From: Octopus sinensis
Taxonomy: Eukaryota
Assembly (NCBI RefSeq): GCF_006345805.1
Contig: NC_042999.1
Coordinates: forward strand, 70,618,001 to 70,682,000
Reading direction: 5' to 3'
Length of the DNA stretch: 64,000 nucleotides
Made by a program: the position numbers and the translations under genes. Each line of letters starts with the position of its first letter. Positions within the stretch are counted from its first letter, which is position 1. Positions 1 through 64,000 of the stretch are shown here, piece after piece. The notes beneath the pieces were generated by a model. That model made no database searches, was not told the DNA's origin, and was given only the letters and a program-made list of their open reading frames with translations.

Positions 1-53
1 ACTCTGAAACATTTTTTCTAGAAATCGGACATTACTTTTGCACCAACCTGATA
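1..53. mobile_element. Right end of a mariner-type element
   Basis: ATTACTTTTGCACCAACCTGATA resembles the mariner TIR terminus (TTAGGTTGGTGCAAAAGTAAT type). Confidence 0.6.
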
Positions 54-57
54 TGTA

Positions 58-1213
58 CAGGGGCTGGACAAAATAATGGAAACACCTTAAAATTTCAAAC
101 AAATTTATTTTAATATGGAGTAGGACCCCCTTTGGCAGTAATTACCACTTGAATTGTACTCATACAAAGTCTGAGTTGTTTCCAAAGGCATTTTAGTTCA
201 TTCTTCAGCTAAAAAAGTCTCCAGTTCTTGTAGTGATGATGGTGGAAGATATCGACTCCTTATTTGTTTTTCTAAAATGCACCATAAATGTTCAATAATA
301 CTGAGATCTGGGGACCGTGGTGGCCAGATAAGATGTTCAACTTCACTAGAATGTTCCTTATGCCATTCAGTAACAATTTTAGCTGTGAATTGGTGCATTA
401 TCAGCCTGAAAGATTGTGTTTCCCTCCATAAACAGTTCGGCAACTATAGGATGAATGTGATCAGATAAAATACTTAACCCTTTCGTTATTGTATTTATTT
501 TGAGATGCTCTGTGTTTCTTTCAATTACTTTAAATATAACAAAGGATTTAGTAAAATAACTTTTAGTTATCATTCAGCTAGTGTTAGGAACATAAATTGT
601 GACTAAGGTTTGGTGGAAGATTTTAATTCAAAACTTATGAAAACAAGACATTTGTACTCAGAGCCAGAGCTGGATTCAGCCAGGTTGGTAATGAAAGGGT
701 TAAATAGTCTTGCCTATTAATTCTGCCATGAAGGGAAACCATTGGACTGGTGGATTTCCAAGATGTAGCGCCCCCCCCCCCACACACACACACAGATCAT
801 CACATATCCTCCTCCATGTTTAACAGTTGGAAGAAGGCAGTCTGGGTCAAATGCTTCTTTTGGCTGTCTCCACATGTATACTCAGCCGTAGGTCAAAAAT
901 AAGGTAATGGATGACAAGTCCGAGGAAATAACATTCTTCCACTGTTTTTGTTACATGAGTGGCTGCCATACGAACACCAACAATTTAACCACTTAGAAAA
1001 TCCAATAGATCTGTCATTTTAATGAATTTTAATTACCTTTTTCTGATGATATCTGGAAAAAAAACCCGCAATTTTAAGCAAAACCTATTAAGCAACGCTA
1101 ATTATAAATTTAAAAAAAAACATAAAAATAAATAAGCTTTTGACGGTTTTATAGATATTTCAAAATTATGATGGTGTAAGGCTAGGTGTTTCCATTATTT
1201 TGTCCAACCCCTG
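58..1213 (-). mobile_element. Defective Tc1-family DNA transposon
   Basis: 30-bp TIRs at 58-87 and 1184-1213 (1 mismatch), TA on the left; minus-strand transposase fragments FQADNAPIH and WPPRSPDLSIIEHLW. Confidence 0.92.
478..699. mobile_element. piggyBac-like MITE nested in the Tc1 transposase
   Basis: TTAA duplicated at 474-477 and 700-703; termini CCCTTTCGTTA / TAATGAAAGGG; removal restores QDYLSILSDHIHP. Confidence 0.88.
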
Positions 1214-1408
1214 AATATATATATATATATATATATACACTCACACACACACGTTTATATTGTATACAGATGTCGGATTGATTGAGTCATTAGAGCGTTG
1301 GATAGATTGCTTTGTAGTAATCATTCTGTAACTCACACTATGGTTGACTTTGCCTTTTGTCCCTTTCCAGTGGATAAATAATATACCAGTCTTGAAATGG
1401 GGTTGATT

Positions 1409-1464
<56 letters not shown>

Positions 1465-1671
1465 TATCTCTCTTTATTTCTTTCTTTCTTTCTGTCTGTC
1501 TAACTTTCTCCAGGAAGAAATTGGCTGTGGTCAGACCTAGAGAGGGATGGGATCCACCAGACCTAAAAGTACTCAAGACATGCTGCATATAACAATAGCA
1601 CTCTTATTGTTCAATCCAAGATTTGAGAAACCAAAGCAAGTCATATATATTTGTGAGTGTGTGTGTGTGAG

Positions 1672-1710
<39 letters not shown>

Positions 1711-1735
1711 GAGTGTGTGTGTGTGTGTGAGATTT

Positions 1736-1771
<36 letters not shown>

Positions 1772-1772
1772 C

Positions 1773-2152
1773 GCAGGAATGGCTGTGTGGTAAGTAGCTT
1801 GCTTACCAACCACATGGTTCTGGATTTATTCCCACTGCGTGGTACCTTGGGCAAGTGTGCAAGTGTCTTCTACTATAGCCTTGGGCCGACCAGAGCCTTG
1901 TGAGTGATTTTGGTAGACAGAAACTGAAAGAAGCCCGTCGTATATATATATATATGTGTGTGTCTTTGTTTGTCCCCCAACATCACTTGACAACCGATGG
2001 TAGTGTGTTTACTTCCCCATAACTTAGCGGTTCGGCAAAAGAGACCGATAAAATAAGTACTAGGCTTCCAAAGAATAAGTCCTGGGGTTGATTTGCTCGA
2101 CTAAAGGCGGTGCTTCAGCATGGATGCAGTCAAATGACTGAAACAAGTAAAA
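1773..2152 (+). mobile_element. tRNA-derived SINE with CORE-like segment (other copies ~12447-12820 +, ~47608-47780 +, ~57835-57990 -, ~58355-58685 -, ~59295-59465 -, ~60810-61020 -)
   Basis: A-box-like TGGCTGTGTGGT head, CCTTGGGCAAGT core-like motif, internal (TA)/(TG), LINE-like 3' end ...GACTGAAACAAGTAAAAG; repeated across the window. Confidence 0.85.
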
Positions 2153-2170
2153 GTATATATGAATTTGTAT

Positions 2171-2271
<101 letters not shown>

Positions 2272-5200
2272 ATTATATTCGGTTAAGTCAGTCTCTTACT
2301 ACTCTGTGTTTCACCTGTAAGTGCACAGGGTCCGCCAGCAAGTTCTGAAGACCATGTGCACCTACAAATGCAACTCAGAATAGCAAGAGATAACTTGATG
2401 AAAATTAAATATATTATTAATCTCTACTATAATTTTGTTAGACTTTTTTCTGACAGTCAGTACTAAATGTGTGTGTGTATGTATATATATACGTGCGCGC
2501 ACACATATTACAACTTCTAATGATAAGCAGCATAAATTATAGCCTTTGTTATGGGATTCATAATCTAAGATATGCAGACAGTTGTAAACAAATGGGTTTT
2601 TTTTTTAAACACTTCACAGACAGAAAAACAGGAATCAGCCCGACCAATTTTTATGCTAATTGCATTCTTCATTAAAGACCACGTACTCATTTCATCTGTC
2701 TATGGAAAAGTATATAGCTTTTATCTTTATATAGTTTTTATATAATATGACTTTGGTAAATTTCTGAATCCAGTTTGCATAATGATTTTTTTTAGTATCA
2801 TAGTCAATTGATTAATCATCTACTAAGCAGCAGCGTATATTGCCATAAAGCTTAAATGCATAGAAAGTTATGTCCAATGATAACCAATACAAATTTCAAT
2901 CATTGATGTGATGTGTGAGCTACTAAACATGAATAAATGTAAATAAGTGTATATACTTTTCTGTGGACAGAAAAAGTGGGGTTGGCCCAAATTAGCGTCA
3001 TCATGCATATGTATATATATTGTATCATAATACGTTCTTCTACACATTCAAGATCCTGCACATTGAAGTTATATCCTTTATGTCATCTGCATAGTTCACA
3101 AGTATTAATGACAAAATACACATCTTGAGCAGGCACATTTCTAACCTACCATATCAGAGAAACTTTTTATGAAATGTTACCAATCAGATGAGCCCAGCAA
3201 CTGATAAGTGAACAACAGTTGCCCTTACAAGCAAGTTTAACCTCTCCACACTACGAAAGAAAAGGCAAGATCCAACACATCTTGCTGCCACCATTGTCAT
3301 TGCAAGCACTGCCATCAGAACACAAGTCATTGCTCTAGCAATTCTGCCAATTCACTGCCCTGAACTGGTAGTATATTTATCAATTCTGACTAGATGAAAA
3401 GCAAAGTTGACCTTGATGAATTTTGAACACAAGACACAGAGCCAGAACCGATACCACCAGTTCTATTCTGTTTAATGGACTAACGACTCAGCCTATTCAC
3501 TGTCTTTGGTAATTTATAAAAAAAAGCAAAACACCAAAAACACCACTTTGTAATATCCTGGGTCCTTTGAAATTTTCTTCCATCTTTTTATACTGTATTG
3601 GTATTACTGGAGTATCATGGGGCTTATCACACTATGACAGTATTAAGTAGTTCAAGGCATTTTTTTTTCCTGATATAGAATGCCAGTCTTACACAAGCTT
3701 TTCATTTTATTTTTGTTTTGTTGAGTTTGTCTTTGCAAACTAATGGAACACTCCTCAGTTAAGCAGTGCTCTCACTGTTCACATCAGTAACAAGTATGCA
3801 CCTCTCTTTAGTAAACTGATTTACAGATGAACAAGGTAGACTTAGCATTGTTTTGCCAATGCCTGGATATAAAATTCTATAAGTTAAAATACTAAAATCT
3901 CAGCCAGTGAAGATTCTACTATATATCTACTGTGAAATTATAAAATATGTAAACCAGCTCAGCATTTGGTTTAGTTTCCCTTTATTTCTAAAATTGTTCA
4001 GTCCTTTCCCATTTCTAATCAGTTGTTGAGAAAGGACCTCTCACTCACAATGTCTTCTTTATATTCTGGCGAGGAAGTCTGAGGTAGATCTATGTCGTTC
4101 CTTTTCTTGCAATATTAAAAGGTCTATAGGTCAGTGAGAAAACCAGTTGAATTGGTTATATTAGTGATAATGATGATTTTGATGAGTTCAGACATTGACA
4201 CAGACAACTAATCTATAGAGGAAGAGATACAATCAACAGAATTGATTAGTAATACTTATTTTATTAATCCTCAGAGAAATAAAAAGACAGTCAGACTCAA
4301 GATTTGCGTTCAGAATTTAAAGAAATACAACTAAGTACCACAGGCCATTTTTTGTTTGCCATTCCACTGCCTTTAATTCTAATAATAATGGTAATAATGA
4401 TTATAATGGTTATTACAAATCAGCTACAAGAAAGACTGCAGGAAGTAAAGTTACCACACAGATTTCATTTCCACTGTATGTATACCTGTGTTTAGGGAGA
4501 ATGAGTGTATGTGTGTAATCTCTGTTTTTCTCCAAATGATTTCCAACAGAAACCATCCAATTTCTTTACTGCTGATCAATTACAATCATAGTAACTTTAT
4601 GAAGCAATATACTCAAAATGCATATATATATATATATATATATATACATACATACACACACATACTGAATGACAGATACACATGCACTGTTAATGTATCC
4701 ATGTTTTTGTGAATGTTATTATGATGTCCACTCATGAACATACCAATGGAATGAAGAAAGAAAGCAGTATTCTTAATTACACCTTAACTTTAACAAGACA
4801 TTTTAAACAAAATTCTACTAAGTTTTTGTTCATTTTAAGTTCCAATGTATTCTAATTTTAAAAAATAATAAACAAAGGCATTTTTTTCTTAGTTTTTTTT
4901 TAAATTTTGAATTTACTGATATTGTTTTACTAAAATTTGCTTTAATACGATTCCCTTAACAAGTTTCCCTTTAATAAAATTCCCTTAAAAAATAACAAGA
5001 AGAATACCATTTTCATGACATTTACAAAAAAAAAAAAAATCAGCCATTGACAATTTCATTAAATCATGCCTTGAAATTAAAAAAAAGTATATAATTTAAT
5101 ATAAATCAATAAATCCTGTCCAAAATAATATATAACATTTTAAGCATGTTGATTTTATATATTTTTTATTTCAATAAAAAATAATAATTCATTGTAACCA

Positions 5201-5299
5201 AGCAATTTAGAAATAAGACCAAATAAAAAAAAATTTAAACATTCACTTGATGCCAGAGTTTATAATTTTTCTTTTGATGCCTATCTTCTATTTTTGAAG

Positions 5300-5537
5300 G
5301 GATTTGCTAAGGAATCTTTGAATGCTTTTAACAAAATTCTTGAAAAGTCCATTAAGAGTCCTCGGGCTACATACGGTCGCTCTGGTGCTTTGCTTAAGTT
5401 AGCTGAATTACAGTCCAGCAACACTCTTCTTCAGCAAGGCATTCAGGTTTTGGAAGTACTTCTAAGTAATCCTGACACTCCTGATGCTTTGTTATTGAAA
5501 AGTGGTTTGATATTGGCTGACAAGCAACGTTTCAGAG
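5300..5537 (+). CDS. ASPH: ASPH exon (TPR region: [10 protein letters not shown]...DKQRFRG)
   Basis: Acceptor tttttgaag at 5299, donor G|gtaaga at 5538; resembles ASPH AVNAFKELV..SPRARYG..SNEVL segment. Confidence 0.92.
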
Positions 5538-7552
5538 GTAAGAATTCATTTACAGGCATGATACTTTTCTAAAAAAAAACTTAAGATTTCAAGAACTGAT
5601 GTATTGCACTTTTTAAACATATATGTAAATATATTTGCACATATCTATATATACATACATACGAACATACATGTATATATATGTGTGTGTGTATATATAT
5701 ATGTGTATGTATTAGGTATATATGTATTTTCATTCATTTTACATTATCCTTTTTTCCCATGCCAGCATGGGGTAGATGAATATATATATATATATATATA
5801 TTACTTTGTTGTACTGCTGGATAGCCATCCTTTACCTATTTTTCAAATGAGAAAGTTTTAATTCCACTTATGTTCAAACGTCAGTGTTAGCAGACAATTT
5901 GCTGATAAGGAATGTCAACTAACATCACCATTAGTAGCTCAGTGCTTTTTCATGCATTGTGCGCACACACATATGCACACACTCACGATCATTGGTTGGT
6001 TGAAGGCTACAGTAGAAAATACTTACCTAAGATGGATCTGAAACTGAAACCACAAATCTCTCGAAATCAGCATATGTGCACATACACATAAATATATCAC
6101 CTATATTGATCAGACTATTGGATGTTGTTGTTATACATTGCTAGTTGCACTGCATATGCAAGTGTCTCTTGATTGTGCCCTTCTTTTCCATCTTGTTCCA
6201 AATCTTTTAACTAAATCATCTTCCCATTATTGTGGAGGCCTTCCAACTGGCCTTTTCCAATCCTTTGAATTCCACTCGGTAACTGCATGGCTCCACTTGT
6301 TGTCTTTGAACTTTACAGCATGTCCATCTTCATGGAAATTTTCTTTTGCTATCCTGAAATCACATCATTCACTCTGCTCTATTCTCAAATTACCATATTT
6401 CAGATATACTCTTGCAATGCTATTCCTAATATAAATCTTTCCATGGTCTTTTGCATTGTACCCAATCAATGTTTTTTTCTCTTCATAGTAGCTTAGAAGA
6501 GTACAGGTAGGACAGTGCCACTGACGAGACTGGCATGTAGACTCTTGTTCAGCTTTGTTTTGAGCACGTCTTTTACCAAGGTAAATGCTTTCCATCCAGT
6601 CTTTGTTGCCCACAAGATTTCAGAGTCCATGTTTCAGTGTATATTCACTGTGTACTCCAAGTAGACTTACTCCTTTACTTCCTTGATTTCATTACTTCCC
6701 ACCTTCATTTGGCCTTGTGCTACATCTCCAGACCACATGTATTTTTTCGTGTGGTTCATTTTAAGGCCTATTGTGGAGCTATGGACATCCAGCTCTGTTA
6801 GTCTTGCCTGCAGCTGATCTGTGCTTTTAGCAATGAGTAAGATATCATCTGTGAATCAAAGGTGTGTTAGTACTTCACTGTTGATGTTCACACCACCTGT
6901 CCATCAATGTCTGATAACCATTTCTAGACATACAATGAAGAGCTTTGGAGAAATGGTATCTCTTTGCTTGATGTCTTTCTCAATTGGAACTCTTCCACGT
7001 GGTGGTAGCCAAGATATATTAATGATGCATTCAGAGATACTGCATTCATCCCAGTGCTATCAAAGGTCTTTTCGTAGTTGACGAAAGTGATGTACATTGG
7101 TAGCTTGTATTCTTTTACTTGTTCTACGAGCTGTTCGAGTAAATATGTCATGCATCATGGTTTAGTTCCTATGGAAAACTATTTGCTCCTTCAGCTGCTG
7201 ATTATCAAGATGTTATCAGGATGATTATCAGTAGAAGCATGTGGAGTGATAGTTTCTTCAATCTTCCTTACCTTCTTATAAAGCAAGATTGTGTGTATAA
7301 ATATAAATACACACACATGCATGCACACATAGCAACATTATTTTAGTTTCCCATTCTTCTGTGCTTGCATGGGTCAGATGGAATTTGTTGATCCGGATTT
7401 TCTACACCCAGATGCCTTTCTTGTCACCAACCCTCACCTGTTTCCAAGCAAAGTATTATTTCCCCATGGCCAGACATGTTTTTCACAGAACATTGAAAAT
7501 GAACAACTTCACTTGTATGATGATGATTTATGATGTCTAGACAAGAATACAT

Positions 7553-7596
<44 letters not shown>

Positions 7597-8561
7597 GTGT
7601 GTATGTATGTATATAAAACAATGAGCACAAAAAGAAGTCAACTTAGGAGGGTTGAGATGTAACAAATGTATTTAATGCTTAAAAAAAAAGAGAAAGAGTA
7701 TGTGCACACATACACCTCTGTGTGTGTATGTGTATATATATATGGCTGTTTGTTGATAACTTTTTCCGCTTTGTAAGAGTAATATTGCCCAATTGTTCTG
7801 CTGTTTTAATGGTGATATTGCATTTGGAAATACCACTTTCTTGTCTGTATCGGACGATACACATTCAGTGCTTCTAAAAAACAAATGTAAGTTTGTTTAT
7901 ATACACACGTAGTTGTTACACACACACACACATAATTTTTATTCTTACTTGTACTATTTGAAAAGGTGGATGAGTTACAGAAATAGATTACCAGGTTATA
8001 TTGTAAAATATTTAACTTCATCATATATATAGTACAATCTGAATTGATATCTCACCAAGGCTAGTTCTGAGGTTGATAAAATAACAGCCAGTGATATGTG
8101 TCAATTCTATCAACTGTATTCCTCCATTAAAAATCTAAATTACTACTTCAGGTGAATATTTACCATACACATACATCACATACATGTAATTATCATATAT
8201 ATGTATGTATGTGTGCATGTATTTATGTATGTGGTTTGAGAGATGGAATTGATTATCTTAATGAAATCTCTGCATTAATTTTTCTTTCTCTAATTGGGTA
8301 TTACCCTGCAAATATTCAATGTTAATTAAATTAAAGTTTTGCAATAATATAAGGATATTATAGTTCTCTTACATAGTTAATGTATCTAGATTCCCAAATC
8401 GATAAAAGATAATTAGAAATGTAATCAATATTATAGAATTTTCCAGAAATCAAAGATGACCAAATATGCTATAGGTCCTACTATATACATTTATACATAT
8501 ATATATATATATGTGTATGTGCATATTTATATGTATATATACTTTTATGAGTACACACACA

Positions 8562-8606
<45 letters not shown>

Positions 8607-11600
8607 ATACATACACACATACATACTATATATATATATATTATATATCATCATCGTCATTTAATGTCTATTTTCCTTGCTGGCTTGAGTTATATAGTCA
8701 TTTCCCCTCCATACACACACAAGCATGTATCTGACTCATACACTGTTCACTTTCCAGACATTTGTGCATTACTGCATATGCTTTATACACTTGACAAGTT
8801 GTGGAGCACCTGAGCATTGTATACAATAATTTCATTATTATATTATTATATGGTTATTTGCCATTGAAGGTGAAAATAGAGGTAGTTAAATTTCACTGTA
8901 TACAAGTTAGTTAATGTTCCATTGAAGTAGTTTCATTGTTGATTAGTTTTAATGTGCCTCATGCACAAATCATTTGACACCATTTTAAAATTCCAGTTTC
9001 ATGCATCATGCAGAGTGTTTGTGACATATAAACTTAGCACTTCTTGACTTTATTCAAATAACAATACACATGAAAGAGTGAAGGCACACAGCTCTGTGGT
9101 TAGAGCATTGGGCTCACAATCATGAGGTTGTGAGTTCAATTCCTGAGCCAGGCTGTGTGTTGTGTTTTCGAGTAAGACACTTTATTTCATGTTGCTCCAG
9201 TTTACTCAGCTGTAGAAATGAGTTGTGATGTCACTGGTACCAAGCTATACTAGCTTTTGTCTTTCCTTTTGATAACACCGGTGGCCTGGAGAGGGGAATT
9301 AGGTATGCATGAGTGACTGCTGTTCTTCCACAAACAACTTTGCACAGACTTGTACCTTGGAGGGAAATTTTCTAAGTGCAATCCCATGGTCATTTATGAC
9401 TGAAGGCAGTTTTTACCCTTTTTACTCATGGAAGGATAGGGACCCAATGCTACCAGCAGATTTAGAAATGAAAGAGCCTAATGTGTAAAGGAAATACTAA
9501 TATCCTGTGTCTGGTCTCATGGAGAAAGCACATAGATAGTTGACTAAACAACTGAGTACAACCAAATGATTGTATGGAATAATTAGTTAAACAACTTGGG
9601 ATTGCTGCAACCATTTTGTTGTGTTTTGAGGCAAAAGCAGTTTATTCTGCATTATGCAACAGTCTTGAATATGAAGTGCATTTTCATGGATTGATGGGGG
9701 TGGGTGAGGGTAACTCTGTAGAAAATTAAATAAGTTGAAAGTGCTAAGTAGACAGAGCACCTTGACTACCAAGCTCTGAGAAGCAGAAGCCACTATAACA
9801 ATAGAAAATGCTGAGAGAGAGAGGAGATAGCATATTAATTGCAGTAGACTACTAAACTATCCAAGGAAAGAGATTCATCTGTCATCTATGAAATTGGAAA
9901 TAAGCATCTGTTAGCTCTCAAGAACATTTTAAAGCTTAATTCCATGGTATTGCTTTGGAGAGCTGATATCTTAGTGAATTGAAACATTTGAGAAGCTTTA
10001 AGTATTTTGACTATAGAGGCAGATTGTATATCAGTGACTAGATATTTATCTGGCCATCTATAGACCTTATCCAACAACTCAAAAAATTAAAATAATTTTT
10101 TTAAACATTTCAAATTGTAAAACAGTTACACAATACACGCACACATATATATGTTATATATTTGTATGGGTGTGTGTGTGTGTGTATATATATATATTTA
10201 TTTATTTGTATGGGTAGACAGATTAAATGACTAGTAACTATGAATCCAAGCTTCTGATGAAACACGTTGTCTGCACATACATCATACTGCAGACATTGTC
10301 TTTCTTGTGGAAGAAAGTTCTGAGTCTTCATGTTGTAATTAAAAATGTGCTTTATTTCATTTCTGGTTGAAACCTAAAGTATTAAGTTGATTAAATATTA
10401 CTATTATGCAAAACATTGTAAGGCTGCCAAAAGTTCTACTCAACAATTAAGCATTTAGTTTTGTCATTTCTCTCCTTTCATAAGTATGAACAATATGACT
10501 TAAATTGAACACATCCTACTCCGTGTTACTTACTGACAATTCTTTAGACTATGCTGGAAAGTGTTAAGTGTCTTAGCCAGAGATACAATACAGCACTGTT
10601 GATAAGCACAATCATGCAAATGATGTCAGTTATTTCCAGCCTTCCATGGAAAATATATCTCTGGCTTTAGGAAATATTACACCTTGCATGGTAACAGGTG
10701 AAGGTTGGCAACAAGAAGGGCAGCCAACGATAGAAACTTTGCCTTAACAAATTCCATCTGACCTATGAAAGAATGGAAAAGTGGATACTAAATGATGATA
10801 ACAATCATTTGGGTGTTAATTTTTATATTCCCCCATTGACCTCAGTGTCAAATCTTGATACCAGACCCTTTGTTATTGTTAAGCTGTATTGAACTAAAAT
10901 CCTATCCAGGAGGAGATTTACCTCATTTTCTGAATGTCATAAACCCAGAGTTGAGCACCATCTTAGTTATCCTTTACATGCATTGTAATATCTCTTAATT
11001 CATATTTTTAAGGGGTTTGATGAACATAAGATAAAGTCATTGAAGTACTTTAGTTCTCTACATTCTGAGTTCAAATGCAGTTAGCATTCATTGGTCTTTC
11101 ATTATTCTATGTGAAGAAAGAGTAAGAAGTAATAAATCCTTTGACTATAGCTATTCTCTACAAGATGTGGCTTGGTGACAATTTAAAGCATGAATTATTT
11201 AATTACCCATTGTGTAGCAATTTCAAAATGCACTTTTTAGTGTATGAATTAGATTCAGATATATCATTTGTAGAACATCCAACCATTGAAAATCTGCCTC
11301 AACAAATTCTCTGACCCATGCAAGCATAGAAAAGTGGCTCTTAAAATGGTGATACATTGAATGTAACAACATGAGCAATTAGAAATAAAATGAATTAGGT
11401 AGTGGAAATACATTTTTATTAAATGTGCATGTGTGTGCATGTTGATATATATATATATATATATATACACATGTGTTTGTGCATATATATATACACACAT
11501 ACTACATACACTCACACACACTTATTGGTACAGGAATAACTATCTAATTAAGAAGTTCACTTTGCAAATGCATGGTTCCAGGTTCAATATTACAGAGTAG

Positions 11601-14600
11601 TATGACCATGAGCAAATTTTTCTCTTTTTTTTTTGTTGATACTACAGTCTCAAATTGACCAATGCCTTATAAATGAAATTTGATAAAAGGAGATTGCAGA
11701 TGCCCATTGTGTGTGTGTGCACATATATATATAAATTATTCGTGAATTTATTTTAATTAAGCAAATGTTTCTGAAAGCTCTTAACTGTACATTAAAGTAT
11801 TATTGTTGGAACAAATCTGCTATCAAGAAATGTCTTGGGCACAAAGTGTTTGTTTTTATTTCATATCTGTTAGCTATTGTTTCATGTTGATGTAGGCTGG
11901 ACCAATCGAGCTCTCAAATCCTTGACCTTCCTGAATTTACGTTTCCCAAATAATGTTGATGTGGTAAACGATCTTGGAATCACCAACTTGATATTAGGTC
12001 GCAATGATGATGCTAAAAAATTATTTAAACAGGTTAGTAACAGCTTTTTATTTTCGCATCCTTTCCATTTTTTAAAAAATTTTGCATATTATTTTTACTC
12101 AACCTGCATGAAAAGAAGCGAAGAATACATTGAAGAAATTACAATTGCTCATTCAGTTGACAGGGAAATTTGCCAGTTTCTGTATGTGGAGAAAGAGAAA
12201 GTAACAATCAACTGGATAAATACATACAAGATTCATATAGTAATAAAAATAAAACAAGTGGGTATTTTAGGGTATTACTACACATGTTTGTATAGCATGT
12301 TTATTCAGAACACAAGTTAATTATATAACTTGAGTGGTAATGTTATGCAACATCAATATTACACATTGTGTTTTCATAAAACACAACTTCCTGAGGCAAT
12401 ATACCTCAGAATATTTTTTTGGTGATATGCCGCCAAATATATAGCTGTGAAGTGGCTGTGTGGTAAAACACTTGCTTCCCAACCACAATTCCTGGCTCAG
12501 TCCCACTGTGTGGCACCTCAGGCAAGTGTCTTCTACTATAACCTTGGGCCAACAAAAACCTTGTGAGTGGATTTGACTGAAGAAAACTGAAAGAAGTCCA
12601 TCATATATATGTGCGCATGTGTTTGTCCAGCCCTACTGCTTGACAACTAGTGTTGGTGTGTTTACTTCCTAGTAACTTAGTGGTTCTGCAAAAGAGACCA
12701 ATAGCATAAGAACCAGGCTTAAAAAGTAAGTACTGGGATTGATTCATTCAGCTAAAATTCTTCAAGCCCATGCATGGCCAGCGTGGCCACAGTCTATTGA
12801 CTGAAACAAGATATAAAAGATATATAAATCGTATATTATTCCAGGGAATGATGAGTTCAAAGAAACAGTGTTCAGCTGGACTAAAGGGCTTAAGGACAAA
12901 TCTGAGACTGAATGAACATTTAATCCATGGTCATTAGTCCCTTAAAATATGTTTTTTTTTTGCCTGTGGTTCTTTGGAACTCTAAGAAGGGCTATAGACA
13001 AAACAAAATATATTTCAATAGACCTATGATTAGGGATTAAATGTGAATATTATGTATTATATATATCCAGCTGATTGTTACTCTCTTTGGTTAAGCAAGC
13101 ACTATAAACTGGAAAAGCTACTTACAACTTCCTGTAATATTAAGTGGATGAGACCATATAATTGACTGGTCAATGGGTAGCAAATAAACAGAAATGTAAA
13201 ATTAACTAGCATCACAATACATGCAGATTTAAGCCATGACTTAACTGAAGAGCTATAGGAGAGGTAAATGAGGGATGAACCGACTGGGTACCAGGGAAAC
13301 TCCAGAATAAGTTGGCTTGATCAGTCAAAACAGAATATATTTTATCATCGTACTGAATACTTATTTCTCTCATTTGTTAGCAGAACAAACATATATCAAC
13401 ACACATACTTACATAATGTGTGTGTGGTGTGGGTGGGGGTATATCTCTACATGTTACCAATTGCTGCAGTCCCTTGTTACTTCAGTGATATTCAGAATCT
13501 TGAGATCAGTTTACATCTCTTTGTTCCATATTTTTCTTGTTTTTTTTTTTCTTTTCTGCAGGCACTATCCGCCTTCCATTAAAAATGCTTGGGTCATAAT
13601 TTTATGCAGCTGGCTTTACCCCAACACATCAAATGCTCATACTAATGCAGTTTTCTCTCTTGTTAACTACATTTGATTCCTCCTGAACATAGCTTTTTTC
13701 TCAAGTTATTTGTACTGCATTTTTCATGCACACTGACTTTACATATTTAGTGAAGCATGCTCACCTCATTTCTTTCTAGCCTTAGCAATTCATCAGAATT
13801 CAGGATCCAGGCCTTGCTTGTTATTTTCCTCAGCTCACTTGTAAATTACATTATGAACTTGCTGCATGTTTGCAGCGTCCCCAGAATTCTTTATTGTTGA
13901 AAATACTTTTATATCATCGGCATGACTTGTGAGAATGACTGTTTGTATAAGGGCTTGTCTAACACAACCACAACATACAGCAATGGCCCTCATCCCCAAG
14001 ACAAGTCTCTATGGAACTCCATTCAAAACTAGTGTGTTCCTTTGAGAGAGATCACTGATGGTTGTGACCCTCTGACTTTTATCCCTTAAAAAAGTCATGC
14101 AGCCACTCTTCAGATCTCCAGATTATGCTGAGATCAAGCATAATCTCTCCCAAAACATCATGATTTATAACATCCATGGTTAAATGGTTGAGTGACTGTT
14201 TCAGCACCTCATCATAGTACTGCAGGCGTTGCATAAGGCAGCATCTTGGCAAAAGCCATGATGAGGTTAAGTCAGCAAATTATTTTCTTGGGAGAACATG
14301 ATTAATTTTCTTCTGACAATTCATTCTATATACTGCTGATATGTGAAGACTGAAACACAGGCCTGAAATTTTTAGCATGTGCTCTACCTCCATATATATA
14401 ATTATCTCCCCTTCATTCTAATTTTTCTTTCAATTCCTGTGAGACTGATCTCCCTTGAGCCATATCACTATAAATCTCACGTGAGATCCATGCTAACCAA
14501 TCAGAAAAGTAAGTTGTATCTGCCATCTTGCTATTGCATCATTTCTACTCAAAATGGCTGCATGATGAAAAGCTTCAACTCATATAAAAATTTCTAGTTT

Positions 14601-15029
14601 CAACCAATCTGTTTCCACTTAACTAGTATTTAAGCTGCATTACCGCTTTACATATCAACACATGTGAATTCTTCTTCTTGTTACTATTAATGTATGTGTA
14701 TGTATATGAGTATATATATATATATTTCTTTACTACCCACAAGGGGCTAAACGCAGAGGCGACAAACAAGGACAGACAAACTGATTAAGTCGATTACATC
14801 AACCCCAGTGCGTAACTGGTACTTATTTAATCGACACTGAAAGGATGAAAGGCAAAGTCGACATCGGTGGAATTTGAACTCAGAACGTAATGGCAGACGA
14901 AATATGGCTACGCATTTCACCCGGCATGCTAACGTTTCTGTCAGCTCGCCACCATATGAGTATATATATATATATATGTGTTTGTGAGTGTGTATATATA
15001 TATATGTGTATATATGTATGTATATATAT

Positions 15030-15061
<32 letters not shown>

Positions 15062-15075
15062 TGTATGTATATATG

Positions 15076-15108
<33 letters not shown>

Positions 15109-15137
15109 GTATATATGTATATATATATATATATGTA

Positions 15138-15170
<33 letters not shown>

Positions 15171-15252
15171 ATTATATATATATATATATGTATGTATATA
15201 TAGTATGTATGTATATATATTATATATATATGTATTATATAATATATGTATG

Positions 15253-15295
<43 letters not shown>

Positions 15296-15382
15296 ATATA
15301 TATATGTATGTATATTATATATTATGTATATATATAATGTATGTTATATATATTGTATGTATATATATATATATGTATGTAT

Positions 15383-15416
<34 letters not shown>

Positions 15417-18134
15417 GTATATATATGTATGTTATATATATATGTATGTATGTATATGTATATATGTATGTATATATATATGTATGTTATTAATATGTAT
15501 GTTATATATATATGTATGTATATATATATGTATGTATATATATATATGTATGTATATATATATATGTATGTATATATATATATGTATGTATATATATATA
15601 TGTATGTGTTATATGTGTTATATTATATGTATGTGTATATATATATATATGTATATGTATGTGTATATATATATGTATATGTATGTTGTATATATATGTA
15701 TATGTATGTGTATATATATATTATATGTATGTGTATATATTATGTATATGTATGTATATATATATGTATGTGTATATATATATGTATGTGTATATATATA
15801 TGTAATTGTATGTAATATATATGTATATATATATATGTATATGTATGTATATATATATGTATTATATATATTATATGTATGTATATATATATGTATATAT
15901 ATATATGTATAGTATGTATATAATATATGTATATGTATGTATATATATATATGTATATGTATGTATAGTATATAGTATATATTGTTATGTATGTATATAT
16001 ATATGTATATGTATGTAATATATATATTATGTATGTATATATATATATGTATATGTATGTATATATATATATGTATATGTATGTATATATATATATGTAT
16101 ATGTATGTATATTATATATGTATATGTATGTATATATATATATGTATATGTATGTATATATATATATGTATATGTATGTATATGTATGTATATATATATA
16201 TGTATATGTATGTATATATATGTATATGTATGTATATATATATGTATATGTATGTATATATATATGTATATGTATGTATATATATATGTATATGTATGTA
16301 TATATATATGTATATGTATGTATATATATATGTATATGTATGTATATATATATGTATATATATATGTATATATATATGTATATGTATGTATATATATATG
16401 TATATATATATATATGTATATATATATGTATATGTATGTATATATATATATGTATATGTATGTATATATATATATGTATATGTATGTATATATATATATG
16501 TATATGTATGTATATATATATGTGTATATGTATGTATATGTATATGTATGTATATATATATGTGTATATGTATGTATATGTATATGTATGTATATATATA
16601 TGTATATGTATATATATATAATATATAGGTATTATGTATATGATTGATTGATTGATTGATTGATTGATTCTAGTTTCAGCTTATGAGCTGTGGCCATGCT
16701 GGGGCACCGCCATTTGGTGTTGCTACTTGGTTTCACTTCATGGAGGCTTTCTAGCAACTGCTATTTGGTGCATGAGAGAGTTCGATGCAGCTGCCTCATC
16801 TGCCCCTCCTGCCGTGAAGTTGGTTCATCTGGGACAACCTGACAGGAAGAGATCCAGCTTCATTTTAAAGACATCTGTATCCACCCCATGCAGGTCTCTC
16901 AGGTTCTTCGGGAGGATATTGAAGAGCTGTGGGCCTCGGAAGCCCAGGCTATCACAGAATCTTGTCCTACATCTTGATGGCAGGTTTGGAGTCCTAGGCA
17001 CCACGCAGTGGCGCCCAGTTCTGGCATTTGCGTAACTCTCGATGCCAAAGTTCAGGACACTTCCCTCCGGATCTTCCAGATGTATATTATGGCATATCTT
17101 TCCTGCCTACGCTCCAGGGAATATAATTTTAATCTCTTGAGTCTTTCCCAGTAGCTTACATTCTGCATAGAGGCTATCTTCTTTGTGTAGCTTCGTTGGA
17201 TCGCCTCAAGTTCTGTGATCAACTTGACACTGGATGGTGACCATAGCTGAGAGCAATAGTCAAAGTGGCTTAGGACAAGTGTCCTCCAGAGGACCATCAT
17301 GGTTTCTTGTTCTCTGTTCTAAAGGTTCTAAGAATCCATCCAGCCAGCCGTCTACATTTCATTGTCAGTTTAGCAACATGTACATGAAAGGTCGCGTCAT
17401 CACTCATGTGAATACCCAGGTCACGCACTGATTGTGCCTCTGGGATTGCAATCCCTCCGGTCCAGTGTATTCATTGGGTATTGCATTCAGTTTTGCATGC
17501 TGATAGTATAAAGCTTGAAACTTTCCAGCATTGAACTGCATGCTATTCTTTTCAGCCCACTTGTAATATTTCGTCCAGCTCACATTGCAGGTGTTTAGTG
17601 TCCTCAGGGTTCTGTATTGCCTGTGAAACTTTTGTATCATCTGCATAACTTGTGATCGTGGCTCTCTGCGTGGTTGAGGGCATGTCTGAGAGGGCCATTA
17701 TGAACAGTAGTGGTCCCAGAACAGTGCCCTGCGGAACACCGCTCACTATTTGTGTGTTAATGGAGGTGGCCCCATTGGCTACTACCACCTGACTTCTATC
17801 CTTCAGAAAGTCATGAAGCCATTCTCCCAGCTTTCCAACTATATATATATGTATATATATATATATGTATATGTATATATATGTATATGTAATATATATA
17901 TATATATATTGTATATATATATATGTATATGTATATAATATGTATATATATATATGTATATATATATATATGTATATATATGTATATATATATATATGTA
18001 TAATATATGTATAATATATATATGTATATATATGTATATGTATATATATGTATATATATATGTATGTTATATATATGTATATATATGTATATTATGTATA
18101 TTTTATATGTATATATATAATATGTATATATATG

Positions 18135-18165
<31 letters not shown>

Positions 18166-18394
18166 ATGTATATATTTATATGTATATATATGTATAGTAT
18201 ATATATGTATATGTATGTATATATATTATTATATATATGTATATGTATATATATGTATATGTATATATATGTATATGTTGTATATAATGTATATGTATGT
18301 ATATATATATGTATATGTATGTATATATATGTATATATATATATGTTTATGTATGTATATATGTATATGTATGTATATATATATGTATATCTAT

Positions 18395-18428
<34 letters not shown>

Positions 18429-18689
18429 GTATGTATATATATATGTATGTATATATATATATGTATGTATATATATATATGTATATGTATATATATATGT
18501 ATATGTATATATATATGTATATGTATATATATATGTATATATATATGTGTATGTATATATATATATGTGTATGTATATATATATATGTGTATGTATATGT
18601 ATATATATGTATATATATATGTGTATGTATATTATATATGTGTATGTATATGTATATATGTATTATATATATATATGTATATATATGTT

Positions 18690-18723
<34 letters not shown>

Positions 18724-18846
18724 GTGTATGTTATATATATATATGTGTTGTTATATATATATAATATATATATATGTTGTATGTATATAATTATATTATG
18801 TATATATATATATGTATGTATATATATATATGTATGTATATATATG

Positions 18847-18883
<37 letters not shown>

Positions 18884-19092
18884 ATGTATATATATATATG
18901 TATATAATATATATTGTATATATATATATATATTAATGTATATATATATATGTATAAGATATATGTATATATATATATTATGTATATGTATATATATGTA
19001 TATGTATATATATATATATGTATAATATATATATATATATGTATTATATATATGTATATATATATATATGTATATTATAGATATGTAATATG

Positions 19093-19123
<31 letters not shown>

Positions 19124-19283
19124 GTATAATATATATATGTATATGTATATATATATTATGTATATGTTATATATATGTATGTATATATTATATATGTATA
19201 TATATATATATGTATATGTATATATATATATATGTATGTATATATATATGTATGTATATATATATTATGTATAATATGTAATG

Positions 19284-19323
<40 letters not shown>

Positions 19324-19570
19324 TGTATGTATATATATATGTATGTATGTATGTATATATATATGTAGTATATATATGTATGTATGTATATATATATGTA
19401 TGTATGTATATATATATGTATGTATGTATATATTATGTATGTATATATATATGTTAGTATGTATATAATATGTATGTATGTATATATATATGTATGTATA
19501 TATATTGTATGTATATATATATGTATGTATATATTATGTATGTATATATATATGTATGTATATATATATG

Positions 19571-19602
<32 letters not shown>

Positions 19603-19748
19603 TGTATATGTATGTATATATATATGTATGTAATATATATTATATATATATATATTAATGGTATGTATATATATATGTATGTATATATATATGTATGTAT
19701 GTATTATTGTATGTATATATATGTATATGTATGTATATATATATATTG

Positions 19749-19802
<54 letters not shown>

Positions 19803-19884
19803 GATGTATATATATATGTGTATGTATATATATATGTGTATGTATATATATATATATATAATATATTATATATATATGTGTGTA

Positions 19885-19938
<54 letters not shown>

Positions 19939-20077
19939 ATGTATATATATATGTGTATGTATATATATATATATATATAATATATATTGTGTGTATGTAT
20001 ATATATATATATATGTGTGTATGTATATATATATATATATGTGTGTATGTATATATATATATATATATATGTGTATG

Positions 20078-20120
<43 letters not shown>

Positions 20121-20193
20121 TGTATGTATATTATATATATATATATATGTGTATGTATATATATATATATATATCTATATATATATATATGTG

Positions 20194-20238
<45 letters not shown>

Positions 20239-20309
20239 ATGTATATATATATATATATATATATGTGTAGTTATATATATATTATATATAATATATATAT
20301 GTGTATGTA

Positions 20310-20341
<32 letters not shown>

Positions 20342-20505
20342 GTGTATGTATAATATATATATATATATATATATAATATATGTGTATGTATATATATATA
20401 TATATATATATATAATTATATATGTGTATGTATATATATTAATATTATATATATATATATGTGTGTATATATATATATATACTATAATATATATATATAT
20501 ATGTG

Positions 20506-20556
<51 letters not shown>

Positions 20557-20611
20557 TGTATATATATATAATATATATATATATATATAATATAATGTGT
20601 ATGTATATATA

Positions 20612-20659
<48 letters not shown>

Positions 20660-23588
20660 ATATATATGTGTATGTATATATATATATATATATATGTATG
20701 TACTTTGATACTTTGATCTTTGATAGGTTTCGGCCATTATTGGCCCAGGCCATGTCTAACTAATAGCACCACCTGTGAAGTCTTTCAAGTCAGAATTTGG
20801 GCACTATGGCCCACTCAAGTAGAGAGTTATATGTTTACAGAGACATATCCGGTGTAGGGGGTTTATCTGGGATTTCTTGAAGGAATCTGTCCAAAGACTT
20901 CTTGAACCCTATAGGTCACTTTCTGTTTTAATGTGTTTTGGTGTAATGTTAAAGAGAGCAGGCCAATTGAGGTGAAATAATTGTGCCGTATTGTTGTTAT
21001 GAGATGAGAGTGCGATTTTTGTTTTGGGCGGATGGCACGGGGCCAAGCCTTGGATGTACCTTAAAGGTGATGCCAACATCATTTGGGCAATGCTGATGGA
21101 ATATTTTCCACATCATTTCAGATGATGTTACGCTCACGACGACGTTGGAGAGAATAGAGTTTAGCTTTTCTAGTCGACCCCAATAGTCGAGGCCTGTCAT
21201 GCCATCTATCTTTTTTGTGATTGCCCTTTGAGGTGCTTCGACTTTTATGATACCTTGTATTGTGTGGGGAGACCACAGTGGACAACATATTCAAGGTGGG
21301 GTCGGGCAAAAGTGGAGAAGAGAAGGATAATGGTGTGGATATCTCTCGACTGGAAAGTTCTGAGAATCCAGGAACACATTCTGCGGGCCATGTCAACTTT
21401 GGTGTTTATATGATGGCCCAGCTTACGTTGTTGTCCACAATTACTCCCAATCTCTGATGTTGTTGGACGCCGCGAGAGTTTCATCACTGAAGGAAGGGAG
21501 TATGGGAGTTTAGGGCATCCTCTTTTCCAAAGTGGATGCTCAAATTTATCCTCGTTCAGCAGCATATTGTTTTTTTCTGCCCATTGGATAACAGCCAGTA
21601 GATCTGACTGAAGGCATGTCCGGTCACTCGCCTCATTTATGACCTTCTGTAGCTTGGAGTCATCTGCAAAGATTTTTATGTTGCTGTGCTTGATGATGTC
21701 ATTAATGTCATTAATGTAAATGATGAAAAGAAGTGGCCCAGCACAGTGCCTTGCGGAACGCCACTACTGACTTTGGCTGGGCTTGATTTTACCCCCCCTT
21801 CAACTACAACATGTTGAGATCTGTCTGTCAGGAAACACTTAATCCATTTCAGTAACTTCCAGAGACACCAATGTTGGATAGTTTTTTCAATAGGATCTTG
21901 TGATCCACCCTGTCGAAGGCCTTACTGAAATCAAGGTAGATGACATCGGTGTTGGAGCCCTCTCCCAAGCTCTCAAAATGTCCTCAAAGTGATGCAGGAG
22001 CTGCTGCGTTAGGCAGTCCCTTCCATTACGGAACCCATGTTGGTTGGAGATCAGCCGTCTGTTGCTTTCCAAAATTGGGTTATTGAGATCTCACCACCCT
22101 CTCAAATACCTTGATGATATGAGAGGTGAGTGAGATCGGACGGTAATTCACTGCAAGGGACTTGTTTCCCTTTTTGAAAACTGGGACAACAGACTGGGAC
22201 AGAAGGTTTTTTGAATATAGCCAGCATCCAGTGAGTTTTCCTCCACAGATTAGCAAGGGGAGATGCAAGTTGGTGTCGACACACCTTCAGGACACAAGCA
22301 GGGAACCTATCGGGGCCTACTGCTGAATTGTGTTTCATTTCGTTTATCGCCGCTAAGACATCAGGGGCACTAAACGTTATGTCCGACATAGTGTGTTGGG
22401 GTTGACATCACTGATACAGCCCAGATCGGCCATATCAGGATTGCTGAAAACAGAGCAGTATTGTTTCTGCAGTATCTCGGCCATGGATTTGGCATTATCT
22501 TGGAGAGTGCCAGTTTCGTCATTAGAGGGCTACAGTGGAGACAGTGACCCTGCGTTTCCTCGCAAATGAAAAGAACACTTTGGGTTGTGAGTTTGATTTT
22601 TTCAATGGCCCACTTCTCCTCAGCTGATCTTTGGTTATTGATGAGGGACTTCATGCATTGTTGGAGGTTATTTTTTTGGATTCAAGCAGTGCGATAGCCG
22701 TCGAATGTGTGTGTTTTGCTGTTGGCAGTACTTTAGTTTGTTAATTTTTTTGTTTGTTCTTTTTATTTTTCTGATAATGGTTTTTCTGTTTTTGGGGATT
22801 CTGCACTTTTGTTCACAGGTCTTGGTGGGGAGTGTTTGCACATATGTCTGTGACGGTGTCTACAAAGATCTGCCAAGATGTTTTATAGTTGGTGGAGATG
22901 TGTGTATGTGTAAAGGACCAGTCAACATTTGATAGCTCGTTCCTGATTGCATCCCAGTTGGCTTTATGGAGATCCATGTTGTCAAATGGGTGGGCTGGAG
23001 GAATGTCACTAGGATTAGCTTTCGGCTGGTGGAATTTCATGTTACAGAGAACCATGTCATGGTCTGAAAGAAGGGTTTTTTCCACTGTAACGTTATGTAT
23101 AGTGTTAGTGTGGTTACTAAACACTAGGTCCAAAATGTTCTGATGTCTTGTTGGTGCAAGGACAAGTTGGGACAAGAAAAACTCATTCGTAAAGTCGAAA
23201 AGTGACTCTGCTGCTCTTCTTTGTCAGCGGTTGAGGCAGAGTGCTTGGTTTCAAACTTTTGTAGTCCAGTCAACACAGGGTAGATTGAAGTCTCCCATCA
23301 TGAGTATGTTGCTAGAATGGCACTGTTGAATAAGCACTTAATGCTGTTGAGGCATTCTTTAAAGCACAGTATGGGTGTTTGGGGCGGCCTATAGAGCCCA
23401 ATCACTGTCAGATCATTGGCTTTGTTGTGCACGGTGACTGATTCACAGTAGCCGTTGGAGAATATACTATTTCCATCTGCCGTAAATGAATCATGCAGGA
23501 AAATGGCAGTTCCACCCACCCTTCCTCCTGCCGATACGATCCGCGCGGATGGTTGTGAAATTCTTCACTCCTCTCTCTATATATGTGT

Positions 23589-23622
<34 letters not shown>

Positions 23623-23886
23623 ATGTATATATATATATTATATTATGTATGTATATATATGTATATGTATATATATATATTAATATATATATTATATTAT
23701 GTATGTATATATATGTATATGTATACTATATATATGTATATGTATATATATATATATGTATATGTATGTATATGTATATATATATTGTATATCTATATAT
23801 GTATATGTATATATATATTATGTATATGTATGTATATATATATATGTATATGTATATATATATATATGTATATATATCTATAATAT

Positions 23887-23918
<32 letters not shown>

Positions 23919-24190
23919 GTGTATGTATATATATATATGTGTATGTATATGTATATATATATATATATGTGTATGTATATATATATATATATATATGTGT
24001 ATGTATATATATATATATATATGTGTATGTATATATATATATGTGTATGTATATGTATATATATAGTATATATATATGTGTGTATGTATATATATAGTAT
24101 ATATATATATGTATATGTATATATATATATGTATTGTATATATAATTATATGTATATATATATGTATATGTATATATATATAAATGTATG

Positions 24191-24221
<31 letters not shown>

Positions 24222-25187
24222 GTTATGTATATTATATATATATAAATCCTTAAATCCTTAAAAATGTTTTAGCCCGAAGGCCGCGGCCATGCTGGGGCAC
24301 CACCGCGAATGAGCCACACTAGTTTGTGAATCCACCTCTGATACGTGGCACTTGATCAACAAGGGAGTTCGATGCTGCTGCCCGCATCCGCGTCTCCTGT
24401 CGTGAGGTAGGTCATCTGGGACTTCCAACAAGAAGAGATCCAGTTTAGTTTTAAAGAAACCCACATCCACACCATGTAAGTCTCTCAGGCATTTAGGGGA
24501 TGTTAAAAGCTGTGGTCCTCTGAAACCCAAGCTGTTGCAGTATCTGGACCTGTATTTTGATGGTGATGTTGGAATCCTTGGCACCACGCAGCGGCGCCCC
24601 GTTCTGCGGTTGGAGTAACTTTGAATGCCAAGTTTGGGATAAGACCCTCCAGGATTTTCCAGATGTATATTACTGCATATCTCTCCCGCCTCCGCTCCAG
24701 GAGAAGAGTTTTAATACCTTCAGTCTTTCCCAGTACTGACATTTTGCATTGGACGATTTTCTTTGTGTAGCTTCTCTGAGTTGCTTCGAGTTCTGCTGTT
24801 TGTTTTATATTGTGTGGTGACCAAAGTTGGGAGCAGTAGTCCAAGCGGCTGAGGACAAATGTTTTCCATAGGACCATCAGTGTCTCCTTCTCTCTTGTTC
24901 TGAAAGTTCGGAGAATCCATCCAGCTAGCCGTCTGCATTTTATCACCAGATTAGCAATATGCATTTGGAAAGATGCATCATTGCTCATGTCAATGCCCAG
25001 GTCACGCACTGATTTTGACTCAGGGATTATGTATATATATATGTATGTATATATATATATATGTATGTATATATATTGTATGTATATATATATATATATG
25101 TATGTATATTATATATATATGTATGTATATATATATATATATATGTATGTATATATATATGTATGTATATATTATATTATATATATG

Positions 25188-25226
<39 letters not shown>

Positions 25227-25928
25227 ATATATATGTATGTATATATATATATATATATATATAGATATGTATGTATATATATATGTATGTATATATATAT
25301 GTATATGTATATATATATGTATATGTATATATATATTATGTATATGTATATATATATATATGTATATGTATATATATATATGTATGTATATATATATATA
25401 TGTATATGTATATATATATATGTATGTATATATATATATAAATATGTATGTATATATATATGTATGTATATATATATATGTATGTATATATATAAATATG
25501 TATGTATATATGTATGTATGTATATATATAAATATGTATGTATATATGTATGTATATATATATATAAATATGTATGTATATATGTGTATGTATATATATA
25601 TATATATATATGTGTATGTATATAATATAATAATATGTATGTATATATGTGTATGTATAATATATATATGTATGTATATATATATATATGTATGTATATA
25701 TATATATAAATATGTATGTATATATGTGTATGTATATATATATATGTATGTATATATATATGTATGTGTATATATATATATGTATGTGTATATATATATA
25801 TGAATGTATATATATATGTGTGTGTATATATATGAATGTATATATATGTATGTATATATATATGTATGTATATATATATGTATGTATATATATATGTATG
25901 TATATATATATGTATGTATATATATATG

Positions 25929-25975
<47 letters not shown>

Positions 25976-26077
25976 GTATGTATGTATATGTATTATATAT
26001 ATATATGTATGTATATATATATATGTATGTATATATATATGTATGTATATATATATGTATGTATATATATATGTATG

Positions 26078-26117
<40 letters not shown>

Positions 26118-26983
26118 TAAATATGTATATATATGTATGTATATATATATATAAATATGTATATATATATATAAATATGTATATATATATATATGTATGT
26201 ATATATATAATTATGTATATATATATATGTATATGTATGTATATATATAAATATGTATATATATATGTATATATATATATATATAAATATGTATATATAT
26301 ATATATGTATATATAAATATGTATAATATATATATGTATATAATATGTATGTATATATATATATATGTATATATATATGTATGTATATATATATGTATGT
26401 ATATATATATGTATGTATATATATATATATGTATGTATATATATATATGTATGTATATATATATGTATGTATATATTATTGTGTATATATATATATATAT
26501 ATGTATGTTATATATATGTATGTATATATATTGTATGTATTATATATATATTATGTATATATATATATATGTATGTATATATATATATATGTATGTATAT
26601 ATATATATGTATGTATATATATATATAAATATGTATATATTATGTATGTAATATATATATATATGTATGTATATATATATAAATATGTATGTATATATAA
26701 ATATTATGTATATATTGTATGTATAATATATATATAAATTGTATGTATATATATGTATATATATATATAAATATGTATGTAATATATATATGTATATATA
26801 TATATGTATGTATATATATAGTTTATATATATATATGTATTATTATATATGTATATATGTATGTATATGTATGTATATATATATGTATGTATATATTGTA
26901 TATATATGTATGTATATATATATATGTATATATATATATGTATATATATATGTATGTATATGTATGTATGTATATATATGTAG

Positions 26984-27016
<33 letters not shown>

Positions 27017-27020
27017 GATG

Positions 27021-27051
<31 letters not shown>

Positions 27052-28526
27052 GTATATATGTAATATGTATGTATGTGTATATATGTATGTATTTGTGTGT
27101 AGGTATAGTATATGTGTATATATGTATGTATATATATGTATATATGTATATATATAATATATATAAATATATATATACATATGGATTCATAAGAATCAAG
27201 TCGTAGGACGTCATCATAATCCTCATCATCATCATTTAATGTCTGTTTTCCATGCTGCCATAGGCTTAATGATTTGACAAAAACTGATAAGCCAGAGGGT
27301 TGAATCAAATTCCAATGTCTGCTTTGGTATGGTTTCTACAGCTAGATGCCCTTCCTAACACCAGTCACTTTACAGAGTGTACTGGGGGCTTTTTACAGGG
27401 TACCAGCACTAGTGAGGTCACCAAGTGACTCACAAGACAAGCTCCCTCCTTCAACTGAAGGAAAGAGTAGTATTCAGGGAGGTGGCATTATACCAGGTGA
27501 TGAGGGACTAAAGTAAGTGAGAGGCACAGGAACAAGTGTATTGCTGTAGGGAGATATACAGTTAATTCAGTTGAAAAAGAAAAGAGATAATGGTGGTGAT
27601 GTGTCAGGGCACCTCCTCAAATTGCAGGAAGACAAAGTGGATTGGATGGGTAAGTAAGTATATGGGATTGTGATGGATAGGGATGATAAGTTTCAAGCAC
27701 TTCTTTATCGGTCCACAAAAAAGACTACAATCGGAATACATAGGACCAGAGTTAGAATCGGTGCATGACCTGGGAATACACATGAGTAGTGATGCAACAT
27801 TCCATGTGCATATTGCCAGGATGGCAACACTGTGAAGGTGAGTAGTTGGATGTATCCCTAGATCATTCAGAACCAGAAGTAAGGATACCTTGCTACTCTT
27901 ATGGAGGACATTTGTCCTCAGTCATCTGGATTACTGCTCCAAACTGTGTTTGCCACAGAGTGTCAAATTGGTGGCTGAACTTGTGGCAATCCAAAGACTG
28001 ACTCAGTGAAACAGATGAACTACTGAAAGAGGCTACAAGAACTGAAACTTTACTCCCTGGAGAGAAAGCGAGAAAGGTATGCAGTAATATACATATGGAA
28101 GATCCTGACAGATCCAGCTCCCAACTTTGGAATTAAAAGCTATAACAACCACTGAATTGGATGGCGCTGGATAATACCAAAGATACTGTCTTCTTCATCA
28201 CATATAAGGACCCAGTATTGCAACAGCTTAGGTTTCAGGGGAATGCAATAGTTTAACATCCTGCCAAGGAACCCAAGTGATCTGCAAGGTGTAGATGTGG
28301 AATGTTCAAAAAGCATCTTGACAAATTTCTATCTGAAATCCCAGATGCGCCCACATCAAAGCAGGAGGCATAAAGAAGAGCAGCTTTATACAACTCGCAT
28401 CTTCACCAAAAACAGTACCAAAAGGAGACTCAAAAACACTGAATGGTGGTGCTCCAGCATGGCTCCAACGTCTGGCTGAAAACTAGTAAAAGAAATGATG
28501 ATGATGATGATAATATATATATATAG

Positions 28527-28557
<31 letters not shown>

Positions 28558-31500
28558 AAAAAGTCTGTTTTGCTCTGGCCCTTTCTCTTATACTTTTACC
28601 CTTCGTGTCCAATCTCTTGGGATTCATAGTCTTACAAGCTGCATGACAAACTCGTTACTGTTGGTGGCACAAAAATGCACCCAGTACATGGTATAAAATG
28701 GTTGCATTAGGAAGGGCATCCAGCTGTAGAAACCATGCCTGTGTGACATTGCAACATGGTATGGTCCTTTCATTTCTTGGCTCCTGTTAAATCATCTAAC
28801 CTATGCCAGCATGGAACCTGGATACTGAATGGGACTGATGGTGTTATGTTAATATCTGTGAGTGTGTGTGTTTTATCATTGTTATCATCATCATCATTGT
28901 TTATAATGTCCATGTTTCATGGTGGTATGAGTTGTATCATTTGACATGAGCCAATGAGCCAGGAAACGTGACAAGTTCTACTCCTGCTTTTGCATGGTTT
29001 CTGCAACTTGGTGCCCTTCCTAACATAACTATTTCATAAAGTGTACTGTGTGCTTTTTACATCACTAGTAAAGTCACCTAATAACTTGTAAGACGAAGCA
29101 CTACTACTGAGTGGCTATGAAGTATTGAGGGAAGTGGCTTTGTGCTAGGTGATGAGATGTTAACATTTGGTAGAGGGACAGGAACAGGTGTATTGCTGTA
29201 GAGATGTTACATGACTACCCAGTTGGAAAGAGATATGGTGGTGATGAGATGCTAGGGAATATCCCTATGTTACCGGAAAATGAATATAAGAGAGGTGGAA
29301 GAGAGGAGCAGACAAGGTGAGTGGATAGGTAAGTTTGTGAGAATGTGAAAGGTGAGATGGGGATGAAGGTGAATGCAGTGAATGATGCTCATGGATGAAC
29401 ACAAGGTCTGTGGTGAATATCAGTTTGGTGGATGAGGTGGAGGAAATAGGAGTGGGTGAAGGAGGTAATAGGTGGTAGCACAGCCAGTGTGAAGTATGTG
29501 TGTGTGGAGGTGAGGTAAGTTGTATAATGCCAGGGACAATGTAAAGGTAAATTGTGGAAATAGTAAGTGATGGACAGAAGTGGTGGGGGGCTGGCATTGG
29601 TAGAGTGAGTTGATGTACAGGTGAAAAAGGGAAGAGAAAAGCACATTCAGAGGAAAATAAGGGGATAATGGATGATATTGAGGATGCTGGTGACAAAGAA
29701 AATGATAACAGGTAGTATAAAGGTGGGGATGAAATATATGCAGTTCTGCTCTCTTTTTATTACAGCAGCTGAATGAATAGTAATTGAAAGAGTGATCAAG
29801 GGGTAGGTTTTAGAAAGATGAATTGCTGGGGAGAGACTCATCAAGGAAGTTAGTTGTAGGGAGTATAAATATAGATATTGTGCTTTAAAGGCCTCATATT
29901 TATTGCGATAATGAATCTTCTTAGGTACAACAAATTGCCAATCATCTTGGTCCTTTGTCTTCTCCTCCATGAAGCTTAACATTCTGAGTTTGGTTTTTCA
30001 CTACTTAATTCCATGTCTTCCTGGTCTTTCTCTCCCTAGGTTTCATTGCTAATCATGTTACCTAGGTAACAGAGACTATCTGTATCAGGTGTCAAAATCT
30101 CACATTCTTTACGCTCAAAAACTATAGTAACCTAACAAAATAATGCTAGCTAAACTATATACACTCAGTTCGCTTCAGACCATGTCAGTGGATGGACCTT
30201 GAATAAAGTTGCTTAGACTAATAACCAGTTGAAAGTAACTGGATACAAGTACAATTGCTAGATGTCTTATTCACAGAAATGTGCATCAGACACATTTAAA
30301 TCAAATATGCTGTATAAATGATTAGAAATATAAAAAAATGTGCTGTTGTACTAATCTCCATATTCATTGTAATTATCTTGGATATACACTTGGTAAAATA
30401 TTTACAATCCAGTTAAGTGAACTCAAGATTTTCCCACCGGATGAAATATATTGGGATTGTTTATCATAGGTAATCCTAGGTGCTCCTTACAATGCAATGC
30501 AGTTAACCATAACTTAGATTATAACCAAGTACTTGCATGGTACTTGCCTGGATAATTTATTCCTCTGTGTGAATGTGGGTGTGTGGGTGTGTAGCAAATT
30601 CTCAGAGTTAAGCAAGTATCTTCCATTATATCCCTAATGTTATGGATAAAAATCTACTGGCATTCAGATATCTCACTTTGAGTTCTTTATTCTTAATGAC
30701 CTGACCATTTTTCTATGAACTAGCCAACCCCAGGTATTTGTGTGTGTGTGTAAAATATCATGTTGAAGAGAAGTGTGATGTCAGTTATATTTAGCAAGAG
30801 AAGAGACAGAAAAAGAAGTTTCCACATGTTCACCAACATCAGGATTAGAGGTAATGCTACTCACCATTTCTAAACATGTACTAGAAAGAGTGAATAATCA
30901 TTAGGGCAAATTGTATATGGAATGATAACAGTGCATTTGCTCTCACTGATACTGAAAAGAAAGGGGCATAGAATTGCTACTGTGAGATGCTGTTCAATGC
31001 TGGAGAATGCATAGGAGAGAGTCTAATCCAAGAAAACCCAACAGAAGTACCAGCTATTAAAGTTGATGACAGTATAAGAGCTGAAGTGGTTAAAGATATA
31101 AAGGCAAAGAAAGCAGCTGATCCATTGGTGACAGCTGCTGAAATGTTTAAAATAGCTGGTGAAGTAGGGTATAGGCTAGTCACTTGAATAGTTTATTACG
31201 TAATATAGGAAAGTGTTGTACCCAAAGACTGGCAAAGCAACAACAATATTAAACCATTACAGAGACAAAGGTGATGCACTAAAGAAAGCAGACTACAGAG
31301 GCATCAAAATTTGGATCAAGTTATGAAAGTTATAGTAAGAGTTATTCTAAAATTTATTAGCAAGATTTACCTGAATGAGATAGTTTAGTTTTGTACTAGT
31401 AAAAGGTACAACTGATTCCATCTTCCCAGTGAAACAACTGAAAAAGTACCTAGCTAGGAGCATGCTTTTGTACTCAGCATTTGTTGACCTAGAGAAGGCC

Positions 31501-34500
31501 TTTGTCAGAGTCCTTTGCACCATCATCTGGAAACTGCGAAAGAAACCGGGAGTTGATAACGTGTTTGTAGAAGCCGTGTACAGAGATGCAATGAATTTAG
31601 CATGCAGACAGTATTCTTAGGCCATAACAGAGGAGTTTAAGGCTAACAGGAACTTCCCTGTGCTGATGACCTTGTTCTTATTTCAAAATCAGTGAAAGAA
31701 TTGAAGACATGAAAACAAAATCTGGAAATGAATGGTTTTTAAAGTAAAGTTAGCAAAAAAGTTCTGCTCAGTAGAAAAGAAGTGAAGTAATTGTTTATAA
31801 AAAGTTCAGGAAGCTTTTGTTATTTCTAGTTTCATCATCATCATCATTTAATGGCAGTTTTCCATGCTGGCACAAATTGGACAGTTTGACAGGTGCTGGC
31901 ATGCTGGAGAGCTGCACAAGGCTACAGTCATTTGTTTTGGTGTGGTTTGTATGGTTGGATGCTCCTCATGTTCATCAACAAAGATTTCAATCCTACCTGT
32001 GGTTTTCTAAACCTACGTAAAAAGTATTAGAAGAGGAATCTCTAACTTGTTAAATAAAGTTTACAGAAAATCATCTAGTTCAATCAAACTTTCTCATTAA
32101 ACATGCAATCCAACATAGTTAAACATTTCTTAGGTGTAAAAAACAATTATTTTCAAATAACCTTTGTTATAAGAAATTATTCAATAGAAATAATTTGAAA
32201 CTAAACTATAGTCATACATCAAACAAAAAAATATAATTATAAGAAACCAATCCAAACCAGTTGAAACAAAGATTCATGTTCTCCCTATCAGTTATGCAAT
32301 ATGGAAACAATAATCAATGATGCCAAGGCCATCTTCACAAAACAAAACTTAGATACTGAAAACTAACATACTGGAATGACATGATAAATTCAAATACTGC
32401 TATTTGAATTACACCTCTTCATCCAAAAATATGATGAACTAAATTCTTCAACTATATTTAGAAATTGAAAATATATTGAACTAAATTAAAATTCAAGTGA
32501 GAAATTCTTAAATAGTATGTCATACTCAAGCAGTACAAAACTCCAAAATTTATACCATTCTCAAAAGAATTTCATTCATATGAATGTCAACAAATGCAGA
32601 TATTTCTGGATATTCCTTTGAGCTTCCAAGAAAAACACAAGATCACCAGACTAAGCCATTTAACACACCCCACTAATTGTAAAGACTTAGAGAAACATAG
32701 TTTATTTAAACTTTTTAGGACTTGACAAAATTCAAAACTGAAGTATCTAATTTATGGTAGTTAAGTGACATTAAAGAAACAAAGCGTTATGCTCCCTTTT
32801 GAAGTAGTTTCAAGGAAATGTACTAAGAAAAAGAGAATATATATTTAAGTACAAAGTAAACCTGTCTACTTTTTTATCACACTACCTGAAAATAACAAAG
32901 GCAAGTGAGACATGGTGAGCATATTTACTTACAACTTTTTCTTCCTTTAATAAAACATAAATGAAATGATTAATTGGCCGGAATTCATCATCATCGTTTA
33001 ACGTCCGTTTTCCGTGCTAGCACGGGTTGGACGGTTCGACCGAGGTCTGGGGAGCCAGGGGCTGCCCCAGGCTCCAGTCTGATCTGGCAGTGTTTCTACA
33101 GCTGGATGCCCTTCCTAACGCCAACCACTCCGCGAGTGTAGTGGGTGCTTTTTACGTGCCACCTGCACAGGTGCCAGAGGGGTCTGGCATCGGCCACGTT
33201 CGGATGGTGCTTTTTATGTGCCACCGGCACAGAAGCCATTCGAGGCAGGGTTGGCATCGGTCACGTTTGGATGGTGCTTTTTATGTGCCACCGGCACAAA
33301 AGCCAGTGAAGGCTGCACTGGCAACGGCCACGTTCGGATGGTGCTTTTTATGTGTCACCGGCACAGGTATCACAACTACTGTTTCCATTGATATTTGGTT
33401 TGATGTTCATGTACATGCACTTGACTCAACAGGTCTCCTCAAGCACAGCAAGATGTTCTGGGATCCCATGATCGGTTGCTGCTTTTTATGTGCCACCGGC
33501 ACAGAAGCCAGTCGAGGTGGTGCTGGCGTCGGCCACGCTCGGATGGTGTTTTTTATGTGCCACCGGGACAGAAGCCAGTTGGGGCGGTGCTGGCATCGGC
33601 CACGTTCGGATGGTGCTTTTTATGTGCCACCGGCACAGAAGCCATTCGAGGCAGGGTTGGCATCGGTCATGTTCGGATGGTGCTTTTTATGTGCCACCGG
33701 CACAGGTATCACAACTACTGTTTCCATTGATATTTGGTTCGATGTTCATGTGTCACCGGCACAGAAGCCATTCGAGGCGGGGTTGGCATCGGTTACATTC
33801 GGATGGTGCTTTTTATGTGCCACTGGCACAGAAGCCAGTGGAGGCTGCACTGGCAACGGCCACGTTCGGATGGTGCTTTTTATGTGTCACCGGCACAGGT
33901 ATCACAACTACTGTTACGTTCGGATGGTGCTTTTTATGTGCCACCGGCACAGGTATCACAGCTACTGTTTCCATTGATATTTGGTTCAATGTTCATGTAT
34001 ATGCACTTGACTCAACAGGTCTCCTCAAGCACAGCGAGATGTTCCGGGATCCAAGGTACTTTGGATGTGCAGGGGGTATGCGGAACTGGTGCCGGAAGCA
34101 TCCCGGGTCTTAGTAGTCACAGCACATCTCCAGAGATCTCAGTCCTTCGCCATTGCCTCAGTGAGGCCCAACGCTCTGAGGTCATGCTTGACTACCTCAT
34201 CCCAATTATGCCACAAAAAAGTGTTGGTGAAGGGAGATAAGCAATTACACAAGCCTTTTAAAACTAAATAAATGTTTTTAAGATTGCTTTTCTTCTTATA
34301 TTTTTCTAAAATTTTAACTTTGATGTAGTGTAATGAAAAATGTATGAATATGTTATGTGAGTAACAAATTATGTCCATTTTGCTGAATATTTAGTCTTTC
34401 AAACTTTTGTGTGTTCTGACTTTTACGACATTTAAAATTCAACTTTTTCATGTTCATCCTTCTTTTGTTTGGCTTTATGACCCAAACTGTTATGGGAGAA

Positions 34501-37500
34501 TCCTGAACACCCCACATGACTGAAGGTGGACTAACCGATTACAATAAATAAGAACTGAGTGAACTGTCAGGTGGGGAGTTGACGGAGTTAGTTCGACCGT
34601 GTTGATTTACCATGTTAGTCTGATGTGTATTGGTTCAACAGTCATTAGTTGAACAGTATCGTACCGACCCTCGAGTAGTACAGAGTGCATTCTGTGTTAA
34701 CATATATTTCTGTAATAGGTTATTTTTAGATAACCACAACCAACTGTTTATTTGTGTAATACTATATACACCAGACATGTATACCCACTTCATAACACAA
34801 ACCCATATAATATGCATGTTTTTGCTACAAACAAAAGCTTACTCCATACACGATGTAGAGTTTATATTTATTCAGAGTTAATCGATGATTCACTTTGTTT
34901 TATACAACTTGCACTCAGTCAAGCAACACTGAGATGAATGGGTTGTGTTGACAAAACACTGAAATGGCTGATTCTCATTGCCCTGGCTGCAGCATGTGTC
35001 ACACGATTGCAGATTATATTGTTGCTGTTAATTTGTTCTGCTGTTATATAGGGAAGAACACTCAGATTTGACTGCACCTATCAAGGGTAGCTATCCTGCT
35101 TTGATTTGGACATGTAGATTTTGATGCATATGCAAATCTAGAAACTTCTCCAGATAGATGGAATTTTTCCAGAAGAAATTGTAGACAATGGCAGTAGATG
35201 ATATCTCAGGTCTTTTGTTTAAAAATATCACTGATTATTTCAGGATTTGGAATTTCCCAGTCAGCACCCCCACTACCAGTAGTTGGTTTATTACACCTGT
35301 TAAGATGAATCTTCCAAAACTGACTTTGCAACCTCCCTCAATATGCCAGTTTTTTCAATCAAACCTAATCTATAATATCCAACTCTTTTATAGCATAGGA
35401 TAGCTCTACCTACGATATTATAAGTTATAGAAACCTATTCAGTTCCATGGTCCCTTTGCTTGCAAACAAACTGGTTTAGAATGGTGTAGTTCTTTCCATC
35501 AACTGATCTGAATGAATGTATATTTTAATTACATTGATTCTTAAGGGAATTGAGTTCATTAGAATTTTTCTCAATACTATCAGCTGGTTATATGGTTGCT
35601 CTATATATCACTGCTTTAGAGTCTCTAAGTAGACATTTGTGAGGTTACTGTAGTTATAAATTGGATGTAGGGATAATTTGCTTGATTGGTTATCTTAGGT
35701 TATAAAGTGAAATATGAGGAGTATATTGTGGTCCAGACCACAGTAGCTGACTTTAATATTATTGCTATTAAAAAAATTTATGATATATATATCCTTAGTT
35801 GGAAAGTGGAATCTTATTAGATATAGAAATGTCCTGGTTCTGTTGGTAATTACCCATAAGAATTAACTCAATTGATATCTTACTATACAATCAGTTAATT
35901 TCAATGCTAACAGAATACTGCAAATGGCAGAAAACTATGAGGAGCTGCTGATTTCTAACATATGCATGTGTGCACATACACACACACATGTAAATATTCT
36001 GTGCAGCTGTTCACATGTTGGCATCACAGTTATGTGTAGTTGTTTATATATTATGCTTTGGTTGAGATATAGACAGATTAAAGTTCGATTCTCAGGTGTC
36101 ACGAAGTATGTAATGGTTATGGTTTGAAGTATTCCATGAAATAAATGACAAAAGAAAATAATAGTTGAAATGGCCTTTATTTTACTGTTACAATGTAAAA
36201 GACAACTGCTTCTAGTTGTTGTATAAAGATTAGTTGAAGTGCTACTGTCCATTTCATAGATAGTTGAATTTATCCTTTTTTAATTTCTAGAAGGAAGCAG
36301 GAGAGGGAAAGAGTAGCAGAATTGACCTCTCTGGATTGATGAGGAGAGATGGTGAAAGTTGTAAAGTCGCTTTGTGACATGCCAGAAGTGCTCCTTTCAC
36401 CAGGTGAAAGTAGAATTGAATTTGGGTTCTGTATTTATAATATTTTCCTACTTAAACAAAGGATTTTTTATGTTATCTCATCTGAACTATATTTAACAAA
36501 GAATTTTCAGGAAAAACTATAGAACTGTTGACTCTCATAAATTTCTTAGAGCTAATGCATAAAACAGTAAGAAGGGACTCATAGAAAAATCTTGACTGGG
36601 TTTCGAATCCTGGCTAAGATTCCAGGAAGCAATTTGCTTCATATATATATATATTATATATATATATATATATGCATACACATACATACTAAGTAAAATT
36701 GTGGTTGTCCTTGAATACAGACAAGTCCCCAGTTTCCTTCTTCTACTGAACATTTCTAATTTTGTGGGCTCATGGGTGCTGGTACCATATAAACAGTACC
36801 CATACCTGTGCTACATAAAAGCACACAGTACCCTTTGTAAAGTGGCTGGCATTAGGAATGGCATCCACCCATAGAAACCATGCCAAACCAAACATAGAAC
36901 CTGAGCAGCTCTTCAGCTGGCCAGCCCCTGTTAGACTGTCCAACCCATGCCAGCATGGAAAATGGACATTAAATGATGATGATGAGGATATAAATCATTT
37001 TCGTTTGGAGCTTGCTTGTTTTTTAAAGAAAATAACTTTGATTACTTCTTTGTATCTTTCTACATTCACTAAAATCATTTCCAGATGATGAGACTTTGGA
37101 AATTGTTCCAAAGAAAACATACAGGTATTAGTAAGAAGTAGTAAAAGTCATTTTCAAAAAATAAAAAAAGGAAAACAAAAACTGGGGTACTGTTAAATTT
37201 GTTTTCATTAATGCATATATATATATATATATAACAAAAGAGAGGGTGGTGTTTCCATGCAGGAAAAAATATAGGAAAGTGTGTTGTTGAAAATGCACCT
37301 AAATTTCAAAAACACGTAAATGTTTAAAATACATCTATTTACATATATACCAAACTAGTTTCAACAATATTTTTTGTTTATCAATGGTAAAAGTTTAAAA
37401 TTAGAAAAAACATCTTTAAAAGTTTCAATATTGACAAATTAAAATGTTTCAATGTTGATAAATTAACATGTTCAAAACAGGTGTAAGTTTGAATGTTCGT

Positions 37501-39113
37501 AGCAGTCAATAAAATTAAAACTGTATATCAATTTGTTTGAATGTACAAAGTTCATTAATTTTAGTGATGGCCAACAAGTCATACTGAAAAAAACAAGTGT
37601 GAAATGAAAATAGTAAACAAATGGGAATTCGGTTTACAGTTTTTCTGATCCTCTTCTAAGAGATGCTTTCGCTTGTTGTGGTATGTTTTGGGATCAGATG
37701 AATTTATAATTTTTTTCCGTGAGTGGATCTGATTTTTGATTCATGAAAATTCTGGTGACATTTTTTTCCCATAGTCAAGCTTGTCGTTCTGCTTGGTTAG
37801 TTTCCTTGTGGATACAATCATAAGTCGTTCCAGTTGGTTGGTTCTCTTCCAACGTTTGGAAGCCTGTATTATGCTACTTTCTTGTTACAAAAATGACTCA
37901 TTTCTTAATCAAATTGTAACATGTGATGAGAAATGGATCCAGTACAACAACTGTAAACATTCAGCACATTGGTTGGACAAAGACGAACCACTAAAACACA
38001 GTCCAAAAAGCAAAATTCATCAAAAGAAATTGATGGTGTGTGCTTGGTGGTCTGGCACAGGTGTGATCCATTATGATTTCATTAAACCTGGTTCTTCAAT
38101 TATGGCTGAAGTATACTGCAGCCAACTGGACCAAATGATGCAGAAACTTACAAAAAACAGCCTAGATTAGTCAACAGATCCACTCCTATTTTATTGCAAG
38201 ATAATGCCAAACCACACATTACAAAAATGACATTGGTGAAACTACAGGAGTTGGAAGTTCTCCATCATCCATTATGCTCACCTGATCTTGTCCCTTCTGA
38301 CTACCACTTCTTCCAGAATTTGGATAACTTTTTGATAGGAAAAAAATTTAATTCTGATGATCCTGTAAAACAGGCCTTCTAAGACTTTATTGCCAGGCTT
38401 TTACAGTTCTGAGCAGGACAAGCTGCTGCTGAACTAGTAAAAGTGTATTGACAATATGGGTGCATACTTTGATGAATAAAACTATTCCTTGTATTTGTAA
38501 AACATTAGCAAACTTTTTTTCTATTCTACAAATTTCATACTTAATGACCTAATAGATACACACACACAAGTGTGTTTATATAATAAAAAATAATTTAAAA
38601 CAGATGAATAAGGTTTCAAGTGTTGCTACAATTATTTCATTTGGAGCTTTTATTTTGATGTGAGCATTATACAATTATTTAAATTGCACAATACATTATA
38701 TCACTCTGAAGTTCATCAGGCAACAATGTGAGCAAGTGAACCATGGCTTGTTGAGTAATCCAAAGGAGTATCAACAAGAGTTTGAAAATATATATATATA
38801 TATATACTAAGCAATAAGGGTTTAGCAACGAGTTGCCTTACCACATACCGAATTTAGAAATAGCAGTCAAAGGGTTATAGCTATTTCTTCTACTAAAAAG
38901 GGAGATCTCAGTAAACTCCCTTTTTAGTAGAAGAAATAGCTATAACCCTTTGACTGCTATTTCTAAATTCGGTATGTGGTAAGGCAACTCGTTGCTAAAC
39001 CCTTATTGCTTAGTATTACTTAAATTTTCCTCGAATGAGGCTTTTACATGCCAAAGACTACTTGGTGTAATTGATAATTTTTCCAAATTAATTAATTTCA
39101 CCCTTATTACGGA

Positions 39114-39161
<48 letters not shown>

Positions 39162-42100
39162 CACACCCACCCACATATATATATATATAGATAGATGCAT
39201 GCACACATAAACATGTGTATATATATATAATGTTTATACTAGTTTAGTCAGAATATATCTCATGGGATACAATTATCATTTCAGGTATTAAAACTTGATG
39301 CTGACAATGGCTTTGCCATGGCTCATTTAGGATTTATTATCAAGGTTAGCGATAACAATCCAGCAAAAGCTATTCCATACTTGAAGTCTGGTATTGAAAG
39401 TGGAGATAAGAGTGCAGTTGATGCAAGATTCTACTTTCATCTTGGAGATGCCTACCAGCGTATTGGAGATACAAAAAAGGTAATTAAAATTTCTTTAATT
39501 ATGTTTCTTTATTATTTATGAGACTGCAGCTGTGCCCAGGTGAAATGGACACTACAATATCTGTAGTTTTATCCTAACTTCAGCATTGTTCTGAGTCTAT
39601 TGTTAAAACATTCAAGTCTGACCGGTTTAGTCTACCTAACTGAAAGTTGTTACTTTTTAACTTTGATCAAAGCTTTGCAACAATAAAGTTCTTAAATGTA
39701 TCATCAATGTTTATAAACTTTCATAGTCCCATCTTCAGGATGATGTGACGATAGCAGATATTTCTGCCAGTATATGTATGTATGTTCTTCCCTTTCTCTT
39801 TTGACTAGCCACCTGCTTGGTAGCAAAGTTGTAAATGAAAACATCTTTAATTATCAGCCTTTAAATCTTAAGATCTTACAGATTTTTATTGTCCCAGATA
39901 TCTTGATCATTTGTAGCATATGAATTGAGGATTTGCATTCTCTCCCCATGTGTTGGTATATATCGTGTTGATACAATAATAATAGGTATGAAACTGGAAG
40001 TGTATCTTATTGTACTGGATTTGCAAACTTCTTATCAATGGCTCATAGATGTCCTCTTTCTCTTGTATTTTTCTAACCATGTTGGTGACCTGAAGGCAGC
40101 TGATTTCTTTGTGGACCTACACAACAATATCTGGCTGGTTGTGTTTTAACTTGATGGCTGTTTTAGTTTTAAAGTTCTACCAATATTCTTTTGACCTATT
40201 AATCTCGATATGGTCAACTTTGTGCATGCACATGTGTGTATATAGATTTTGTCTGTGTGTATATGAATGTATAATATTTTTTTATCTACAGGCTAAAGAA
40301 GTTTACGATGATGGAGCTGCCAAAAAGCTATTCCTCTCCAGAGACCAGCGCTCTTTATATAATGTTGAAAGACTTACAGCCAAACCATGGTGGGATCCTG
40401 AAGAATTACCTTATCAAAATGCAATTGAGGTTTGTTAATTTTCAATGTGATTTCATTGCTCATCATATTTTAACTTCCTGAATGATATTCTAAACAGTCA
40501 CCAATATTTTTCCAACATACTCCATAATCTTGCTTATACATATTCACTTGGCCTGCTAGAAATTGCAGTCAAATCTCCCTTAGATCACGTTCTACAGTCT
40601 TAAAAAATGTAATTCTAGATACATGATGTTTAAAAGGAAGACAGAGTGATTGAGGTTGGAATGTCTTTGACTTTAGGTTTGTCGGATCATTGCTAACTTT
40701 GGGCTAATCAACATCAACAATACCACTACCATCCTCATCATGTGAGCCATTGAGAAACTACTAGGAAGTCCTCAACTAGCTAGAAATAATGTCCAAAATC
40801 TCCCTCACATCACACAATAAAGAATGATTAGATAGTGTATTTCTAGATAATTTACATCTGAAAGAAATAGGATGGTCACAATCGGAACACTTTTGATTAG
40901 AAGTTTGGTGATTAGTAAACTCCGTTAAAGACACTCAAGTGAACGTGAAACTAGGTGATGGATTAAGTCCACTATCTGATAACAGATGCAGTCTGCCCAA
41001 AAGTATTTAGGAGTTTCTGTTTACTCAATTTTACTCATTGGGATTAGATCGAGTTAAGGTTCTGAAAGATGTGTATCCAACATATTGTGAAATGGGATCA
41101 AACCTGATCCTACATGAACACTGGTTAAAAATAAGCATTAGCATTGCTAATTAGGGACAAGTATGTAAGTTCATTTTCAGTATGAGCAAATATGAATAAG
41201 ATATTATCAGACAGCAAACAAAGAGTAAAGTAATATTTTAGAAAAAAACAAAGGAAGTTATGTCAACAGTTCAAAATATTATTCCATCATTATTTATGAC
41301 ACGTTTCAAGAATTGAATTTCTGGCACAAATTAACAGGTAGGAATTAAAAAGAAAAATTAGACTTCTCACAACCTATTACATACTTTTCTAATGGTTTTT
41401 AAGAAAACAAAGACCAGAAAGACCTTGTTAATTCAATGCCCAAACAGATATACCTCTGGATTTTTTCTGAGCTGAGTTCATACTGATATCTGTTTTACAA
41501 AACTATTTCTTCATTTTAGATGTGTTTTTAACATAATGTTTTGATTGTTATTCATACTCAGTTAGCTTCAAGTGATTAACTGTGCTAGGTCAGGGATTGA
41601 AGCTAGAAAATTTATTGTACCAACTGATTCGAATATTCAAGATTCATACCATGACCTAGTTCAGAAATAATCACTTGAAGATGTTTGAAGAGAGAACCAG
41701 TTGAAACATCATGTAGATAATATATCCAAAATGAAGAAAATAATACAAAAAAGAAGTCCCAGTCACATGATGTATGTTTTTGTTTTATGTGTTTTTGTTG
41801 TTGTTATTCATTATTTTTGGTAAGTTCTGACATCATCATAGTATCAAATATAAATAAAGAGTATATTGTATATTTAGATTTAAATAAATTGTGAAAGTTA
41901 TCTGTCATATGTCACAAAAATCAATTGGAATGTAACCAGATTATTAAAACATGCAATTTTTTAAAATGAATTATTGCTTTTATATGTTTTCAATATATTA
42001 TTATAAAAGTTTTAATATACTTTAATGCAGGCAATTGGTATAAGAATATTAATGTTTTTGTTGTTTAGCCTGAAGTCAACCATGACTAAACAGACTTATG

Positions 42101-45100
42101 ATCAAAAACATTCCATTTATGTTCGTTCTTTGAATATCTGGCATTACATTGTTTAATATGTGTTTTTCATTTTTAAGACATTACGGTGTGATTTGATGGA
42201 GATTTAGCTGCTATTTCTAGCCAACTGAAATTCCTCAGTTCATAGAATATTAATTATAAGCAGGGCTGTCTATTTTCATATAGATATATACATACTAAGT
42301 TCATCTCATGTAGTTCTTAATAGATATTTACATATGCATACCTTTCCTTCTTGGGACACAAAACTCTACTTGTGAAGACCTGTTGAGGCAAGTGAAACTC
42401 GAAATCGATCAACATCAATGGAAGTTGCAGCTGTGATACCAGTGCCAGTGGTACGTAAGAGAGCCATCCGAACGTGGCCTCGTGCCGGTGGCACATAAAA
42501 AGCACCACCCGATTGTGGCCATTGCCAGCCTCGTCTGGCACCTGTGCCGGTGGCACATAAAAAGCACCCACTACACTCACGGAGTGGTTGGCGTTAGAAA
42601 GGGCATCCAGCCGTAGAAACATTACCAGATCAGACTGGGCCTGGTGCAGCCTTCTGGCTTCCCAGACCCCAGTTGAACCGTCCAACCCATGCTAGCATGG
42701 AAAGCGGACGCTAAACGATGATGATGACATAATAGTACAAAAAACATAAGAGTTGCAGGGCTTAAAAATTTGTTTTTAAAACATTTATTTGTGCGTAGTC
42801 TAACTTAAACCATTTATACATTTTTTCTTCAACTTTTCTATCTTATTAGACTCTCCAAAATAACTGGGAAATGATTCGAGATGAGGTCCTGGAGTATTTT
42901 GGCAGATCTGGTACAGATTTTATTAATGAAGCAGAGAACCTTCTGGATAGAGGAATGTGGAGACAGATGACACTCTACCAAAGAGGTAATCTATAGTGAT
43001 TAATTGGTGGTGGAGGAATTTTTAAGTACCTTATCTTCTGTTCTTAATTCTTTATAACAATTTAATCAAATTTATATGTATTTCTACAAGATTTAATTTT
43101 GTCCTAGGCAGTGGATTGGTAGAATCATTAGAGCCTTCTATGAAATGTCTGCTGTATTTAGTTGCAACCTTTGTGTTCAAAGTCTTTCAAAGTCAACTTT
43201 GCTCTTCATCTTTCCGGTGTTGTTAAAATTAAGCATTAATTTAACACTGGGGTCAATTCTTATAATGCTTCCAAGATGTGAATGGTGTTGTAATAGAAAA
43301 TCTTTTCTTTGTGACCCAGAGTTCTGAGATTTGACCTTGCTATTTCTTCCCACAACTTCAGAAGTTATAGAGGTTGAGGGTATGTGGTGCATGCAGACTT
43401 GATGAGACCCCTTAAGACCCATCCCCCTCAGTAAAAATTAAGTCCAAAAAGCATATCGTTTATGTCTATACTCCTGCACACAATCTATTCCTGTCAAGCT
43501 TTTTCATAACTCCCTTCCTTCTATCACATTTCTAACTACAGCACTATTTACTCAGCTGCTGTAATTGTATGAGAACAGAACTACACACATTTCACTCCTC
43601 CTTCCTTTTCATGCTATTAATTCTCCTAGCCTTTGGAATTACTTCCCTTGCTACCTGTTTTGCATTTTCAGTATCACCCCTTATTCCTTTGTTTCCAACT
43701 GAATAACTTTCCATATCTGCCAGAAATAGTCCCCTTCCACCTTCAGTTGTCATTTACTAAACCACTCCTACATATCTCTAACCTCCACCTCTGTCACTGT
43801 GTATTCCTTTCTCTCCACCTCAACATTATCTCCCTAGTTCTCTCTCTCTCTATGGTTTTATTATACTGTTGCTTTCCCCCAACCTACTCTTATGTACTAC
43901 CATTCATCACCTCCTCATCCTGGATCCACCATTGTCCACACATCTACTTATGTTCACCACTTTCTGTATTCCCTGCTATCTCATCTCAAACCATCTACCA
44001 CTCTCCTTTCACACTTTTGCAAACCTACCCATTCAGCCATCTTCATTTCTTTGTTCTTATTCTCTCTTATATCCACCCTCTTGTACCTAGATGGTATACC
44101 CTGACACCTCATCACTACCGGCGTTTCTCCCTTTTCAGTTCTGGTAGCCATGTATCTCCTCCACTGCAAAACACTCGTTCCTGTTCTTCAATCATACTTT
44201 AGCCTTTCAATACTTTGTATAAAGCCAACAACTCAATACTGCTCCCCAACTCCTTCAAGATGACTTTCTTTGTGATTTACTTGATCTGTCTAACATTGGT
44301 GCCACTAAAAAGCTCTCAGTTCACTATTGGCATTAGGAAGGGTATCATCAAGTGAAAATAAGCATGCCAAAGCATACATTAGAGCTCAATGCAGTCCTCT
44401 GGCTCTTCTCATCCTGTTGAACCATCTGTCCAACCCAATGCCTTCAAAAAACAAGGACTTTAAATGATAATGATGATGATGATGGAAGTATATGTAGTTA
44501 TGTATGTATGATTGTGTATATGTGACTTCCCCCATCCCTCTCTCCAATGTATTTCAATTAGAAATGTAAACATCAGGCAGGATAAAACTGAGAAATTGTT
44601 GCTTTCAAACAAAAATAATGTATGGTATTTATTTTATTCAAATTTCACTGATGCTTTGTCACTCTAGCCATCATGAATGCATAGAAGCAGTGACTGGCTC
44701 ATTATTAATCAGGTCAATGACACTATTGCTCACAAAATATGATGTTCCTTTTTTTAAAATCAGTAAGTGAGCCTCATGGATGAGTTTAATTTAGTATTGA
44801 GACAAGAATGACACACCATACAACAGACCCACCCAACTGATATCATTATGGAAAAACAATAATTATAATAGAGGCATCACCATCATCGTCATCATTTTTT
44901 ATCTTTATTATTTTATTATTATTAAGGTGGTGAGCTAGCAGAATCATTAGCATGTTGGATGAAATGCTGAGTGGCATTTTGTTTGCTCTGAGTTCAAATT
45001 CTGCTGCAGTCAACTTTGCCTTTCAATTCTTTTAAGGTCAGTAAGATAAGTACCAGTCAAGCACTGGTGTTAATCTAACCAACTGGCTCCTTCTTACAAA

Positions 45101-48100
45101 ATTTCAGGCCTTGTGCCTATAGTAGAGATGATTATTATTATTATTGACTCAGACTCGTTCTTATACCTGGTAGAATTTATGTGGGTAGCAGGTAATCTTA
45201 GCTATCCACAAGCTTTCAATAGTCTTTCAAGTGCTTAAGACCCTCCTGTCCTTAAAAGGCAAACTTTCCTAGAAGCTCTACAGATGCATTTTATTCCAAT
45301 TTCATTCAACCATTTGTCTATTTCTTTACTTACAGTTCCCAATACACCCATTATTATAAGTACAACTTTTACAGTTTTCATAGTCCAAATTCTTTTAATT
45401 TCAAATTTTAAAGGATTATATTTTTTGTTTGTTTTTCATCTTCTTTCTTAACAATCCTGTAATCAAACAGGCATGAAAGATCAATTAGTAAGCAGCTTTG
45501 TTTTATTATTATATAATTGTTCAACATTTGGTAGTTTGAGGCAAATTTCTACTGCTTCACTTGCTACACCTCCATGTTGCTGGGGTGTGAGCAGCATTGT
45601 GTGTTCTTTTCTGTTGTTGGGAATGTGCAAACTCTTCCCGGTATTGTATTGCAAGTTTTTTTGTCTTGAGGTGTGGTGCAGTCTTTTGTTGTATTACTGC
45701 TTGTATTGTGTGTTGAGTGTGTAATGTGTTGGTTACCTGGATTGCTGGTGGAAGTTTATTTCAGTGGATAATTGCTGTATAGAGGGTATCCTTTGTTTGT
45801 GGGTTGTTTTGTTTAAGTTGTATTATTCAATTGATAGTATCTTGTGTAGATTATTATTATTATTATTGCCAATTAGTATTTGACTGGCAAGTTTATGATT
45901 ATTGTTTTCTATCTACAGGAGAACGAAATAAAAAAGGTTGTTTAAATGTCCTTAAAACTTGTGCATTACTTAATAATTTACAAGATGCTACCAACTGTAG
46001 GAGAGGACAGGTAGGAATATCTTTTTATCAGTATATATGTGAATGTCTTGTTGTTACATCTTAGGTTCAGGGCATGACTTTAAACTGCATCCATTAGTGG
46101 GACTCTGGTTTAGGGATCCCAAGACTTTGAGGAGTGTGGAACCATCTCTTAGCCACTATTGTTCCCAAGTCTTCTTTGACCCAGATTAGTAGCACCTGTC
46201 AGGGTCCCAGTTATGGGTTAACTAGCATGTGTGATGGTATTCCATCTGTGTGTAGAGGCACAGAAATACCCTTGGTTGGTGTCAGGATGTGGAGTAAAAT
46301 CTCTAATGTAAATTTTATCTATTTACAAACAATCTATTTGCCAGAAATTTATAATTTCCATACTCAAATTAATATTACTTCTTTTAATTGAATGAGAGTC
46401 TTTTTAATCATTTTATGCTTCATCAAACTTTATAGTAAAATTATTCTGAATCTTCTAAATTATCTCTGTCTCTGGGCTTTAAAACTACTATTGTGCATGA
46501 CAACTTAATTTGATTCATTTAACCATCTAATGCTTTACTAATTACCATATTTTCTGGAATACAAGTTGAATTTTTCAGAACAACATATACAGCCAAAATA
46601 TTTAGGTCAACTTATACACAAACAAGACTTTAGAGGACCAAAAATTCCATGTGAAATACAGTAAAATTTTGAAAAATTGTGGCAATATTTGAGTGTTTAC
46701 ACTAGATACTATGTTGTCTTGTATGCCAGAAAATACAGTATATCATAATTATTACATTAATAAAACAAAATAAAAAGTATTTGTGAAGTATCAAACTTCA
46801 AAGATGAACTGAGATGGGGGTCAAGTCTCACAGAATGTCTTACTCCAGACTTTTTTAAAACCTTGCTACAATGGAAGAATGCATATTAATATGTTCATAA
46901 CATAGGTTTATGTGTAACTATTTTTTTCTTCTATATGGCAGGTAAAATTCTCCATCATGAAACCAGGTAGTCATGTATGGCCACATTGTGGTCCAACAAA
47001 TTGCCGTTTAAGAGCCCATCTTGGCTTAGTAATTCCTGATGGTGTTAAAATAAGAGTTGGCAATGAAACAAGGTAATGTTTGTTAACTTTTTTTTTTTTT
47101 AGATATTTCAGTAAATTGTTTGATATTTGTTTCATGAATCAAGTGATATAAAGTGCATTCTTCTTCCATGGCTTGGCATGTTTTTATATCAACATTGTCA
47201 GAAAATTGGAAATGAACAACACCACTTGTGACAGTGGTGCTCATTTACAACTACCACATAATGTTAAGACAAGGAAACACAAACACACCCATTCACTACT
47301 TGACACACTGTTGGTTTGTTTATGTCCCCATAACTTAGTACTTCAGTAAAAGTTGGCAAGGATGTTTGAACCAACAAAGAAACTTCTAATGTGGCAATTT
47401 GACCTGCTAAAAATAGAAACCAAATTTTCTTTAAATCACACCCTAATACCTTAAAAAAGAGGGACAAACTGGATAATTTAGTTACACAATACTCGAGAAA
47501 ATGACAGGAATGTCATAGTTGAAAGGCTTCTAAACATAGGTCTGTTCAGTCATAATTGACCTGGAGCTAAACAATAATGTACAATTACTTGGGATTGTTA
47601 TACATCAGTGCAGGCATGGCTGTGTGGTTAAAAAGTTCATTTCACAACCACAGTTTCAGGTTCAGTCCTACTGTGTTGCACCTTGGGCATACATCTGCTA
47701 TAGCTCTGGACTGACCAAAGTAATGTGAGTAGATTTAGTAGACAGAAACTGGAAGCCTATTGTATATGTGTGTGTGCCTTTGGATTTCCATGTCTGACCC
47801 TGTCATTGCCTCACCGAGGCAATGACTAGTGACCGAGACCTTTGGAGATATGCTGTGCTTAAGAAGACCCAACAAACCAAGTGAGACCATAACCCATGGC
47901 CTATGCCAGTGGTGTATTACCAGCCGACTTGAGTACCCTTCATTCATTGGACAATAAACTTTGTTTATGAACACTTGTTGAGGCAAGTGAAATCAAAATC
48001 GCTGACGTGGCATGTAAAAAAGCACCATTCAAGCGTGATTGTTGCCAGTGTTGCTTAACTGGCATATGATAAACAACATTCAAGTGTGGTTGTTGCCAGT

Positions 48101-48738
48101 GCTGTGTGACTGGCTCCCGTGCAGGTGGCACATAAAAAACACCTTTTGAGCATGGTTGTGGCCAGTACCACCTGACTGGCCCTCATGCTGGTGGCACGTA
48201 AAAGCACCCACTACACTCTTGGAGTGGTTGGCATTAGGAAGGGCATCCAGATCAGATTGGACCCTGGTGCAGCCTTCTGGCTTGCCAGTCCTCAGTCAAA
48301 CCATCCAACCCGTGCCAGCATGGAAAGCAGACGTTAAACAACGATGATGGTGACGATAATGTTGTACATACATTAAATCTATAGTGTGATAGCAGCTTTT
48401 GTCTACAAGCAGCTAACATCATTTGAAATAAATTGCATATTTTCACAAGTAGGAAAATAAAGATTTAACTTTGCTTTACTTAAAATTTCAGACACTGTCT
48501 ACAGTTCTGGATAGGCAAAGAAATATTTAATAATAAATATAAATTAACTAAATTAAAATATCTTGTATTTTCTTTTTATTCTCTCAGGCATTGGAAAGAA
48601 GGGGAATTTTTAATATTTGATGATTCTTTTGAACATGAAGTCTGGCATCAAGGAAATGAAAACCGAATTGTATTGATTGTCGATTTTTGGCATCCAGAAC
48701 TGACGGAACATGAAAAATCTGCACTATCACCAATTTAG
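5300..48738 (+). CDS. ASPH: Aspartyl/asparaginyl beta-hydroxylase, 3' part of gene (8 coding exons; 5' exons lie outside the window or were not recognised)
   Basis: Spliced exons 5300-5537, 11896-12032, 39285-39479, 40292-40429, 42850-42985, 45919-46010, 46942-47072, 48588-48738 join in frame with GT-AG introns. Translation has ASPH motifs [80 protein letters not shown]. Confidence 0.97.
6100..7270 (-). mobile_element. Degenerate RTE-clade LINE fragment (boundaries approximate)
   Basis: Minus-strand RT remnants [37 protein letters not shown] with stops and frameshifts. Confidence 0.75.
9084..9420 (+). mobile_element. tRNA-headed SINE (related head at ~52460-52720)
   Basis: A-box-like CTCTGTGGTTAGAGC and B-box-like GAGTTCAATTCC followed by a non-tRNA body. 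Confidence 0.6.
11896..12032 (+). CDS. ASPH: ASPH exon ([10 protein letters not shown]...[22 protein letters not shown])
   Basis: tgtag acceptor, CAG|gttagt donor, phase 1 in and phase 0 out; resembles ASPH FPNDTSLKNDLGVGYLLIGDNDNAKK. Confidence 0.93.
14725..14953 (-). mobile_element. SINE with ~21-bp target-site duplication
   Basis: Related to the family at 44926-45128 and 60374-60588; flanked by ATATGAGTATATATATATATA at 14704-14724 and 14954-14974. Confidence 0.85.
14961..16641. repeat. (TA)n/TATG compound microsatellite, ~1.7 kb
   Basis: Directly visible; source of spurious Y/I/M/C/V ORFs. Confidence 0.97.
16642..17838 (-). mobile_element. 5'-truncated CR1-type LINE (3' RT half) with (AATC)n tail
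   Basis: [42 protein letters not shown] on the minus strand. Confidence 0.92.
17839..20700. repeat. (TA)n/TATG compound microsatellite, ~2.9 kb
   Basis: Directly visible. Confidence 0.97.
20701..23578 (-). mobile_element. Near-complete ORF2 of a CR1-type LINE (APE endonuclease + RT), frameshifted, with TCAAAG(T)A-repeat tail
   Basis: APE motifs [33 protein letters not shown]; RT motifs [26 protein letters not shown]. Confidence 0.92.
23579..24241. repeat. (TA)n/TATG microsatellite
   Basis: Directly visible. Confidence 0.97.
24242..25027 (-). mobile_element. 5'-truncated CR1-type LINE with (AGGATTTA)n tail
   Basis: [47 protein letters not shown]. Confidence 0.92.
25028..27182. repeat. (TA)n/TATG compound microsatellite, ~2.2 kb
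   Basis: Directly visible. Confidence 0.97.
27700..28497 (+). mobile_element. Older degenerate CR1-type LINE 3' fragment
   Basis: Inverted homolog of 24242-25027 ([26 protein letters not shown]) with stops; ends in GGTGGTGCTCCAGCATGG...CTGAAAACTAG. Confidence 0.85.
28925..30080 (-). mobile_element. Degenerate RTE-type LINE 3' region (similar pieces ~27215-27700 - and ~43430-44480 +)
   Basis: Begins with the family 3' end (GCCCTTCCTAAC, TGCTTTTTAC) followed by a long purine-rich tract shared with the other pieces. Confidence 0.55.
30790..31790 (+). mobile_element. Degenerate RTE-type LINE RT fragment
   Basis: Remnants [18 protein letters not shown]...[22 protein letters not shown]. Confidence 0.7.
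32986..34205 (-). mobile_element. RTE-type LINE 3' end with expanded 67-bp tandem array and (ATG)n tail (other copies ~42335-42728 +, ~47790-48355 +, ~52723-53222 -, ~61157-61312 -)
   Basis: C-terminal RTE-like peptide [21 protein letters not shown] at the 5' truncation; near-identical terminal ~150 bp in all copies. Confidence 0.85.
34488..34797. mobile_element. Solo LTR (310 bp)
   Basis: Termini TGTTATG...CATAACA (7-bp inverted) flanked by perfect 5-bp direct repeat CAAAC (34483-34487, 34798-34802); internal AATAAA. Confidence 0.75.
37860..38554 (+). mobile_element. Defective mariner (DD34D) transposon, 3' part
   Basis: [45 protein letters not shown]; ends in TIR-like TTAATGACCTAATA. Confidence 0.9.
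38804..39016. repeat. Perfect fold-back palindrome, 101-bp arms, 11-nt loop
   Basis: 38804-38904 is the reverse complement of 38916-39016; no mismatch seen on manual reading. Confidence 0.95.
39285..39479 (+). CDS. ASPH: ASPH exon ([17 protein letters not shown]...[18 protein letters not shown])
   Basis: tttcag acceptor, AAG|gtaatt donor, 195 nt phase 0/0. Confidence 0.96.
40292..40429 (+). CDS. ASPH: ASPH exon (AKEVYDDG...[28 protein letters not shown])
   Basis: ctacag acceptor, GAG|gtttgt donor, 138 nt. Confidence 0.95.
42850..42985 (+). CDS. ASPH: ASPH exon ([12 protein letters not shown]...[18 protein letters not shown])
   Basis: tattag acceptor, G|gtaatc donor; absent from the ORF track; resembles ASPH LERNWKLIRDEG..ENLREKGDWSQFTL. 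Confidence 0.94.
45130..45800 (-). mobile_element. R4/Dong-like (restriction-like endonuclease) non-LTR fragment with (TAA)n tail
   Basis: Minus-strand [40 protein letters not shown], typical of the RLE C-terminus; ends at an (ATT)n run. Confidence 0.7.
45919..46010 (+). CDS. ASPH: ASPH exon ([18 protein letters not shown]...TNCRRGQ)
   Basis: ctacag acceptor, CAG|gtagga donor, phase 1 in and phase 0 out. Confidence 0.94.
46545..46738. mobile_element. Tc2/pogo-like MITE
   Basis: Imperfect TIRs CCATATTTTCTGGAATACAAG / CTTGTATGCCAGAAAATACAG, TA on both sides. Confidence 0.7.
46942..47072 (+). CDS. ASPH: ASPH catalytic exon ([32 protein letters not shown]...NETR)
   Basis: ggcag acceptor, AG|gtaatg donor; contains the first Fe-binding His (WPH). 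Confidence 0.97.
48588..48738 (+). CDS. ASPH: ASPH terminal coding exon ([19 protein letters not shown]...[16 protein letters not shown])
   Basis: Polypyrimidine tract plus ctcag acceptor; second Fe-binding His (FEHEVW); TAG stop at 48736-48738. Confidence 0.97.
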
Positions 48739-50652
48739 AATTTTAGCTTTTTTATATTATTATTTTTCTTTTTTCTTTCTTCTTTTTTTTTTTAGGATTC
48801 TAAATAATTGACAATGACTTGCCAAAATATTATTGAAATTAATTCTTCATCTTAGTTTTGGACAGAGATATTAAGTTTACTATTCATATTATTCATATTT
48901 GTTGCGGTGCATCTGAGCACTGTATACAATAATTTCATTATATATTTTGCTTTTCCATTCATATTCTTTCTACATTTTAAACCCCATGATATATATTTTT
49001 TTCTGTAAGGAAAAGAATTGTCTTTCAACTTTTTTTCATGTTTTTCAAGCATGGAAAATAACTTTAAAAAGAAAACTGGTTATACAAATAGTATATTAGA
49101 TCTAAGCATATCACATGTAAAGAACAAATCTAAGGTTTATGTACATTATGTATGTGGTGTATATATACATGTATGTATATAATGTGTATTTTCATGCATT
49201 GTTATATGCATGTATATGTGGCAACCCAGATTTCACAACCAAACCTAAAGTTTTTGTGCAAATGGTTTTGTTTGGCTGACTGTACTCATCAGTGGGCTGA
49301 AAATTGTGTGTGTATATGAGTATACACACATGCACGCATGCTCAAACAGACATACACACTAAAGGTGCTAACTAAATTTAGAAAACAATTTTTTCCTTGT
49401 CTATGAAAACCATGATACAGGCTTAATGAACGTTTAATTTTTTTTTTCCTCAACACAGTCGTCATATAAATTTCAATCAAAATCTCAGATTTTATACTTT
49501 TTGTTACATACTTCTCACTCCTGGATATTGCAAATAACAAATACTATACACACTTAACAAATATAAAATGATACTTTAAATATTAATTGTGATACATAAG
49601 TGTAAGAATGTGAGATGACACCATCTAAAGTGAGAATGTTAGAAGAGACTTGAGAATAGAAGGAAAATATAGCTACTGGAATTCTTTTAATTTGTTTTTA
49701 CTTAAGCCAGACACATACACACTCATATATATCTGTGTGTATAAACATAAACAAAATGTTTAATCTCTTACCGATATGTTTCAAACAACATTAAATAAGT
49801 AATTTTCTTGAAATATATTAGTTCTAGAATCACAGAATACTTATATTTTATTTGCTTTTATAGAATACTATAGATGCCACTGAAAATGTTTTTGTAGACC
49901 ATGTTAATATTTTTGTTTTCTACTCTTAATTGCTTTATATTGTTCTGAAAGATAATCCTTTACAAGGTATTTTACCTCACATTCCACATTTAGTTGAAGT
50001 TATAATAGATTAATTATACTAACTAAAATCAGTAACATCTTATAGCATTGGCATACTGGACAGTTACCTAAGGACCCCATAGGTTCCTGGGCAACTGCCC
50101 AGTGTGCTTATGCTGTCAAAAAGTATTATAGGACCCACTGCAATGGTCTTCCCAGGGGCCTATAATGCTGTTAAGATGTCCCTTACTAAAATATAGTTTT
50201 ACTTAAGCCTTCTTATCAACATCACCAGTTTTGAAAAAAAAAAAATAGATAGCAACAGTTATTATTATTGTTGTTTAACTCTTAGTCTGTTGTGATAAAA
50301 CAAACCTATGATCAAATACATTCTAGCCATGACTATCAAATTTTCTTTTCCAGACACACGTAAGATTGTATTATCTAATAACTCCTTCCACATTTTAAGA
50401 CAATAGAGTATAATTTGTTGGAGATTTAACTGTTATTTCTAGCAAGTCGAACAACACTATAAATTCCTTTGTTGGTTAAAGGTGGAGTTTGATTTCTCTT
50501 CATTTTTTTTTATCAGATATACTTCTGGAACATTTTGTTAACACCAGATCAGCTCCTTTTTTATTTCAAATTTCTGGATAAGGACCTGAAATTGCCTACA
50601 TTTTGCTATTTCATTTTAAAAACAGTAATAAATTTAAAACTACATAATCATC

Positions 50653-50835
50653 TTTTGTTGTGTCTAGGGAGAATCATCATACCAAAATAATTAACACACA
50701 CACTCGTTCAATTCCACTTGTTTATTAAAATATCTGATTGGGGGGGGGGGGGCAAATAAAATATTTAATAAATGAGTGGAATTGAATCAGTGTGTGTGTT
50801 AATTATATTGGTATGACTCTCCCTAGACAACAAAA
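50653..50835. repeat. Imperfect fold-back repeat, ~80-bp arms, G13-containing spacer
   Basis: 50653-50733 matches the reverse complement of 50761-50835 with a few substitutions and indels. Confidence 0.85.
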
Positions 50836-51053
50836 TTTGTTTCAACACACAAATTCATATAAAGAATCTTGCAAACCAGATACAAAAATGAAGTATATAA
50901 TCATCTATTTTAGAAATTAAAAAGTCTTAAAATAAGGATTTCTTTTTTGTTTAGATAGGGATCTAAACAAAAATTATGATATGGAAGTGTCATAATCATT
51001 TGAACCAGCCTTAGTATATTCTACATTTTAATTCCAGTTGCCAGGAAAGTATC

Positions 51054-51302
51054 TAATATTAAACAATTGAAGCGTGGAAGGTGTTTATAAGCCATTTAAG
51101 AAACACACAAAAACCGTTAGATTCACTTCAACATTTAAATTTAATTTGTCAAAATATTTTCAGCGCTTTGAGACCGCGACCTGTTCACTGACAAAATTCC
51201 GTGCTGACAAATTAAATTTAAATGTTGAAGTGAATCTAAAGGTTTTTGTGTGTTTCTTAAATGGCTTATAAATACCTTCCACGCTGCAATTGTTTAATAT
51301 TA
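51054..51302. repeat. Fold-back palindrome, 98-bp arms (3 mismatches), 53-nt spacer
   Basis: 51054-51151 versus 51205-51302. Confidence 0.95.
51145..51195 (-). ncRNA. Putative minimal type I hammerhead ribozyme (G3-C8 core variant)
   Basis: Minus strand: stem I UUUGUCA / core GUGAACA / imperfect stem II GG(U)CGC-GGUCUCAAA-GCGCU / GAAA / palindromic loop AUAU / UU / stem I' UGACAAA. Confidence 0.65.
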
Positions 51303-54300
51303 AAAATTGGTATATCCAATTATGTTACACTGCTAAATTCAGTGGCTGTTTAAGCAATGCTTGGGATGGTTTAATGGTTTGGATCTAGTGCTGAAGGAGC
51401 ATTAATTCCTGAAATATGCACACACACCCATTACCTATCTTTCTATCTTTGATTGCATTGTTTGCAGACACATTTATATATATGAAATGTCATAACTCTC
51501 AATGCTGGCACTAATTTCTATAGAAAATCTCTAAAGATAATTTTAAAAAGTGATTCTACATTTTATACATTAAAATACTGTTGTATAAAAATAATATCCT
51601 GCTATTTCAAATATTTTGAATATTCAGCAGACTTGTAAAAATTCTATGCTAAATCATGCAAAATAGCAGGCATCAATCCTACTTTTCCCAACTTGAAAGT
51701 ATTTAATATTGCTTAAGTATTTGTTACATTCTTAATATTTTATTTCCACTGCAATTAGTTTGGATTATTTAATTTCTGTTTTCAAGTGGTCACATTTAAA
51801 TTTTGTCTTTTCTCCACAATTATAACTCTTTGTTTTAATTATGAAGACATAATCAAAACCCAATGTACATTCAAAATATTAGATATATTTTCTAAATCCT
51901 ACAGTACATCAACTCATAAGAAAATTACAAATTGCCATTATCCCTAACCATGACATCTTTTCCCTCCATTCAGACGAGTCTGTTTCACAAAAATATTTTT
52001 TGTTTTTGTTGGTTTTTTTATCAGAATATATTTACAATTGAAAAAAAAAAAAAAAATGACAAGTAGAACAATTTTTCTATCATAAATTCAGTATATTGAA
52101 TTTATTTCTTCAGTTGCTTTTATAAATTTCTATAAAAATTTATTGTTTGTTGATTAATTTACTTTAATTTTTTTTTTTCATTTTCTTCATATACCTTAAC
52201 TAAACGCACATGTTGAAAATGGAATGCTTTTAACATAATGTGCAACTTAATCTTCTTAATTCGATATCTGGAAAACAGATATTAGTAAGAAAGGCAATTA
52301 TGCTAAAACTTTTACTATAATTATAAATGAAGTTACTCATTTATTTCTTCACCTCTTAATGATAATTTATTTAAATGCATTTAATATTACTCTTCAAATT
52401 TTGAAACTGGCACCTGCACATTTCATTTCTTATAAATATATATATGTATATATCATCAAGGGCACATGGCTTGGTGGTTAGGGTGTTGCATTCATGATCT
52501 AGTGATTCCTAGACTGGGTGGTGCATTGTGTTCTTGAGCAAAATACTTCACTTCGTGTTGCTCTGTGATCACTTTGACGCTTGTGCACCTATTCAGACAA
52601 TGTCAATTTGATGGAGAGGGTGAGCTAATGTGCAGCATGGACATTTGATCACTATAAACAAATCATATGTGCAGGTCGTTCAGCAAAAGCTGAATGCTCA
52701 TACATCATCTTCAACAGGAGAGTCATCATCATTGTTTAGCGTCCGTTTTCCATGCTAGCATGGGTTGGACGGTTCTACTGGGGTCTTTGAAGCCAGAAGG
52801 CTTCATCAGGCCCAGTCAAATCTGGCAGTGTTTCTACGACTGGATGCCCTTCCTAACGCCAACCACTCCGAGAGTGTAGTGGGTGCTTTTTACGTGCCAC
52901 CCGCACAGGTGCCAGACAGAGCTGGCAAACGGCCACGAACGGATGGTGCTATTTATGTGCCACCGGCACGAGGGCCAGGCGAGGCTGGCAACGGACACGA
53001 ACAGATGGTGCTTTTTACGTGCCATCGGCACGAGGCCAGCCGGGGCGGTGCTGGCAACGGTCGCGAAACGGAAGGTTCTCTTACATGCCACCGGCACTGG
53101 TAACACATCTGCAATTTCCATTGATCGATTTTGATTCTGATCCTCACTTGCCTCAACAGGTCTTCACAAGTAGAGTTTTGACATGCCACCGGCACTGGTA
53201 ACACATCTGCAATTTCCATTTCTATCATCATCCCATGCTAGCATAGGTTGAACAGTTCAGCATGATCTGTCTAACCAGAGGGCACCAACGTCCTCACTGA
53301 CAAGGTGTCTTCAGCTAGGTGCCTTTTCTAGTGCTGTCACAGGAGAAGCACCCAGTACACTCAGTACAATGGTTGACATTAGAAAAAACATTCAGCCATA
53401 GAAACTATGCCAAAGCAAATATTGGACACCTAGTGACACCAGCAGCATAAAAATTTAATAGGAAAATGAAAACTATCATCATTCATTCATGTAGTAAACC
53501 AATAAATTTTAATTAATCAAAATCATAGCTTCAATAATCACATCATAATATCACCGTTTAAAGTCTGTTTTCCATGCTGGCATGGTTGGATGGATCAACA
53601 GGAGCTGACAAGCTAGAGGAATGTGCCAAACCCCAATATCTGCTTTGGCATGGTTTCTATGGCTGATACCCTTCCTGATAACAATCACTTAACAGAGTAC
53701 ATCAGGTGCTTTCTACATGGCACTGGTACCAGTGAGGTCACAAGTAACTTGCAAGACAAAACTCAACTGAGGGGTGTAACAGATGTCTTGCTGTAGAGGA
53801 AATACATGGTTAAGAAGAATTATTTTCTATATGGTTAATTTTAGAAGGCTATTTTAATGAACTGGTACTTATTTTATGAACCCCAGTATGTTTTTATACT
53901 CAGAACAAGTAGGGATGTAACTAGGTACCCCACAGGCATTTTGTCTGTAGTTCTACCAATTCTGCCAAATAATAATTTACTATCATTTCAACATGATTTT
54001 AACATCTATTTTTTCATACTCCATGGGTCATACAGAATTTCTTGACAGATTTTCTGTAACCTGATGCCCTGCCTATCACCAACCCTCACATGTTTCCATG
54101 TAGGGTAATATTTCTCCATGACTAGACATGGAATACTGGAAATGAAAGATACTAACTGCATGAGGGTGACACTTATCTACAGCTATTATGCAAAGTCAAT
54201 ACATGTAGACAGAAACACATACACATATATATACAATGGTCTTCTCTCAGTTTCCATCTATCAAATCTACTCACAAGGTTTTGGTAGGACAGTGATTGCA

Positions 54301-54523
54301 GAAGTAGACACTTGCTCAAAGAGTAAAAAAAGAAAAAAGAAACATGTTTTTACTACAAAATGTTTAAAATTTATTGAAATTATCCTCAATGAGGAGGGAA
54401 AAAAAAAGAAAAAGAAGCAAAATTAATGTCAAATCAATGACAGCTTCAAAATGGAGCAAACACATTTTGTTGCTGAAAACAATGTTCATGATTCAATAAT
54501 CAAAAAGAATTGAAAGGAGTCTG

Positions 54524-54619
54524 CTACAATGAGCTTTTAGACTGCCCTTTTCCTTTCCCTTTTCCTTTTCCCTTTCCTTTACTAACATCCGTCTTCTCAG
54601 AACTTTTGTTTGCAGACTT
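54524..54619 (-). CDS. RFC1: RFC1 terminal coding exon (KSANKSSEKTDVS(KG)6QSKSSL*)
   Basis: T-rich tract plus tgcag acceptor, TAG stop; basic KGKG tail as in vertebrate RFC1. Confidence 0.88.
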   Translation of the reverse strand, partial: KSANKSSEKTDVSKGKGKGKGKGKGQSKSSL

Positions 54620-57249
54620 CTGCAAAAAGAAAAAAAAAGATGAAAAATATCATTTTTAAGCTTCTCTCAGTCAATATCAATATATTTCAAATGTGGTAAA
54701 TTGGCTGATCTAAGACAAAGAGCACAACTTATACAATAGTCATCACTGCTTATGTTCTGATTCCACCCCACCCACACATTGTCAACTAATTTTCATTCCA
54801 ACTGATTTGGCATAAATACTGGGGTTGATTCACTCAACTACATCCCACTCCTACAAGGAAATTTGTGCTCCAATTCTAATGTGAACATTTATTTATCAGT
54901 TCTCCACAGCAAACAGAATTTCTCTATCATAGCTATTTATAGTTTAGTAGATTGGAACCAGCAATGGGTAAGTGTAATGGTCATCTACAAATGGGCATAC
55001 TATAAACTTAGCTGACCAAAACTCTTGGAATCTTAGCATTAAAGAGAACTAGTTTAAAACATGAAAATAGGTTGGAAGGCAGGAAAAATAGGAGCAATGA
55101 CGGCTAGATGGTCAAGGTGCAAGACTACTGATAATAATGTTATGAGTTCAAACTCTTAACCATTGATGGTATTTTGTCCTCATGTACTGTGTTACAATCT
55201 CTTTTATGATTCCATTCAATACAGATATGTATAACTTTTTATAATTTGGCAATCATACTACTAATCATGTTAAGAAATACTAATGTATTCATGTCAAAAT
55301 GTTGAAACCAGCATAAATGTATTGTTAAACACACAACCACACCTGTGCCCAAATTGGATACATGAAAATGAAACTCTAATGATTACCAGAAAATTACAAT
55401 GAAGGTTACAATTCTCTTTGTTTCAACTTTCAGATATGAATAATTCAATAAGAGAGAGTGTAACACACTTAATTCTTATTCTCATATTAAATTAAATATT
55501 TTATCATCCAAAAGCAAGAAAACAGTCACTGCAAAGGACAACTATGACTATTTTTACCTTTAGTAAACTTAGTAGAAGTAAACATTCCTACCAAATCAGA
55601 ATGTTATGCTCTAACCACAAACAATATTTGCTGCAAGATTAAAAATGTTTATATATACAACAGATTAGATCAACTGTTGTGAGCTAAAATTTTGCCCTTT
55701 TCTAATATTTTCAAAGGTGCCTAATCTAAATTAGATAAAATCGAATTCAATGTTTGTAAAGTATCTAAACTTAAATTAAAGGGCTTAATATCACTTAATA
55801 TAATCATGGGTGTTTATCTGTGTCCAAATTGCACAGATACTCCCTTTCCAAAGGATATGCAACAAATAAGTATTTGGCTCATTGGAAACCTGTAACCAAT
55901 GACACTATTATTTCCAAAATACAAAAATAAATAATTATCCAAAAACAATGCTCATAACAAAACTAATATATTTAAATATTTACACTCAATAGATTACATC
56001 ACAAGTTCTAGGGCCAAAGAAATAATTATAATGTGATAGCAAAAGAGTTGAACTCTTTTTGATACCAACCCTTCTGAGATTGATCCTAATTCTATGTAAC
56101 ATTCCTCCTATCTAAATGAACCCTTTAGAATTCAGATTACTCAATCAAATGTAATATTTATTCTTATTGTTTTGAATTTATTATGCTACATCTCAGAGCT
56201 TTGAGATTTCAATGATGTGATTGTTTATTTTTAGAATGACATAATAGGGTAGGTGTGGGAAGCCAAATCTGGCCAGTTTGAAAATAAAGCAGGTAGAATA
56301 TTTAGACCGGATATGGTTGCTTTAAATGCTAAAGGATTAAAACCTTCCTTCAAAATGTAATGTTAATTTATTTTCCAAAGACCAGCTTAATAACAACAAA
56401 GTTACTTTACTAAATTCTTCATTAATTTCAAAATGTATCTGAAACAAATGCAGTGTATTTCAACAGAAAAGATTAAAACAACACCAAGAACAAAAGTGGA
56501 TTACCTTAATCATAGTATCTTTAGTAACATCACCATCAGAATCAGCATCTTCTCTGTCAGATGTTTGGTCTATTGTGCTTCCATCACCAAATACATCATC
56601 ACCTGCTGATTCAGCTTTGGCACGCTTCTTTGACACTGTTCCAGTAGCATATGGGGTCAGATGAGATTCTTTGTTATAACTCCGTGTGAATGCCGCCTTG
56701 GTCTAGTATAGTAAAAAGACAACATATTTTATTTGTATACATAGTCACAGAGTATAAAAATATCAGTATGAATTTGTGCATGCATATATATATATATATA
56801 TATGAAAAAACAAGCCAAAAATAGAAAATGCTAAGATAATTTTATAGTGAATCTTTCAGTACCGGTTTCGGTCATTTTGAGACCTTTTCAACTGTAACGA
56901 TTAAATAATTAAATTTAGAAAAATTAGAAGAAAAGTTTTTTTAAAAGAATATTTCTGTAGTAGTGTTCAGATATAAGTAGCATTCTGCCTTTCTCTGACT
57001 CCCTTGTTTGCACTTGGGAGTCAGAGAAAGGCAGAATGCTACTTATATCTGAACACTACTACAGAAATATTCTTTTAAAAAAACTTTTCTTCTAATTTTT
57101 CTAAATTTAATTATTTAATCGTTACAGTTGAAAAGGTCTCAAAATGACCGAAACCGGTGCTGAAAGATTCACTATAAAATTATCTTAGCATTTTCTATTT
57201 TTGACTTGTTTTTTTCATATATATCAACTCGTGTGTTCCTTTCCACCCT

Positions 57250-57280
<31 letters not shown>

Positions 57281-60200
57281 ATAATAGATAAACATACATA
57301 ATTATATATATATATATATATATATATACCCACCTCTCTCTCTACACACACACAGACGTATATATCAGGATGTTCAAAAGTTCCTGGCTTTATGGGTATT
57401 GTGAAAGGCCTGGTTGGGGGCCCAAACTTCCAAGTTCTTTTACAGGACTTAGAAAACAGCGTAAGAAGCGTGTGAATTTGAGAAGGGAATACATTCAATA
57501 AAATCATAATTAACTGATCCTCCTGTATTTTCTTTTACCCAAAGCCAGGAACTTTTCAGCACCCCAATGTATGCATATATATTATATGTATACAAACATA
57601 TTCATATGTACACATGCACACAGACAATTATACATTGTTTGTACATCCAATAGATATATTATAGAGGCGTTGTTTTATAATCAAAGGCTCTTCCTGTTGC
57701 TAACCACCACCTGTTTTTTAAGTAATGGATGTATCGAGGTACCAAGCCAGTGGATGATCTGCTGACAGAGTAAATGACACTTGTAACTGAACAATTTTCA
57801 GGGAAACACACATGTAAGAAACACACAAACATACATGCATACACATACAACAAGCTTCTTTCAGTTTTGTCTTCCAAATTCACTCATAAGGCAACTGTAG
57901 AAGACACATGTCCAAGGTGCCCTGTAGTGAGACTGAACATAAAAGCATATAGTTGGAAAATGAACTTTGCAACCACATAGCCATACATGTGTCTATACAT
58001 ACAATTTTATAAAAATATGATTTCAAAATGTTTTTGTTTATGCAATTCTGTGAGATGCTTTGGGATAAACTTCTGCGCAAAGTTTTACTCAAACCAAGTC
58101 TGTTATAAAGATTTTATTAGACAGCACCATGATTAACTTGCATATTATTTCCCACTTCACTAATAGCCTATTGTCCGTTCAACAGAACCAGATCATAGAC
58201 TCAGTGTTATCAATACAGGCCATGATCAAGACATTTGTTTGTTTTTGACTCAGGACAACTGAGCAACAATTACTGAATTTTTCAATCCATTCGTAGACAG
58301 TCTGTAGCAATATTTTCAGTGCCAGACATAAAATCTCTTCAGAGACTTGTTATCTTTTACTTGTTTCAGTCAGTTGACTGTGACCATGCTGGGGCATCAC
58401 TTTGAAAAATTTTAGCCAAACAAATCGACCCCAGTACTTATTCTATAGGATTCTTCTGTCAAACTGCTAAATTACAGGAAAGTAAATGGCCCACCACTGG
58501 TTATCAAGGGTAGTCAGAACACACACACACGATGGGAATCTTTCACTTTCTGTCTACCAAATCCACGCACAAAGCTTTGGTTGGCCCAAGGCAATAGTAG
58601 AAGACACTTGCCCATGCAGTGGGACTGAACACAGAACCATGTTTGTTGGGAAGTAAACTTCTTACCACACAGCCACGCTTGCACCTGTTAAAAACAATAT
58701 ATATATGTGCAAGACAAACATTGCTACTACAATGACTAACTGACAAGAATAACAGGAAGCCTTCAATAAATTATGGCTCCTGAAATACCTTCAGCCCAAA
58801 GAAAAATAATCACTGAATGCTGATTTGCTTTGGAACAAAAGGGGAGTGAAGGAGATTTGGTTAAAGTGATAATAATAATGACATAAATGACATTTCAGGT
58901 TTCAACCTACACTCTTGTAGCTGAACCATGTCAAGTGATATGCATTTTCATCATCATCATTTAAAGTCCTCTTTTCCGTGCTTGCATGGGTCAGATGGAA
59001 TTTGTTGAGGCAGATGCCTTTCCTGTTGACAACTCTCACCTGTTTCAAGGCAAGGTAATATTTCCCATGGCCAGGTATGTTTTACGTAAAAGACTGGAAC
59101 TGAACAACCTCGCTTGCATTACTAAAGACTTGTGAGTAGATTTGGTAGACAGAAACTGAAAGAATCCCATCATGTATGTGTGTGTCTTCTGACCACCACT
59201 TGAAACTAGTGGTGGGCTGTTTACTTGTTGACAACTATCCCATGATGTCAATACCAGAGGACACACAAGTATACACACACACACACACAAAAGACACAAT
59301 AGGCTTCTTCCAGTTTCTGTCAACCAAATCCACTCACAAAGTTTTGATTAGCTTGGAACTAGAGTAGAAGACACTTGCCCAAGGTGCCTCAAAGTGGGAG
59401 TGAACCCAAAACCAAATGGTTAAAAAAGCAAGCTTCTTATCCACACATCTACGCCAGTGCCTGTGCATACAACAGATTTTCTCATCAACACAAATATACA
59501 TTATATATTTCAGGTAATTAATTATCTCCCTGCCATACATTCACACACAAATGCATACTTCCATAAACCAAAGATGTAGACTTAGAATTTTAAATTAAGC
59601 CTTTCTATGGTAACTTTATTACCATGACTAAGTCCATCAAAATCTCATGTTACTCAATATAAACATTATCAAAAAGTTAACCATCTTCTCTTGCTCTGTA
59701 TCTTTCATTCTCTCATATAAAAAGATGATCTCTCTTACATTATTTACTTCATTTTGGCATCTACTGAACACACACAAACTAATGTTTATAATCACATATG
59801 AACTGACACCCCACCCACTATTATCACCACTAGTGAGCTCCTGCAAAACCACACAACCAGTAAGAAACAGCAGTCAAGTCATTCCCAACCAACTTAAAGA
59901 TACATATTAGCTAATCAGGTCAGAAGCACACTTTGCCACAAAAGATGGAAAATGGTCATGGCTAGTGTGTCCTTGATCATAGGTCGGCTCCATTAAGCTT
60001 GTCCATATGTTTAACAACAATAATTATGATAAGGCAAGAATACTTACAGCAGTAGTGAGGCTTTTGGTGTAATCCTTAGAATTAGGCCACTTGGTAATGT
60101 CCATTATATTGTCATAGTCTTCCTTAAGTAAATCATATTTGTCCATCAATGCAATGACTTCAGGTACACCCTCCTTTTGTTGCTCTTGTAGAGGTTTCAC

Positions 60201-62866
60201 GAGGTGTTGCTGAAGACATGGTAGATAATCCAGGTTGAGACCTCTTAGGTCTGCTGAAATACTGAATGGAAGAAACGGCAAAATATTAGGAGAATTATGC
60301 AGGCTCTGGGACAGACACTCTTTTATTCATTTTTCCATGCTTGCCTGTTTACATGTATATATTATCAAGGCATAAGGCAGTGAGCTGGCAGACACATTAG
60401 CACGCCGGGCGAAATGCTTAACAGTATTTTGTCTGTCTTTATGTTCTGAGTTCAAATTCTGCTGAAGTCGACTTTGCCTTTCATCCTTTCGAGGTCGATA
60501 AATTAAGTACCAGTTATGTACTGAGGTCGATCTAATCGACTGGCCTCTTCCCCCAAAATTTCAGGCCTTGTGCCTAGAGTAGAAAAGAATATTATCAAGG
60601 CATTGTTTTACAGCCAGGCACCTTTCCTGCCACAATCTCTTATTTCACATAGCTTTGATGGCAAGAAGTGAATAAATGATTTGGTGACAGAAGTGACAAT
60701 GACAACATTGTGTATTTGTATACATTTGCACTCTACATAAGTCATGAGGTAAAGTGCAAATGTATATAAATACACAAACTCATAAACATACATACATACA
60801 CACATATATTTTACTTATTTCAGTCATTGGACTGAGGTCACACTGGGAAAACCAACACTGGTTGTTAACTGGTGTTGGGAAACAAGCACAATCACACACA
60901 CACACACAAGCTTCTTTCAGTTTCCATCTACCAAATCCACTTGCAATGTGCTGGTTGACCCAGGGCTATAGAAGAAAACACCTGGTCAAGGTGTCATACA
61001 GCAAGACTCAATCTGGAACCATATGATCAAGAGTAATATAATAGAAGGCATAGCAACATGTGTGAAAAAGTGTCACTGGCAGTAAAGTGATGGAGAGCAC
61101 CCTATATTTAACCAAACGTCAGTCCAGGGTCACATATAATCAAAGAAAAGCTTCCTTCATCATCATCATCATCGTTTAACGTCCGCTTTCCATGCTAGCA
61201 TGGGTTGGACGGTTCAACTGGGGTCTGGTAAGCCCGAAGGCTGCACCAGGCCAGTCAGATCTGGCAGTGTTTCTACAGCTGGATGCCCTTACTAACGCCA
61301 ACCACTCCGAGAGTTTTATATGTTTTATTCTCCTTGAGGCCAACTAAGATGGACTATGTAGGACAAAAGAAACATTGACTTTAGTATGCTTTCTAAACAT
61401 CAACTAAGCATCATTCTTACTAGTCTGGAAAAGTTCTTGGTAGTGTTTCCACTACATTAAATATTTTTAAAAAATTTAGATATTGTTGAATATTCTTTTA
61501 CTCACTTTAGTTTCATGTGACCTCCAAGTTCCTGTAAGATACGTTGGTTTTTGTTCTGAGATGAGTATTTCCCAAGCCAACTTGGGAAAGACACCATATA
61601 GTTAACACTGCCTCTCATATATTCACCGGGCAAAACACTAGCGTATACAGCCTGCAAGTAAAAAATATATAAACTTATACACACACACACATATATATAT
61701 AACACAGACAAAAATAAACAATTGCAGTAATTCAAACATCACATTAATGCTACATCACTGGGGTCAATATAATCAACTGTAACCTTCCCTAGCTCAGTTC
61801 CTTTCTAAATGTCATTCTTCAACATATTTTTTTAATGTTTTATGGTTACAATAGTTGGTTTTAGATAATACTACTTGATTAGGTGCAGCTGTTTGAATAC
61901 TAGCAATTTGGTATGGTTGACTGGACATCGAACCTGTTTTAACAACAGTACTTGTTGGCACTGAAAGCAAACACACACAGTATGTGTGTAGAAATATACA
62001 CATACAGATAGAGAGAGTGAGAGAGATAAGAACGGCAATCTATTAACTGAACACAATTGACACAAGCACTTTTCCTCTCCTCATACAGATAAAGAGAAAT
62101 ATACTCACATATAAACAGAGAGGGGGGTAGAGAACAAGAGAAACATGGAAACATCTAATGTCAAATAAGTCAGCATCAAATCAGTGAAGCCACAGAGACA
62201 AAGTGAAAAGAGTTGTGCCAAAATGTCTCATACCCTCAGTTCCATTTCAGTGAAGACAATCAACCATTCTAAAACTCAGGCGACTTTATAGCTAATTTGC
62301 ACTCAGTTTATTGAATTGCATTCTAAGTGAGGAATGGCAAAGTTATTAACAATAACAGAGTGAGAAGACACAGACATTGTGAAACACTGAAAAATAAGTT
62401 AGGATAACATTAATGGTGGTTGTGGTGATTTTACTAATGAATGAACAGGAGTAGAGGAAATATCTGTAGTGTTAAGGGAGGAAGAGTTGATTGTGGTGGC
62501 GGAACAGGAAAGTGTTAAATTGGTAATAGCGGGAGAAATAGTAGCAGGAGAGGAGATTGAGTTGGTGTTAATGTAGCGAATAGTAGTATTGTTAGAGGAG
62601 CATGGTGGTGATAGTGGTAGGGAAGGTGAGCAAAATACTAACATAATAAAAAAAAAAGTGGGGGAAAGAGTAGAATTAAATACTACAAACCAGAATTATT
62701 TATTCCAAAGGAAGTACTAAGTAATAAGAGGGAATATCCTGTACTTACCTCTACCGGAAGTAGACTCCAGTTCTGTCTTTGGCGTATGAGCTTTTCAACA
62801 ATATCTCCATCACAGATACTGTTGGCTGCATGTGCTAACAGAGACAAATGTTTCGCTGTGTTTCCT
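54524..62866 (-). CDS. RFC1: Replication factor C subunit 1, 3' part of gene (5 coding exons; gene continues beyond window end)
   Basis: Exons 62866-62749, 61651-61506, 60261-60048, 56702-56505, 54619-54524 join in frame. RFC1 C-terminal motifs: SICDGDIV, QNWSLLP, YASVLPGEYMRG, FPSWLGK, KAAFTRSYNKESHLTPY, then an acidic and a K-rich tail. Confidence 0.96.
56048..56475. mobile_element. Degenerate TTAA-type MITE (family of 478-699) interrupted by a second TTAA-type MITE at 56121-56336
   Basis: 56341-56470 resembles the reverse complement of 478-699; inner element termini CCCTTTAGAATT / AATGCTAAAGGA, flanked by TGAA and TTAA. Confidence 0.6.
56505..56702 (-). CDS. RFC1: RFC1 exon (TKAAFTRSYNKESHLTPY...DVTKDTMIK)
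   Basis: tactag acceptor, AAG|gtaatc donor, 198 nt phase 0/0; absent from the ORF track. Confidence 0.94.
56850..56902 (-). ncRNA. Putative minimal type I hammerhead ribozyme (U3-A8 variant, GUA cleavage triplet)
   Basis: Minus strand: AAUCGUUACAG / UUGAAAA / GGUC-UCAAAAU-GACC / GAAA / CCGG / UA / CUGAAAGAUU. Confidence 0.72.
57117..57169 (+). ncRNA. Mirror copy of the hammerhead motif with GUG (predicted non-cleavable) triplet
   Basis: Identical to 56850-56902 except G at position 17 (57159). Confidence 0.6.
57366..57567. mobile_element. Mariner-like MITE
   Basis: Imperfect TIRs GGATGTTCAAAAGTTCCTGGCTTT / AAAGCCAGGAACTTTTCAGCACCC. Confidence 0.7.
60048..60261 (-). CDS. RFC1: RFC1 exon (ISADLRGLNLDYL...MDKYDLLKEDYDNIMDITKW...TTA)
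   Basis: attcag acceptor, GCT|gtaagt donor. Confidence 0.95.
60374..60588 (+). mobile_element. Full-length SINE with perfect 15-bp TSD
   Basis: ATATTATCAAGGCAT at 60359-60373 and 60589-60603; tRNA-like head with GAGTTCAAATTC B-box-like motif; homolog at 44926-45128. Confidence 0.9.
61506..61651 (-). CDS. RFC1: RFC1 exon (AVYASVLPGEYMRG...FPSWLGKYSSQNKNQRILQELGGHMKL)
   Basis: ttgcag acceptor, AA|gtgagt donor. Confidence 0.95.
62749..62866 (-). CDS. RFC1: RFC1 exon (GNTAKHLSLLAHAANSICDGD...QNWSLLPVE)
   Basis: ttatag acceptor and GAG|gtaagt donor on minus strand. Confidence 0.94.
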
Positions 62867-64000
62867 CTATAACAACAAAAATAAAAGAAATCTGTAGGCA
62901 TTTTTATTTTGATGTATCAAGTGTCAATTATAGCCCACTTAAAAAGTTTCATATACATTTTATTGTTAATAAATATAAAAATAAATGTTATATGTCTAAA
63001 GGTTCAGTGGTATGATACTTAAAAAGGATATACACTGAGAGTTTAAAATACATGCCATCATTATATGCAATTCATTATTAATAAAAGAAATGATAATATT
63101 GATTATAAGTACAATTATTAAGTTAAGGTCAGTTGTCTTTAATGGGTTGGTTGAGGTTGATGTAATCAACTAACACCAACCTGCTAAAATTTCTGGTCTT
63201 CTGCCTAAAATTTGAAACCATTATAATCATTCTTCTTCTTTTTATTATAATTATTATTATTACACTCTCAGTTGAAATTCCACCAATGCCGATTTTGCCT
63301 TTCATCCTATTTGGGGTCAATGAAATAAGTACCAGTTGAGTACTGGGTCAATATAATCAACTATCCCCCTCTTCCAAATTTCAGGCCTTGTGCCTATAGT
63401 AGAAAGGATAATTAGAGTGTTGAACAATGTCTTGTTGCATTTGTTCCAGATTTTTATGTTCTAAGTTCAAATCCTACTGATGCCAACTTTGCCTTTCATC
63501 CTTACTGGGCCAATGGAATCAAGTATCTTTCAAATACTGGGATCAATTTAATAAAACTGGCTCTCAACAGCCAAACTTGTATTCTTGTACTTATGTTTGA
63601 AATTATTATTATTATTATTATTAAGTAGTAGTAGTTGTAGTAAATTGGAAGAAAATGGATGGTATCAAAAGGGTTGACGTAATTTTCCTGAGCTAAGTTA
63701 GTGTAATACAATATATGACAAGGCTCTACCTTTGAATGAAGGTACAACCCAACCAATGAGCTTTCAGTTTCCACCTACCCAATTTCACTCCCAAAGCATG
63801 CATCAACCCAAAGCCAAGTAAAGACCTTTGCTTAACCCATTGCCTACCATGAGCCCCATTTGGGGATCTGCTAAAAAGAGCCTCACTGCCAGTTGTTCAT
63901 TGTATTTAAAGTGAATTGCTTATGTACAGTGCACTTGCAGAGGTGTGTTTAATAAAATTTAGTAGTTAAAGTTTGTCATTATTAGCTCTGGTTAATTCTA

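Follow-up and report, generated by a model that had tools for sequence, protein, structure and literature searches.

A fold-back insertion in an RFC1 intron

We analysed a window of 64,000 nucleotides from Octopus sinensis (NC_042999.1, positions 70,618,001 to 70,682,000), and all coordinates below are positions in this window. The RFC1 gene lies on the minus strand. PF08519 matched RFC1 exons at 60027-60326 and 62686-62916, upstream in the gene, and the exon downstream of the insertion (about 56504-56702, minus strand) had an open frame and no Pfam match. In contigs from four of four probable RNA runs, 56702 was joined to 60048 and 3,345 nt bounded by CT..AC on the plus strand were skipped; i.e., the intron that hosts the insertion occupies 56703..60047 on the minus strand. 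The sequence-only reading had placed a fold-back in an RFC1 intron about 150 nt upstream of the acceptor. The splice joint and the PF08519 matches confirmed the location, and the distance from the acceptor at 56703 to A17 (56860) of the GUA hammerhead described below was measured as 157 nt.

As proposed in that reading, the fold-back is a near-perfect palindrome. Its inverted arms (56805-57003 and 57016-57214) are 199 nt each and 99% complementary. Two substitutions, at 56815/57204 and 56860/57159, had been reported as the only differences between the arms; both were placed correctly, but a 1-nt homopolymer difference (A6 at 56805-56810 versus T7 at 57209-57215) had been missed. Similarly, the left boundary at 56796 was retained, whereas the right boundary, given as 57224, left out a 34-nt tail. 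The full insertion extends to 57258 (56796-57258, 463 nt) because the right arm has 34 nt more.

End positions were scored against a natural full-length copy of the parent element (L033). The left arm (56796..57016) is a tail-less pLTR with its element sense on the minus strand; it covers reference positions 154-374 and is 99.5% identical to the pLTRs of full-length copies L031-L033. Its outer end is start site 1, a TA run common to the element and the target. The right arm (57016..57258, element sense on the plus strand) is a pLTR that covers reference 167-408, ends at start site 2 and is 98-99% identical to L033. Only this arm carries the Penelope 'tail' (57225..57258, plus strand), which continues into ORF1 in full-length copies. 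The arms meet head to head at an unpaired centre (57004..57016), with 13 nt exclusive to the left arm and a 1-nt overlap, and this junction has one match genome-wide at one mismatch or fewer. The (TA)n target is found in the sequence of both flanks (56784..56803 on the left and 57255..57279 on the right), and TA runs adjoin the outer ends of essentially all listed pLTR copies.

The inverted arm might be an artefact of assembly or of a long read that folded back on itself. Contigs from four DNA-type runs (Logan) break at the TA runs flanking the insertion, and none crosses the junction. However, a folded-back read would mirror the flanks, and the flanks differ. Moreover, two substitutions and one indel separate the arms, and the 34-nt tail has exactly the position seen in 36 other pairs; we regard an artefact as extremely unlikely.

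A small separate element lies to the right of the insertion at 57360-57572. It has imperfect 32-nt inverted ends (81% identity), is highly repeated in DNA contigs and is probably a MITE. Rfam miRNA matches at the hairpin centre (mir-4650 and others) were far below gathering and were dismissed, as any perfect hairpin gives them.

Hammerhead motifs and their setting in RFC1

Each arm holds a minimal type I hammerhead with a palindromic stem III and a U3-A8 core, and the elements that the sequence-only reading had listed were found in both: stem I, UUGAAAA, stem II (GGUC/GACC), GAAA, CCGG, UH and stem I'. In the plus-strand motif (57125..57162), which is antisense to RFC1, CAG at 57125-27 is followed by UUGAAAA at 57128-34 and stem II at 57135-38/57146-49; the 3' part consists of GAAA, CCGG, U58, G17 at 57159 (GUG) and CUG. 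Its mirror image (56857..56894, minus strand) lies in RFC1 sense, with A17 at 56860 (GUA). The Rfam model Hammerhead_HH9 matched both arms weakly, at 22.9 bits for the GUA motif and 22.1 bits for the other, against a gathering score of 52.

We searched the genome for the 35-nt core and obtained 2,175 matches within one mismatch, whereas the reversed-pattern control gave 0; therefore, the motif does not recur by chance. Another 3,158 U3 cores differed in their stem II sequence (control 4), and there were 168 C3 cores (control 13). Among cores ending in CGAAACCGGT, U3-A8 was dominant, with more than 5,000 U3 versus 168 C3 cores. In 36 distinct motifs of the loci examined, positions 3 and 8 were U3-A8 in 18, C3-G8 in 8, C3-A8 in 7 and U3-G8 in 3, and position 17 was C in 15, A in 13, U in 7 and G in 1. 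The earlier proposal that U3-A8 is a compensatory change was supported. In other families, unrelated stem I sequences pair over 5-7 bp and stem II over 1-5 bp, and the first stem I pair is mismatched in some subfamilies. The young family itself is nearly invariant and shows no stem covariation. Across families of the genome the structure is supported, and the covariation is real, although not strict.

A second abundant PLE group (L184-L212, L243-L254) carries U3-A8 and some U3-G8 hammerheads with a stem II of only 1-2 bp; about 3,000 such cores were counted by pattern.

A guanine at position 17 prevents hammerhead cleavage (NUH rule). The minus-strand copy has an H other than G at this position, and the plus-strand copy has G17. 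The sequence-only reading had described one motif as cleavable and the other as not. GUA is the family form, and exact GUG cores number three genome-wide, against the 2,175 cores at one mismatch or fewer. The remaining two GUG cores belong to unrelated copies, and one of the two is on a tail-less arm; therefore, to judge from these copies, GUG is a private point mutation that recurs, not a design. It presumably arose later or during copying.

The GUA hammerhead could still be an active or regulated ribozyme that acts on the splicing of RFC1, the GUG copy serving as an antisense switch built into the insertion. It lies in RFC1 sense close to the acceptor, and the structure is conserved across families, in which unrelated stems I and II still pair. 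However, the two motifs of the insertion are on opposite strands only, with no same-strand partner for a dimer, and PMC4209133 describes minimal PLE hammerheads that show no activity as monomers and only weak activity as dimers. Transcription of RFC1 reaches the complement before the GUA copy, which is therefore predicted to be paired along 199 bp and to be silent in the pre-mRNA. The predicted fold of the insertion hairpin (-330.8 kcal/mol, z -49.9) agrees with the sequence-only reading, in which the long hairpin was expected to mask the ribozyme. When folded alone, the hammerhead was no better than shuffles (z -0.47), and U3 paired with A17 in an extended stem I. In addition, pLTR copies losing homology at the cleavage site were not in excess (4 matches at 3 loci versus 5 at the control site), giving no signal that cleavage shapes insertions. 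A 64-nt cDNA may be too short to survive, and the scarcity of cleavage-site copies agrees with the result from the green anole that uncleaved RNA serves as the template (PMC11167929). Each arm is one substitution from the family form; therefore, the insertion is too young to show selection. Together, these points make a ribozyme acting on RFC1 most improbable. We regard the hammerhead as the pLTR ribozyme of its family, carried as a passenger; a host function is not indicated.

On general grounds, the 199-bp duplex in RFC1 pre-mRNA is a plausible ADAR substrate. The four probable RNA runs contained family pLTR contigs with A17, which are not assignable to the RFC1 copy. Both private substitutions of the RFC1 insertion are A>G in element sense. 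Editing of templates by ADAR was rejected as the cause, as rare variants across copies were strand-symmetric (A>G 8 versus T>C 7 in 71 young copies, and 12 versus 18 in 75 older copies), and neither set of copies bore signs of edited templates.

A young Penelope-like parent element

We used one arm to search the 2.72-Gb genome and obtained at least 1,009 candidate matches, the best 40 of which were scored and were 98-100% identical. Several arm copies form inverted pairs 1.6-5.7 kb apart, on either side of bodies that encode an RT and measure up to 4.3 kb. The full element is 4.3-4.4 kb and is inserted in (TA)n. The arm corresponds to a pLTR, which is found in partial tandems immediately before ORF1 and a second time at the 3' end. 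A direct repeat upstream was present in 28 of the 30 examined copies having the pLTR-ORF junction, out of 38 such copies.

A 780-aa protein of the family (P0001, from L032) was assigned to RVT_1 by Pfam scan (E 3.6e-8), and the same scan did not detect a GIY-YIG domain. Read from the sequence, the protein has a DKG motif, a C-X4-C-X2-C linker and a GIY-YIG-type core with two cysteines. It had 508 homologs at E 1e-20 or better, many of them with PF00078 and PF01541, and a search for a matching solved structure found none. According to the domain descriptions in PMC8557442, a CX2-5CxxC linker precedes GIY-YIG in Neptune and Nematis and is absent in Penelope and Poseidon. By these definitions, the motifs identify the arm as the pLTR of an endonuclease-containing Penelope-like element of Neptune or Nematis type. 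The Penelope-like link suggested by the sequence-only reading was therefore supported, by the copy number of the arm and by its position around bodies encoding RT and a GIY-YIG-type nuclease.

ORF1 spans 437 aa from stop to stop (L033, L039) and overlaps the RT frame. In the ORF1 frame, the heptamer U UUU UUA leads by -1 into the RT frame (L032:1765-1825). It was kept in 40 of 40 full alignments of the family, at least 4 of which represent one place counted twice. The heptamer occurs at the same place in a second family with unrelated surrounding DNA (L252, L254; broken in L251), and takes the form of a longer T run in L160. No strong hairpin was predicted downstream of the heptamer. These sequence features suggest that programmed -1 frameshifting is likely at this site, and a figure legend in PMC8557442 mentions a frameshift after ORF1 in PLEs. 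We also observed that some PLE proteins with 43-50% identity to P0001 carry labels of bacterial gill symbionts of bivalves (P0027, P0065, P0076, P0080, P0089, P0098); these are probably host DNA in symbiont assemblies.

The ends of the pLTR copies were strongly restricted. Of 151 distinct copies, 147 end at reference 374 or 408, TA-rich positions followed by (TA)n; the tail-less end at 374 was found in 92 and the tailed end at 408 in 55, and the 34 nt between these positions constitute the tail. Among the first 100 of 372 matches, short solo pLTR copies begin directly on (TA)n at reference 128-167, a span of about 30-40 nt in which the centres of short fold-backs also fall, with plus-strand rows inflated by TA registers. 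Some of these copies have small re-start duplications at the 5' end. Transcription start was rejected as the cause of the 128-167 cluster, as copies that retain the pLTR-ORF junction begin near there in only 2 of 30 cases.

The sequence-only reading had described the fold-back as a short non-autonomous element, that is, a MITE- or SINE-like ribozyme unit that moves as a whole. Among the copies examined, 14 are short fold-backs (306-566 nt) whose inner ends fall mostly at reference 134-185, and the short solo copies begin in the same window on (TA)n; the latter finding implies that short pLTR-derived RNAs may be mobilised in trans. However, the RFC1 junction is single-copy, the centres differ in 14 of the 14 short fold-backs, the sizes of inverted insertions are continuous up to 5.6 kb, and the same arms flank the RT bodies. 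The single-copy junction and the 14 distinct centres therefore indicate one event and not a mobile unit, and the MITE- or SINE-like interpretation was set aside as having very little chance of being correct. Two short fold-backs were observed side by side at C1:20693678-20694676 (L078-L081), 22 nt apart, with centres that are similar and not identical.

One tail per inverted pair and the proposed mode of integration

We then scored the ends of inverted pairs. In the family of the RFC1 insertion, 40 inverted pLTR pairs lay within 7 kb, and 37 were scorable (of the remainder, two run on into the ORF and one ends at 358). All 37 pairs had one tailed and one tail-less end (p = 7e-12 versus a null of 0.5; mixed ends would be expected at about 0.47 if the ends were independent), in a non-random sample made up of the best matches to the arm and the first 100 exact cores on contig C1. 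In other groups, scored by eye, 19 of 19 scorable pairs were likewise one tailed and one tail-less: 14 of 14 in the second RT-coding group, which is roughly 47-57% identical to P0001 in the longest alignments, and five of five in a non-coding 360-bp family. Twenty-five pairs of these groups were read, five of which were unscorable (L244, L259, L261 twice, L262); the pair L255, with both ends tail-less and two cores from different families, was left out. In total, 56 of 56 scorable pairs in three groups carry exactly one tail.

Each arm reads inward from its target end as antisense cDNA. The arms of a pair share their source: mean substitutions were 1.4 within a pair versus 6.2 between pairs, and subfamily haplotypes were never mixed within any of the 40 pairs. 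The arms overlap by 0-5 nt at the junction. Centres were compared in 34 of the 37 pairs: the tail-less arm was more than 50 nt longer in 11, the tailed arm was more than 50 nt longer in 8, and the two were within 50 nt in 15. At RFC1, the tail-less arm is the deeper one, by 13 nt. In pairs whose tail-less arm is the longer, each arm holds sequence absent from the other, and neither can therefore be a simple copy of the other. That either arm may be longer while both come from the same source argues against copying of one arm from the other and favours paired priming.

The fold-back is a single minimal two-ended insertion of a young PLE into (TA)n, for which we infer, as the probable route, paired priming followed by end-joining. 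Both target strands would be nicked, and each would prime reverse transcription of the same source RNA, one strand at the inner start site and the other 34 nt further out. Both cDNAs would probably be copied from one RNA molecule, and the two short cDNAs would be joined head to head with an overlap of 0-5 nt. A further proposal, to which we give an even chance, is that PLEs integrate by coupled twin priming, in which every two-ended insertion is one-tailed. In this case, both start sites of one RNA, 34 nt from each other, would be occupied by a protein dimer, with one nicked strand extended per subunit.

Self-priming could also give an inverted pair. One target-primed cDNA would fold back and copy itself, and the second end would be resolved 34 nt short by the endonuclease or by TA microhomology. 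The shared source variants within pairs are consistent with this route, as are the 0-5 nt overlaps and the near-equal arms of 15 of 37 pairs, which are near-perfect palindromes; in addition, self-priming has been proposed for rotifer PLEs (PMC3846280), and a passage of PMC8557442 ascribes the tail to endonuclease resolution. However, a copy cannot exceed its template, yet the tail-less arm lies more than 50 nt further in for 11 of 37 pairs, and the RFC1 insertion has the same polarity, by 13 nt. Self-priming would further require a free hairpin as intermediate, and this hairpin would have to be cut with either polarity. We therefore consider it unlikely overall, and it remains a rival for the near-perfect palindromes.

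If coupled twin priming is true, a single step would account for both the inverted pLTR and the tail, with the 463-nt fold-back as its minimal product. The origin of inverted pLTRs and of the tail is named an open question in PMC8557442, and a strict one-tail rule is a sharp prediction for the existing in vitro PLE system (PMC11167929). The RFC1 locus itself is ordinary, a stub of a young transposon carrying a ribozyme variant already on record; its value lies in being a clean minimal product of PLE integration. Very young copies number in the thousands in this genome, and its U3-A8, C3-G8 and mismatched cores form a natural series.

In L1 twin priming, reverse transcription is primed from both target strands and the 5' part ends up inverted. 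The present insertions would resemble L1 in both respects. In L1, each cDNA is made from a different part of the RNA, whereas the same 3' region is copied here from sites 34 nt apart.

A related in vitro system is PAc, a Poseidon element of the green anole. In the experiments reported in PMC11167929, the PAc protein, for which a dimer is predicted, nicks both strands in vitro and extends each of them, and reverse transcription begins at two internal sites that match the tail. With the strands read separately, start-site use did not differ between them in bulk, which counts against paired priming, and we found no report of end coupling in the text consulted. The octopus family resembles PAc in its two internal start sites that define the tail, its AT-rich targets and the probable nicking and extension of both strands, and its lack of copies cut at the ribozyme site matches the uncleaved RNA template of PAc. 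It differs in that PAc belongs to a different clade and has a C3-G8 core, and the PAc start sites are said to be without target homology (PMC11167929), whereas both start sites are TA runs here.

Compared with the Neptune and Nematis elements as characterised in PMC8557442, the octopus element shares RT with a C-terminal GIY-YIG-type nuclease, the CX2-5CxxC linker, the DKG motif, a hammerhead pLTR, partial tandems, an inverted 5' copy, (TA)n targets, a 30-40 bp tail at one end and ORF1 set off by a frameshift. Unlike the named elements, it represents a new family in the Octopus genome, placed by its motifs in Neptune or Nematis. The tail is described as being 'often' at one end only in PMC8557442; therefore, the pattern was already known qualitatively, whereas one tailed and one tail-less end were found here in 56 of 56 scorable pairs. 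Our literature search did not find a strict one-plus-one rule or coupled priming stated; older PLE papers and supplements may state it.

The hammerheads resemble those of metazoan PLEs. According to PMC4209133, the U3-A8 core occurs in Schistosoma mansoni Cercyon elements, with about 1,300 matches, and motif pairs lie on opposite strands 100-700 bp apart; that is, neither the U3-A8 core nor the opposite-strand pairs are new. The octopus motifs share with them the U3-A8 covariation, the G10.1-C11.1 pair, palindromic positions 15.2-16.2 and loop 3, and the opposite-strand pairing of motifs. In Schistosoma, stem II is given as 7-8 bp and stem I as 4-5 bp; the octopus motifs are shorter, with 4 bp in stem II and 3 bp in the core stem I.

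Finally, non-LTR retrozymes are outlined in 10.64898/2026.07.22.740005 as tandem monomers spreading as a family. The RFC1 insertion is likewise non-coding, hammerhead-bearing and pLTR-derived, but retrozymes consist of head-to-tail monomers with same-strand hammerheads, whereas the RFC1 locus is a single inverted event with hammerheads on opposite strands. The non-coding family of ~360-bp tandem units (L157-L181, L197-L198, L205, L256-L262; e.g., L175:1120-1900) also carries a hammerhead, with a 6-bp stem I, a 4-bp stem II, the same CCGG loop and C3-G8, C3-A8 and U3-A8 subfamilies. Its insertion sites are TA-rich, it forms inverted pairs, and an RT match was absent in the two loci tested. This family looks like a non-LTR retrozyme and fits that description better than the RFC1 insertion does.
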